A stretch of DNA of 63,420 nt, counting the filler, from Pelomyxa schiedti (lineage: Eukaryota; Protista; Evosea), in the NCBI GenBank assembly GCA_020536535.1. It is 9 parts of 9 records of this genome, joined end to end, with 100 filler letters (N's around TTAATTAATTAA, not from the genome) between each part and the next. Parts side by side here need not be neighbours in the genome. Positions count along the whole stretch, not along the records: positions 13,768 to 38,713 come from JAHLWZ010001051.1; 8 more parts are not named here. The stretch is one strand, 5' to 3'. A program made the position numbers and the translations under genes. The notes below the pieces were generated by a model, which saw only the letters and a program-made list of their open reading frames with translations, did not search any database and was not told the origin of the DNA. This document shows, piece by piece, positions 1 through 63,420 of the stretch; within the stretch, counting starts at the first letter, position 1; the number at the start of each line of letters is the position of its first letter.

Positions 1-295
1 GCATCGTGGTGGCGACGGTGGCTGTGTCCGCGCTCCTCCCTGTTGTTGCTGTGGCCCCCCTTGTGCTGCTGCTGCTGCTGTTGTTCCCGCCCCGCTTGTC
101 TCCCCTTGTGCTCATCGATATTGACCGGAATGTAATAGATATGAGATCAGCCTGTTCTGATTGGGGGAGGAGAAGAGCACGTTGAGTGTCGAGGGTGGAG
201 CAGTAAACCTTATTCCACACCCGGGGTGGTGGGGTGGGCCCACGTCTAGTCGTGCGGCGGTAACCACGAGACTTAAAAAGGGGACATCCACGACA

Positions 296-2159
296 ATGAA
301 CGGGGACAGCAGCGCCGCTACTACGGCTACCCCATCGGCTTCGCGGGTGGTGCTCAACGCTACCCCCTCCTTCGTGCTCAATAACCTGTCCGCCGTCCCG
401 CACCCCGGCTGGCCGCCGTCGCCCCCTCCGTCGGCCGACGCGGTCGATCCTGCCTCCTCCTCCTCCGCCGCCGCCACCACCGCCACCACGACGTCCACCT
501 GCGCGGCAGTGTCTTCGGTTGTTCCGCAGGTTCCCGCGTCGCAATGCGGGGCGTTGCTGGCCTACGCACACCGGGGCACAGTGCAGTTCGTGTGCTACAC
601 GGCGGGCCCCCTCGCCAGCAGCGGGGGCGCGGCCACCACCACTACATCACAAGGGGGCGGCGGGGGGCCAGGGCCGCAGCACCAGCGGGCGACGTCGGGG
701 TCGGCGTCTGTGTCACCACGGCCCAGCACCCACCAGCAGACACAGGCACAAACACAGACGCAGGCGCAGGGAGTGGGGGGCATGGGCACGGGCACGGGCA
801 CCAGCACTAGTGGTGTGGTGACACTGCTGCCTGTTGTGGCCGATGTGCCTGGGGGTGGGGGTGGGGGTGGCAGTGGGACTACTAATACAAGGGGGAGCAC
901 TAGTGGTAGGGAGGGGGTGTACTGTATGCAGCTGGTGTGCGTGCCTCACGTGGCCCTGGTCTACTGCACATGTGGGGAAATCGGGGTACGTAAACGGTTC
1001 TTTTTGTTTTTTTTTTTTTGGGTGTTTTAGTTTTTGTTGGTTTGGCTTAAATTTAAAAATAAAGTCCCTGCTTATCATTCTGACTTGGTGTGATAGTTTT
1101 GTATCCAAGACAAGGCAAGCGGGCAATTTATTTGCAATTTTAACTTCCCAATTCCTGATCGATCAGGTGCGGAAATACATTCTCAACTTACTTATAATTT
1201 GAGTGTTCACATTTTAAAGATGGGTGACCTGTTGTTTTTCTCCCTCCTATCTTTTTTGTGTTGCATACAGCATCTCCTGGAAGGAGACAATGTGCAAGAG
1301 GGATTGCCGTGACAGTTGTGAATAACCTCTACCACATCTTAGTTGGTAAGTTATTTTTTAATCCACATTTCTTGCATAATCGTTGCAGGTTCTGTGACAG
1401 GTTCTGTGTTTGTGTTCCTTGTGACAGATGTGCAGAGTTTTCAGCATATCAACACCCTTCAGGTTTGGTTTTATTATCCTAGAATTTCTGAACCTGAGAG
1501 TGATTCTCAGACACCATGCACGGCCATAAGTGCTATGGCCCATAGCAATACAAAAAAGCAATGGGTATGTGTTGATGAAGCTGGGGCAATTTCACTGTGG
1601 TTGGGCTTTGATCCTGTTGTTTCTTTCCCACCTACTGGGTGAGTTTCCTTTGTTTGTTTGTTTGTTTGGCCCTTTACAATCTCAATTTATACCAGGAATC
1701 CTTGCACAGGTGTCACCTTCTGCACTCCTGGGATTTTAGTCTGTGTATTTTCCACAGGGCACATGAGAGTTTATAACCTTCATGCCAAAGCCAAGCAAGT
1801 TGAAATCACTGCCCATTCCCATTGCATTACAGCGGTTGCTGCCCACCCATCACTCCCAGTGGTAAGCAAACAATATAAACTCTTTTCCTACTGCTACCCA
1901 AGAAACAATAGGTTATTACGGCATCAGAGGACTCATTTGCACTTGTGTGGAGTTTGGCCAACTTCCCAACTGTATGTATCCTCTCTAAAAGGAGGCATTG
2001 TTCAGTCCGATTTACTGGAAGCAGGAAGTTCGGCTTGTGGAAACACTGCACTACCCACATTGCTTCCTCACAGGAGCCCAGTTTGTGTCACAAGACTGTG
2101 TGTCACTTGTTGCCTATGAGAATCCAGAGCTCCTGGTGTCAATTGTCAAAACATTTTAG
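296..2159 (+). CDS. WDR54: WD-repeat protein 54 homolog (multi-exon, low-complexity N-terminal insertions)
   Basis: Spliced by eye over about 6 GT-AG introns. VLNNLSAV resembles the WDR54 N-terminal CNNLSV. Later segments are ILVGSVTGSVFVF, NPCTGVTF..GILVCVFSTGHMRVYNL, EITAHSHCITAVAAHP..VITASEDSFALVWSL and the C-terminus CFLTGAQFV..LVAYE, with TAG at 2157-2159. These match the order of WDR54 motifs as I recall them. Confidence 0.8.
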
Positions 2160-3182
2160 ATTTATCACTATTTACAACATCCATTTACTATATCTTCTGT
2201 TACCTGATTTTGAGAACAGAGTGAAACAGGACAGTGAACTGTTTGATGACCAGGAGACTGTGTTGGTTTTGTAATTTGGCAGCTTGTAGTCATTCAGAGT
2301 GTGAAGGTTGCTGGAAATTCTTCTCTCCTTCCTGTTGGGTTTGTGGGGTGTGATGGAGGTATCTGTGACTGTACATTCACATTGCATTTGGAACTTGCTC
2401 ATTGTTGCCAAGAACTTATAATGTAAGCTGGTTCTCATGGAGAATGGAAAAGACAACCTCTGAAAAAGGGGCAACATTTTTTTTTACAACCAGTGCCATA
2501 GTGTCCCCCATCATCTATCTCCTTTAGTAATACATAAATCAGGCAAATAAGATTACCCAAACACAAAGACACAGTAAAAGTGGGAGCAGCACAATTTCTT
2601 GTTCCAACATGGGTAACCACCACAACAGCAAAAGCACTGTTTTGGTGGTGTGAGGGGGAACAACTCAAAAAAATACAATACATACAGTAAAATAAAATGG
2701 TATGAGGTGTTGCAGGTGGGTGTGCTGATGATGTGTGGGGTGCACAGAAAACAATGATGTGCAATGAAAGGTGCACAATGATGCACAATGAAAGGTGCAC
2801 AGAAACAAAGAATGTCACAATGAAAGTGGCACATGAGGCAGCAGCGTGGACTTAACGAATTTGGAAATCAACTTCACAGAAATCTCCATGATCATTCGAC
2901 TTGATTTCAAGGCCTGTATAAGCTTGATGCTCCAAGCTCAGAATCACATCGAAAAAACACACAAACTCAAACAAATAAACAACAAACACAAGGCAAACAA
3001 CCCTTCATTCCAATTGAATTCATCTCTGTCTGTCTTCCGTTCTTGAGTGAGTATCCCCACATTAGTTCAAACGCAACATACACAGAAGCATACAAAGCCA
3101 AGTGTTTCCTGCGTGTTACAAATCATAGCCAGGGCAGGTAAATCATGGTTGTAACAAAGGCAACCACCAAAACAGGGCTGCA

Positions 3183-3830
3183 GCCCTGTTTTGGTGGGGT
3201 GGGAACAACATCACAAAAAGAATACAGTAAAATTTAAATAAATGGTATGAGGTGAAGTGACTTTTACAGAAAACAAGGATGTTGCAACGAAAGGTGCATG
3301 AAAACCAATGATGCGCAATGGATGTTGCAACGAAAGGCACATGAAAACCATTGATGCGCAAAGGATGTTGCAATGAAAGGCGCATGAAAACCATTGATGC
3401 GTAACGAAAGGCGCAATGATGCGCAACAAAAGAAAGGGGTGCACAGAAACCAATGGATGTCACAATGAAATCATCATAAGACAAAGGAAGCCCTGTTTTG
3501 GTGGGGTGGGAACAACATCACAAAAAGAATACAGTAAAATTTAAATAAATGGTATGAGGTGAAGTGACTTTTACAGAAAACAAGGATGTTGCAACGAAAG
3601 GTGCATGAANNNNNNNNNNNNNNNNNNNNNNNNNNNNNNNNNNNNNNNNNNNNNNNNNNNNNNNNNNNNNNNNNNNNNNNNNNNNNNNNNNNNNNNNNNN
3701 NNNNNNNNNTGCGCAACAAAAGAAAGGGGTGCACAGAAACCAATGGATGTCACAATGAAATCATCATAAGACAAAGGAAGCCCTGTTTTGGTGGGGTGGG
3801 AACAACATCACAAAAAGAATACAGTAAAAT
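3183..3830. repeat. Nested tandem repeat: ~300-bp unit containing 43-bp sub-repeats
   Basis: GCCCTGTTTTGGTGGGGTGGGAACAACATC starts at ~3183, ~3490 and ~3780. GGATGTTGCAA recurs at 3277, 3320 and 3363 (43-bp period). The array spans the gap at 3610-3709, and a diverged relative lies at ~2620-2830. Confidence 0.75.
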
Positions 3831-3849
3831 CGCAGCAGAGCAAGCGCGG

Positions 3850-4306
3850 GGCACAGGGGGAAAAGAGCCTCAGTGACGGTCATCAACACGATGCACTTTT
3901 TGGTCAACAGGCGGTTGTACTTGTGGTTATTGGTGTGCTTGGTGGTGCTTTGTTTCGAGATCCACAACGACTGGACCACATTGTCCCACAATTTTGTCTG
4001 CATAGCAGTCTATGTATCACTGAACACTGGGTCCTCCTCTATCCACTTGATCACTTGCTCTGTGGTGAGACCAAGGTTCCTCATTGTGAATTCAATTAGA
4101 ACTGGTGATTGCACTGCACATCTCATCTGCTCAACAACAATGTTGGAAGGCACTTGTGGAAACACACTCAGCAGCACCTTCCACATTGGGAATGAAATAT
4201 CCCACAATTTGATTTCTTGCAGCATCTTTGGAAGCAATTATTACCCAAGTATTGAACAGTTTGTGGAGACATCAACAACGTCTTCAGTGATGTGGAACTC
4301 ATGAAC
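3850..4306 (-). pseudogene. 3' fragment of the ankyrin-like expanded-family gene (paralog of 7975-9952 and 13169-13667)
   Basis: Minus strand reads LVHEFHITEDVVDVST and MLQEIKLWDISFPMWKVLLSVFP..SPVLIEFTMRNLGLT. It is highly similar in nucleotide sequence to 7980-8120 plus 8655-8865, has an internal deletion relative to that copy, and contains in-frame stops. Confidence 0.6.
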
Positions 4307-4529
4307 CAGCCCTCTGTGGGGTTAAAACTGTCATCACTGGCAGGACTTGCCCATGGATTGCCAACTGGTTAGAAGCTACATGAATGAGGATTTTGGCATG
4401 ACAAATAACGGTTTTAACACTTGTGCCAGAGGAAACAAGAAGAAAAGAGGGGGATGAAGTGAGGGTAACAACCTCTGGCAGCACCTTGACACAGTGGACA
4501 TTGTCAGTGGCGTTCTTGCATGTGGCAAA

Positions 4530-7375
4530 ACGCGTCGGGATTGGATAGGTTTAGGATAGAATTTGCTAAACTTAGGGGATAGAATGGAAAATCGATGAGA
4601 GACAACAAAAAACGGTCTAAACCACGGTCTAAGCTAAAAATTGAGGCAGTGTGGGTGTGACACCTCCACAAGGAAGTGTGGCAGGAGGGTTTGGAAAGAT
4701 GACTTGTGTTTACAACAACGAGGTGGTTGGCGTGGTTGCTGGGTTTTTGACATGGCATGTGGTTTTTTTTGCGGTACATGGCACTCGGAGTACTTTTGGC
4801 AATGGGGACTAAAGTCTAGTAACTATTTTCTTTGTTGAGTGGAGCAAAGAGTTACTAGACTTCGTCAGGGAACTCCAACTTGTTGTGGAGTGGCATGTAC
4901 CGCAACCATGACATCGAAACAAGCCCCCCAAACCCCCAAACAATGAACAACACGATGTTTGCTGATGTGTGGTGAGGTTGTGCGCAACCAACGGTGACCA
5001 TTGTGCCGCCGCACACCCAGCCCCTCTGGGTGGCAATTTATTTAGAAACGAACGAGAATGTAAATTAATTCATTTCCCAAACTTCGCTTCAGAGAAGGAA
5101 TGATTTCCAATAAGGAGAATTAATTTAAATTCCTCTGTTGTTGTTGAACATGTGGGAAAGGAAAGAACATGACGTGTACATCACAGAATGGCGCTTTTTG
5201 TTTCTGGGAGAGCGTGCGTTAGCCAAGAAACTGGCCATGGACCATCAAGAGGAAATCTGAGGGGGCTGCAATGTATGGACGAAAAGCACCAAAGAATCTA
5301 TGGTTTGAAACAAGAGCCAATGGACAATTCAATTTGATGACACTGAATGATTGACAAGCAACAAACTCCCAGGAAGCAAATGAAGAAGTGATTGATCATG
5401 GCTATGTACTGTGGCCAAAAATCACAGGTTTCAAAAAAAATATGCCTGCCACAACATTGTATGCACTGACGAAAAAATGTTACCCTTAGTGTCATGTCAG
5501 TTGTTGTCGTTCACATTTGGCAGTACAGTAAATGGCAAAACCATTGTTTGACATAGAATTGAAAACTCGTTGTTAAAGATCAACTTCCTCAATTTTGTGT
5601 TGAGAGGCGAGTGACACAGGCCACCAACCTCACTGTCCATTTTTTTATTGAGAAGGTGGGGAGAGAAAGAGTGACCAATGTTGTATGCATATATGGAAAC
5701 ACTTTAGCATCAATGTCATGTCAGATTACACTATCCAGCTTGTGCTAAGATGTTGCCTTCAATGCACACAGCCTCTTCCAATGCATTTTCTCTGGCTTTG
5801 GAGGTAAGAGACTGGATCACAAAGCATTGATGAGGAGCTCCAGTCATTTACTTATTTGCTTCCTTATTTTTTGCATCATTGAGGATGATGTTGTGCACCC
5901 AAGTTGTCTGTGGCGTTGGCAATCCATTGTAACTACCAGTTTTTTGACAGTGTCCACACAGCAAAAACTGTTGATCATTTTTTTGGTAAATTAATTGAAC
6001 TTTGTTTTTTTTTTTTTTTGAAGAATTTTTCTTCGGGAAAAAAAAAACTAAGTCAAAAAAAAGGGGGAAAAAGTTGATGATCGATTTTTACCATCAGAGA
6101 GCGACAAAGCACGATATGAACTGTGTCAGTGAATTACCAATGACCTAGGCAGTTCACATGCACCAAATGTTCCACAATTGTGCCACACATCTCCAAACAA
6201 ATGACTAAATGCAGAAACTGTTGAATCACCACAGTGTCATGGTGTCCACTGCTCTTCAAAGTAAAACACATCATCCAGTGCACTTTTACATGAAGGGTAC
6301 GTTGATAACAACAGGCAGAACAGTGCAGTACACTCACTGTCACGAGGCAAAACACCAAATGGCTCACAGTACAAAAAATCAACTTCGAGAAATATTTTTT
6401 CAATTTGAAAACAGAATTTCTAAGTGAACATTGGGAATTCATTGAAGCGATGTTCAGTTATTTGTGTACTAAGGACACATCAAATTAAGCTGGCAACAGT
6501 GGAAAGTGGGTGACAACATTGTAGGTCACATAGGCACACACCAAAAAAAGAAATTTGAAACACTCAGCAGTGACAATCGAACCTGGTGAAATGATGCCAC
6601 CTTTCACCAGCAGTTGCCTGTCAGAACACCAATTTTTTTCAAAAAGCGGGAATGGAAAGATCATGATCGGTTCATCAAAACTTGGCATCAGCTGTTCTTG
6701 GGAGAGCATGTGTTTGCCCAATAACAAGTCATGGTTAGAGGCATTACCGACTTGGAAATTCACCAACTTCAGGGAATTTAATTTTTTTTTTGATTGTTTT
6801 CTCTGCAACATTTACGCAAGGGAGAAAACAATCAAAAGAAGTAGTAGACACACCAATGTGATGTGGGCAACCACCACTGTGCCTTGTCAACAACTACAAC
6901 AACACACAGTGGAGTGACAGCTGTCACCCAGACCCCCCAAACACACCCCTGTCACTTGACAGGTTACTTGGCAGTGACCAGGCACCTTGAGTTTTCGAAA
7001 AAAACAGGACTGGGTGGTGTCGACACATCCTCCCTCTAGCAGGCAGAACGAGCTCCTCCCAGAAATTCACCACTGGGTGCTGCCAGCGATGTCACTGAAC
7101 TTCAACTGCACAAATGACTGTCTGCCACCAAATCAACGCTGTCCTTCAAGAAACGTATTGTTGCACAGCATAATAAACAACCCTACTGATCAGACGACAC
7201 ATCTGGACCAGATCTGCTCGAAACAAGAAACTGTTAGGTTTCTGCTGAAAACAAGGTGAAAACTACTGTGCGGAACTGCTAGAAAATTCGACCGAGCTAC
7301 CGGCAAAGCTAACATAAGTCTAAAACCTTGTCTAAAGGTCATTTCTATCCAATCCCATGCATCGAAAAACATTGG
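4530..7375 (+). mobile_element. Degenerate hAT-family (DUF659-type) transposase fossil
   Basis: Fragments in different frames follow the expected order: FIEKVGRERVTNVV (~5644-5685; hAT consensus ieevG..nVvqvvTD), NAHSL (5761-5775; CxAH motif), WRWQS (5911-5925; TRW motif), HWEFIEA (~6428) and WATTTVPCQQLQ (~6863). There are many stops and frameshifts. Boundaries are guessed from an inverted GGGATTGGATAG pair (~4547 and ~7345). Confidence 0.6.
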
Positions 7376-7974
7376 TCTGAGTCATCCATCATCGTCATCG
7401 TTGTCACCAGTGTGGACTGTTGCGCGCCTTTCGCTCGACATCCTTAGTTTGGTGTTGTGCAGCATCGTGCACCCCAAAACTAATGATGTCACACGACATC
7501 GAACAACACAAAAATAATAATAATAATAAAAAATAAAGATAACATCGTTGTAGCAGGCAACACAACCACAGAAACAAAATAATATTTTTGCAATTTTTCC
7601 CATTTACTGCTTTTTTTTATGCAGCAGCACTGCATTACAGCCATGCTGCAAATTGGTGCTGTGTTTTTTGGGCAGCTTGTATGGCAGCATTGTTGCCATC
7701 TCCCACAGAAAACCAGAAAGCCCTGCAAACAAGAAAACAATCTGCTAGCATCTGCTGGTGCAGCTGCACCAGAACACATTATGTCAGCTGCACCAGAACA
7801 CACTATAAGCATGGGAACATACTAAAAGTGTTTTTTGGGGTAAGTCTAGTTGCATTGTGCCACACATGAAATTGTGATGCAAGCCAGCAACAAGTGTCAG
7901 TTTGGAAAGGAAAAATCATACAGTGTGCTGAGGTGTTGATGGTTATTGTTTTACTTATGCCATCTCTGTATCAC

Positions 7975-9952
7975 TACTACTGAACACTGATTCCTCCTAT
8001 ATCCACTTGATCACTTGCTCTGTGGTGAGACCAAGGTTCCTCATTGCAAATTCAATGTGAACTGGTTACCACACTGCACGTCTCATCTTCTCATCAGCAG
8101 CATCTTCCACATTGGGAACGAAATATCCTGCACAGTCCTGGTGAGCACTTTTACACCCCGGGTTTTTGCCTGTTTTAGCAACGATTTTCTTCTTCAATCC
8201 GTCTCTCTGTGGGGTTAAAACCGTCATCAGAGAAGCCTTTTCTTCTTGTTTCCTCTGGCACAAGTGTTAAAACCGTTATTCGTCATGCCAAGATCCTGCG
8301 GTTCGAGTTCCACTTCAAGCATTCATTTTTTGTAGAATGGTAGAGGATTCCTGACCCAGCAATAAAACACAAGCAGATTGGCACCCCTGCCACTTTTTTT
8401 TACAGGTTTTTCTTCAACTCCAAGAATTTTCTTCTTTTTTTGTTGATAACTCGGTTATTTTTTTTGTGCGTCCGTCGGGAAAATTTTCTGGCACACATGG
8501 ATTTGGAACCTCCACCCTTTCTGCTGCTGAACGAGAGTTTTACCCCTTGCGCAACACCGAAATAACACTTCGAAAAGACCGAGTTGAGAAGAAAATTGTT
8601 GCTAAAACGGGCAAAAACCGGGGTGTAAAAGTGCTCACCAGGACTGTGCGGGATATCCTGCAATTTGATTTCTTGCAGCATCTTTGAAAGCAATTATTAA
8701 TTAATTATTATCAATAAATAATATTATTAAATGCCAACAAACCTCTTCAAAAGTGACGTGAAAGTGCTTGATGAACCACTCTGCAAAAAAACTCATCAAC
8801 CTCCCAAGTATTGAACGCTTTGTGGAGACATCAACAACATCTTCAGTGATGTGGAACTCATGAACAGGAAAAGCAGCACGACTGTGCCCAACTGAGTGCC
8901 CTGACAACGGTGCTGTCCTTGATGAGGGTGGCAGGAACATGCTGAAAGAACCACTCTGCAGCTCTTGTGTCTCCACAGAGTCCACACCCTCAACCTCTCT
9001 CCACCAGTACGAGTGAAGAAACTAGGATCCTGTTCGCTCGTTCTTTGGCTTGACAGCGTGAGTTTCCATCATCCATTTCAGTGCTTCTGGCTCCCAAATA
9101 TTGTTAGTGACATGTTGAAGCACTTGAGTGTATCCAGGTCACCCTGAAAGCGGAACCCACTGGGATACTTCCACCCCAGTGTGTTCATTGCCCACCCAAC
9201 ACCAAACGACCCACACAGCCACTGAGCCACCTCCAGCTTCCCAGCACACACTGCAGCCGCAAACGGAGCCGCCAGCTCCCAGCTCTCCCTCTCGAAACAA
9301 CCCACTTGGCAGTCTCGAGGTGCCCTCCCCTGCACACCTCCGACATCAAGCTGTCATCAATACCATCCATAGAAATGTACACAGCCCTTATCTCATCCCT
9401 CAAATTACCCTCCCCAGCAGGCCACGCCAGCCCTGATTCCCTCACCCACCACCCAACATTCCCATCGCGATCACGATCACCATCACCACGGCACCCATAA
9501 TCCCTTGCACCAGAATCGACGAGTTGCCATCTCGAGGTGGCCGCCTCCGCACAGGCCCCACACGCGCTGAGGCACTCCCTCGTGTTGTTCCGCCTCGCCT
9601 TGTGCCTCAGTATCCACCTGATGCACGACGCGCTCCCGGCCAGCCCCGCGAACCGCACGTCCCAGTGCTTGGAGTGGCCCTCGGACGAGTCGATCGGGAG
9701 CTTGTCCACGACCGGCGCGTCGGCGACGGCGGTGCCGACACGAGCGCGACGAGGGGGAACAGCGCGTGTCGCGGCGACGCCGAACGCCCACACCACGTCG
9801 TCGCGGCACAGCCTCCCGCGCTGGGCCGCCAGCACGGGCCCCACGCCGTAGTCCCACGCCACGCGCGACACCATCAGCACGTGGGCCTTGGTGGTGGAGG
9901 TGCTCCCGCGGAGTGTCTGTGGGTTGTTGTTTTTGGTGGCCCCGCCTTGCAT
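7975..9952 (-). pseudogene. Ankyrin-like repeat expanded-family pseudogene, frameshifted and interrupted by a MITE
   Basis: Ankyrin-like motifs WGLCGGGHLEMA, SEVCRGGHLETAKWVV and AAAVCAGKLEVAQWL lie in three different frames (shifts near 9570, 9525 and 9290). FAEWFIKHFHVTFEEV is followed by an intron at ~8695-8745, and the MITE is inserted at 8127-8652. Confidence 0.7.
8127..8652. mobile_element. Non-autonomous DNA transposon (MITE), ~526 bp, ~66-bp TIRs, TA or ATAT target-site duplication
   Basis: 8127-8193 (CCTGCACAGTCCTGGTGAGCACTTTTACACCCCGGG...) is the reverse complement of ~8587-8652 with 3 mismatches and 1 indel. ATAT flanks both ends (8123-8126 and 8653-8656). The paralog at ~4194-4215 shows the empty site GAAATATCCCACAATTTG. 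No coding capacity. Confidence 0.85.
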
Positions 9953-10137
9953 TTTTTGTAGATTTTGCGGACGAGAAATGCCCAAGAGATCAGCTCTTGA
10001 CGACGAACATTGGGGGTGCGTGCACGAGAGGACGGAGTGTGTGTTGCGCCAGTTCGATGGTGTGTTTCGAGTGTCGTTCAAGGAGACGTGGTTGGAGGCG
10101 TTGCGTGGCATCGACAGGGACCAGAGGGAGGAGAGCC

Positions 10138-13041
10138 ATGAAAGGGACAAACGCACAAGGAAGGGGCCGACGAATTACCATAGGATTCCATACCCTGTGT
10201 GGCTTTTTTTTTTTTTTTTTTCTTCCCCGCCACCCCGCACTTGGACTTGTTTTCGATGTTTGTGCCAAACTAGCTAACTATGAGCAGGGCAAACACGAAG
10301 AAGTTGCCTTGTGTATTTGCGACTTCATCATTGTTGGTACCACAACTTTTACATCACCACTTCATTCTAACATTTTACAAGATGAGGACGTTGATCCCTT
10401 TATTATGTACGTGATCAAAGCAACTTCTGGAGATAATTCTTCTTGTGTCTATCGCCGTTTTGATCAGTTCAAACAACTCTCGGCCACACTCGGTGCTCGG
10501 ACTATTGCAGTGCTTCCAGAGCAGTCCAGTGGCTTCTTTGGCTTGAAGCGCCAGAGAATAACCTCAGAATACGCACGGGCAATGCTTTCCAAGCTCCAGG
10601 TGTATTTGAGCGTTCTTGTTCAGACTCAAGCAATTCGGGACTCCAAAGTCTTCAGGCAGTGGTTAGGCTTAGGTAAAAACAATTTACTCATTCACGTTTC
10701 TTATCGTTTCAAAAGAGGATAACAATGATACCGTCGTTCAGGAAGCTTTTGCCCTTGCATTTGGTCGTTTGGTCAGTGAAAAGTACCAGCTGTACTATGA
10801 TTATCCAGTTGAAGCCCTTTGCAAATTCATTGTTGAAGAGAGCTTTTCGGTATTTGGTCCTCAAGTGAAGTCTCAAGGCAGAAACCAGAAGGAAAGCACA
10901 AAACTTATGAAAGCGGCCTACCTTGAAGTTGTTTCTTATGTGGCACCAAATGTCGAAACCAAGTGGAAAGGCTTCCATCACTCTTTTTTTTTTATGCTTG
11001 TCTTACCTTTGGGACAGAGATTATTAATGAGATCACCACAATCAAGAATGAAAAAATCGGCGCCTGCTCAACTATTCTTCAAGCAGAGAGAGATCTGAAG
11101 GTGGGCATGAAACCAGTTATGTCCGAAGGTAGAGTTCTTGCTCTCTTAACGCTTGCTTCTAAATTTATTTCAGCAATGCAAGAAATTTGTGGTAAATATC
11201 CTCAGTTGATGGAAATCTTCATGCAGTCGATACAACCACTCATTGTTGAAATACTGGTCAAACACAAGAAGGCCAAAGACGATCTGGTGGCAGAAATCTA
11301 TAAAAATTTCCACCGGGAAACAGCAGGATCAAAAGAAGAACGGGAAACGCAACTTGCCCAATGGGCGACGTACTTGCAACAAGGGGCTGTTGAAATCAAG
11401 AACTCCATCACACATCTGGTATCTCTCATTTCTTTGGGTTTTTCTTTTTGAAGCCCTGCAGGTTGATGGCAAGATTACGCAGATCATAGAAAGCATTGCC
11501 GGGCAGTTTGATACCAAGGTGGGCATTGTGGGAGTGGGCTTTTGAAATCTCAATAGGTTTTCCAAATTTAGTCCGGTGCTGTGGGTTGGGAACTGCTTCT
11601 TGGGAAAGTCATTGCGCAATTCCCCGCAATAATCAAGATGGTGTTCAAGTTTTTCAATTTTCGAAACCAGAGTACCGTGGTATGTTTCCAGCTTTTTCTA
11701 TTTTTTGTTCTAATTTCTAAGTTCTACTCAATCTTGAAAGTAAAAGAAAACCAAATCAACTACCTTGTGAGGAGTGGTCATGCTTCCGCAAGTGAGTTTT
11801 TGCAAAATATAGAGAAACAGGAATCCACTCTCCAGGAACGAATCTGGCGTTCTCATCGTGATATGAAGGTAGCACCAATATATTAACCATTTGTCTTACT
11901 TTCGAAAGTTTGATGCATGGAAGGCAGTTTATGATCTGAGAAAATGGTGGCACGAAAGTAAGCAATCCTACAGAGAATATCTTGGCCCTCTGTTGGAAGT
12001 TCTCCATGAAATCTTACTCAAAGTGGCACTTCTAAACAAGCAATTTTTCCAGAAGTTCATCTTCCGCACCAATGACTTCCTTATCTCTCATGTCAAAGAA
12101 AAACTCGGGGCCACTGCAACAAGCAAGACAGAATTTGTGCAAGCTGCCTTCCAGCAGGGAATGGATAAAGCCATCAAATTCTTTTACAAACATGGCTACA
12201 ACGTGTGTTTGTAATTGTGTGCCTTTTGGTAATTTTCACTTGTATAGCTTCTTGTGGATTGTATCATGAAACTTTTTGGCAAGGCACTGGTTCCTGCCAT
12301 TTCACAAGCTATCCATGCATCCAATTCAGGTAACACAGCCATTGAACGTGTCCATATTCCAAAGGCAGTGGAGGTTTTCCTTCATCCGCATTTAATTGCC
12401 AATGCAGTCATTGAAGAACTTCTAAGTGAGTAACTCTTCATGTGCATTTTTAAGCTTCTAATTCAATTGTAACAGGAGATGGAATTAAGAGCAGGCTGGA
12501 AGCATGGCTTCATGAACTCACTGCTAGTTCCAGTAGGGCTCATACACCTACAACTACAACCGCAACAACTACAAGCACTACAGTAAAACAGTCGAACACA
12601 AATGTGGAACCCAGAAGAAGTTCCAGAAGCGAGTCTGGCTCTCGTAGTGGCTCTGATTCAGCCTCTCAATCTCACTCTGAGTCAGCTTCACAAAGTAGCT
12701 CCAGTTCCATACAAAAAACTGTATCAGTACCAAGGTCAGAGAGTGGCACCGCTTCGGCCTCCCAATCCCACTCTGGTTCACGAAGTGGCTCAACAAGCGG
12801 GTCCGAATCCAGGGCTGGCTCAGGATCCAGGTCAGGGCACGTCGAGGCCAGAAACAGTACTGCAGCAGCCACAGCAGCCGTTACAGCTAGGGCAACACTA
12901 ACTCCCGAAGTCACTTCACCCATTCCAGTGGTCTCTGGTTCCCACTCCAGCACCGGCTCGTGCTATTGCTCTGTATCTGGATCAGAATCTGAATCCAGCT
13001 CTTGGTATTCTGTTTCAGGCTCCCTTTTGTCTGATGAATAA
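10138..13041 (+). CDS. PX-domain protein with long helical C-terminal region and Ser-rich tail
   Basis: PX signature FIMYVIKATSG..VYRRFDQFKQLSATL..LPEQ..LQVYLSVLVQ..IRDSKVFRQWLGL at ~10400-10670. About 7 GT-AG introns join helical exons (ORFs 10769, 10963, 11581 and 11891), ending in the S/G-rich ORF 12604-13041. Confidence 0.8.
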
Positions 13042-13168
13042 GCTACAAACGAGGCTGGGCGGACCTGAAACATTTCTTTTGTATGTCCAGAAAAAAGACA
13101 AAAATCACAACTGTATGTTGTAAAATTTCGTCTCCCTGGCCGCTCCTCCAAAGTTTTCGTGTAGACCA

Positions 13169-13667
13169 TCAGTAGTGTAGCTTGGCCCACAACATTGTGT
13201 CAGGGCCAGGATGAAATGATCCAGAGTTATCGAACCAGTGGCAGTGCTCACGAATCTCAGCAACAGTGAATCCCAAAGTATGGAGGGCGTGCTCAATGTG
13301 CCATGGTGACGAGATAACTGTGCTCAGGAATGATTCTCGGACAATGTCGGGTGTGATCTCTGGGAAACACCTCAGCAGCATCATCCATGCTGAGAACTTG
13401 ATTGGACACAACCCAAACTCAGAATGATCCCTCCTTACCATTTGCATCACCTTTTTTTTTTTTTCTTAGTGAGTAAATGAGGAAACTGTTTTATTACACT
13501 CACCTCATGCAATGTGATGTCAAAGGTTCTGATCAACCACTCTGCACAACTCACCTTGTTTCCTTTTATCAACTTGTGCAGCAACGTGTTGTTGTTGACC
13601 TTCACTTGGTGGGCAGACAGGCCGTAATGACCAATCAACCACCTCACAACTTTGCTTGAACTCAGTT
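13169..13667 (-). CDS. 3' end of an apparently intact ankyrin-like expanded-family gene (truncated by contig end)
   Basis: RWLIGHYGLS..CAEWLIRTFDITLHE, then a GTGAGT...AAAG intron (~13451-13504), then VMQMVRRD..WMMLLRCFPEIT..SSPWHIEHALHTLG to the stop at 13169. No disablements were seen. Confidence 0.7.
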
Positions 13668-13767
13668 NNNNNNNNNNNNNNNNNNNNNNNNNNNNNNNNN
13701 NNNNNNNNNNNTTAATTAATTAANNNNNNNNNNNNNNNNNNNNNNNNNNNNNNNNNNNNNNNNNNNN
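13668..13767. other. Artificial contig-joining spacer
   Basis: 44 N + TTAATTAATTAA (stop in all six frames) + 44 N. Confidence 0.97.
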
Positions 13768-13939
13768 GTTTTATTGGTACAACCAATAACACACAGAGCA
13801 CATGCATTGTGAGGGGACAACAATGGCCAGACACGTTACAAAATTGTACAAAGTGGGGAAGCTCTGCTGGCCAGCAATACCCTCATCATCACAAGGATAA
13901 CAGTGTATCGGCCCTTGTGCCCTATGTAATAGGTACTGG

Positions 13940-16900
13940 TCAGTGCTTGTTGTGTTTGGAGGAGGTAGGCGTGCTGGGTGTGGGGGATGGTGATGGCGAT
14001 GGCGATTGTGATTGGGCGATGAGGTCAGTGGGGAGTTGTGATGATGAGTGCCTCTCGTGCCTCAGGGAGTGGTGCATGCCCTTGCTGCTGTGTGAGTGCC
14101 GGTGGGTGGGTCTGTTCTCCACTGTGTTGGTTGCTGGTGATGTGGGTGTTGCCAGTGTTGGAATGCGGAATTGTGATTGTGGTTGTTGAACCGGTTGTTC
14201 TTGTGGGGGATTGGGAGTGGATTGTGGTGTCTGTGGTTGGTTAGGGGTTGGTGTTTGTGCATTCCCGGTTGTTGTTGTTTGTGCTGGGGTGGTTTGTGTT
14301 GATGTGGGTTGTTGAGTGGTGAGCCCCCCTACTGAAGGGGACCTGTGCCGGAGTGTTGGCTTTGAGTTCCGGGGTGTTGATGGGGTAGTGAAGGTGCTGG
14401 TGGTGGTGTAGCTGTCCGTGGATGTGGGTGTTGGTGTGGTTGTGGTTGTTCCGGGCGGCTTTGCGGGGGATGGAGACTGTGATATTTGGACTGTGGATTC
14501 TATTGACATTTTGGATGTGAGTGGTGTTGAGGGCGTTTGTTGCTGCTGCTGTTGCTGTTGCCGCGGAGTTCCTGGTGGTGCTGGTGAGCCGCCTCGTTTG
14601 CGGGGTGAATCGGGCTGCGGGAGTTTGGCTTGAGGAATTGTGAATGTGGGGAGAGGTGATGAGGACGAAGTGGTTAGTGCTCCTCCTGGCCGGGCTTCGG
14701 AAGGTGGTCTGTTTGGTGGTGTGCCGGGACATGCATTCATGTTGAGTTGTGATGCCCGGGGTGTTGAGACGCTCTCCCGTAGGTTTCCGCTGAATTCTCG
14801 GAAGAGGTTGTCTCTTAGTGAGGCACTTTCTCTCAGTGTAAGTGATTTTGTCCTCTCGTGACGTCTATTAGGGCTGAAACCAAGTTGGTAAAATGAAGAA
14901 GAGTGGGAATATAACCTGGGCTTCTGAGTCAGAGCGGTTGTGTCTGCTGGGAGCCTTTGAATCGGAAGGTTGGGAATCCGTGATAGTGCCATCTGAAATG
15001 CTGCAGCCAAGTCGGCGGCAGTAACACTACTACAAGGAGTGGTAAAAAAAAAAAAAGTACTACCGCAAGCTTATTATACCTTGGGTCGGCTGCTGGTTGC
15101 ACATTCCCGAGCGCCATTTTGAACCTGTTATATCTGAGAAAAATATATAATCTAAGGGGAATAACATTTGCAATTCTCTTGCCATTGCTTTTTCTTTTTC
15201 AAGATGTTCCTGTAACTTAACGTTGTTAATAAGTGAGTGATCTACACAAACTAAATGAAGGAAATTACTTACAGCTGTTTCCATAAGGCCGGAAGCCAAT
15301 TGAGTCTGCTTTTTTGCTTGTTTTAGTTCCCCTTTAAGCTTGGAAGTTTTTTTTTGCTCTTCCTGGAGTTGATCTTTGCATCGTTGAAACTCCTCCTGAA
15401 GCTGAAAACCATATAAATTGGAAATGTAGCGCGGTGTAGGAGGATGAAAGGAAACCTGGGCAAGAGACTGTTGTGCACCCTCTTTTTCAGTCTTCAGCCG
15501 GCTGGCTTCCTCTAATTTGGATTTCTTCCAACGGGTTAGGAGGGTATGTCAAAAGGAAATGATTTGCAAACCAAGGAAGTATTTTCCTTCTGAAGTTGCT
15601 GTGCTAATTCTTCAGACGCCTGGGCTTTCTTAGAATTTGATTTGGCACGCGCTTTATATTTGCTGGCCTTCTCTTTCCATTCTTCAAGGTCGACATTTTG
15701 CACGGAAAGAAGCTCTTGAACCTGGAAGCAGAAATTGATAAGCAAGGTGAATTTGGATGTAAAATCGTACTTCGTCAAGTTGCGTATTTAGTCTGGACAT
15801 CTGTTGAAATAAGACATCCTTTTGCCTGGTTATTTCCTCTAATGGTTCTTGCTTTCTTCTGGAAAAATCCTCAACTTGCAAGGCTAATTTCTTGTTCTCT
15901 TCCAGTAGCTTTTCCTTTTGAGTGGCGAACTCCTCCATTGATTTTGTGTGCTCCTCGTTCTGCCGGGATATGTCCTCTTTCTGCTTTGAGATTTCTTCAA
16001 GTTGTTGTGCCAACTCTTTGTTCTGTTTGAATAAGCCCTCGTTGTGCCGTACAAGTTCTTCGTTGTGAGTGGAGAGGGCAACTTTTTGAGCATAGATATC
16101 TTCTTTTTCTTTCTTCAATTCATTTATACGATCCAGTTGTTCCTTGTTGAATTGCAGTGCCTCCTGGAAAATGAGTAATATAATAGAACATGTTGAGATG
16201 GAAAATACATCATTGAACGCGGAAGTGGGTAAAGGAGAACTCGTTTTTCGAGGAGAATCGGGAGGAATAGGAATGGGCTTATCTTCAGGTAGAGTAGGTG
16301 AGGCATTGGGCTGTGAGGCCAGCTGAGAATTGAATGATGCAGTTCCATCCTAAAAGAAAAGGAAATTCTTGAATTTTGATACTTGAGGAAATTAACACAC
16401 TTTTGAACACGATTGTACCAGAGGCACAATTGGAATTGAACTGCTAGTTGCATTCCTTCTGGTGTGATGGCCATGATGATGTGAGTGTGGCCGTGTCGAA
16501 CTTATTGTTGCATATTGCGGCCCTTCCCTGTGTAGTTTTAACGGATTTTCAGGAAAGAAACAGTTGCATACAACCAACCATGAACAGATCTTGGTCTTAC
16601 CTGTGTACCATTTAGATTAGCGATTGCACATATGTTTTACCAGGCGATCGGCATCGATACTGCTACTACCACCGCTGCGAACACTGGCACAGGAGTCTTC
16701 TGAAGCTTCACTTCCAGGTACACTTGATATATCAGATACACTGTGCGTTTTCTGCATAAAGGGTTCATATTGTGATTCAGAATAGTAACATACATGATCC
16801 AAAGGGGAGTACGTTGGCATGCCTATTTCAGAAGAAACTGACTGCCGTCTATGCCGATTCTCTGAAGAGGTTAAGTGGTATTTTGCGTGGGAGTGATCAA

Positions 16901-19900
16901 TACCTCGATAATCTACAGAATCCTCTCTACCAAAGATAGAATTCGTGATTTCACTCTAGAGGAAGGGTGGATAAAGGTAATTATTATTGATTAACACACC
17001 AAAATATCAGGCGGAGAGCCAGAAAATGCGGACTGGCAATCTGCAGGGGATGAAGTGTTGGAAGCGCGTGTACTGTGGATTATATGTTCTGCATTATCAC
17101 ACTTTTCCTCTAGGCTTTGCTTCCACTGTTCAAAACATCCTTTGGAGAATGAAAACAACAAAAAAAAAAAGACACGCACTTTCATGTTTAGCATGAAGTA
17201 CAGCCATTTCTGGTGGTATCAGTTTCCGGTGGACTTGAATTGCATCGAAAATAGCATGTTTTTGAGAATGTAAATGTTTCTGTAGTGGATTTAAGACTGA
17301 GAGTTCTAGCAAGTAATGCAATAACCATTAACTTTACAACAAGTAACTGTTGGGAGGGGTTGTTTTCAATGAACTCGCGACTCAAAAATGCACTCATGTA
17401 GTGTTTTACGCCACCACTCACAGCGGCATCCACAACACCTATAAAACGTCATGGAAGTATGGGACATAGTACGAGTTGTACCAGAAATGGACATGGACAG
17501 TGAATTAATAGACTGCGGAGTGGGTTTCAAATTGGCATTTTCTGCTTTCCGCTGGATATCTCGTGTTTTCGCTTTAAGTGTGTCACAAGCATTTTCAAGA
17601 GGACATTTCAATATCTTTTTCTTATTAGAACATAATTATTTTCGAAGGTTGTGAGACCTCTTTCTCTTTTATTATCTCTTGGCGCCTGGTAAGTCCAGGA
17701 AAAGACTGTCCTGTAACAAGGTATGTCTGTGATATCCAAAGTTTCTGCAGAAAGTAACTGAGAGGTTATGAAGAAAAATATCTCACACTAAATTTCTCTT
17801 CCTCGCTAAGAGGTGTCCCAGGCACCACATCCTTCATGAAGGGCTTAGTGTACACAAACACTTTCAAATTCAGTTGGTTGTAGAAAGCACGAGATTTTGG
17901 TGGTGCTACAGAAAATTAGAACACAAATTTATGCAAGCTAACAACCATCTTCAGGTATGTGTGGCGGGTGGTATGGGAGGTCTAGAGTATTTGCCAATGC
18001 AGGGGTCAAGATAACTGGGTCACATGCATGAACATATATACCTGTAAGAAATGGCTGTGATAAACAAAATGAACTCAACTAATAGTCTCATACATTCACC
18101 CTCCCGTTCGGCTGTGTGGGTGTATATTATCTTTGCTTTGTCAAACCGTAATTGGAGTTTCTTGACAAAAGTGAGGATCCTTTCTCCTTCATCCCCTCTC
18201 GCAATGAATTTCTTATTCTTTTTTTAAAGAGAGACTTAGTTAGCTGCCAACAACAAATTGTTGCAGAAAACCTCCACATTCTTTCCAAAAAAATCGCATT
18301 TTCCGGTGAAGTCTAATTTGAAATTAAATATACAGAAACGACAGAAAATTACGAACCTACGAAAAAATATTGTTCAAAAAGTCTGTCATGTGTTTGCAAG
18401 TATTTGCTGTACGTTTCCTTCAGAGTCTATTGAATTGTGAATTAAGGTGCTTCTCAAACGGAAAATAACCATAAGCCCAGCTAATTTTGCTTCCAACTTC
18501 AGTGTGGCAGCATTACCAGAAAAATGAATGTTTGATACTTTGACTAGTAGAGATGGAAGGGGTGACTTCGGGGAAACTACTGACGATGCCCGTGTAGGGG
18601 GATCTCCCTCCTTTCCTTCGGATGCCTTTGAAGAAGGCAATCCTTTAGAAAGTTGAACTCTCAGAACCTCCATATGCTCAAGGGCCCATTCCCAGTACTT
18701 TCCTTCACCAAAATGTGTCATAGCAGATCTTAATATCTGCTCCTGGAACAGTGTGACTTTGAGTTTGTTTTGACACAGGAAGGACCTTGATATTTTGTTC
18801 TGGGCCGCCGCCGGGCGTTTCAAGTCTATCTTCCCAAGTATACAATTTAGACTTTTCTAATAAACACAACCCAGCTTCAATGTGAGCCTTCAGGGTTGCA
18901 TACATCTTGTACAGGTTGTCCAGCTTTTCCGTGTATTTTTGGACATTGTTGGTGTACTTAAAGTATTCCTTTACACGGAAATTAAAATAAGAGTAGTAAG
19001 GAACTAACCTTGCCATTAGTTTAAGCAAATAATCTGCTTTATCATGCTCAAACTCAGGAGTTGGCAATATGAGAGACTCTACAACTTCGACGTCTTTAAG
19101 GCAAGACCCATTAAAATGTTCTGTAAAAAGAACTTAGAAGCTTCTAAGTTACTGTGTTTACAGGAAGCAAACTTTGTTGGAAGTACAACTGCCTCCATGT
19201 AAGTTCTTTTAAAACGGTTATAAGACGGGATGCAGCTGAGGAGGTTTTGCCCACCACAGTCTTCCTATTTCATCTTTTGTGACACAGTGCTCATCAACGT
19301 GAAAAAACCTTACCACAAAGTCTGGTCTATGCTAGTGTCTAAGCTTGCAAGTCTTAATACAGTGCATGTAGAGGCCATTGCCATAACCTCAGGAAACGCC
19401 AAGAACGATATAATCTTTGAATTATTCCTTAGGCCAAAATTGTGCACCCAACCGCATGTTTGTAGCCACCACAGCAATAATAATATTATTCTGCCATACC
19501 ATGCCACGCCACCACAATACATCATACACACATACAAGCACCACCATAAAGCACACCTTAACCAAAGCCGCGTAAGGCAGGTCAATAAGCTCGGGGTCCT
19601 CCTTCACACCACAACCCACTCCTCCTCCTCCTCCTCCTCGTCCCATCAATGACGATGATGATGACGATGGGGAGGAACCAGGCCTAGGTGTGGTGCCCGC
19701 GAACGTGGGCGATGACACCAGCGCCCCCCCAGGGCCAGGGACAGGCCGGGGCCGCCCCGTGGGGGGTGCTGATGGCGAGGGTGACGGCGAGGGAGAGGGG
19801 GAGGGGGACGGGGGCGGGGGCGGGACGGGCCTGGTGAACACCCCGCGGACGCCGCCCCCCACCTTGGCTGCCACCGACACGCCGGGCCGCGGGGAACCCG

Positions 19901-20153
19901 TTGGGTGGCCCACCCCGGGGGTGGGGGCGGGTGGCGGCGGCGGCGCGGGGGGCGGCGGAGGGGGCTTGTTTGGGGGCGGGGAGCTCGTGGGCGGCGTGGA
20001 CGTGGACGCCGAGGGAGAGGGAGAGGAAGAGGAAGAGGAGGGGAGTGTGGATGTAGACGTGGATGATGGTGGTGATGACGAGGGCGAGGACGAGGGCGCT
20101 CGGTTTTTGTCGGCTGAGCCGCCTCCTGTTACTGCACCAACAAATGCCCTCAT
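13940..20153 (-). CDS. F-box + DOCK DHR-2 (DOCKER) Rho-family GEF + coiled coil + low-complexity tail
   Basis: The spliced F-box reads LIDLPYAALVK|IISFLAFPEVMAMASTC..DQTLW (19590-19313). DHR-2 motifs follow: KYTEKLDNLYKM..HIEAGLCLL..LYTW, AMTHFGEGKYWEWAL, FVYTKPF, SFPGLTRRQEI, PLENACDTL, NSLSMSISG..VDAAVSGGVKHYMSAF. Coiled-coil exons lie at 15060-16118 and the terminal ORF at 13940-15010. Continuity through the distal exons was traced by eye. Confidence 0.78.
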
Positions 20154-20785
20154 ATGAGTAGTAGTGCCTTGTGTCTTGTTGTTGCTGGGGGAGTGGGTGA
20201 CTGCACCACCGTGNNNNNNNNNNNNNNNNNNNNNNNNNNNNNNNNNNNNNNNNNNNNNNNNNNNNNNNNNNNNNNNNNNNNNNNNNNNNNNNNNNNNNNN
20301 NNNNNNNNNNNNNAGGGCGCTCGGTTTTTGTCGGCTGAGCCGCCTCCTGTTACTGCACCAACAAATGCCCTCATATGAGTAGTAGTGCCTTGTGTCTTGT
20401 TGTTGCTGGGGGAGTGGGTGACTGCACCACCGTGGGTTCTTGGGGCCTAACAACAAACCAACCCGAAAAAGTCGATCGTCGCTGCTCGCTTCGACTACAA
20501 AGGGAAAAAAAAAAAGAAGTGTTTCCTGGAAATCATTTCGGGATACCAGAGACTGAAGTGAAAGTTCACAGACCACATGTCGTTTTGTTGCTGATTGTAT
20601 CCCTCCGCACCACTACTCTCCACATATGACTGTCAATTACATTTGCACCTCCGAAGGTGAGTGCATAACCGCGCACAACTATGGTGAACTGCTACAGCAA
20701 CCGACGATCCAACTGCTCAAAACACTGCGATCACGACACTTACTTTGTGGCAAAGAAATACGGTTTTTCTGCTTACAAGTAATCA

Positions 20786-22075
20786 ATGGAAGGAAGACCA
20801 ACTATTACCCTGTTGGTGGGCGCACGAGCACAATTTGTTGCCCTGGCGTGCGCCACGATTGTGGGGCGGTGCGGTGTCTCGAGCCCAGCACGCGTTTTGG
20901 CCTGGACGCCCTCGGTTGTTTCTGAGCTCGGCCGGTCCTGGATCGCCGGCGCATCCCGAGTTATGGGATGCACCCTTCATCTTCCACCATCGCCCCACGA
21001 TCCCACATTCACAATCAAAATGGCCCATTTGTTCATTGGTGTGAGTGTGACACTGGGGGTGGTCTGGTGCAACTGCTGGGACAGAGGCGGTGGCACTGAC
21101 AACGGAATTGGGTCTGGGAGTGAAGATTCTCAAGGATTGGGGTCGCACTGCTGGTTTGGTGGCGTTGGTGCTGTGATTTCTGGAAACTCGGGGGATTTAG
21201 GAGACGACAGGTTTGTTGGGTTGAATGATGAGGCTGGTGGTGTTTGTTGCGTGATTGACAGACGTGGGAGGGTTCTAGCAAGGTTGGAGGGTAAGGTAGA
21301 CAAGGAGGCCTTTGCGGTAATTGCATGCAACAAGAAGTGGGTGGTAAGAGTGGAGACAGGTGAGTCCCCTTCGTTAATGCTGTGGAATGTGACGAGGGTG
21401 ATGACCCCGCGTTGTGGTGATCCACCTCCAGTGTGCAATGGTGTAAAGGTGGAAAGCATTGTACACATGAGGGGAATGGGTGCCAAGTTCCCTCGGTTCA
21501 ATGATCCTTGTGGTGATGAGCTTGCTTTGCTGGGGAGTGCAGAGGGCTCCATGTGCATTTCTTATGTAGACCTGCAAAAGAGCATTGACACTGGTGTGCC
21601 AGTTGTGACTAGGCGCCATTTGATCCCGCATCCCACCCCTGTCGACTTTCTGTGGGATTCACCTGACACCGTTGTTACAATGCATCAGACTGGAATGGGC
21701 TTCAATTTCTACAGCACCAAGACAGGCATTCTCCACAAGTTCCCCACAACAAAGTACAGGTTCACCGGCATGGTCCATCCAGCATACATAACAGCGAGGC
21801 TGACTAATGCGGAATGCAAAAGAGTGTACCAATCCACGGGTTCAATCGCAGAGATATTCAGGGGTTCAGCCCTTGAGAAGCCATGTTCAGTGATAGAGCG
21901 CCAGGAACCAGCTGCGAATTTGCCGGAAGTGTCCACCAACAGAAGCCTATTCGCAACACCAAACTCCAACATTGAGGGCACACTGGTGATTCCAGGTAAA
22001 TATCAGACCTCAGCGACCATCCACGACGCCATCACAGGCACTTCCCTCCTCGTCCTCACAGTCACCTGGTCTTGA
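20786..22075 (+). CDS. Intronless orphan-family protein (RxQFxAL...RCGxxSPA N-terminal motif; beta-rich C-terminal region)
   Basis: Clean 429-aa ATG-to-TGA ORF. It shares the N-terminal motif with four other loci here, and internal motifs (VVID.R, ACNxKW, xVDxxxS) with 61205-62284. Confidence 0.8.
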   Translation: MEGRPTITLLVGARAQFVALACATIVGRCGVSSPARVLAWTPSVVSELGRSWIAGASRVMGCTLHLPPSPHDPTFTIKMAHLFIGVSVTLGVVWCNCWDRGGGTDNGIGSGSEDSQGLGSHCWFGGVGAVISGNSGDLGDDRFVGLNDEAGGVCCVIDRRGRVLARLEGKVDKEAFAVIACNKKWVVRVETGESPSLMLWNVTRVMTPRCGDPPPVCNGVKVESIVHMRGMGAKFPRFNDPCGDELALLGSAEGSMCISYVDLQKSIDTGVPVVTRRHLIPHPTPVDFLWDSPDTVVTMHQTGMGFNFYSTKTGILHKFPTTKYRFTGMVHPAYITARLTNAECKRVYQSTGSIAEIFRGSALEKPCSVIERQEPAANLPEVSTNRSLFATPNSNIEGTLVIPGKYQTSATIHDAITGTSLLVLTVTWS

Positions 22076-22286
22076 GAAGTTCTTCAAGCCCCCAATTCCC
22101 TGTACAGAAATAAAAGCTCCTTTTTAGGTCATCTGATTCAGTTGTTGTGTCGAAACGTGGTGTCCGGTGCTCCTCCGCACCACAAGGATTGTGGGATCGC
22201 TAATACCTGTGAGGCAAAGAGAAACAACAGTCACCACTCGTTTTTTTTCCGAAATCAAAAAAAAACGAGTGGCAAAAGAACGTAAT

Positions 22287-24119
22287 TTATTCCTCATGCC
22301 CAGCACACACCCACCATTGAGCAATCTCAGAGTCACTTGTGTCCAGTGTTGATAGTGAATGCACTGTGCTCCATGTACATTGACATGCTCTTGCACATGC
22401 ACCTTAGCCTGAATAAGTAAAGGGTATTTGAGTTAATGGTTGTGTGTACCTGGTCTGGGTATAAGGTGATGCCGTAACTTGTTTCTGTCTGGGAAGCTGG
22501 TACGTAAGAAGAGATAGGTGACACCAGGCCCCCACTGGTTTGAAACAAAAGTTTCAATGTTCATATCACACTTTGTACAGCGTAAATTTGAGCAAGAACT
22601 GGTAGAAAATGAGGGTAGCTCCAATGCTGGAAAGGTATTTACCACATTCTCGAGGGGGTGGAAATTCCACAGGGAGAAGAACTTCCACCAATGCAGATTG
22701 GTTTACAGAACTGCCTGTAATGCAGTTAATTAAGATTAGGATGACAAGAGGAATTATCGTTCCTTGGGAGACAGGAATTGCATGTGTTTTCTGATGAAAG
22801 AGAAATAAATAAATAGCTTACAAAAATTTAAATACATACTGGAGTGGTACTTGCTAAATCCTTCCCATTCATCTGCAAAATACCATTTAAACAAGGGAAT
22901 TAGAATGAAAGGAGGAACCTTTATCCCCCAAGGTATCAGGACAGGTAGTTTTATGTGTGCCAGGGTGTGTGTTGTTATGCGCCCCTGTAACAGGTTCCTC
23001 ATCAAGCTCCCTGAGTAAATCATTTATTACATCCAGCTGTTGACTAGACCTATGTGCCCCCCCTCCTCCATCCTTTTGGTCCCCGTGTAGTAGTCTGCCG
23101 CTATCTCGCAGTTCATGAGTAGGTGTTTGTGACTGGACTCCTCCCACAGTACTGTCACCTGGAATCCCATGATGGTGATGATGGGTGTCACTTTGTTGCA
23201 GTTGCAGTTTTGACGTGCCTGTTTCCTGTACATTGGGGTGGTATTGGTTTACAACAAAGCCATGCTGCTGGCTGCTGTTGATGGTGCTGTTTGTGGTGTT
23301 GTTTGTGGCGTTGTTTGGTGTGTTGTGGCCCCGTCTCCTCTGTAGTGGGGAGGACCAAGGTGCCTCAGTGTGTACTGATGTGAAGTCAGTATTAGTAGTG
23401 GTGGTAGCAGCAGTAGCAGGAGGTGATGATGACAATGGGAAGTAAGAACCACAAGAGGAGTGAGATGGAGGCGGCCCAGTGTCACTCACACGCCTGCGGG
23501 GCTGCCGGTGTTGCTGCGGTGGCGATGATGACGGCGATAATGGGCTGTGGCTGTGATTCTGGTGGCTTACAGTGTTTGTAGTAGTGGTAGCAGGAGTAGA
23601 CTTAGAATTAGGATTAGTATTACTAGTTGTGGGGGGGGTGTTTGTGGTGTTGTCGGTGGTGACGGTGACGGTGTGGGTGAAAGTGGCGTGGGACCTGGTG
23701 TCCACGGGTGGGGGTGACAGCGACTGCGAGTGCGAGTGGCACCACCGCGTGGTGCTCGGCGGCGTTGGCTGCGATGGCGGCGACGTCATCCTCGCTACGT
23801 TGGCGGCGGCGGCGGCGTGGCCCTGGTGGTGCTGGTGGCGGCAACGCGTGGGAGACGAAAAGGCACCGCCGCCGCAGCCACCGCCGCCACCACCACCACC
23901 ACCCTGCGTCGCCATCGTCGTCTCCAGAGGGGGCGTTGGCGACGCGTACCACGGCGGCGGGGCTGCAGGGGCCACGCCCACGCCCGGGCCGCCGTTGTTG
24001 TTGCTGCTGCTGCCGCTGTTTCTGGTGTTGGTGGGGGGGATTGTGGGAGTGGTGGGCCGGCCCATCGCGTCGTCGATGTCCCAGTCGTGCCACGCCAGCG
24101 TGCCTGGTCGGTCCATCAT
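22287..24119 (-). CDS. CFAP418: Cilia/flagella-associated protein CFAP418 (C8orf37) homolog with long low-complexity N-terminal region
   Basis: The spliced C-terminal domain CKPICIGGSSSPCG..CSNLRCTKCDMNI..NQW..TYLFLRTSFPDRNKL..WWVCAGH matches the C8orf37 retinal-maintenance domain pattern (YLGGS..CDHLRC..CDF..DYLFFRNN.P..KL..WVCGKH). Confidence 0.82.
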
Positions 24120-24345
24120 CGCGTGGGTGGGTGTGGTCTCGTGGTCTCTCGCGGGCGGAACAGGCCTGATCCGATCGATTTGTTGTTGGGGTGTTTAGTG
24201 GAAGAAACTGTTTTCTCGTCGTTTGTTTTTGCTCAAGTTTCTTCTTTTATGTTGCGGGTTTTAGAAATAGCACACAGGCAGAATTGATTGTTGTGGTGGG
24301 TGTGTTGTTCGTTGATGGTGAGGGCTAGCGACCGCTTGAATGATT

Positions 24346-25102
24346 TCACAGGTGGGCATACAACCTGGTCCACTGTCGGGCTGTTTCGAGGGCCGCGGCC
24401 TCATTGGATTTCCATGCTGCGGCTACATTGTTATCCAAGGGATCCTCTGCACGGGGGAATGGGTAAGTACCGGTAAAACAAACAAAGCCAGCAAAAGAAT
24501 CAAAACAACCAAAAAGACCAAAAGAAAAAGAAAGGGGGAGAAGACGAACGGCAACACTTGTAACATACCAACGTTGGGTGCAGAGAGAAGTGCTTGGATT
24601 GATAGCAATGCTGTTCGGATTTGAAGAGCGGGGCTCCATGCCTGCTCTCCGGTTGGTTTAAGAACACTCAAACAAATGCGGCCCACTTTGTCAATGTTGG
24701 GGTGGTAGATCTGCGTGATATCAATGAGACAGTTTAAGGTGCATTGTGTAAATATATACTTTTGTTAAGAAACGGATCTTGGGAGGAACAAGAGGGTACT
24801 CATCGGGAGCAAACACCTCCAATTTGAAAAGCCCTCCTTCAGGAAGTAAATTGAATTTGTACACAATATTAAAGTACAAACCTTGGTAGGGAGAGTCTTG
24901 TGGACCGGCGAGAACGACTGAATCACGATTAATTAAATCGAAGTGGAGAAATAAGTGGTGTATGTACCATCAAAATAGCGGATGTTCTCTGGGTGCTGCG
25001 CGACAGAGACGCCAGGTACTGTTACAAGGAGTCAGTTTCGACAGTGTGGAAAAAGGCGAGATTGAAACCTGGGTCAGTCTTGAATCGCTCTGACTCCTTC
25101 AT
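24346..25102 (-). CDS. UBE2N: Ubiquitin-conjugating enzyme Ubc13/UBE2N-like (5' end uncertain)
   Basis: Spliced protein: [105 protein letters not shown], collinear with Ubc13. The catalytic Cys and the HPN motif are intact. Confidence 0.88.
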
Positions 25103-25575
25103 GACACAATGAGAAAAGGTTTACAAAAAAAAAGACACCGGTCGCACGACGTTACGTTACGTAAGTGACGTTACGGCAGCGAGGCCAACATTGTAAAAAA
25201 AAAAAACAAAATAAATACACCGCACAAGAGAACACGTGCACCACAAAACCGCGTCGCACCATACCACGTAGATCTGGCACATACCCTCATCAAACGAACT
25301 TGCGAGTTCATCTTCGAAATGGCAGACGCGGGGTGTTGCGACTTTTGTTCTTTTTGATCTAGACAACAACCAAATTATTGTGAACCGTCTTAAAAAGAAA
25401 GGTGCAATTGCCCCAATTGTTTTCTTTTCTAAAACACCTTTTTCTATTTCTAAAGACCTCAAGTTCGTACAACTAAACGAAAGAGAAAAGAACAAAAAAG
25501 AGTGTTGTTGTGGAGCATTTAGTTCATTCTCGAAACACACGCACACAAGTCAGGTCACATTGCTCTGGGATCCGC

Positions 25576-27081
25576 TCAAACCATACGCCTGATGAGCTTG
25601 TTGATGAGCTCCTCTCGGTTGCCACCATCACCACCCTCGGTGTAAAGGATGCTCTTGCGGCGGAAGCCTCCCTTGGGGTTTTTCAGCTTGAATGGAGCAA
25701 GGAACCTGTGAACCGGTTAGGATAAATTGTCATGGTGAAGCGGAATGTTGGCGAGTCGTAGATAGACGTTCGAGGGTTAGGGGGGGATTCTTATACTTGT
25801 TGGCGGAAGTGAAGTGCTTGCCAACGGTGTAAATCTCGTGAATGAGGTCCTCCATACAGATAATGTCGTGCTTGCCGAGGTGGGCAGAAATCATTTTGTT
25901 ATCGGTGATGCGTTGTCTCTGGCGGTGAATTCGGCAATAGCCGCGCTTGTACATCAAGGTTCGTACAGCAGACAAGTTGGGATATCTGAAAATGTTCGGA
26001 TAAGGACAACGGGATAATAGGCCAACCGCATACCCAAATGCAACGTAGGGCTGAACGAGTTGGAGCATCTGAAGTGTGGCCTTGTTGACACGGACGAAAG
26101 AGGCATTGTTAATCTGCTTGAGTCGGAGAAGTTTCAGGATCTTGCGGGTTCGGGGGGTGAGACCGCAAATACTACAAGAGATTAGAAAAAAGCCATGAAA
26201 CAATTGTGGAGGCGGGACAACCTACCCCTTCAGGCGAATCACAAAGATGAGCCTGGCATCGGGCTCGCGGAAGAAGTTACCACTGAGCTTGGCGTCTCGT
26301 CTTTTCTGTATAAGAGACCTGCGCAACTGTTAGCATATAAAACTGCTCTGCTTTTGAGAAAACAAACCGCTCTCGTGCTTTGTATTCCTTGGCCCACTTG
26401 GCAGCCCTTCCAACGAGTTTCTTTTCGGTTTCAGCCTGTTTCTGTAAAAATGTTAGACAAGAAGTCAATGAAGAATTAAAAAAAGCCTTACCTGAACTTT
26501 GGTCTTTTTGGCGGCCCTGGTTTTTGCGAGTCTTTCAATTCGAGCCTTGACGATCTTTTTGATGCTCTCTGGCATGGGGACAACGCTTTAATGCGAACGT
26601 CAGACAGTAGAAGGGGGAAAAAAAGGAAAACTTACTCGGCTTTCTTCTTGTCGGCGGGCTTTGCCTCTGTAGCAGGGGCAGCGGCAGCGTCCTTGTTCTC
26701 AGTAGCAGGAGCTGCAACCTTGGCCACCTTCTTGGCAATCTTTTTGTGTTTGCGAGTTGGAGCAGGAGCCTTCTTCTTCTCCACAACTGGCTTCTTCTCC
26801 TTCTTCTTCGCCTCTCCCTCCTTCTCCTTCTTCTCCTTGGGGAGTCTCTGTTTTTTGGTTGGCATCCTCTTCTTGTCCTTCTTTTCGGCGGTCGTTGTGG
26901 TCGTTGTTGCGGTCGCTGGTGCGGGTGTTGCGACGGGAGCGGCTGCGGGTGCCTCGTCCTTCACCGCCGTCGGTTTCTTCTCAGCGGGCGCTTTTTTCTC
27001 CGCTGGTTTTTTCGCGGCCGGCTTCGCTTTTTGTTGCTGAGGCTTCTCGGTCGTCGCTTCCTTCATCGGTGTGTCGGCCAT
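25576..27081 (-). CDS. RPL7: 60S ribosomal protein L7 (uL30) with ~150-aa Lys/Ala/Pro-rich N-terminal extension
   Basis: Core motifs: [83 protein letters not shown]. Confidence 0.93.
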
Positions 27082-27474
27082 GTTTGTTTGGTGCAAATAA
27101 CAAAATGGGGTGTGGTTCGGCTGTTGACGTAGATCTACGCACGCACGCTCGCGTGTCTCCGGGATGTGTTGCCAAAGAAAAAGGGAAAAAAATTCCTGTC
27201 TGTTATTTTTTTCCTTCGGCCAATTACTGAACGTCATTTCTCAGTTTTCAGTTGCGTTAGAACTCGTTCCATCGTAATTTCTAATTCGTGGGAGGTTCTC
27301 TGATTCTCTTGCCGGTACCCCCTTCTCTTGCCAGAGTGTATTTCACACTACCTCTCCAGTTGTGTCTTCCTGCCTCTGAGAGTTCCGGAACCAATCTGAT
27401 CGTTTTCCAAAAGAAAAAAAACAAGTAAAAAAGAAAAAACCACCCGAGGTGATAGGGCATTGATAACGACAAAA

Positions 27475-28729
27475 ATGAGCAAAGGCGATCTAGCCGAGTC
27501 TACGTTGGCAATTCGTGCATTCGTGCAAAAAGTGTCCGCGGTATCACTGTCTGACCCTCACTTCCAAGGTCCGTTGGCTGGTTTTTTTTTTCCCCCCTCT
27601 CCCTCTCATGGTGATGACTTTTTTTGGTGTAGCCAAAATCACACAAGTTGCTGAGGAAGCTATGGACTTCCCTCTTTTGTTTGTTTTTGCTGAACTTCTT
27701 GATATGCCTCAAATAAAAAATGTGCGTAAGAGGGAGACAGCAACTTGTTAAAATCCAACAGGCTCCTGCCTCTGTTCAAGAAAAAATCAAGCTGTTTGCA
27801 TACAGGACATTCCGGGACTACAAGGGTACCAGACACACTGTATTTCTTTTCTAACTTGTAACTTGATGAAGCTGAATCAGCAAAGTACGGCCCTTTGACA
27901 GTGAACCAGATAAATAAGTTGAGACAACTTACCATTATATCCTTGTCTGAAAAAAGCCGAGTATGTAAAGGGACAGAGTGTATCAAAACTTAGTATTCTA
28001 GATTATTCCCTACACTCTACTCCTGCACGAGCTTGACGTACCGGATGTGCGCCAACTTGAAGATCTTGTAATGACTAGTATCTACCAGGGCATTATTTCT
28101 GCCAAAATGGACCAAGCCGCCGCACACTTGGAGGTGCATTCTGCAATTGGTAGAGACATCCTCCCAGGCCCAAGTGGTGCCCCTGATCTTTCCGCCATCC
28201 GTGCAACCCTTGCTCACTGGTAAGGCAAAATACATTTTAGTAAATTTAAACTATTCATCCAGGGTAGAAACATCTGATAAACTGCTGGCAACAATTGATG
28301 AGCGTGTTAACTTCACTTCAGTCGCTGCTACTGACAGTAGAAATAGAAGCGAAGATTTTGAAACCAAGTAAGCCTCACATCAAACAACCATATGGTAACA
28401 CTCACAAAAAACCAACCTAGACTGAAAACAGCCAAGGAAACCGTTAAAGTTGCCATTGATGCTGGTGCCATGAGTGCCGGGCCCATGGGTGGTGCCCAGC
28501 GCATGATGATGATGGGAAGCGGAATGGAAGACTTTGTAGGTCCCGATATGTTTGATAAGCGGTATGTTCTTTCCACATAAATAAATGCTCCCACCTCTAC
28601 ATAAATACACCCGTACAACAAACACAACAAAAGCGTGGATATCTAACTATATCACAAACTAAAGCATTAACCATCTGCAACAACAGACACAAATACCCTA
28701 AGCATGGTGGTAGCCGTCACCGTTTCTAA
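27475..28729 (+). CDS. COPS7: COP9 signalosome subunit 7 (PCI domain)
   Basis: LFVFAELLDMPQI..KLFAYRTFRDY..QINKLRQLTIISLSE..IIPYTLLLHELDVPDVRQLEDLVMTSIYQGIISAKMDQ..GRD matches the CSN7 pattern. The last-exon choice (stop at 28727-28729) is by eye. eIF3m is the less likely alternative. Confidence 0.85.
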
Positions 28730-28815
28730 GTCACCATTGGTGTCACATCACAAGTGAACAGGACCATCATTTTTCAAAAAAAACACCCAAGGTAAAGAAT
28801 AACGAAAGAAAAATT

Positions 28816-31800
28816 TCACAACTGCAGTTTATTTCCTTTACGTGAGAGCTCTACAGTGGCTGTTATTTCTTTGACCTTGTGACTATGAGGAGTTTGTGTT
28901 TCCGGGTGGTTGTTGTCTTCTTGAAGCGATGTTGGAGTGCAGAGTGTGGAGTGTGGTTTGTTGCTGTGGTGTGAGTGCGGTGTAGGCCTGCTGTGCGACG
29001 CGGAGAATGACCGGGTCCTGTATGATCCTCTGGAAGAAATCCTCGATGTACTCCTGGGTTTTATGTCAGTGGATATGGGATACGGGGGAGCATTTCCTAC
29101 CTTGATGTCCAAATCGAGCAGCGTTTCATCTTGTATGTAATCCGCGTCCTCCTCTGTGGGTTCCGGCTGGTCCAATTCATCACCGTCGACAAGGTGCACA
29201 TAATCGGCTAGTGGAGCAAATGTAGGAGCAGTGGAATCTTGTGCATCTGTCGTTGAAGTGGCTTCTCCTTCGGAATCCCCATCGGAATCACTGTTCTGGG
29301 TAGTATGAGGCAAGTGTAACGTGAGTTATAAAGGAGGGTACCAAAACAACAGGGTTCTTGATCTCTTTGTAGTACTCATTGAGAAAGATTCCAAAAATGT
29401 CCTGCACAAGCGGGAGTGTCTTGCCTAAATTGCATGGGCGAAAATTGTAAGAAAACAATAAATACAGAAGGTTCTACCTGTGCTTGCGTCAACATAGTGA
29501 TTTTGAGCAAACAACCCTAAAAAGAACTTGCACAATCCAACAAGACTAATCTTGAGATTAGAGTAATATGAGATAAGATTGCGTTTACCTCTCCAATCGC
29601 ATGTGTTCACCCCTATTTGCAAAGAGCTTGTGGAACTTAGCCCATTTTGTACCAATAAGATCTACAATGCCCTCAGCAAGAAAAAAGGTCATAGTTTCGT
29701 TTGTGTTTATGTGAAGAAGTCTTATCGGCACAATCAGGATGGACTAAACTTAGTTTTATATGTTGTAGACGTGAGTCCCTTTCTAATTCACGGAGTGAAG
29801 ATGAAAACCAGATTTCCAGAAACAGTCTGAACACTAGTAAGTTTGGAGATCACGCCCTTTACAATATTGAGGGTTGAACTTGCTAATTGTCCTGGAAACT
29901 GTCTCTAATTAGGAAAAAAAACAATATTTTGGGAGTGAACCTTCTTCAAGATACTTGTAAGTATTAAAGCACAACCAGCTGCACCGTAATCCCCGCACTC
30001 ATCATCTGCCAATAAATGTAACATTAGCTGCTCTATCTGCTGCATGGTTCCAGGTCTAAAGGAAATTGGGTGTTTTTTTTTAATTTCCATGAACGAAAAA
30101 AGAGCACACATTTCAGCAAGTGAAGGCCCATAACAATGAACACACGCACTGATAACTGTTGCCCCACTTTCGACTATCTTGTTGTAAATTAACAGTAGCC
30201 TGGGATTGTTAAACAATACCTCGCAGTCCTCGGTTACTGTTAGAAGGCCTACAACCTGGTTGAACAAAGAGTGGAGACAACCTGGTATAAGCGAAATGGA
30301 GATAGATGCAGTCGGCCCTGCCACCACCTTAGTTGCGGCAAATGGGGTAGATTTGTTGATTATGTGAGTGAGAGTCCCAAGCGTGGGTGGTATAAGGTTG
30401 CTGTTTTCATCTGGCTTGCTCAACAGAACGGTGAATACTGGTGAGATTCTCTCCTGCGAAGTATTAGGATCAGTAAGGTCACATCGGCTATCACCATAAG
30501 TCCAGGAAGGCAATTGGGAGCTTGTTTGATGATCGTATTGAGAATGGCAGGGATCTCTGACGATGCAACAAAATCCGAGGCATGTTGAACCCATATCTGC
30601 AAAAGTGGTGGTGTGATAAAGGGCTCAAATTTTAATGTCTGCTCAGAGCTGACCTGTTGTAAATGGTGAACAGCAGAAAACTTGGGAGAAAAAAAAAGAT
30701 ATACCGACAGTGCTACGTCAAGTGCAGTGAGCAACAGAATTAGAACTTCATCACTGGCCCCAGGAAGGAGTGAAGAAATGCCGGCCAATGCTGATGAAAC
30801 ATAATTACAGGCCACTTTTTCATCCAAGTTCAAAAAAAGCCTACGGAGAGTCAGTAAGGGGATGCATTTTAGCGACACACCTCGTTGCAGCCTTGCAAGC
30901 CCCTATTTTGATTATTGGGTGTGATGTGTGAAGACTCCCAAAGAGTGTGCTCATCAGTCGCGTAACAAGTTCTACAGGTACATTGGATGCAAGCTCACTG
31001 CAGCACATCAAACCACGAAAGGCAACAAAATGATACTGAGGAACGTTTGTCCCTAAAGGATATATGTTATGTTTGTTTGTTTCCGAGAAAAAAAAAACCT
31101 CCGAAAGTGCAATCTTCATTTATCAACAGCGTCATGAGATCGGTGGAATTGACAGAATCCTCATGCTTGGACATGACTATGGATAAAACCTCTTCTAGGA
31201 TACGAAGAGAGGCCTCTCTCAAAGACCACCTTACCTAATGTGAGTGATGTACCAGCACTGAAAGAGTACCATTGCGGGTTGTTTGCCTGCTTCATTTGGT
31301 TAGCCTGCGACAGTTTAGCCCAGCATGAATTTAAAACTGCAATAGCACCTTTTCTTCCATAACGCTTCGTAATTGCCTTTAGGATCAGGTGAGTATAGTT
31401 TGGTGGTTGTTAGACTTACTAAAGAAATCATAGCACAAGATGCTCTCTGATTAAAGCAAAGCTCATTTTCGATATCACATTGAACAAAAGCATTTAAATC
31501 GGCAAGCCACTCTTCTACCTACAACAATTGAATACAATGAAACAAAGGTCTAACAAACCTGTTGGTGGGTGATCTGTGCGCAAGCAATGATAGATGCCAT
31601 GATTTCTTCCAAATGGTTTGTTAAATGAGGTCTCAGAAACTGTTTGAGAGTAAATGTTGGAACCAGTTGTGTATACAAACCTTCGTGTTTATAAATTCAA
31701 GTAAACACAGGATCAGAGCATTAACACATTGTGGGTGAGTGTGCATTTCGCCATCATCTGTCGCGGCTTCATCATGGGGAATTTCTTCGTTCTGCAGTAC

Positions 31801-33133
31801 CGCGTTTTTCTCGTACCTGCAGCCGCAAACTTTAGTGGGCAACATGATGAAATCAAAAAAGACATACATACAAAGGTGTGTAGTCTCGGAGCATTTGTAG
31901 TATGACTGGAATGAGCCGTATAAAAAGTGGTTTCTGGTTTCGGTTGCAGTGCGGCAATATAGTTCCAATCACCTTTCGCAGTAAGTTTTTCACAAAAAGA
32001 GGAATTCTCATAGAATTCCTACATTCAACGTTACTATTCGAAGAGGAATGTCAATAAACTGAGGGTGAATTGGAGATTGCAATACACCAGTAAAGGCATC
32101 CAGCCATAATGATAGAGTATTTGAAAACAGTACGGTGGGAGTTTCATGTTCCTGCAAAGAATTAAACAGTAATCGTTGATGCAAAGATTGTGCTCACTGA
32201 GAATGAAGACCATTCTAAAAAGTTGTGTAGGATAGAAACTATTTGCAGTTTGAAAGTACAGTTGCACTGTTAAGAGGGAAACAAAGTCAAGAAAAACGAA
32301 AAGAGAGAAGACTTATCACACATCGGGAAGGCAGAAAACGCGCAATAATTCTGGAACAACTGTGGATATGATGAGAGGAACGGTTTCGTCGTCAATAAGT
32401 TTATCGGACAGCAGGAATTGTAAACATCTATTGGGTTTTTGTACACCTAACTAGGAGTTTCGAGATGTACCTCAGAGAACCATGGACCAAGTCAGGGTTG
32501 TGAAAGGAGAGGCACTGAGACAAACTGGGGATGAGGTCAGGCCATTGTTTTGGCCAATCCCAATATGCTATCGTTGAAATGACCATTGCCTAGTAGTTGC
32601 AAGGATAGGTAACAATGCTCATTGGCCTTCAAGTTCAACATACTGCTGCAGTTCGAATTTTCGATTGTGGATCCGCCAAGGCCCGAGGAATCATCTGTTT
32701 GATAAGAGCCTTTTCCTCATCTTGTAATTGTGGGTCCCTGAAATCTTTTGATAGTGAAGACCAATGATGCTTGACAAAGTTCTTCAGTAAAATCCCAGCA
32801 AGCTATCAGATGAAAGTACGGATCAATAAGTGGTCCATCATGAAGTGAATTTGTTTAAAAAAAAGAGGTACCTGGCGAATATGAGCCTGCTCATTGGGAT
32901 CAATCGTTATGGCGCAGAGCTCGTGTGCGTAGCCTGAACAGGAATGTGAAAAAAGTAAACCCCCCAAAAAAAGGTGAAGTGAACAAACCAGGAAGAGACA
33001 CCAAGGCCAGCTCACTTTCAACATCAGCACCCCGCACAAGCGATTCGCCAAGTATCACCCTCAATCGCTGTCCCCTCGTCGCCACGTCATTCCACCACAC
33101 ACACATCGGCCTCTCCGTAACTACGTTGCTCAT
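28816..33133 (-). CDS. IPO9: Importin-9 (importin-beta family HEAT repeats), many exons
   Basis: The IBN-N region reads HIRQ|LAGILLKNFVKHHWSS..FRDPQL..EKALIKQMIPRALADPQSKIRTAA..IAYWDWPKQWPDL, which resembles importin-9. An acidic C-terminal loop reads EEDADYIQDETLLDLDIK. Both ends are approximate. Confidence 0.8.
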
Positions 33134-33289
33134 TGCGGATCTACGTCACCCCCACGGTGCGGCACAAGCGTGAACGCGCTACGCAATTAAAAACAAATGA
33201 AACGAGAAAACCGGAATCTCGTGTCAAATTGGGGCAAAAAAGCACAAGCTTCCCAAGACGAAATAACTAGAGACAACAGTCATTGAAGT

Positions 33290-34923
33290 GCAGGGGAATG
33301 GTGTCAGATTGGTGTCGCCCAAGGGAGCAACTTTCTATTCACCCATTTCATCTGGTGGCTGTGACTGCCCAAATCTGTTCCTGACGAACAAAATCTGATC
33401 GGGGGTGGTAGCGAGCTGCTGGAGCTTCTGCACAAGAGAGTTGGTGAAGAGCGGCTTGTATTTGTTGGGTGTTTGCTGGTCTGGATGCAGTCCAGTGCCT
33501 GTTGTGTGTTTGTATGGGGAAAGTGCATGTTGGGTTGGAATTACTTTGAAAATTGCTGTGACTAGCTTGGAATTATCTTTAGTTAGGAGATGTTCAAAGA
33601 TAGTGATAACGCCACGTGATACAACATAGCTGGTAAGGAAGCTTTACAAAAGCTTTTTCCCGATACCCGAAGTAGTTTTGCATGTTGTTGTACTATTTTT
33701 GCATCGAAGATGTACTTGTTCAATGTCGGAGTTGTATCGGTGATGTAACTCAATCCCCTTTTAGTATAAAACCTCAGAAAAATTATCAGGGGTTCAGGTC
33801 ATACGAGCAAACATCAGCATCTGACTCATGGTAGAAAAAATATTTATCGAACCACCTGTTCAGAGTGTGAGGTTGATTTGATGATAGGGGTCATACTGGG
33901 AATGAAGTATGTAGGGTTGGGACCGGGTTTTCCTTGGCACAAGTTTGAGAGAGTCCATGCCTTTTTGGAGGGGCTGTTAACAACACTCACAATATTGAAG
34001 GAGGAGATACAGCGTTTCGGAGTAATGAACTTCAGAAGGCATTGTTCTAGAAATGAGTGCGAGGATCAAAGGGATGGCATGCAGTGAAAGTATGAGATCA
34101 CGATTCGCAGTGGAGTCACCGGCAATGTTTCCAAGCCCCCAAATAGCCTATGAAAGAGGGAGGAAAAAAAAAAGGGAAAAGGGTGCAGTTGGAACCAATA
34201 GTTGGAAATAAGACAAAGAAAAACCTGTTCACACAACTCAAGATCATGGGATGCAAGCAGTGACAATAAGGCACTAACACCACCATTTTTGATCACTTCC
34301 TCGGTTTCAGCAGTTGTTCCACTGGAAACTGTCAGAGTTGTGAGGTCATCAGAGAATAAGAAGGATAAGGGTCACCGTTGGTGATTGCCCATGCTGCCTC
34401 GTATTGGAGTTTTGGGTAATCCGACTGTGGTCCACAGAAATCATTTGAGGATAAAAAGTGATGAGAAAAGAGTAGCACACCATCCCCATGAACTGGATCA
34501 GCCGAGGAATCACCCCACTGTTCACAACAATCCCTATTGGCGGGTTTCCCTCTGTTCACATCATCATCATTCAATCAAGGAAATCAGAACAAAAGAAAAA
34601 CGAAAGACAAAACAAACAAACCGTTGACACGCACCAGCAGACAGCAGCTTCCTGAGGTCGGCGGTGGCGGCGAGCACGTCGCCCCCCAGGTCGCTGCCCT
34701 CCAGGCACCGCCGCGCCAGCACCCCCCACAGCCCCTGTCCTCGGGTCCCCCACCACGCCCTCCTCGTTGCGCCTGCTGCTGTTGTTGTTCCCGGTCGTTG
34801 GGGCCTCCTCTGGTTGGTCCCAACTGCGTTCCCTCCTTTGGCGCATTTTTCTGTGAGCGAAAAAAGACTGGCGGATCGTCCCTTGGTGGAAGATCCTCCG
34901 CCAGTTCGGGGTTGGTTCGCCAA
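33290..34923 (-). pseudogene. Importin-alpha-like ARM-repeat gene, truncated and apparently frameshifted
   Basis: Importin-alpha ARM motifs: ATADLRKLLS, NPPIGIVVNSGVIPRLIQF, YPKLQYEAAWAITN, EQ|AIWGLGNIAGDS, LRNA|AWTLSNLCQGKP. The frame breaks between ISRTMP and SLLRNA (~34030, TGA in the needed frame). Splice phases downstream do not reconcile, there is no clear IBB domain, and the later ARM repeats are absent. Confidence 0.6.
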
Positions 34924-35019
34924 ATTTTTTGGAGAAGAAAAAATGCAACCGATCGGATGAAGAATTCCGCATGTGAGGTGGCGGATGAGAACTTTTAATC
35001 ACTCAGGTGGCCTTGGGGG

Positions 35020-38000
35020 CTACGAACCAAGTACAAGCATGTTCTGTTCCTTGAGCCAGGTGCATGCCCTCACTGCTGAGTCCTTCTTGGCATCAGATCT
35101 GGAGGGATGTTGTACAGACACGAAGACGATTTCCTTGCCATTCACAGACAGACCCAGGTGGCACTGGCATGTCATTATTGGTGATGCCGTTGCTGTACCG
35201 GTACTGGTACTGGCAGTTGTTACATATACCGGCTTCGGTGGTGTTATTCTGCCCCTTGACGATGTAACGGTCCGGTTCAGCAAGTCCTCGGCGTTGTATT
35301 TGTCAATGACCACAGAGTCAGTGTGCAGTCTGTCGTGCCTTGTAGGTGAAAAGACTTGCTGTCCAAGCCTCTTCAGTGCCAGAACTGCGGCTTCGTTTTC
35401 GGCTTCTTCTGTTGTGGGATGTGGGCCACTTGTTACTGTAACCGGTCCTGAAGATAGTTCCACTGTCACTGAGGAACAAAACAGCGGAAGGTAACTAGGA
35501 GGCCTTGTATAGGGTGTGTCAGTGGGATATCATTGGATGGTTAGACAAACCTTATCCCCTTGGATTGGCAGAATTTCGTCAGCCGTATCTTAGGGTCCAA
35601 TGTAAGTTCCTCTGGTTCATTCGGTTCCGTTCGAGTGGGATCAAGTCCATTCTGAGTTCATTGAATTGGCAATATTCGGTAAATGTGGGCGTTTTTTGAC
35701 AAAACATACGAAAATTATCAAATCCCGTTTCATTAGGTCTTTCACTGCAGCTTCCAGTGCAAGTCTTTTGGCATCACTCTTTCTGATGGCCGCTGATGCG
35801 TAGTACGACAAATATTTCCTTAGGAGCATTCAGTACTTCTAAACAAGGAAGTTCATACCCAACCGTGATGACACATGTAAGGTCTTGAACAGTGATCTTT
35901 GGTTCTATTTCGAGAAGGTATGAACAGGTTTGCCGTAAATGCTAGAAAGTGTGGGTGTAGTATCAATCAGATTACTTTGACGAAAGGAGGAACCTGCTCG
36001 GAGTTTGTAAGAAGCTGCTCTTTCCGCTCCAGGGGATACTGCTTATTGAGATTGGCTGTTTGGTCCAAGATTGTCTGCCAGAAAGATTGTACATTGGAAG
36101 GCACAGTATTGCAATTGTCAATGCCGGTGGAGACAATTTTAACAGCGAGTTTCATTGCTTGCTCTTTTTGTTTCATCTTCTGCCATCGTCCGGCTTTTTA
36201 AGAATAAGTGGTTGTGTTGAGAAAACATATTTACCTTCCATCTGATGACATATTCCAATAAACCTTTAAAAAACCCGAGTTAATACGACTCAGGAAAGGT
36301 ACATTGTTTACCTACTACCCGCTTTTCTTGCCCTTCCTCGTGATTGCACGAAAGAAGCGGTGGAAGGTATTTTGTCGTATCTAATCACCAAGTTACAGTC
36401 AGGTACATCCAATCCTTCCTCAACAACAGATGTAGCAAGTAATCTGGTGTATATTACTGCCTGACTAAAAGCTTCTTATCCTACAAGCGAAAGGCCCCTT
36501 CTCGGAACTGTCTCAGTACATCCTCTTGAACAGTAGGGGACATCCCCTTTTCGGAACGCCCTGTGATTCCCTGTGGAAGGAGTGTGCGCCAAAAGATTTA
36601 GTTTATCTTTTACCTGCATCTGTATGCTCAGGTAAGCAAGTTCTTTTTGAATAAGAGTCACATTGAGTCGTGTGCCCACAAATAGAAGTATCTTGTGGCC
36701 TGTGGGAACCTAGGAAAGAAATGTCTGCTTTGGGTCGTTGTTTTAGTTGTGTACTAAAGATAGTATATCTCTCAGAGCATCCAATTTTGCAGATTGAGTG
36801 GGCAGCTGAATATTTGAATCAAGAAACAATGCCGAGCGAATTTCATTTTCAATTTGGAGGAAGAGCTGTGCATCATCAGGGAAATGTAAACTCCACTCGG
36901 GAAGTTTATCACGGATGAAGCTCCAACTGTGGTAGCGAATGAATGAAAGAAAAAAAACGAATTCAAGTACGCATGACTGCAGGAAACATCATCAACAATG
37001 GCACGGGCTTTGTAGAGTGTTCGAATTATTGCTAGTTCTGGTCTATCTAATCTTTGGGACTTCACCCAAGGATAGTAATCTTGGCAAGTTGAGTTCTGTG
37101 ACAAAAAGATCTTAGTACAAAATAATCTTCACTAGTACCTTTGACCAGCTCAGCCTGTTCAAACAATCATTGATGATTTTTTCAATTACCCTCAATAGAT
37201 TTGTTGATGGCTCATCCATGACAACTTCGTAGAGATCTTCCTAGAGAAACGTGACTGACAGTCAACGGGAGAAAAAAAAAACTTGAATTAGTTGACTAAA
37301 AGAGCTAGTATCTGCGGTGACAACAACAGCACGAAGATTTCCACACATGCGAAGAACCTGTACCAGGGTCTCACCTAAAGTATCACCTGAGGCCAGACTG
37401 GCAGTGAGACCTAGAATCTTTGACTGGTTAGGGAAAATGCAAGGATTGATGCTTCAACCATACATCAGGTGCAGGAAATCCATGATCGAATATATTGTGC
37501 CGTTCTCCCATGATTTCATTGAAAGGATGGTCTTTGGTTGTGTGATGGCATTCATCAAGGATCTATTTGTAGCCTGAGGTGTTAATGGACAAAAAAAAAA
37601 AAAGGAACCAGAAAAGGGTACAAGAAGGGAAACAGCTGATAGCAGTTGTGGATTCTTTTTCAGTTCGTTTTTAAGGCTTCCTGCAGTGATTACAACAACA
37701 TCAGTTGTACTGATAGTAAGATTCCAGCATTTAGAGGAAGTAGAACCCCCGTAGAGTGCTTCTACTCTTTTATTGACACAGTTAAGAGGAGAAGAAAGTA
37801 TCTACCTCATACCGCAAGTTACATTGTTCTGAGAACTGACTGGCCTGCTGCATTGACAGTGCCACATTCTGGCAAACAAATAAAACTTTCCCCAGTGAAC
37901 AACAGCCAAAATCAAGTGCAATAACAATTACTTTTTTTCAAAGGGTGTCTTTTGTGGTGCCACTGAGCCAGCCTTATTGCAATGAGAGTCTTTCCAGTAT

Positions 38001-38254
38001 TTGTGTCAAGTGACACAATTGTGTTCCCTCTTTTACACACTTCCAACAAATCCCTCTGATAGCCCCTATTTCAAAAAGTAAAGTAATTTAACGACTACTC
38101 CCTCCAATTTTTAGGATGTGTTGGTTACCCCCGGCCCGACCCTCCCATAGTTTAGTTTTTCCACTCACCTCATTACAGCCACACCCTCTCCATCGTCGTC
38201 GACACCGCCCCCCTGTGTTCTTGTGGTTGTTGTCGTTGACGACGTGCCTGACAT
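35020..38254 (-). CDS. Dicer/RIG-I-like SF2 RNA helicase followed by three dsRBD-fold domains (no RNase III/PAZ)
   Basis: Motifs in order: [31 protein letters not shown] (Q/I), [15 protein letters not shown] (Ia), [14 protein letters not shown] (II), ILGLTASL (III), [49 protein letters not shown] (V/VI). Then [47 protein letters not shown] and [17 protein letters not shown], with the stop at 35020. Confidence 0.88.
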
Positions 38255-38713
38255 TTATCCCACAACAAGTGTTTTCGTTTTTTCGAGTTTTGTCAAAGCT
38301 CCAGAAGGAACACCCTTGACGCAGCCAAGTTGGTTCTTTGAACCATGAGGAAAGAGAACAGGGAGTGTTGTTTACATGATCACGTTTTCTTTTATTCTTA
38401 GAGTACGTTGGACTTGCTGCCAGCGGCTGTTGCTATGGCTGTCATTACAATTTCTTCTGTTATCTCGTGGTGCTCGGTGGGATGAAGGTCCACGTGATAC
38501 GGCTGCGTAGTAATTGTTGTTAGCGTTGGGAGGGTCGGGCCGGGGGTAACCAACACATCCTAAAAATTGGAGGGAGTAGTCGTTAAATTACTTTACTTTT
38601 TTTCAAAGGGTGTCTTTTGTGGTGCCACTGAGCCAGCCTTATTGCAATGAGAGTCTTTCCAGTATTTGTGTCAAGTGACACAATTGTGTTCCCTCTTTTA
38701 CACACTTCCAACA

Positions 38714-38813
38714 NNNNNNNNNNNNNNNNNNNNNNNNNNNNNNNNNNNNNNNNNNNNTTAATTAATTAANNNNNNNNNNNNNNNNNNNNNNNNNNNNNNN
38801 NNNNNNNNNNNNN
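38714..38813. other. Artificial contig-joining spacer
   Basis: 44 N + TTAATTAATTAA + 44 N. Confidence 0.97.
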
Positions 38814-40007
38814 CTTCCGACGAAGACACTACTTCTGAAGATGCAGATGCACCGGAATGCGACAGCGACGTTAATAACCCCGACGATGGTGCACCACTGA
38901 CTGTAGATGTATATGCCGAAACTGCATACATCTCTCGCACACTCGCACACACGAACGTAAAAGCACCACGCTTTGACAAATTCGATGTGATTCACTTGTC
39001 GTTTTACTCGAAAACTGAAAATTTCACAGTGTTGACTTCGTGGAAAACATCATTACTCATTTGGCTCATTTTGCATGTAATGTTCACTACCCCACTGTTG
39101 TTCTCTACACCTTAGGTGCCACTAACATAATTCTGAACCGTCGTCAACAAAAGAGAAAATTTTTAAATACAGAGGCCGTTTTGTGTAGTGGTACACTGTC
39201 ACACTATCACTTGAAGCAGTAGACAAAAATTCAAGTGGTAAATATCTGGCTCGTATCACTATTTATAAAGTAATTGGGGGAATATAAACCTGCTGGAGTG
39301 TGAGGGCCGAGAAGGGGCTTCTTTTGGGGGGATTTCTGCTAGATATACCGAGTACTTCCTCCATTCCACCCTGGAAGGTGTAGCCTATTGTATATTTGTT
39401 CGGTGTTTAGCTGTTACGGGAAGTACCTATGAATGCAATGTCATGTGAAGGTGGTGCGGATTCATGAGGGGGCTCCTTTAGGTTGATTGGATCATCCATG
39501 CCGTGATCAGGGTTTGTGAAGTGGCTTTTTGTCGTGGTATTAATGTAGTGAAAGTATTACTAAAATAATATTTACCTGGTATCCTCTACACCTTTCAAGG
39601 CCGGAACAATTGGAGGATGGTGGGCTTCGCGGAAGTTGTCCCAGTCTATTCCCTTGTGGAATGGGTTGTCATTCTGAAAGTAATTAGAAGAACCTACCTC
39701 AAAGAATCTGTGTCTCTTAATTTCATCGATTCCGCCCCGCACACCGAGCCGCACTTTTTGGTCGCAAACGAGCCTTTATGGATTTGAATTGAGGAAAAAT
39801 GTGAATAGCGCACGTACTTTCTGATAAGATCAGCAGCTGCTTCTGATACAACAGGTGTGTCAGGGAACTGCAGACTTTCTGCAACATTCAGAATCTTGTA
39901 ACAGGTTTCTTCTGAGGAATCTGAAGCCTGATGTGGTAAGAGGAATTTCGACTGAAGAGTGTTATACAAATGGAGGGTATCCAACAAGCATTTCAAACAA
40001 TATACAA
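38814..40007. repeat. Near-identical second copy of ~40398-41657 (3' end of the NDR kinase gene plus the downstream gene start)
   Basis: Collinear duplicate with scattered SNPs and one ~75-bp indel (39050-39075 vs 40625-40730), separated from the other copy by the 100-N gap at 40008-40107. Confidence 0.9.
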
Positions 40008-40107
40008 NNNNNNNNNNNNNNNNNNNNNNNNNNNNNNNNNNNNNNNNNNNNNNNNNNNNNNNNNNNNNNNNNNNNNNNNNNNNNNNNNNNNNNNNNNNNN
40101 NNNNNNN

Positions 40108-40512
40108 AATATTTGATTGACCTATCCAAAGCTTCGTTATCAATGAAGGTGAAGGGATGAAACAAGTACCTTTTTCTCGGTCCAATGTAACTCTTGGAAG
40201 ATGCTTGTATATACCTTCCAATTAAAAGCGGAATCACACAGCACCTCAGAATAGTCAAGCCACTGCGACTTTGGTAAGGAAATTACAACAACACAACAGA
40301 TTGGCAGCCTACAAGAACGTCAGGCACTGCGTGAGCAAGAAATCGGCCGCGTTTTCGTCGCCACACCATACCCCGAGAAATTCTGCACCAAGTCCTTCCG
40401 ACGAAGACACTACTTCTGAAGATGCAGATGCACCGGAATGCGACAGCGACGTTAATAACCCCGACGATGGTGCACCACTGACTGTAGATGTATATGCCGA
40501 AACTGCATACAT
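40108..40512 (-). CDS. Hypothetical gene, 5' part only (cut by gap)
   Basis: ATG at 40512 (MYAVSAY..), plausible splice sites, and a downstream exon SQWLDYSEVLCDSAFNWK. No family was recognised. Confidence 0.3.
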
Positions 40513-40779
40513 CTCGCACACTCGCACACACGAACGAAAAAAGCACCGCGCTTTGACAAATTCGATTCACTTGTCGTTTTACTCGAAAACTGAAAATTTC
40601 ACAGTGTTGACTTCGTGGAAAACATCATTTGGCACAATAAAATAATCAACAGACCGGAACGCTGTCATTTTCCTTATCGTCGCTAAGGATCGGCGGTCTG
40701 GTGTTTTTTTTATTTCGCCATTTGGCATGTAATGTTCACTACCCCACTGTTGTTCTCTACAGCTTAGGTGCCACTAACA

Positions 40780-45228
<4,449 letters not shown>

Positions 45229-45411
45229 GAGTTTTGTTGGTGTTGTGATATCGCAGCACAGCAACACCACCCTTGTGTTGTTTGGTTGTTCCGGAAAAAA
45301 GGACTTCACGAAAGCGAAGCCGAAGGAACGATCGAAGCGATGATCACCTTCGCCGAATGGTTTTGAAAGAAACAAAACAGCAGGCTTTTTTTGGGTGTTC
45401 TGCGTGTTTAT

Positions 45412-46091
45412 TTATAAGGTTCCTTGGGATATAGCACTCAAAGAGTCATCAGAGTAGGTTCTTAGAAGGAAGGGTTTCCCTCAATAAAGGCCTTGACACT
45501 TGCAGGATCAATGGGGTCTCTCTCAAATTTGCTTACTCTCTCAAGGAGGTCATCAAACAGCATGCCCTCCATTGTGCCGGCATGATGGTGGAATCCATGC
45601 TCAGCATGGCCTGATTTAAAGGTTAAAAGCCTAGGAATGTGGTAAATATTTATTTATTTACCTGCGCATTTGAGCCGGAGTGAAGAAAGCACCATGGGGC
45701 TCATAAATTTGACTGCCACAGTCTCCTTAGTGCTTGCACGCTTGAATCCCTCTGGAATCCAAGAAAGCCAGCAGTGCTTCAACCGTTTGCCTCCATTTGT
45801 AGTAACTATCAACTCGGTTAAATACAGTACAATAAATATGAAAGGCATACCATAGCGAATGTTGATTATAGCCCAAGCAACATCAGTTGATGACAGAGAG
45901 TGAATGAAGTCCTCCCATGTGGTTGTTGCAGGTAGGACTTTGGCAACAGTGACCTGGTGCCCATCAGTATGAAAGATGGCTGCCAGTGTGTCGGGAGTCT
46001 TGAAAGCACCCACACATTCTTCGCTAATTGTTGGCTTTTTTTTTGTCGTGAGTAATCTATTGTTTATTAAGAGCGAACTTACCACTTGCAT
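45412..46091 (-). CDS. ADF-H domain (cofilin/GMF/coactosin-like) protein
   Basis: MQV|PTISEECVGAFK..TWEDFIHSL..DVAWAIINIRY..KHCWLSWIPE..VAVKFM..LFDDLLERVSK fits the ADF-H pattern; 3 introns. Confidence 0.7.
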
Positions 46092-46440
46092 TCTTGTATA
46101 TGTTGTTTTTTTTCTTGTGTTTGCTGTTGTTCTTGTTTGCTTTTTTATTTGTTTTATAATATATTAAACTCGTGGGACTTACAGCCTATATAAACGCAAC
46201 ACAGGCGGAAAAAACGAAGCCCCAAATAGTGCGATTACTACCCAAAACCAGCTCCATCGACTTTTTTTTTTTGACGCTTAGCAGAAATCGATCACAACCC
46301 AACATTAGACACCGAAATCTAAGCCCAATTACAGCCACACCAATTTGGAATTAGTGCCAAAGGGGACGCAACAACCACGATACGGAGTGTTTGGGAAATG
46401 ATTGAATGATAACACTCATTTGTTGATTATCGTTGGTTCT

Positions 46441-47352
46441 TTAGGGTGTGTTTGGAGGTGGATGGGCTCTTAGGTGCTGCTCAAGCAATGCGAGAGCTTT
46501 GTACCTGATGTGTTGTAAGAATAATTAACCAGAGGAGATTTTAGGGAATGAACCTGTGTGATATGGTGTTTTTCACCTCCTTGGGCATCTCTGCGTAAGT
46601 CTGGGTGTATCCAGTGGGCTCAAACACAGGGTCCCAGCCAAATTCCGGTGGTCCGCGGGGTGAAACAATGGAGCCCTCTGTCCTGCCAACAAAGAGAAGT
46701 GGCTCTGATCCTGGGCCAGCACTGTAACCGAATGTACACAGTGCAAACGCAGATTTATCGGTGTATCTGGGTATTCAATGAGAAGAGAATAACGCTATTT
46801 ATTGGATGATTCAGTATTAAAAACATAATATTAATATTAGAGAATAGATTATTAGCGAATAATCATTCTATTTCTTAAAATTGTGTAACATGGGTCTTTT
46901 TGTGCATAATATAGAAGACGGCGCCAATTGACATACCCCGCTAACATCTTATACAATCCAGCACAGCCGATTTTGACCAAGAACCACTTGATGTAAGGAC
47001 CAGGCAGCCCAGCGAGAGCATTGAAGCCAAGGCACACGTCCTCAATGATCACTGGACCCTTCACACTCTGAACCGCCACCGCCAATTTCTCCCGAACAAT
47101 CTCATCGGGTTCGCCCTTGTCCGCGGGTCAGTTTTCCATATATAATACCAAACCGTAAAGGAGTTAAGAGCAAACAAACTTGAAGTTCAGGGAGGTCAAT
47201 CGGGTGCGCCACCAAGTCGACGTACGGTCCCAAAATCGCCTGAACTTCTTCAAGCTTGTCAAGTGTTAGTGTCGAAACACCCAATTGATGGGGTTGGTTG
47301 CCTTTTTCTTGTTGCCGGTCACAAACGACACCTTTGGCTTGACGCTGCTCAT
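46441..47352 (-). CDS. ITPA: Inosine triphosphate pyrophosphatase (HAM1 family)
   Basis: FVTGNKKK|[60 protein letters not shown]. Confidence 0.95.
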
Positions 47353-47570
47353 TTCTTCAGGGTTGGTTTTTAATATTTTGAAACGGCGAAATCTCTGCTC
47401 AATGACTGGACCGGTTCTTCGTTCGATTCAACTAACAGGCGAACAGCCACATCCACTCTCAAGGAAATCTGTTTCTTGACACTCCACACCGCCCATCAAG
47501 TCAACGAAAGGAAGGAAAGCAAAAAAACCAGAAAAACGATATTAGCAACAGCGGCCGCACCCCCACCACC

Positions 47571-47696
47571 ATGATGGACGACGCGGCCACGGCCACACCT
47601 CGCCATTCTGCACCCGCCGTAGCGTCTCCAGCATCTGTCTCCGTCCCCGTCCATTCTACCCCGACGCCCCCCTCCTCCCCCCCCCCCCCCCCCCCG

Positions 47697-47736
<40 letters not shown>
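47571..47736 (+). CDS. Start of a hypothetical Pro-rich protein (cut by contig end)
   Basis: ATG ATG GAC..., divergent from ITPA, running into a poly-C tract. Confidence 0.35.
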
Positions 47737-47836
47737 NNNNNNNNNNNNNNNNNNNNNNNNNNNNNNNNNNNNNNNNNNNNTTAATTAATTAANNNNNNNN
47801 NNNNNNNNNNNNNNNNNNNNNNNNNNNNNNNNNNNN
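47737..47836. other. Artificial contig-joining spacer
   Basis: 44 N + TTAATTAATTAA + 44 N. Confidence 0.97.
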
Positions 47837-49452
47837 CACCTTGAGGAAATAGCTTCCACCAGCGAATCCGTGGCCATTGTGCACCCGAGTGTCAGTGAGA
47901 CCAAGGTACTGGACCAGCCGTTAAGCAGTTCAATAACAGTACCCTCAGTAACACCGGGGCCGAAATTGGCCTTGAAGGATTCCACCAACGGCCACAGTCG
48001 GCCCATGTCCCGCACCGATTCGTCGGCCAACCGACACGAGGACTCCCACACATCCACAGACAACACACCACAGCACACCGACACCACCGCACCACTTATG
48101 GGACCAATGGTCAAACAATTGCCGTCAGGGGCCGTACTTGTGGTCATGGCGTTAACTCGAAAGTGAATTTCGTTGGATGATGGCTTGGAAATCAAAAATG
48201 GTAACTGAATGGGCTGTTGGTCCCGCATTGCTTGTTGCTGGATGAGTCTCTGCTGTTCGGCTTGTTGTTGCCTTTGATTCAGCAGCATCAAATGCATTTG
48301 TCTTTGCTGATCGGCCTGTTGCATTTGTCTTTGCTGATCATTATATAGTTGCATTTGTCGTTGTTGTTGTTCCGTTTCCTCTTGCGCGATTCGCTGTTCT
48401 TCCTCCACCAATTTTTGTTGTATTGGTCTCGCTCTGCTGTTGTCCATACTTGAAAGAGAAGGGCTGATGTAAGCTCTTCTTGCTTAAGGTGAATTTGCTT
48501 GTCTCCAACATTCCACAAAGGAAACAGTTGGAAATTCTTCTGGAAAGGGTATCAGACGGGTTAGTTGGGAAGAAGCGGAACTAGTTACATCGGCAAGCTT
48601 CCAATTTCGCATAATGGGATTTTGGGTCAAGGAAATGAGTGACCTGGCCTGCTCAATTCCAATGTGCTCTCCGGTTGGTGCACTTTGGCTTGCAATGAAA
48701 CTCTTCCCTTCAAATTCCGTGAGTTGGTTGATGGCAGAACGAGTGCATTTCAAGTGGAAAAGACATTCATCATGCTGGATAGCAGTTTGTCCTTCTTTCT
48801 CTGGAGTTCCATCATCAGTCTCTCAAACGTTGTTTTAATTTCGGTTGCAATAACCTGCTGCCTCTGTTGTTGCGTGTGAGAGTTGTGGCCCAACAGGGGA
48901 TCACATACTGTTGTGAGAATGTCGATCGAGTCCTCAACACAAGAAGCAGAATGCTCCAACGATTCCCTTTCTCTTTGAATCGCCTTCAGCAGGGAGGACA
49001 CTTCGGCCCCCGCAACGCGGTGTTGTGAGGTAATTAAAGTCAAGTTGTGCCTTTGGTGAGACTCCAATACACACCTCGCGCATACAAGCTTCTTGTCATT
49101 CACGCAGTACATCGCAAGTGGCATCCCCCCATGCAAAGAGCACACCGATCCTGCTTGCATGTGAGTTAATGCACCCAAAGAAAAAAAAACGGCACCTGCC
49201 CCACCGTGTCCCTCCTGCTGCTTCCTGTTCAAATCGTGATCATACAGCACATCCCCGATGTCGACGGCGGTCTTGCGGCTACACACGCCACACTCCACGT
49301 CGACAGAGGAGTCGTCGCCATGCAACGCCGAGGAGGAGGAGGAGGAGGAGCCGCGCAGCAGGAACGTCCTGGTGCACAGTGACACCATACAACCCCTGCA
49401 CACTCTGTGTCCGCACTCCTGCGACACGCGTGTGGGTGTTAACCACAGCCAC

Positions 49453-49453
<1 letters not shown>
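47837..49453 (-). CDS. RING - B-box - coiled-coil (TRIM-like) protein, partial at both ends, one apparent frameshift
   Basis: RING half CGHRVCRGC...VECGVC, B-box CSLHGGMPLAMYCVNDKKLVCARCVLESHQRH, then a coiled coil and a Q-rich linker. TCCACTTGAAA (~48750) needs +1 nt to continue into LKCTRSAINQL. Confidence 0.75.

Positions 49454-49514
<61 letters not shown>
49454..49514. repeat. (CA)n microsatellite at contig end
   Basis: About 30 uninterrupted CA units. Confidence 0.95.
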
Positions 49515-49614
49515 NNNNNNNNNNNNNNNNNNNNNNNNNNNNNNNNNNNNNNNNNNNNTTAATTAATTAANNNNNNNNNNNNNNNNNNNNNNNNNNNNNN
49601 NNNNNNNNNNNNNN
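49515..49614. other. Artificial contig-joining spacer
   Basis: 44 N + TTAATTAATTAA + 44 N. Confidence 0.97.
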
Positions 49615-49796
49615 CATGCACCTTGTTGCGAGGGGAACCACGTGTCCCACAATTGCAATGCAGCGACTGGGACGGACATGAGGCAGTGTGCGGGGCTGCG
49701 GGCTCCGCAACGCGGGTGGCCCCCTGTTGCAAGGGCAAGGAATTGCTCGCGAGAGTACACAGCACAAACGGAAATTGTGCGCTCAACGGTGGCCAT
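49615..49796 (-). CDS. Orphan-family member, N-terminus only
   Basis: MATVERTISVCAVYSREQFLALATGGHPRCGARSPAHCL carries the shared motif; cut by the spacer. Confidence 0.7.
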
Positions 49797-49902
49797 CAGA
49801 ACAGGAGGATCGAGGATCTGTTAATTGAAAAGAATTGTACCGAACAACAGTCAGTTTAAGAAATACTGGAGTTCGGGTCTGTTGATTATTTTTCCACCTT
49901 TG

Positions 49903-51042
49903 ATGGACCAGGAAGCTGGCTACGAGGCGACGCCACTAATTAATTCCTCTTTAAAAAAACTGACCATTCGTTGGAAGGTGGCTCAGCGTCCGTCGCACTG
50001 GATTACACAAGTATTCGGAAATACGCAGCCGCACATGTGTTTCAGATATTTCAAGAGATTAGAGATGAATACCAAAGTTCATGAAGTTGATGCGCTTTCT
50101 GAACTGTCTCACCCCGATGTCGCTGACAGCAACAAGTATACTATTAGTGCATATTTTCAGTTAGTTTATATCGATGGACTGGCTCTTACAAATGAACCCC
50201 ACAGGAGAAAATACTCTAAGTCACAAGAATTGGAAGATCTTCACCTTGAAAAGAGTTTTTCCCCAAGTGAGAATGGAGTCCTGGTTTATTCACATCCATG
50301 CATCAATCTGCATAGAGGGTGTTGAGAAGTTATACGTCCCCATGAAACCAATTGAAAGCTGCTGTTATGGAAGCTGAATTTGCTATGGAAGAAATAATAC
50401 CGTAATGGTACTTTCCTAGTGAACACTGTTGCAGCTCCAAAAACTGCACAGGCTTTTTCCCCAAAATTTTGAAGGCAGCTTTGATTGTTAAAGTTATTGC
50501 GCGAGTGACACATCTCTGAAAACCGCAATGAGACCCACACTTTATGGTGGATTGCAGAGTTATTTTTCAGGGATGACCTGAAGAGCTACACATCCAATCT
50601 TTCACGTTACAGAATATGACCTCAGGAGTATTATCTATCCTCTAGCTAGTTTCCATATCAAGTCCTATTATAGCATTTCCCCAGTATTTGGCACATGACA
50701 ATGGTAGCTCTTTAACTTGTAGCAATAGACAATAATGGGGTCTTGTTGTATCCGGTTGTCTTTCTTTATGTTCCTACAGCTACTTCTCGTCATTCAGCTG
50801 ACTTACTCCTTGGGCCACCCCACAGTTTACATATACTTCTTGGAAGACTTGCATTACTTTGCTGTGTGTCTTTCACTTCCTTACGAATGCTTATGGTTGT
50901 TTCTTACAAATACCATTTAACTACAAATAATGACGCCAAACCCTCACCGAGTCTGCGGGAGAAGGGAACTCAAGTTCTCACTGATAGTTACAGAAATTGC
51001 GAAAAAACATTTAAGGTGCTCCAGGGCCTACACTCGAGTTGA
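49903..51042 (+). other. Coding-like, possibly decayed gene of unknown family
   Basis: ORF pieces 49825-50325 and 50743-51042 have plausible splice sites and a hydrophobic end, with stops in between. The weak resemblance to CorA-type transporters lacks the GMN motif. Confidence 0.25.
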
Positions 51043-52799
51043 GAGACCATTAGGCAAAAACCTATGGTTAAATGACTTCGATGGGTAGAAGACCCAACTT
51101 GACTCTACCTTGTAACGCACTGTCTTTTATCAAAAATTCCAGTTTAAACTTTCGAAAGTAAAATGAGAGGCTGCTGGAAAATACCTCCACCATGAAGGAA
51201 AATTACTATCTATTACACAATTGACGTGCCAGGACTACATTTTTTCTTTTGTTAGATCATCCACTTTTCTTCTTCCCAGCTCCTATCTGCACGAGCACCA
51301 AGTACTATCTTCACTGTGGTTCTTAACAGGTAATTTGCCCTATTTTTCCTTTCATGGTCACGGACCTGGTTATAGAACCATTTGTCTATGAACTTGGATA
51401 TCTGGCTTAGTGCATTTGAGGCTCAGATCTTGGCCGCATTGTGATGTTATTGAATCAGCCAAGCTTTCTGGGGGTGGCTATTGGATGATTGCAGAATATC
51501 ACAACCTGTTCTTGCAAACTTAGAACTCACTGGTTATTTTCAGCATTAATAGTGGTAATAGAGTGAAGAAACTGCATACCAGGTGGGAAAATAGGATTTC
51601 GTTACAGTACATATGAGCCCAATTGCTCAAATCTGGGACATACCAAGGCTATACTCTCCACCACCCTGTTTTCGAATGTGAACCAAAACAGGGAATTAGT
51701 GTCCCAGTTGAATGGTCCACGTACGGGGGGGAGCCGAAACAGTGGATTGTAGCACCGAACGATGCAACCCAGAAGGAACACGAATTTTTTGGTTTGGAGC
51801 CCGAAAAAAATCAGGGGCCCAATAGGGCTACAAGGCAACAAAAGCTCGTATGTTTTTGGCTGTTGCTCTCCAGGCAAGAGAGTTTACGTGAAAAGGAAAG
51901 CTTGGTGGGGGGGGGGGTGAGAAAAAATTTCTTTCCTCCTTTTTTCTTCTTTTACTACAAGGTGCATGTGAGCCAGATAAAGGAGTTCCTTGCGGGCAGT
52001 GGGGTGGCCGAGTTGTTGTGGAAACCAGGGTGTATAGCAACCTCGCGTAGTATTGAGAAGAATGGTATCTGCTCCTCAGGACCAGTGTCGATTTCCACTA
52101 AACGTGTACTTGTGGAAAAGGAACCTGTGGGGATTCCACGGAATCGCCGGCCGGTTATTAGTAATAACAATTAAAAACGGAATGGAATGGAGCTTGTATA
52201 CCTGCTGATGGACTTATCCATTTAACAAGGGCATACTGTTCACATATCGCGGAAACTCTAGCAAATGCCAAACGAGTAGCGTGGGTCACGGTCGGCCGGT
52301 AAATGCAAAGGTACACAGACCCTATCTGGATAGTCATTCCTCATGCTGTTATCGAATCTGCGGTATGAGAATGAACAAAGGTTCCATTTTGTATGAATTC
52401 ATTGACAGTCTCGCTATCTTGCATCAAGTCCCTTTAAAGGTGGGGTGGGGGGAGAAGAAAAGGTTAAAACGCCAACAGGAGAAGTAAAGGAGGATAGATT
52501 ATGCGCCCACATAATCCTAACACAGGATCTCTTGGAGCAGTTATTTAACACGAGCCGGATATCTTTACCAATGTAGTGTCTTCCAATAGCGCCAACTGGC
52601 CGCTGCAGGGGCTCTCCACATTGCGTGTAAAAGGCTTTGGCAAAGTTAAGGTAATCACAAAGTCGAGAGCTAGTATAGTTACCCTCCACCCAGGAAACAA
52701 AGTGCAGTGGGGCACGTGGAACAGTTCGCATACAATTCAGCAGGTACTTTACCACTCAGTGCTCTGTTTTGCGGTTGAGAGTTCAGAACGAGTGAGCAC

Positions 52800-53009
52800 T
52801 AGGGCATTCGGGCATTATTACCGAAATTTTAGCAGAGTGTCGTCAACATGCTGTTAAATTGTTACTAGTCACCCTAATGTTGTAGATGCCTGCCCGATCG
52901 AATTGAGGGAGATCGCTTATGTACGTGCTTATGCCTCATCAGTCCGCAAAAAGCCAAACAAACCTCAGTATGTCTGCTAAAATTTCGGTAATAATGCCCG
53001 AATGCCCTT
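52800..53009. mobile_element. 210-bp hAT-type MITE
   Basis: 37-bp TIRs (52800-52836 TAGGGCATTCGGGCATTATTACCGAAATTTTAGCAGA and its reverse complement at 52973-53009; only the terminal base differs). The 8-bp flanks GTGAGCAC and GTGCGGAC match at 6/8. TAGGG termini and an 8-bp TSD are hAT hallmarks. Confidence 0.8.
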
Positions 53010-54307
53010 GTGCGGACTCATTAATCTAAAATCAAGGATTTCAAGATTATTACCACTCACAGTACAAAAAAAAAAACTCCTCCGCTACCCACCAAACTCC
53101 AGTAGTTATGTCGACCAAGGACATCCCCCAAATGTCTCGTCATTTTAGAATAATATGACGTCTTTGCTCCGCAGGCCGCGGTACTCCGGTATCAGTTTCC
53201 TCTTTTTTTTTGTTTTATCCCTTTACCCGTGGCAAATTACATTGACACATTGCCCGGGGTGCTAATTTTTTCCCCTTTGACACATGAACAAAAAGAAATT
53301 GGTGACGTGGCTGACATGGCAAGATCTTCGCATTTACTAATTTCATTATTAATAAAAAAAAAAAGCAAGTCTGGAGCCACTATGTGTACTAGCTATACCG
53401 GAGAATTTTGACATAATGATAATGACCCTAACCCTTTTGAATACATACAGGCTACCTTCATCGTACAGATAAACCACAATAATAACGGTTAGAGTACAGG
53501 CTACAGAAAACACAGCCTGCAGTGCTTTCAAAAAGTGGACCAAAGACAAGATCAAAGTAATGTTCCTTTTATCTTTGGCTTCATCTGATGATCGGCCTTA
53601 AGCCCGAGCAATTTCCGATGGTGCACTGTTCAAACTCGTTGAGAAGCACCTGCAACAAGATGAGGTTTCCTACATTACAAGTTCCTCAGCGTGCCATGTA
53701 TGTGTGCACTCCACCTCTTTTTTATTTAGGGTTCACACACCCCCCACCCCACATCCATCCCGCCATTTGACACTAAATTTTAAAGTGTCTATCATGCCGC
53801 CAGGATGCCATGGTGCGAGTATTAAGGAACAGGATATCAAGATGGAATGAATACCGCAGACGAACACACAGATCCGCCCAAGGTGTGTGAACCCCTTTTG
53901 TAATTTCCGGGTGCACTAACCATGGAGTCTTCAGAGACCTCGGGTCAGCACCCTGCCGTTTCACCCTCACCCGCTTTACCAAGGAACCAGTCGACACACA
54001 CCACAAGTAACAACTACACATTACAGCAGGGCTTAAGGTTGTCGACTACGCAACCAATGGCTCAGCACCCTCATCTGCACTCTCACTCGCACCCAACGCC
54101 AGGACCAAAATCGGAAACGGGAGTTCAGATATGTTGTATGCCAGTTGACTTTGGAATTATTTTCATTCATTTGACACACGAAGTGCAGGGAAGTTGCTCT
54201 CAGCCATGTGCCACGACTCTGTGGTTGTTAGTGTGATTTCTTGTTTTGACTGCACATGGATCCAGGTTTCTGATGGGAACAACCGAATCCCTATCGCAAC
54301 CAAATCC

Positions 54308-54407
54308 NNNNNNNNNNNNNNNNNNNNNNNNNNNNNNNNNNNNNNNNNNNNTTAATTAATTAANNNNNNNNNNNNNNNNNNNNNNNNNNNNNNNNNNNNN
54401 NNNNNNN
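54308..54407. other. Artificial contig-joining spacer
   Basis: 44 N + TTAATTAATTAA + 44 N. Confidence 0.97.
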
Positions 54408-54903
54408 GTGTGGTTCTTATTCTGTTGGGAAGAATGGTGCCGAACTGGTCAACACTTTCACCCACATCTCATCAGGGTTATCATCCTTTCTCAAACACAA
54501 TTGTTGAGTGAGCTTTGTTGTGTAAAAAAGAAAGTTGTTGTTTTGCGAAAGAAAAATCTTGACTCTTTTTCTTTTTTGGGTCTTCGGATCTGCCATGTGC
54601 TTCTCAGAGGCTGGAAAGACCACGAAACGGTAGAATGTGTCTGGTCCAGAAAGACATTTCAGAATTTTCCCTTCACAGGTGGCTCGAATGATATTATGAG
54701 TAGAAGTAGTAGTAGCGCTAGTAGCAGCCGGCAAATAGTAAGTAGTAGTAGTCCTCTCTAATAATGTGTTGCTCTAGTACAGCGCCATTGTGGGACAGCA
54801 GCAGCAGGTTGTTGCTGTGCAGGCAATATAGCTTTCTGATAGCGCGGTTGTGGAACATACAGCAACGGTTGTGATGGTGATGAGGGAGTGATGTGTGGCC
54901 CAC

Positions 54904-54932
54904 GTTGCTGTTGCTGTTGCTGCTGCTGTTGT

Positions 54933-54968
<36 letters not shown>
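54904..54968. repeat. (CAG/CAA)n-type microsatellite (poly-Gln on minus strand)
   Basis: Run of TGC/TGT triplets on the plus strand. Confidence 0.85.
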
Positions 54969-54969
<1 letters not shown>

Positions 54970-55719
54970 TTTTTGTTGTTGTTGCTGTTGTTGTGCAGAA
55001 CCAGTGGCGGGATGTGCTGACGATGGCTGCTGTAGGTGTGGAGCTATGTGCCTTGGTGGCAGTGCTGACTGATGCAACGGCAACGGTTGTGGTGGTAAAA
55101 CCCGGTGGTGGGATTGACGCCGTTGTTGCGTCAGGGGAACAGCTGGCTGTGTGGTGTGTATGGCGGAACCCAAGAGATACTTGTTGAGGTGATGATGGTG
55201 GTGGTTCCTGGCGTGGTCTTTGTTGTTGCACTTGTGTGTGAACAACAGGGTGATGAGTTGATCGTGGTAGAGCTGCAATAATGGTGGGTGGAGAGGTTCC
55301 CCTTGGTGCTGTCGGACAGTTGTTTGGGAGAGATTGCAGCGGCTGATGATACTGCTGCTGCTGGCGGTTCTGGCACATCCCTTGATAGAGTTGTTGCAGC
55401 AACTGTGATTGAGCCTGGGGAGCAGCAGCAGCAGCAGCTCCCTGATGTGGTACCACTTGTGTAAGTGCAAGGTGGTGGTGGGGGTGTGGTGATGACAGTG
55501 GGCTGTGCTGCCGTACGCGGAACTGGCAAAGTGTTGAGGGCCTGTGCTTGTGCTTGCAGCCGCTGTGTTGTGATTGGGGTTGCTGGGTATGCTGCTGGCG
55601 TTGCGGCTGTGGTTGCTGTTGCTGCTGACGGCTGTGGCTATGGTGGTGGTGGTGGTGGTTCCTATTGTGGTCTTCTTGACCCTGCTGTTCAGGCTGAGGT
55701 TCAGCAGTGTAAGAAGCAA

Positions 55720-57153
55720 CCATACGTGTTGTCTTCTTGCTTGTTTCTGAAGTCTGGGAGTGTATTCAGTTACAAGCTCCTCCTGCTCCATGCTTTGTTC
55801 TACTGTCCTTTTGGAGTAGCTAAGCTTGATCTGATGAGTGTTGCTTCTGGCGCCAACCACCTTGGTTAAAATGTGTACTGGGCATGACTCAGCCGAAGTT
55901 GTTTTCAAGATTATCTGGGAGCTGCCTGGATTGGACATGAAACAGTGGTAGTCAATGATTCTTTCTTTGCCGAACTTCAGAAAAGAAACACTTTTTGGGG
56001 TTTCAGGGACTTCCAAGTGAGGGATACCTTGAAGAAGAAGAGTAAGTAAAAATCGGGGTTCATTTAATTTAATTACACTTTGAGGAGAGAGTGAACATAC
56101 TTCAAGATAAAGACATTCTTCATCAAGTGATCCTTCTCAAAGGCAGACTGCATTTTGGGAATGAACTGCTCCATTGTGTCAATTCTGGTTTTCTTTGTCC
56201 ACTCATTGTAAAATCGGGACAGCAGCCCAAAGTGCCCATCAACTTCGGACTTTCCATGCTTTGCTGCCCACAAATGCCAGGAAAGGTGGCAGTTCAGCTT
56301 CTGAGGGAGACGGCAAAAGGAATAGGTGTGCCACCTCGAAGTTGTGGAAGTGTGGGCCTTTGTCTGTGAAGAGCTTGATGTCAGAGATCCCCTGAAACTT
56401 GTCAAGGTGGTCTGTGGTGAACTCTTCAAGTGCCCAATGACAAAAGTGGCATCATTGCTCAATACATAGTACACAATGTCCACAACACACAAGACAGATA
56501 AGGGTTGCCGGAAGTAGAAATCCCTGTTCAGCTCCTTTGGAGCTCTTCTCAGCTGCATCTTTTCCTTGAAGTCCATGGTGATAATCATTTCATGGGCTTG
56601 GAGATTATATTCTTCCCTGTGTCACAGATGTCTCCCATATTCACTGTGTTTGTAATTGTGAGGTATCATGTTTAAAAGTGTTGTGACCGAGAGGTGTTGC
56701 TGCCCTCTTGTGGTGGCAGTGTTGTTGGACATACCCTTCTGTTTTCTCAATAGACTCCCTCACAAGGGATTTCTTGGAGTTTCAAGATTCTTGCTGTTTC
56801 AGTTTGTTTAGTACCATCAGGGTGATGCATCACGTCATGGCAATCATCCCAACAGGCAACCGATCTATTCCCTGCCTCTTGAGAGTGGGAATTCAGGAAT
56901 TCAATAAGCAGTGGTCTTGTCTGAGAAACCAAAGGTGTTTCTCCTTTTGGACGTCCAGGGTTTGCCACCTCTCTGTTGTCTTGATTCTTAAAAGAATCAT
57001 TGCCGAAGTGGACCTTGTGTCGTTTCAAAGTCTCTTGTTGTTTTTTTTGTTTCCATCACCGGTGTATTCTTTGAATTCGAAGTACCGATCTGATCGAATC
57101 TGTTGTCGAATAGCAAACCTAAGCTTAGAAACGCGAAGGGTAGTCCCGTTCAT
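55720..57153 (-). mobile_element. Degenerate DDE DNA transposase (Sola-like HGKxxxDGxFG group) with a spliceosomal intron
   Basis: In order: GRPK..LIEFLNSHS, IITMDFKEK..RDFY.RQPLSVL (first D), IKLFTDKGPHFHN (second D, different frame), WAAKHGKSEVDGHFG. A GTATGT..TTCAAG intron lies at 56100-56028, then SFLKF..IIDYHCF. There are several frameshifts, and no TIRs were identified inside the contig. Confidence 0.7.
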
Positions 57154-57347
57154 GTAAAAAAGATTTTGGAACCAAGCAGCTCTCAACTTGGGTAAAAAGG
57201 AAAAAAGACGCGTGTTGACATTACGTATTCGGTAGGGCCAGAGTGAATGGCAATGGGCGTATATTTTAGGTGTGCCAAAATTGCAATTTCATTGTGGTTT
57301 TAAGTTTTCTAGTTCACAGCAGGACCCTATGTATGTCCTGCAGCAAA

Positions 57348-57447
57348 NNNNNNNNNNNNNNNNNNNNNNNNNNNNNNNNNNNNNNNNNNNNTTAATTAAT
57401 TAANNNNNNNNNNNNNNNNNNNNNNNNNNNNNNNNNNNNNNNNNNNN
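57348..57447. other. Artificial contig-joining spacer
   Basis: 44 N + TTAATTAATTAA + 44 N. Confidence 0.97.
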
Positions 57448-57553
57448 TGTGGGAAAGCAAAGTACATTGTTAGGAGGCCGCTGCTGCCGGTCAACTATCC
57501 TGTTGTTTGGTTTTTTTTTTTAAGAGAAAAATGAGAGATCTGCGTTCCATCGA

Positions 57554-58024
57554 TTACCAAGAATAAAGATCCAAGTCGGCGATTAGAGTCACACTGTTGT
57601 TGGGCCTGAAGAACGCGGCGGCCACGTCGACCTGGTCACACAGCCTGCCCAAAGCCGCGTCCTTGTTGGCTTGCCGCGAGAACGAGTCGCAGACCCCCTT
57701 GACCCACGTGTCCACCGCCCCACGCCACCCGCTGGGCATCGGCGTCGGCGACGGCGGGGGAGGCGGGGGTGCCGCAGGCGATGGCGAGTACGAGTACGAG
57801 GAGGGGGCTGCTGCTGCTCCTGCTCCGCCGCCGCCCCCGCACCCGCTGCTGCGGTGCTTGCACCAGAGGGCCACTTTATCGAGGAGCCAGGCGGAGATGT
57901 CTGGGTCATCGCCGAATCCGGAGAAGACAGCGAGCTTCTTAGTCGTGGTTCTAGTCGTAGTTGCTGTGGATGGTGGCGAATTTATTGCCGTGGGCGGGGT
58001 GGTGCAGGAGTAGTAGTGGCTCAT
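57554..58024 (-). CDS. Hypothetical protein, first exon (gene probably continues beyond contig end)
   Basis: GC-rich coding-like ORF MSHYYSC..ISAWLLDKVALWCKH..WRGAVDTWVKGVCDSF with host-type low-complexity tracts; family not recognised. Confidence 0.5.
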   Translation of the reverse strand: MSHYYSCTTPPTAINSPPSTATTTRTTTKKLAVFSGFGDDPDISAWLLDKVALWCKHRSSGCGGGGGAGAAAAPSSYSYSPSPAAPPPPPPSPTPMPSGWRGAVDTWVKGVCDSFSRQANKDAALGRLCDQVDVAAAFFRPNNSVTLIADLDLYSW

Positions 58025-58375
58025 GTGTAAAATTTTGAATAAAATTAACTTATGCCAATTGGAATCAACGAAACCAAGGCACAAACACTTTATGCCTTTG
58101 TTTAATTGTATCTACCTTGAGCGCCAGTGTCAGGTGCACGTCTTCCTTTTTACAGGATTGGCTACAGTCAAAGAGGGTTGGAAATAAATTCCCTTCACAT
58201 AACAATCAATAATGAGGACTGGCCCAGTCTAGTCTGACTAGGTAGGAATACCTCGAATATCGCACGTCGAATACAGTTTTTTTGGCCCACCATTCGTTTT
58301 TCGAATCCCATCCTGCATCCGGGCAGCTTGGAGGTTCCCAACTTGCTCTTTTCTGTGTAACAAAATTGGGAGGTG

Positions 58376-58885
58376 ATGAACGCAGAACGACCCGGGAGCA
58401 TCCCCACAAGTGCAGTCCGCTGCCGCATCACCATAAACGTCGAGATCCCCGTCCCGGATCCGGCTCCGTTACTCGTATCTCAGTTCTCCTCTTACTCAAC
58501 TTCGCTGCCCTCGTCAACGAATTGTGGGCTGCAAAACGACTACCCGGGGTGGGACCCCACACGTAGTCCCATAATCCCGGACCACCAGCCAGGGGGAGTG
58601 CCCACAACAGCAACAACAACTACAGGCTCGCACGTGCGGGCTTGCGTCTCCCGGTTCCTCACAGACCTCGCCGCGGGCCGCGGCGGAGCCAACTTGGTCC
58701 TTGTCGACGACGCAGGCGCAGCGATCGGCGAGGACTCGGGCATCCAACTTGGCTCCGTCGTGCACTGCAGCTGCACGACATCGTCAACGAGCGTTGGTGG
58801 AGGAGGAATTATGGGAGCGGGGCCTGATGGCCGGGGAAACGCGGCGAACAACATGCCCCAACCCGCAGAGTGTGTTAAAAACTAA
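58376..58885 (+). CDS. Hypothetical protein
   Basis: Closed ATG-TAA ORF of about 169 aa with GC-rich codon usage like neighbouring genes; no family recognised. Confidence 0.4.
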   Translation: MNAERPGSIPTSAVRCRITINVEIPVPDPAPLLVSQFSSYSTSLPSSTNCGLQNDYPGWDPTRSPIIPDHQPGGVPTTATTTTGSHVRACVSRFLTDLAAGRGGANLVLVDDAGAAIGEDSGIQLGSVVHCSCTTSSTSVGGGGIMGAGPDGRGNAANNMPQPAECVKN

Positions 58886-58994
58886 CCTCAAACTAAAAAG
58901 CACTTAATTATGCCATAATAACAATATGGAACTAAAACGTTTCCCAGAAGAGAACCGACATTTAATGTAGTTACACCGGCACAGACAAACCAAA

Positions 58995-59635
58995 TCACAG
59001 CCGCCCAACAACCTCCTTCTTGTATTCCTCACTCAGCCACTTTTCTTTTGTTTCTTCATCTCTGTTTGGAGGAAGACCCTTATTAAAGAATTTCTCGGAG
59101 AATTTGATGGATGGGCTGGAATCCTCAGGAGGAAGGATCAACTGGTGAGTCTCCGCCGATCCCTCATCAGTCACGAACCTTGTGCGGAGGTTCTCGTGTC
59201 TCGTGGCAATGTATTTAGCCGCTTTCTGAACTGCGGAGCTTTCCAGATTTCCGATCAGGTGGACTCCTCCAAAGACACTGTATGAAAGAGAGCCCGGTTG
59301 GATCTGGTCCAAGAAGAACAGCCGGTGCTGTGTCAGCGACAGCGGAATCTTTTCTCCCACTTTCCTCTTTGGAGTGATTGGTGGATAGGTTGGCTTCGTT
59401 GGTGCAGATCCGGAAATGAGGGCAGCCTCCAAACGGATTGTTCTCGAGTTGAAAAGGTCCCCGATGTTCAGTTTCAAGCCGGCGTTGCTTGCCGATGTCA
59501 GTAACTTGAGTGCTGCAATCGAGTCACCACCGGCTTCAAAGAAGTCCTCGTCAATTGATGATGGTGGTGATGGGAGTGCTTCACACCACAACTCGTACAC
59601 CTTCTTCTCCACTGTTGTCAGTGTTGTGGTGTCAA
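58995..59635 (-). CDS. Non-ribosomal peptide synthetase fragment: peptidyl-carrier (T) domain + start of condensation domain
   Basis: The T domain reads VEKKVYELWCEAL..IDEDFFEAGGDSIAALKLL..LNIGDLFNSRTI, with the phosphopantetheine Ser in GGDS. The C-domain start reads IPLSLTQHRLFFLDQIQP..YSV..L.GNL..ATRHENLRTRF. It is truncated upstream by the gap and downstream by a junction. Confidence 0.88.
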
Positions 59636-60591
59636 NNNNNNNNNNNNNNNNNNNNNNNNNNNNNNNNNNNNNNNNNNNNNNNNNNNNNNNNNNNNNNNNN
59701 NNNNNNNNNNNNNNNNNNNNNNNNNNNNNNNNNNNATGTAGTTCCACCGGCACAGACAAACCAAATCACAGCCGCCCAACAACCTCAACCCCAAAACATT
59801 TGGCAGGACCAGCCAACAGATCCGTCCAATTTTTACAGTGCAGTCCAGCAAAATTTGCACCCACAAAATTCCCAAGATCCCAGATTCATCCCAACTCAGC
59901 CAGGCCTTGTTTCTTGGAACAACTTGGTATCTCTCTTTGGTGCCTCTATACACAAAATCCACTGTAAGATTATGGGACATACAAGTGGTAGGTAGCAGCC
60001 ACTCTTCCCTCCCTCCTCATTTTTGTCTATCTGACTAACTGTGTATTTATTCAAGGCACTATCTCCAGTCCCCAGAGTTATTCTGTCCCACGTGCGAATT
60101 TGTAAGCTTCTCCCACAAAACAACATACTCCATTTTTTAACTCTTCTTCTTCTCCCCCATTTTTGGGAGGCAGTGACAGGTTGAAATTCTATCTCACAAT
60201 TGATAAGACAGTACAGAATCCGCAAGTTGACGTGGTACTAAGACAATCTTATTATTTTCTATCATTCTAACAACCCTAGCATGCACTTGCAGACTGGTAC
60301 CAGCCATGGTTCCATGGATTTTGTAACCATGAGGATGGTCAGACAATGTTGAGGAGCAACACTGAACGGAACCGCCGGCCCTACTTCTTAGTCCGGTGCC
60401 CAATGAGGGTAACAGTCAACCGGTTCTACAATCTCTGTCTCTACACTGCTGACCCACTGGTATCGTTTCACCTCTGCAACCAAACACAATAGACGCAAAC
60501 ACAACCTAAAAATTAAGTAACTCCAAACAAACACTTGGCACCGTAACTTTTTGCTGATATGAGCTGGGCACATCACTACACATAGGTCGAT

Positions 60592-60691
60592 NNNNNNNNN
60601 NNNNNNNNNNNNNNNNNNNNNNNNNNNNNNNNNNNTTAATTAATTAANNNNNNNNNNNNNNNNNNNNNNNNNNNNNNNNNNNNNNNNNNNN
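60592..60691. other. Artificial contig-joining spacer
   Basis: 44 N + TTAATTAATTAA + 44 N. Confidence 0.97.
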
Positions 60692-60869
60692 GGAGGGAGC
60701 GGGGCAGGACGCGGGCGGGGCTGCCGCTGCCGCACCTCGGGATAACGAGGGCCGCGGCCAGGGCGACGAACTGGTGGCGGGCCCACAGAGCGTGGGCTGG
60801 CGCTGCAGACTGAGAGCGGAGGCTCACCATTGGGGGATCCTCGGATAGGCCGTCGTTGGCGTCCTGCAT
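60692..60869 (-). CDS. Orphan-family member, N-terminus only
   Basis: ..LWARHQFVALAAALVIPRCGSGSPARVLP; cut by the spacer. Confidence 0.7.
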
Positions 60870-61204
60870 GCCTCGTGGTTTCTCTGAAATGCAATTTGTG
60901 AGTGTGGCAGAATAGAGTTGTGGGTCATGGCCTTCTGTGGTCAGTACTTTCTGTGTGGATCTTTTTTGTGTGGTGTGTTGTTTGGCACAAGGACACCTTT
61001 CGTTGTGGGGTTTGGAGAAATTCTCAGTCGGTCTAGAACTCTGTCAGTGGGTGAATCTCTGCAGGGAAAAGAACATTATGTTATCGTGGGCCGATGAAAA
61101 TCCGAAATAAATATGCAAATCCATTTGTCCACCAGAAATGACCAAGTTGTTCCTACGATGCTACAACGCCCGTGTGGAACGGAGAACATTCATTCTTTTC
61201 CGTT

Positions 61205-62284
61205 TCACAATTCTTGTGGACTTTGCATGTGTTGTTCTAAATTAAACACACCCACAGGCCAAATCCTTAAGGTATCCTCCTTAAAACCAGAGGGAACAGG
61301 TTGGTTGAGAACCACTGTGCCAGTGAGAGCATCAACAAAGACGAGACTGTCATCCTCCTCAAGGAAGACAATAAATCCACCACCACACTGGAATCCAATC
61401 CTTGTCCTGTTGTGAATCACGGTGCACGGGTGTACAAGGTCATCGGTTGAGAACACCTCGAGCCTGTGGTTGCAGTGTGTCACTTCAACAAAGTGCCGTG
61501 AGTCGACCTTGTGTGGTTGTGACTTGCACATCTTCAGAACCTTGTGGCACGTTGGTGTCAGGGACTGTATACTGTACTTAGACATTGCAATAATGGCCTT
61601 CTTGTCGCTGGAATGCATGATGCCTGGTAAACAAAAGTGGCCCTTCAATTTCTCCTTGATGCATAGTTTTCCACTTGAATGCGTTTCCTTGATGTCCACG
61701 AAAGTAACTGCCTCGTCTTCGCCTTCCCACCAGCAGATTGCGGCCTCGTCAGAGTCCCTGTCTGTCAAACAAATCCACTGAGCATCCGCAAGGTACAAGT
61801 TTAAGTCGACAGTCTTAAGGCCCTGGTCCAAGGCACATATCATCACATGACTGCGCTCCGTCGTCATCTGCAGAGCCCACTTGCTGTTGCAAGCGAACCC
61901 ACCGCACCTCATCCTAGGCATCTCGCACGCCACCCACAGGCCCTCAGGGTCGCGGCAGTCGATCACCACGTGGCTCTGGCCCCAGGCACAGGACCCCTTG
62001 ACGCCAACCAGTGTGTCCGACAGCCACCCCATGCAGCCATTCACGCCCCACGGCGCCACGTCGACCACCCCGCCCGTGGCCGACAGCGCGACCACCCAGA
62101 ACACCGCACCACCACCACAGGCGGCGGCGGCTGCCGTGGACGACGTTGGGCCCCGGTAGTCTAGCCCGGCGACCACAGCCCGTTGCTTGGACATCACCCA
62201 GGGCCGGCCTATTTCGGATGCAACGAGGGGGCAGGGGAGGGCGCGGGCGGGGCTGCGTCGGCCGCACCTCGCCACGAACGCGGC
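61205..62284 (-). CDS. Orphan-family member lacking only its extreme N-terminus; tandem with 60692-60869
   Basis: ARCGRRSPARALPCPLVASEIGRPW.., then about 340 aa of open frame similar in pattern to 20786-22075 (VVID.R, ACNSKW, TFVDIKET). Confidence 0.78.
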   Translation of the reverse strand, partial: AAFVARCGRRSPARALPCPLVASEIGRPWVMSKQRAVVAGLDYRGPTSSTAAAAACGGGAVFWVVALSATGGVVDVAPWGVNGCMGWLSDTLVGVKGSCAWGQSHVVIDCRDPEGLWVACEMPRMRCGGFACNSKWALQMTTERSHVMICALDQGLKTVDLNLYLADAQWICLTDRDSDEAAICWWEGEDEAVTFVDIKETHSSGKLCIKEKLKGHFCLPGIMHSSDKKAIIAMSKYSIQSLTPTCHKVLKMCKSQPHKVDSRHFVEVTHCNHRLEVFSTDDLVHPCTVIHNRTRIGFQCGGGFIVFLEEDDSLVFVDALTGTVVLNQPVPSGFKEDTLRIWPVGVFNLEQHMQSPQEL

Positions 62285-62384
62285 NNNNNNNNNNNNNNNN
62301 NNNNNNNNNNNNNNNNNNNNNNNNNNNNTTAATTAATTAANNNNNNNNNNNNNNNNNNNNNNNNNNNNNNNNNNNNNNNNNNNN
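62285..62384. other. Artificial contig-joining spacer
   Basis: 44 N + TTAATTAATTAA + 44 N. Confidence 0.97.
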
Positions 62385-62571
62385 GGTCGACGGTGACTTG
62401 GTGCGATGGGCGCACGACCCAGCGGCGTCCGATTTGTGCCAAACACTCGGGAGGGAGGTGCCTCGCCGGCGAGGAGGCCCCGCACCGTCCCACAATCGCC
62501 CCCGCGCCGAGCGCAACAAATTGGCTACGGGCGTCGATGCGGATTATGCTGTGGAGGGGCCCGCTGGACAT
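62385..62571 (-). CDS. Orphan-family member, N-terminus only
   Basis: MSSGPLHSIIRIDARSQFVALGAGAIVGRCGASSPARHLPPECLAQIGRRW. Confidence 0.72.
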
Positions 62572-62915
62572 GTCTTGTCTGATTCCGATTCCAAACGAGT
62601 GGTGTTGTACGATTATGAATGCGGTGATGGCTTTTGATTTGGGTATCTTGGCCTTCCATGAAAGGCGAACGACGACACAAGACTTGGGTTTGACTACTTG
62701 AAGTTCTAAATTCTTCGTTGAATACATCAAATTTTGACCGGGTCCTGCGAAGTGCTCTCACTGAGGGATGAAGTGTGTACACTGCAGGACTACGATAAGG
62801 AATTCTCTTAATTCTCGTTATCGTCTGTTACTGATGAGTGCCTAGGATATCCCTCCCCCTTCGATACCAGATTGAGTGATCAAAACCATAACGTCCAAGT
62901 ACACAGAGAGGCACA

Positions 62916-63420
62916 ATGGATTTTGACGAAGTTGACGAGAAGGACCGTGAGGGGCAGGAAGTGTTGGCCGAATTGGCACGGCTCGTGGAGGAAACAAAAG
63001 CGAACGCCAAAAACGCGAAGGTGAAGGCACACAAGTTGGATGAAATCAGGTCACGCCTCAAACGTGGAAAAGAAGGTCCGTCCCAACGAACCCTCCTCTC
63101 CCCTCCCCCCTGGGTTTCTTCTTTGCCTCGTTTTCTCTTCTTTTTACATGCAAAAGCAAAAAACGAATTGCTCACGTTAATGGTTCTAACTTCTAACACA
63201 CGTGCATGCAGTTGTGCGCGATTTCAAGGTTGAATTGCGAGTTATTGGTGCGCAGTCGCAGAGCGAGTACAAGAAGGTTTGTTACAAGTGGCGGTACCGC
63301 CACTTTTTCATTGGAACTTTGCGGGAAACCTCATTGCATCCTAGAAAATCACTGACTTAGAAGCAGAGCTCAACAGGTACACTGCCGAACTTCAGTTCCT
63401 GGAAAAAGATGACCTTACTG
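62916..63420 (+). CDS. Qb-SNARE (Vti1/NPSN-like) N-terminal helical domain, partial
   Basis: Three helical exons (MDFDEVDEKD..LDEIRSRLKRGKE|VELRVIGAQSQSEYKK|..ELNRYTAELQFLEK) resemble the Habc domain of Vti1/NPSN. The SNARE motif and TM segment lie beyond the window. Confidence 0.5.

What the first reader, a model, noticed from the sequence alone, without database searches (positions are those of the whole stretch)
13940..20153. F-box fused directly to a DOCK DHR-2 GEF domain
Seen: splicing canonical introns joins LIDLPYAALVK to IISFLAFPEVMAMASTC..DQTLW, a textbook F-box. About 50 aa later the DHR-2 lobe A begins, and the catalytic-loop region VDAAVSGG is present. There is no DHR-1/C2, SH3 or ARM region upstream, only a Pro/Ser-rich leader. 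Established: DOCK GEFs normally pair DHR-1 with DHR-2, and F-boxes bind Skp1 in SCF ligases. Inference: an SCF adaptor that uses a GEF fold to capture (nucleotide-free) Rac/Cdc42 for ubiquitylation, or a GEF controlled by SCF assembly, linking Rho signalling to proteolysis.
Basis: partly seen in the sequence, partly recalled or inferred. Interest (0 to 1): 0.75.

Follow-up and report, generated by a model that had tools for sequence, protein, structure and literature searches.

The report
Amoeba F-box–DOCK (DocC-type) Rac exchange factor
This gene from the anaerobic amoeba Pelomyxa schiedti really does put an F-box (a handle for a ubiquitin ligase) directly in front of a DOCK-type Rac-activating domain, but the same design already sits, unstudied, in public records of other amoebae, including Dictyostelium docC.

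Summary
On the minus strand, 19646-13940, lies one 29-exon gene, GenBank KAH3742760.1, "DOCK family protein", Pelomyxa schiedti. Its order is a weak F-box, a roughly 40-aa conserved linker, a complete three-lobe DHR-2, a Ser-rich spacer, a long coiled coil and an S/T/P/Q-rich tail. There is no DHR-1/C2, ARM or SH3.

The DHR-2 is solid:
- Pfam lobe C scores 53.5 bits.
- The AlphaFold model matches the DOCK2 DHR-2 at target-normalised TM 0.80-0.82.
- The catalytic valine is kept.

The F-box is not "textbook". It scores 20.7-21.4 bits against a threshold of 24.3. It is nevertheless homologous (hhalign E 4e-8) to the above-threshold F-boxes of relatives in Dictyostelia and Planoprotostelium that have the same architecture. 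On a DHR-2-only tree these relatives form one group with Pelomyxa (support 99).

D. discoideum docC is already listed as a predicted F-box protein (PMC9485057, Fig. S3). I found no functional study of it.

RNA contigs confirm 14 of the tiny introns (40-57 nt) exactly, but they do not cover the F-box junction. That junction uses the gene's only long intron (142 nt), and its position is conserved in two paralogous loci.

Verdict: a real and ancient fusion. It is a new member of an annotated but uncharacterised kind. Whether it is a substrate receptor or a regulated GEF is untested.

The parts
13940..19646 (-). Coding region of the gene as in GenBank KAH3742760.1 (P0001, 1439 aa): 29 exons and 28 GT..AG introns. 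Of the introns, 27 are 40-63 nt and one is 142 nt. The stop codon is 13942-13940.
   Evidence: A protein-guided walk of P0001 along the window reproduces it exactly. Of the 15 RNA-contig joints, 14 coincide with the model and one differs by 6 nt.
19647..20153 (-). In-frame Pro/Ser/Gly-rich leader from the upstream ATG at 20153. It is either an N-terminal extension or a 5' UTR; this is unresolved.
   Evidence: The frame is open from 20153 into exon 1. GenBank starts at 19646. There is no RNA coverage. Paralogous loci also have an upstream in-frame ATG with a low-complexity leader.
19557..19586 (-). F-box, first part (residues 21-30, LIDLPYAALVK), at the end of exon 1.
   Evidence: Pfam F-box-like and F-box start at residues 21-22 of P0001.
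19415..19556 (-). Intron inside the F-box, 142 nt, phase 0. It is the only long intron of the gene.
   Evidence: The paralogous loci L001 and L002 have an intron at the same codon boundary; I measured it as 103 nt in L001. No RNA read crosses it in the runs laid.
19314..19414 (-). F-box, second part (exon 2, IISFLAF...DQTLW; residues 31-64).
   Evidence: It aligns with the above-threshold F-boxes of the orthologues.
19173..19264 (-). Exon 3: the conserved linker between the F-box and the DHR-2, containing the W-R-Q-L-Y-F-Q motif shared with the orthologues.
   Evidence: Alignment A1. The hhalign match runs through it. The flanking introns are 49 and 52 nt.
18388..19106 (-). DHR-2 lobe A (about residues 100-310). 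It is helical and very divergent, and it includes a low-confidence Ser/Pro insert.
   Evidence: No Pfam lobe A hit in P0001, but the region aligns with lobe A of DOCKs in A1. It is part of the model that matches the full DOCK2 DHR-2.
17603..18375 (-). DHR-2 lobe B (about residues 315-480), beta-rich.
   Evidence: Pfam lobe B scores 17.9 bits, below the gathering score of 26. Exon-level PDB hits fall on DOCK2 DHR-2 residues 166-202 and 270-296, in colinear order. Model pLDDT is mostly above 85. The introns here are confirmed by RNA.
17057..17602 (-). DHR-2 lobe C (about residues 481-619; Pfam match 506-603).
   Evidence: Pfam DHR-2_Lobe_C scores 53.5 bits against a gathering score of 26. The exon hits DOCK5 1558-1596 and DOCK2 1533-1566. 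The introns are confirmed by RNA.
17410..17433 (-). Motif VDAAVSGG of the alpha10 insert. Val527 (17421-17419) aligns with the invariant catalytic valine of DOCK GEFs.
   Evidence: The role of the valine is taken from PMC10152721.
16236..17056 (-). Ser-rich, low-complexity spacer.
   Evidence: RNA-supported open frame. No Pfam hit.
15082..16235 (-). Long coiled-coil region.
   Evidence: Only weak hits to coiled-coil families. Sequence.
13943..15081 (-). S/T/P/Q-rich C-terminal tail.
   Evidence: RNA contig of run X2 covers 14170-15401 with four spliced joints. No Pfam hit.

Best explanation
This is the Pelomyxa schiedti copy (KAH3742760.1) of an Amoebozoa-wide 'DocC-type' family of DOCK proteins. 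In this family an N-terminal F-box and a conserved ~40-aa linker replace the whole DHR-1/ARM/SH3 front half, and a complete three-lobe DHR-2 follows directly.

Shown here:
- It is a single gene.
- The DHR-2 fold is present and the catalytic valine is retained.
- The N-terminus is homologous to genuine F-boxes.
- The fusion appears to have one origin, shared with Dictyostelia and Planoprotostelium.

Inferred:
- The DHR-2 is an active exchange factor for a Rac-type GTPase.
- The F-box docks the protein on Skp1 and so places it in an SCF ubiquitin ligase.
- The most likely consequence is that SCF assembly controls the amount or location of the GEF. F-box proteins are commonly turned over by their own ligase.
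- A second possible consequence is ubiquitylation of whatever the DHR-2 holds.
- Lobe A and the C-terminal coiled coil would make the protein a dimer.
For: Identity and gene structure:
- The exon search found the identical GenBank protein and a 72%-identical paralogue.
- P0001 maps exactly onto the window.
- RNA contigs support 15 joints in an unbroken frame from lobe B to the tail.

DHR-2:
- Pfam lobe C scores 53.5 bits.
- Three separate exons hit the DOCK2/DOCK5 DHR-2 in colinear order.
- The AF2 model has pLDDT above 90 over much of the DHR-2. The top 19 Foldseek hits are all DOCK DHR-2 structures. The best is DOCK2-Rac1, E 4.6e-25, TM 0.80-0.82 normalised to the target.
- GVVDAAVSGG is conserved and includes the valine that is invariant and essential in DOCKs (PMC10152721).

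F-box:
- Pfam E 2-4e-4 in all three Pelomyxa copies.
- hhalign of Pelomyxa N-termini against orthologue F-box plus linker gives probability 94.9%, E 4.3e-8, over 76 columns.
- The orthologues score 31-45 bits, above the gathering score.
- The family profile hits FBXW7 at 6e-11, Skp2 at 2e-8, and FBXW8, FBXL5 and FBXL2.
- The fold model has three helices, and nearly all of its top 50 matches are F-box chains bound to Skp1.

One transcript:
- Only 49- and 52-nt introns separate the F-box exon from lobe A.
- A single phmmer alignment to the Tieghemostelium protein spans F-box, linker and lobe A.
- Intron positions are conserved in the paralogous loci.

One origin: the nine F-box rows lie on one side of a branch of a DHR-2-only tree, SH-aLRT 99.
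Against: - The Pelomyxa F-box is below both Pfam gathering scores. Alone, it hits the Skp2 F-box only at E 1.1.
- It is about 33% identical between the Pelomyxa paralogues, against about 65-69% for the aligned F-box-DHR-2 region, so it may be decaying.
- The fold model of the F-box has only pLDDT 62-80. Its alignment contains true F-boxes, which biases it.
- No RNA contig crosses the F-box intron, which is 142 nt against 40-63 nt for the other 27 introns.
- Pfam lobes A and B are sub-threshold or absent.
- No Skp1 binding, GEF activity or GTPase partner has been tested. D. discoideum docC carries no mark as a Skp1 interactor in the supplement row I read.
Confidence: 0.6

Rival explanations
1. 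Substrate-receptor reading. SCF(DocC) would use the DHR-2 as its substrate-binding module. It would hold nucleotide-free or GDP-bound Rac and present it for ubiquitylation, so the protein would lower Rac rather than, or as well as, activate it.
For: The layout is that of a classical F-box receptor: the F-box at the N-terminus, a short conserved linker, then the binding domain. DHR-2 domains dimerise through lobe A (PMC10152721). Several SCF receptors are also dimers (my own knowledge). The fusion has been kept across three amoebozoan lineages.
Against: Nothing here shows ubiquitylation. The catalytic valine is needed for exchange. By my own recollection it is not needed for binding, and all nine members keep it, which argues that exchange itself is selected. 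No Rac degron or lysine geometry can be assessed with these tools.
Confidence: 0.15
2. Relic F-box. In Pelomyxa the N-terminal motif no longer binds Skp1. The protein would simply be a DHR-1-less Rac GEF, positioned by its coiled coil and tail.
For: The scores are sub-threshold (20.7-21.4 and 17.0-17.6 bits). The conserved tryptophan of the C-x-x-W position is replaced by Leu, and there is a 4-residue insert relative to the orthologues. The F-box diverges faster than the DHR-2 between paralogues. The Pelomyxa branch on the tree is long, 1.6.
Against: The L-P, the hydrophobic ladder, the Cys and the terminal L-W are kept in all three Pelomyxa copies. The intron-exon structure and the open frame are conserved between paralogues.
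Confidence: 0.2
3. Gene-model artefact. The F-box exons would belong to another transcript or be non-coding, stitched on by the predictor through an atypically long intron.
For: The 142-nt intron is the sole outlier among 28. Its acceptor scores low in a matrix trained on the confirmed introns: 3.6 bits, for a total of 10.4 against 12.6-18.5 for confirmed introns. There is no RNA coverage. The GenBank model is imperfect elsewhere (see Noticed in passing).
Against: The same split, at the same codon and with an intron of about 100 nt, is found in two paralogous loci. Orthologues from distant amoebae have the F-box at the same distance from the DHR-2. In Heterostelium the F-box and the start of lobe A lie within one tblastn segment. 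There are fewer than 200 nt between the F-box exon and lobe A, which leaves no room for a terminator and a promoter.
Confidence: 0.05

Closest known systems
Dictyostelium discoideum DocC and its dictyostelid and Planoprotostelium orthologues (P0004, P0011-P0015)
   Same: They share the order F-box, conserved linker, three-lobe DHR-2, and lack DHR-1/C2, ARM and SH3. The alignment is colinear across all three parts. They lie on one side of a branch of a DHR-2 tree. docC is listed as a predicted F-box protein (PMC9485057, Fig. S3).
   Different: The Pelomyxa F-box is degenerate (sub-threshold, 4-residue insert, Trp replaced by Leu). Pfam does not detect lobe A. Pelomyxa has a long coiled coil and an S/T/P/Q tail. 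Sequence identity is only about 30%. The equation of docC with P0011's orthologue rests on the near-identical F-box string in the supplement, not on a full-length comparison.
Canonical DOCK-A/B GEFs (DOCK180/DOCK1, DOCK2, DOCK5)
   Same: The DHR-2 fold matches (target-normalised TM 0.80-0.82 to DOCK2-Rac1). The alpha10-insert motif with the catalytic valine is present. The best PDB sequence hits are from the DOCK-A subfamily.
   Different: There is no SH3, no ELMO-binding helical region, no ARM and no DHR-1/C2. Reviews describe DHR-1 plus DHR-2 as the constant core of the DOCK family (PMC5499878; PMC10152721).
ECT2L and Acanthamoeba F-box Dbl RhoGEFs
   Same: An F-box is fused to a Rho-family exchange domain. 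The family F-box profile hits the ECT2L chain 11xu_A1 at E 4.6e-6. F-box is listed among the domains joined to DH/PH in Acanthamoeba (PMC5499878).
   Different: The catalytic domain there is DH-PH (Dbl type), which is unrelated in fold to DHR-2. This is an analogous fusion, not a homologous one.
SCF(FBXL19)-Rac1 and Cul3-BACURD-RhoA degradation pathways (my own knowledge, not checked here)
   Same: They are precedents for cullin-RING ligases that ubiquitylate Rho-family GTPases, some in a way that depends on the nucleotide state.
   Different: The receptors there are LRR or BTB proteins, not a GEF fold.

Membership tests
DOCK family (DHR-2 GEFs) | DHR-2 lobe C recognised above the curated threshold | tested here: met
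   PF20421 scores 53.5 bits against a gathering score of 26, residues 506-603.
DOCK family (DHR-2 GEFs) | Complete three-lobe DHR-2 fold | tested here: met
   The AF2 model has mean pLDDT 75.1, and above 90 over much of the DHR-2. Foldseek to DOCK2 DHR-2 (3b13_A, 2yin_A) gives E 4.6e-25 and TM 0.80-0.82 normalised to the target. Pfam lobe B reaches only 17.9 bits and lobe A gives no hit.
DOCK family (DHR-2 GEFs) | Invariant catalytic valine (nucleotide sensor) in the alpha10 insert | tested here: met
   Val527 in GVVDAAVSGG aligns with the V of VDPAVMGG in DOCK5 and with other DOCKs. Its role is described in PMC10152721.
DOCK family (DHR-2 GEFs) | DHR-1/C2 lipid-binding domain upstream of DHR-2 | tested here: not met
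   No PF14429 hit in P0001, P0002, P0003 or the six orthologues, whereas canonical DOCKs in the same search carry it. Only about 100 residues precede the DHR-2.
DOCK family (DHR-2 GEFs) | Nucleotide-exchange activity on a Rac/Cdc42 GTPase | not testable with these tools
   Needs a biochemical assay.
F-box proteins (SCF substrate receptors) | F-box recognised above the curated threshold | tested here: not met
   PF12937 scores 20.7-21.4 bits against 24.3. PF00646 scores 17.0-17.6 against 20.5. The orthologues do pass, at 31.5-45.5 bits.
F-box proteins (SCF substrate receptors) | Homology of the motif to established F-boxes | tested here: met
   hhalign of Pelomyxa against the orthologues gives probability 94.9%, E 4.3e-8. 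The family profile, which includes Pelomyxa, hits FBXW7 at 6.4e-11 and Skp2 at 2.3e-8.
F-box proteins (SCF substrate receptors) | Three-helix F-box fold | tested here: inconclusive
   The model shows three helices at pLDDT 62-80. The best Foldseek E-value is 0.41, but nearly all of the top 50 hits are F-box chains in Skp1 complexes. The model's alignment contains true F-boxes.
F-box proteins (SCF substrate receptors) | Binding to Skp1 | not testable with these tools
   Needs a pull-down or a complex prediction. No multimer tool was available.
DocC-type F-box-DHR-2 clade of Amoebozoa | Colinear F-box, conserved linker and DHR-2, grouping with the other members on a DHR-2 tree | tested here: met
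   A single phmmer alignment runs from Tieghemostelium query positions 23-243 to P0001 27-260 and continues to 602. See also alignment A1. On the tree, the nine F-box rows lie on one side of a branch with SH-aLRT 99 (quick tree, midpoint root, 20 rows).

The most novel reading that the evidence does not exclude
The DHR-2 of DocC-type proteins serves as the substrate-recognition module of an SCF ligase. A GEF fold would be reused to select Rac in its nucleotide-free or GDP state for ubiquitylation, so that one dimeric protein couples activation and destruction of the same GTPase. This arrangement would have arisen in an early ancestor within Amoebozoa.
Probability: 0.12. Interest if true: 0.75.

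Novelty: new member of a known kind. Interest (0 to 1): 0.4.

Why it matters
Reviews describe DOCK GEFs as having a fixed DHR-1 plus DHR-2 core with few accessory domains (PMC5499878, PMC10152721). This family breaks that rule in at least three amoebozoan lineages. It drops DHR-1 and puts an SCF-docking motif in its place.

If the F-box is functional, the family is a direct physical link between Rac activation and cullin-RING ubiquitylation. That link can be tested in a tractable model through Dictyostelium docC. In the literature I searched I found no functional study of docC.

The Pelomyxa gene itself adds the Archamoebae to the distribution. It also shows a degenerating F-box, which is useful for asking which part of the fusion is under selection.

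Tried and rejected
- Pfam on raw ORF pieces of the window gave no DOCK or F-box hit, because the exons are too short.
- PDB phmmer on the exon at 17769-17915 and on the lobe A ORF gave nothing useful.
- An exhaustive path search over all GT..AG pairs timed out. I replaced it with pairwise segment linking using a matrix trained on the RNA-confirmed introns.
- I first proposed an in-frame 42-nt intron at about 18499-18540. I rejected it because the paralogue conserves the peptide ...LKLEAKLAG... across it.
- I considered a 40-nt intron at about 18973-19012. It breaks the frame and leads to a stop when paired with the one downstream intron I tried.
- Full-text searches for F-box plus DHR-2 plus DOCK, and for DocC plus Dictyostelium, found no paper that describes the architecture. 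Only the supplement of PMC9485057 lists docC.
- I sent no self-joined spliced protein to any search tool. The identical GenBank protein, retrieved through a single-exon query, was used instead.
- I ran no further search on looking outside Amoebozoa. each scored only the 8000 candidates that share most words, so absence elsewhere is not shown.
Full report
**What is there.** The finding lies on the minus strand of a eukaryotic piece, 13768-38713. Six-frame reading shows many short open segments rather than one ORF.

Public runs place the DNA in a protist. Two single-cell RNA runs (X1, X2) and two DNA-like runs (X3, X4, which hold 0.94-0.99 of the sampled words) come from the same study.

Laying their contigs on 14170-20160 gave 15 listed joints. 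All are CT..AC on the plus strand, which is GT..AG on the minus strand, and each skips only 40-57 nt. Splicing the window at these joints gives an unbroken frame from DHR-2 lobe B to the C-terminal tail. RNA coverage is limited to 14170-15401 and 16208 to about 18169. The F-box region has none.

**Finding the gene's protein without joining exons myself.** Raw ORF pieces gave no Pfam hit. Three separate exons nevertheless hit the solved DOCK2/DOCK5 DHR-2 in colinear order:
- DOCK2 DHR-2 chain residues 166-202, E 1.2.
- DOCK2 DHR-2 chain residues 270-296, E 1.3.
- DOCK5 1558-1596 and DOCK2 1533-1566, E 0.04-0.5.

I then searched one exon by reference (window:18786-19118:-, 111 aa) against the 1.84-billion-protein library. 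Only two proteins matched:
- P0001: 100% identity, 1439 aa.
- P0002: 72% identity, 908 aa.

The cluster look-up names them KAH3742760.1 and KAH3767385.1, 'DOCK family protein [Pelomyxa schiedti]'. P0001's contig is 24,946 bp, exactly the size of this piece. A third copy, P0003 (KAH3758542.1), shares P0002's cluster.

A protein-guided walk reproduces P0001 exactly on the window. It has 29 exons and 28 GT..AG introns. My own linking of open segments, scored with a matrix trained on the confirmed introns, reached the same junctions for the first four exons and for lobe B.

The genome paper says the models were made with Augustus, PASA and EVM using transcript data, and that the assembly was scaffolded with an RNA-based scaffolder (PMC8887013).

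**The DHR-2.** Pfam finds lobe C at 53.5 bits (gathering score 26), lobe B at 17.9 bits (below threshold) and no lobe A.

I folded residues 1-640 with a 20-row alignment (A1). The model has mean pLDDT 75.1, and above 90 over much of the DHR-2. All 19 Foldseek matches with E of 0.001 or better are DOCK DHR-2 structures. DOCK2-Rac1 leads, at E 4.6e-25 and TM 0.80-0.82 normalised to the target.

The motif GVVDAAVSGG (VDAAVSGG at 17433-17410) aligns with the alpha10 insert. Val527 sits where the invariant and essential catalytic valine of DOCKs lies (PMC10152721).

**The F-box.** On residues 1-100, Pfam F-box-like gives 20.7 bits (E 3.6e-4) and F-box gives 17.0 bits. On residues 15-100 the scores are 21.4 and 17.6 bits. 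All are below the gathering scores of 24.3 and 20.5. Alone, the segment hits the Skp2 F-box only at E 1.1. 'Textbook' is too strong.

The decisive evidence is comparative. Word searches with P0001 and then with its best outside hit found proteins in these taxa:
- Tieghemostelium lacteum
- Dictyostelium firmibasis
- Heterostelium album
- Acytostelium subglobosum
- a EukProt taxon
- Planoprotostelium fungivorum

All carry F-box-like at 31.5-45.5 bits, followed 60-100 residues later by DHR-2 lobes. None has the DOCK C2/DHR-1, ARM or SH3 models that the canonical DOCKs in the same hit lists carry.

Four further results tie the Pelomyxa motif to real F-boxes:
- A single phmmer alignment of the Tieghemostelium protein to P0001 runs through F-box, linker and lobe A.
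- hhalign of the Pelomyxa N-termini against the orthologues' F-box plus linker gives probability 94.9%, E 4.3e-8, over 76 columns.
- A profile of the family's F-box hits FBXW7 (6.4e-11), Skp2, FBXW8, FBXL5, FBXL2 and the F-box-bearing Dbl GEF ECT2L.
- A fold model of the Pelomyxa segment has the expected three helices at modest confidence. Nearly all of its 50 best matches are F-box chains bound to Skp1, although no E-value is better than 0.4 and the input alignment contains true F-boxes.

**One gene or two?** No read crosses the F-box junction, so direct proof is missing. The indirect evidence is strong:
- The exon with the second half of the F-box is separated from lobe A by only one 92-nt exon and introns of 49 and 52 nt.
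- The frame is open throughout.
- The linker motif in that small exon is conserved in the orthologues.
- The paralogous loci L001 and L002 have introns at the same two positions in and after the F-box. The first is long there too, 103 nt as measured in L001.
- In Heterostelium the F-box and the start of lobe A fall in one tblastn segment.

I put the artefact reading at about 5%.

**Origin.** On a tree built from the DHR-2 columns only, the nine F-box-bearing rows lie on one side of a branch with SH-aLRT 99. Pelomyxa sits on a long branch of 1.6. This was the quick method, with a midpoint root and 20 rows. The result fits one fusion event in an early ancestor shared by Archamoebae, Dictyostelia and Variosea.

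**What is known.**
- Reviews describe DOCKs as DHR-1/C2 plus DHR-2 with at most an SH3 or PH domain (PMC5499878).
- Full-text searches found no paper that discusses an F-box-DHR-2 protein.
- The supplement of Boland et al. 2022 lists D. discoideum docC among predicted F-box proteins. Its F-box string is nearly identical to that of P0011. It is coded 'ab', and class b means predicted by BLASTp. The row carries no growth-stage or slug-stage mark.
- DockA, DockB and DockD have been studied. I found nothing on DocC.

The architecture is therefore on record but uncharacterised. The Pelomyxa entry is annotated only as a DOCK family protein.

**How it most likely works.** Shown here: a complete DHR-2 with its catalytic valine, an F-box-derived N-terminus and a conserved rigid-looking linker, with no membrane-targeting DHR-1. 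Everything else below is inferred.

The protein is likely a Rac-type GEF that docks on Skp1. I favour SCF-dependent control of the GEF itself, through turnover or placement. The reason is that the catalytic valine, which is needed for exchange, is kept in all nine members. By my own recollection it is not needed for binding.

The receptor reading, in which Rac is presented for ubiquitylation, fits the classical layout of F-box, linker and binding domain, and it fits DHR-2 dimerisation. I give it about 15%. A relic F-box in Pelomyxa gets about 20%, given the sub-threshold scores and the faster divergence between paralogues.

**Limits.**
- I sent no self-joined model to any search.
- The two word searches each scored only the 8000 candidates that share most words, so absence outside Amoebozoa is not shown.
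- The coded run names were not decoded. The species name comes from the protein records.

Noticed in passing
window 20093-20434: A run of 100 N (20214-20313) is flanked by a perfect 121-bp direct duplication (20093-20213 = 20314-20434). This looks like two overlapping contig ends joined by a scaffolder. The assembly was scaffolded with P_RNA_scaffolder (PMC8887013), which may mean that RNA read pairs span this point.
   Followed up: partly
window 16752-16793: The GenBank model removes this stretch as a 42-nt in-frame intron, which drops 14 residues (VCYYSESQYEPFMQ). The RNA contig of run X1 is continuous across 16637-16861, so the intron is either retained in that contig or mis-predicted.
   Followed up: partly
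window 15210-15272: The RNA contig of run X2 splices 15216-15272 (57 nt). The GenBank model splices 15210-15272 (63 nt), which makes it two residues shorter.
   Followed up: partly
window 18969-19010: P0001 residues 132-145 (RLVPYYSYFNFRVK) are an insert absent from both paralogues and from all 17 other aligned DOCK sequences (alignment A1). A 36-nt in-frame GT..AG candidate lies inside it, so this may be an unspliced mini-intron. There is no RNA coverage.
   Followed up: partly
L001:460-7956 and L002:470-6587: P0002 and P0003 are near-identical copies on two contigs, either alleles or a recent duplicate. In L002 the model fuses the DOCK gene with the downstream MORN-repeat gene (P0003, 1263 aa, MORN 71 bits). 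In L001 the two are called as separate genes. Both contigs end about 460 bp upstream of the F-box.
   Followed up: partly
L001:304-486: An in-frame ATG lies 52 codons upstream of the annotated start of P0002 and adds a low-complexity leader plus ...LHFHLL before MLPDIV. The paralogue's F-box may therefore be longer at its N-terminal side than annotated.
   Followed up: no
window 25733-26203 (-): An ORF with a ribosomal protein L30p/L7e domain (Pfam 49.4 bits): a ribosomal protein uL30 gene.
   Followed up: partly
window 35023-35469 (-): An ORF with a near-threshold Dicer dimerisation domain hit (22.8 bits against 23.7). It may be an exon of a Dicer-like gene.
   Followed up: no
window 20786-22075 (+): A 429-aa uninterrupted ORF on the opposite strand, divergent from the DOCK gene. 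It has no Pfam hit.
   Followed up: no
window 19783-19819: Many DNA contigs of runs X3 and X4 end or branch here. This is inside the GC-rich Pro/Ser-coding leader, so the stretch is repeated elsewhere in the genome.
   Followed up: no
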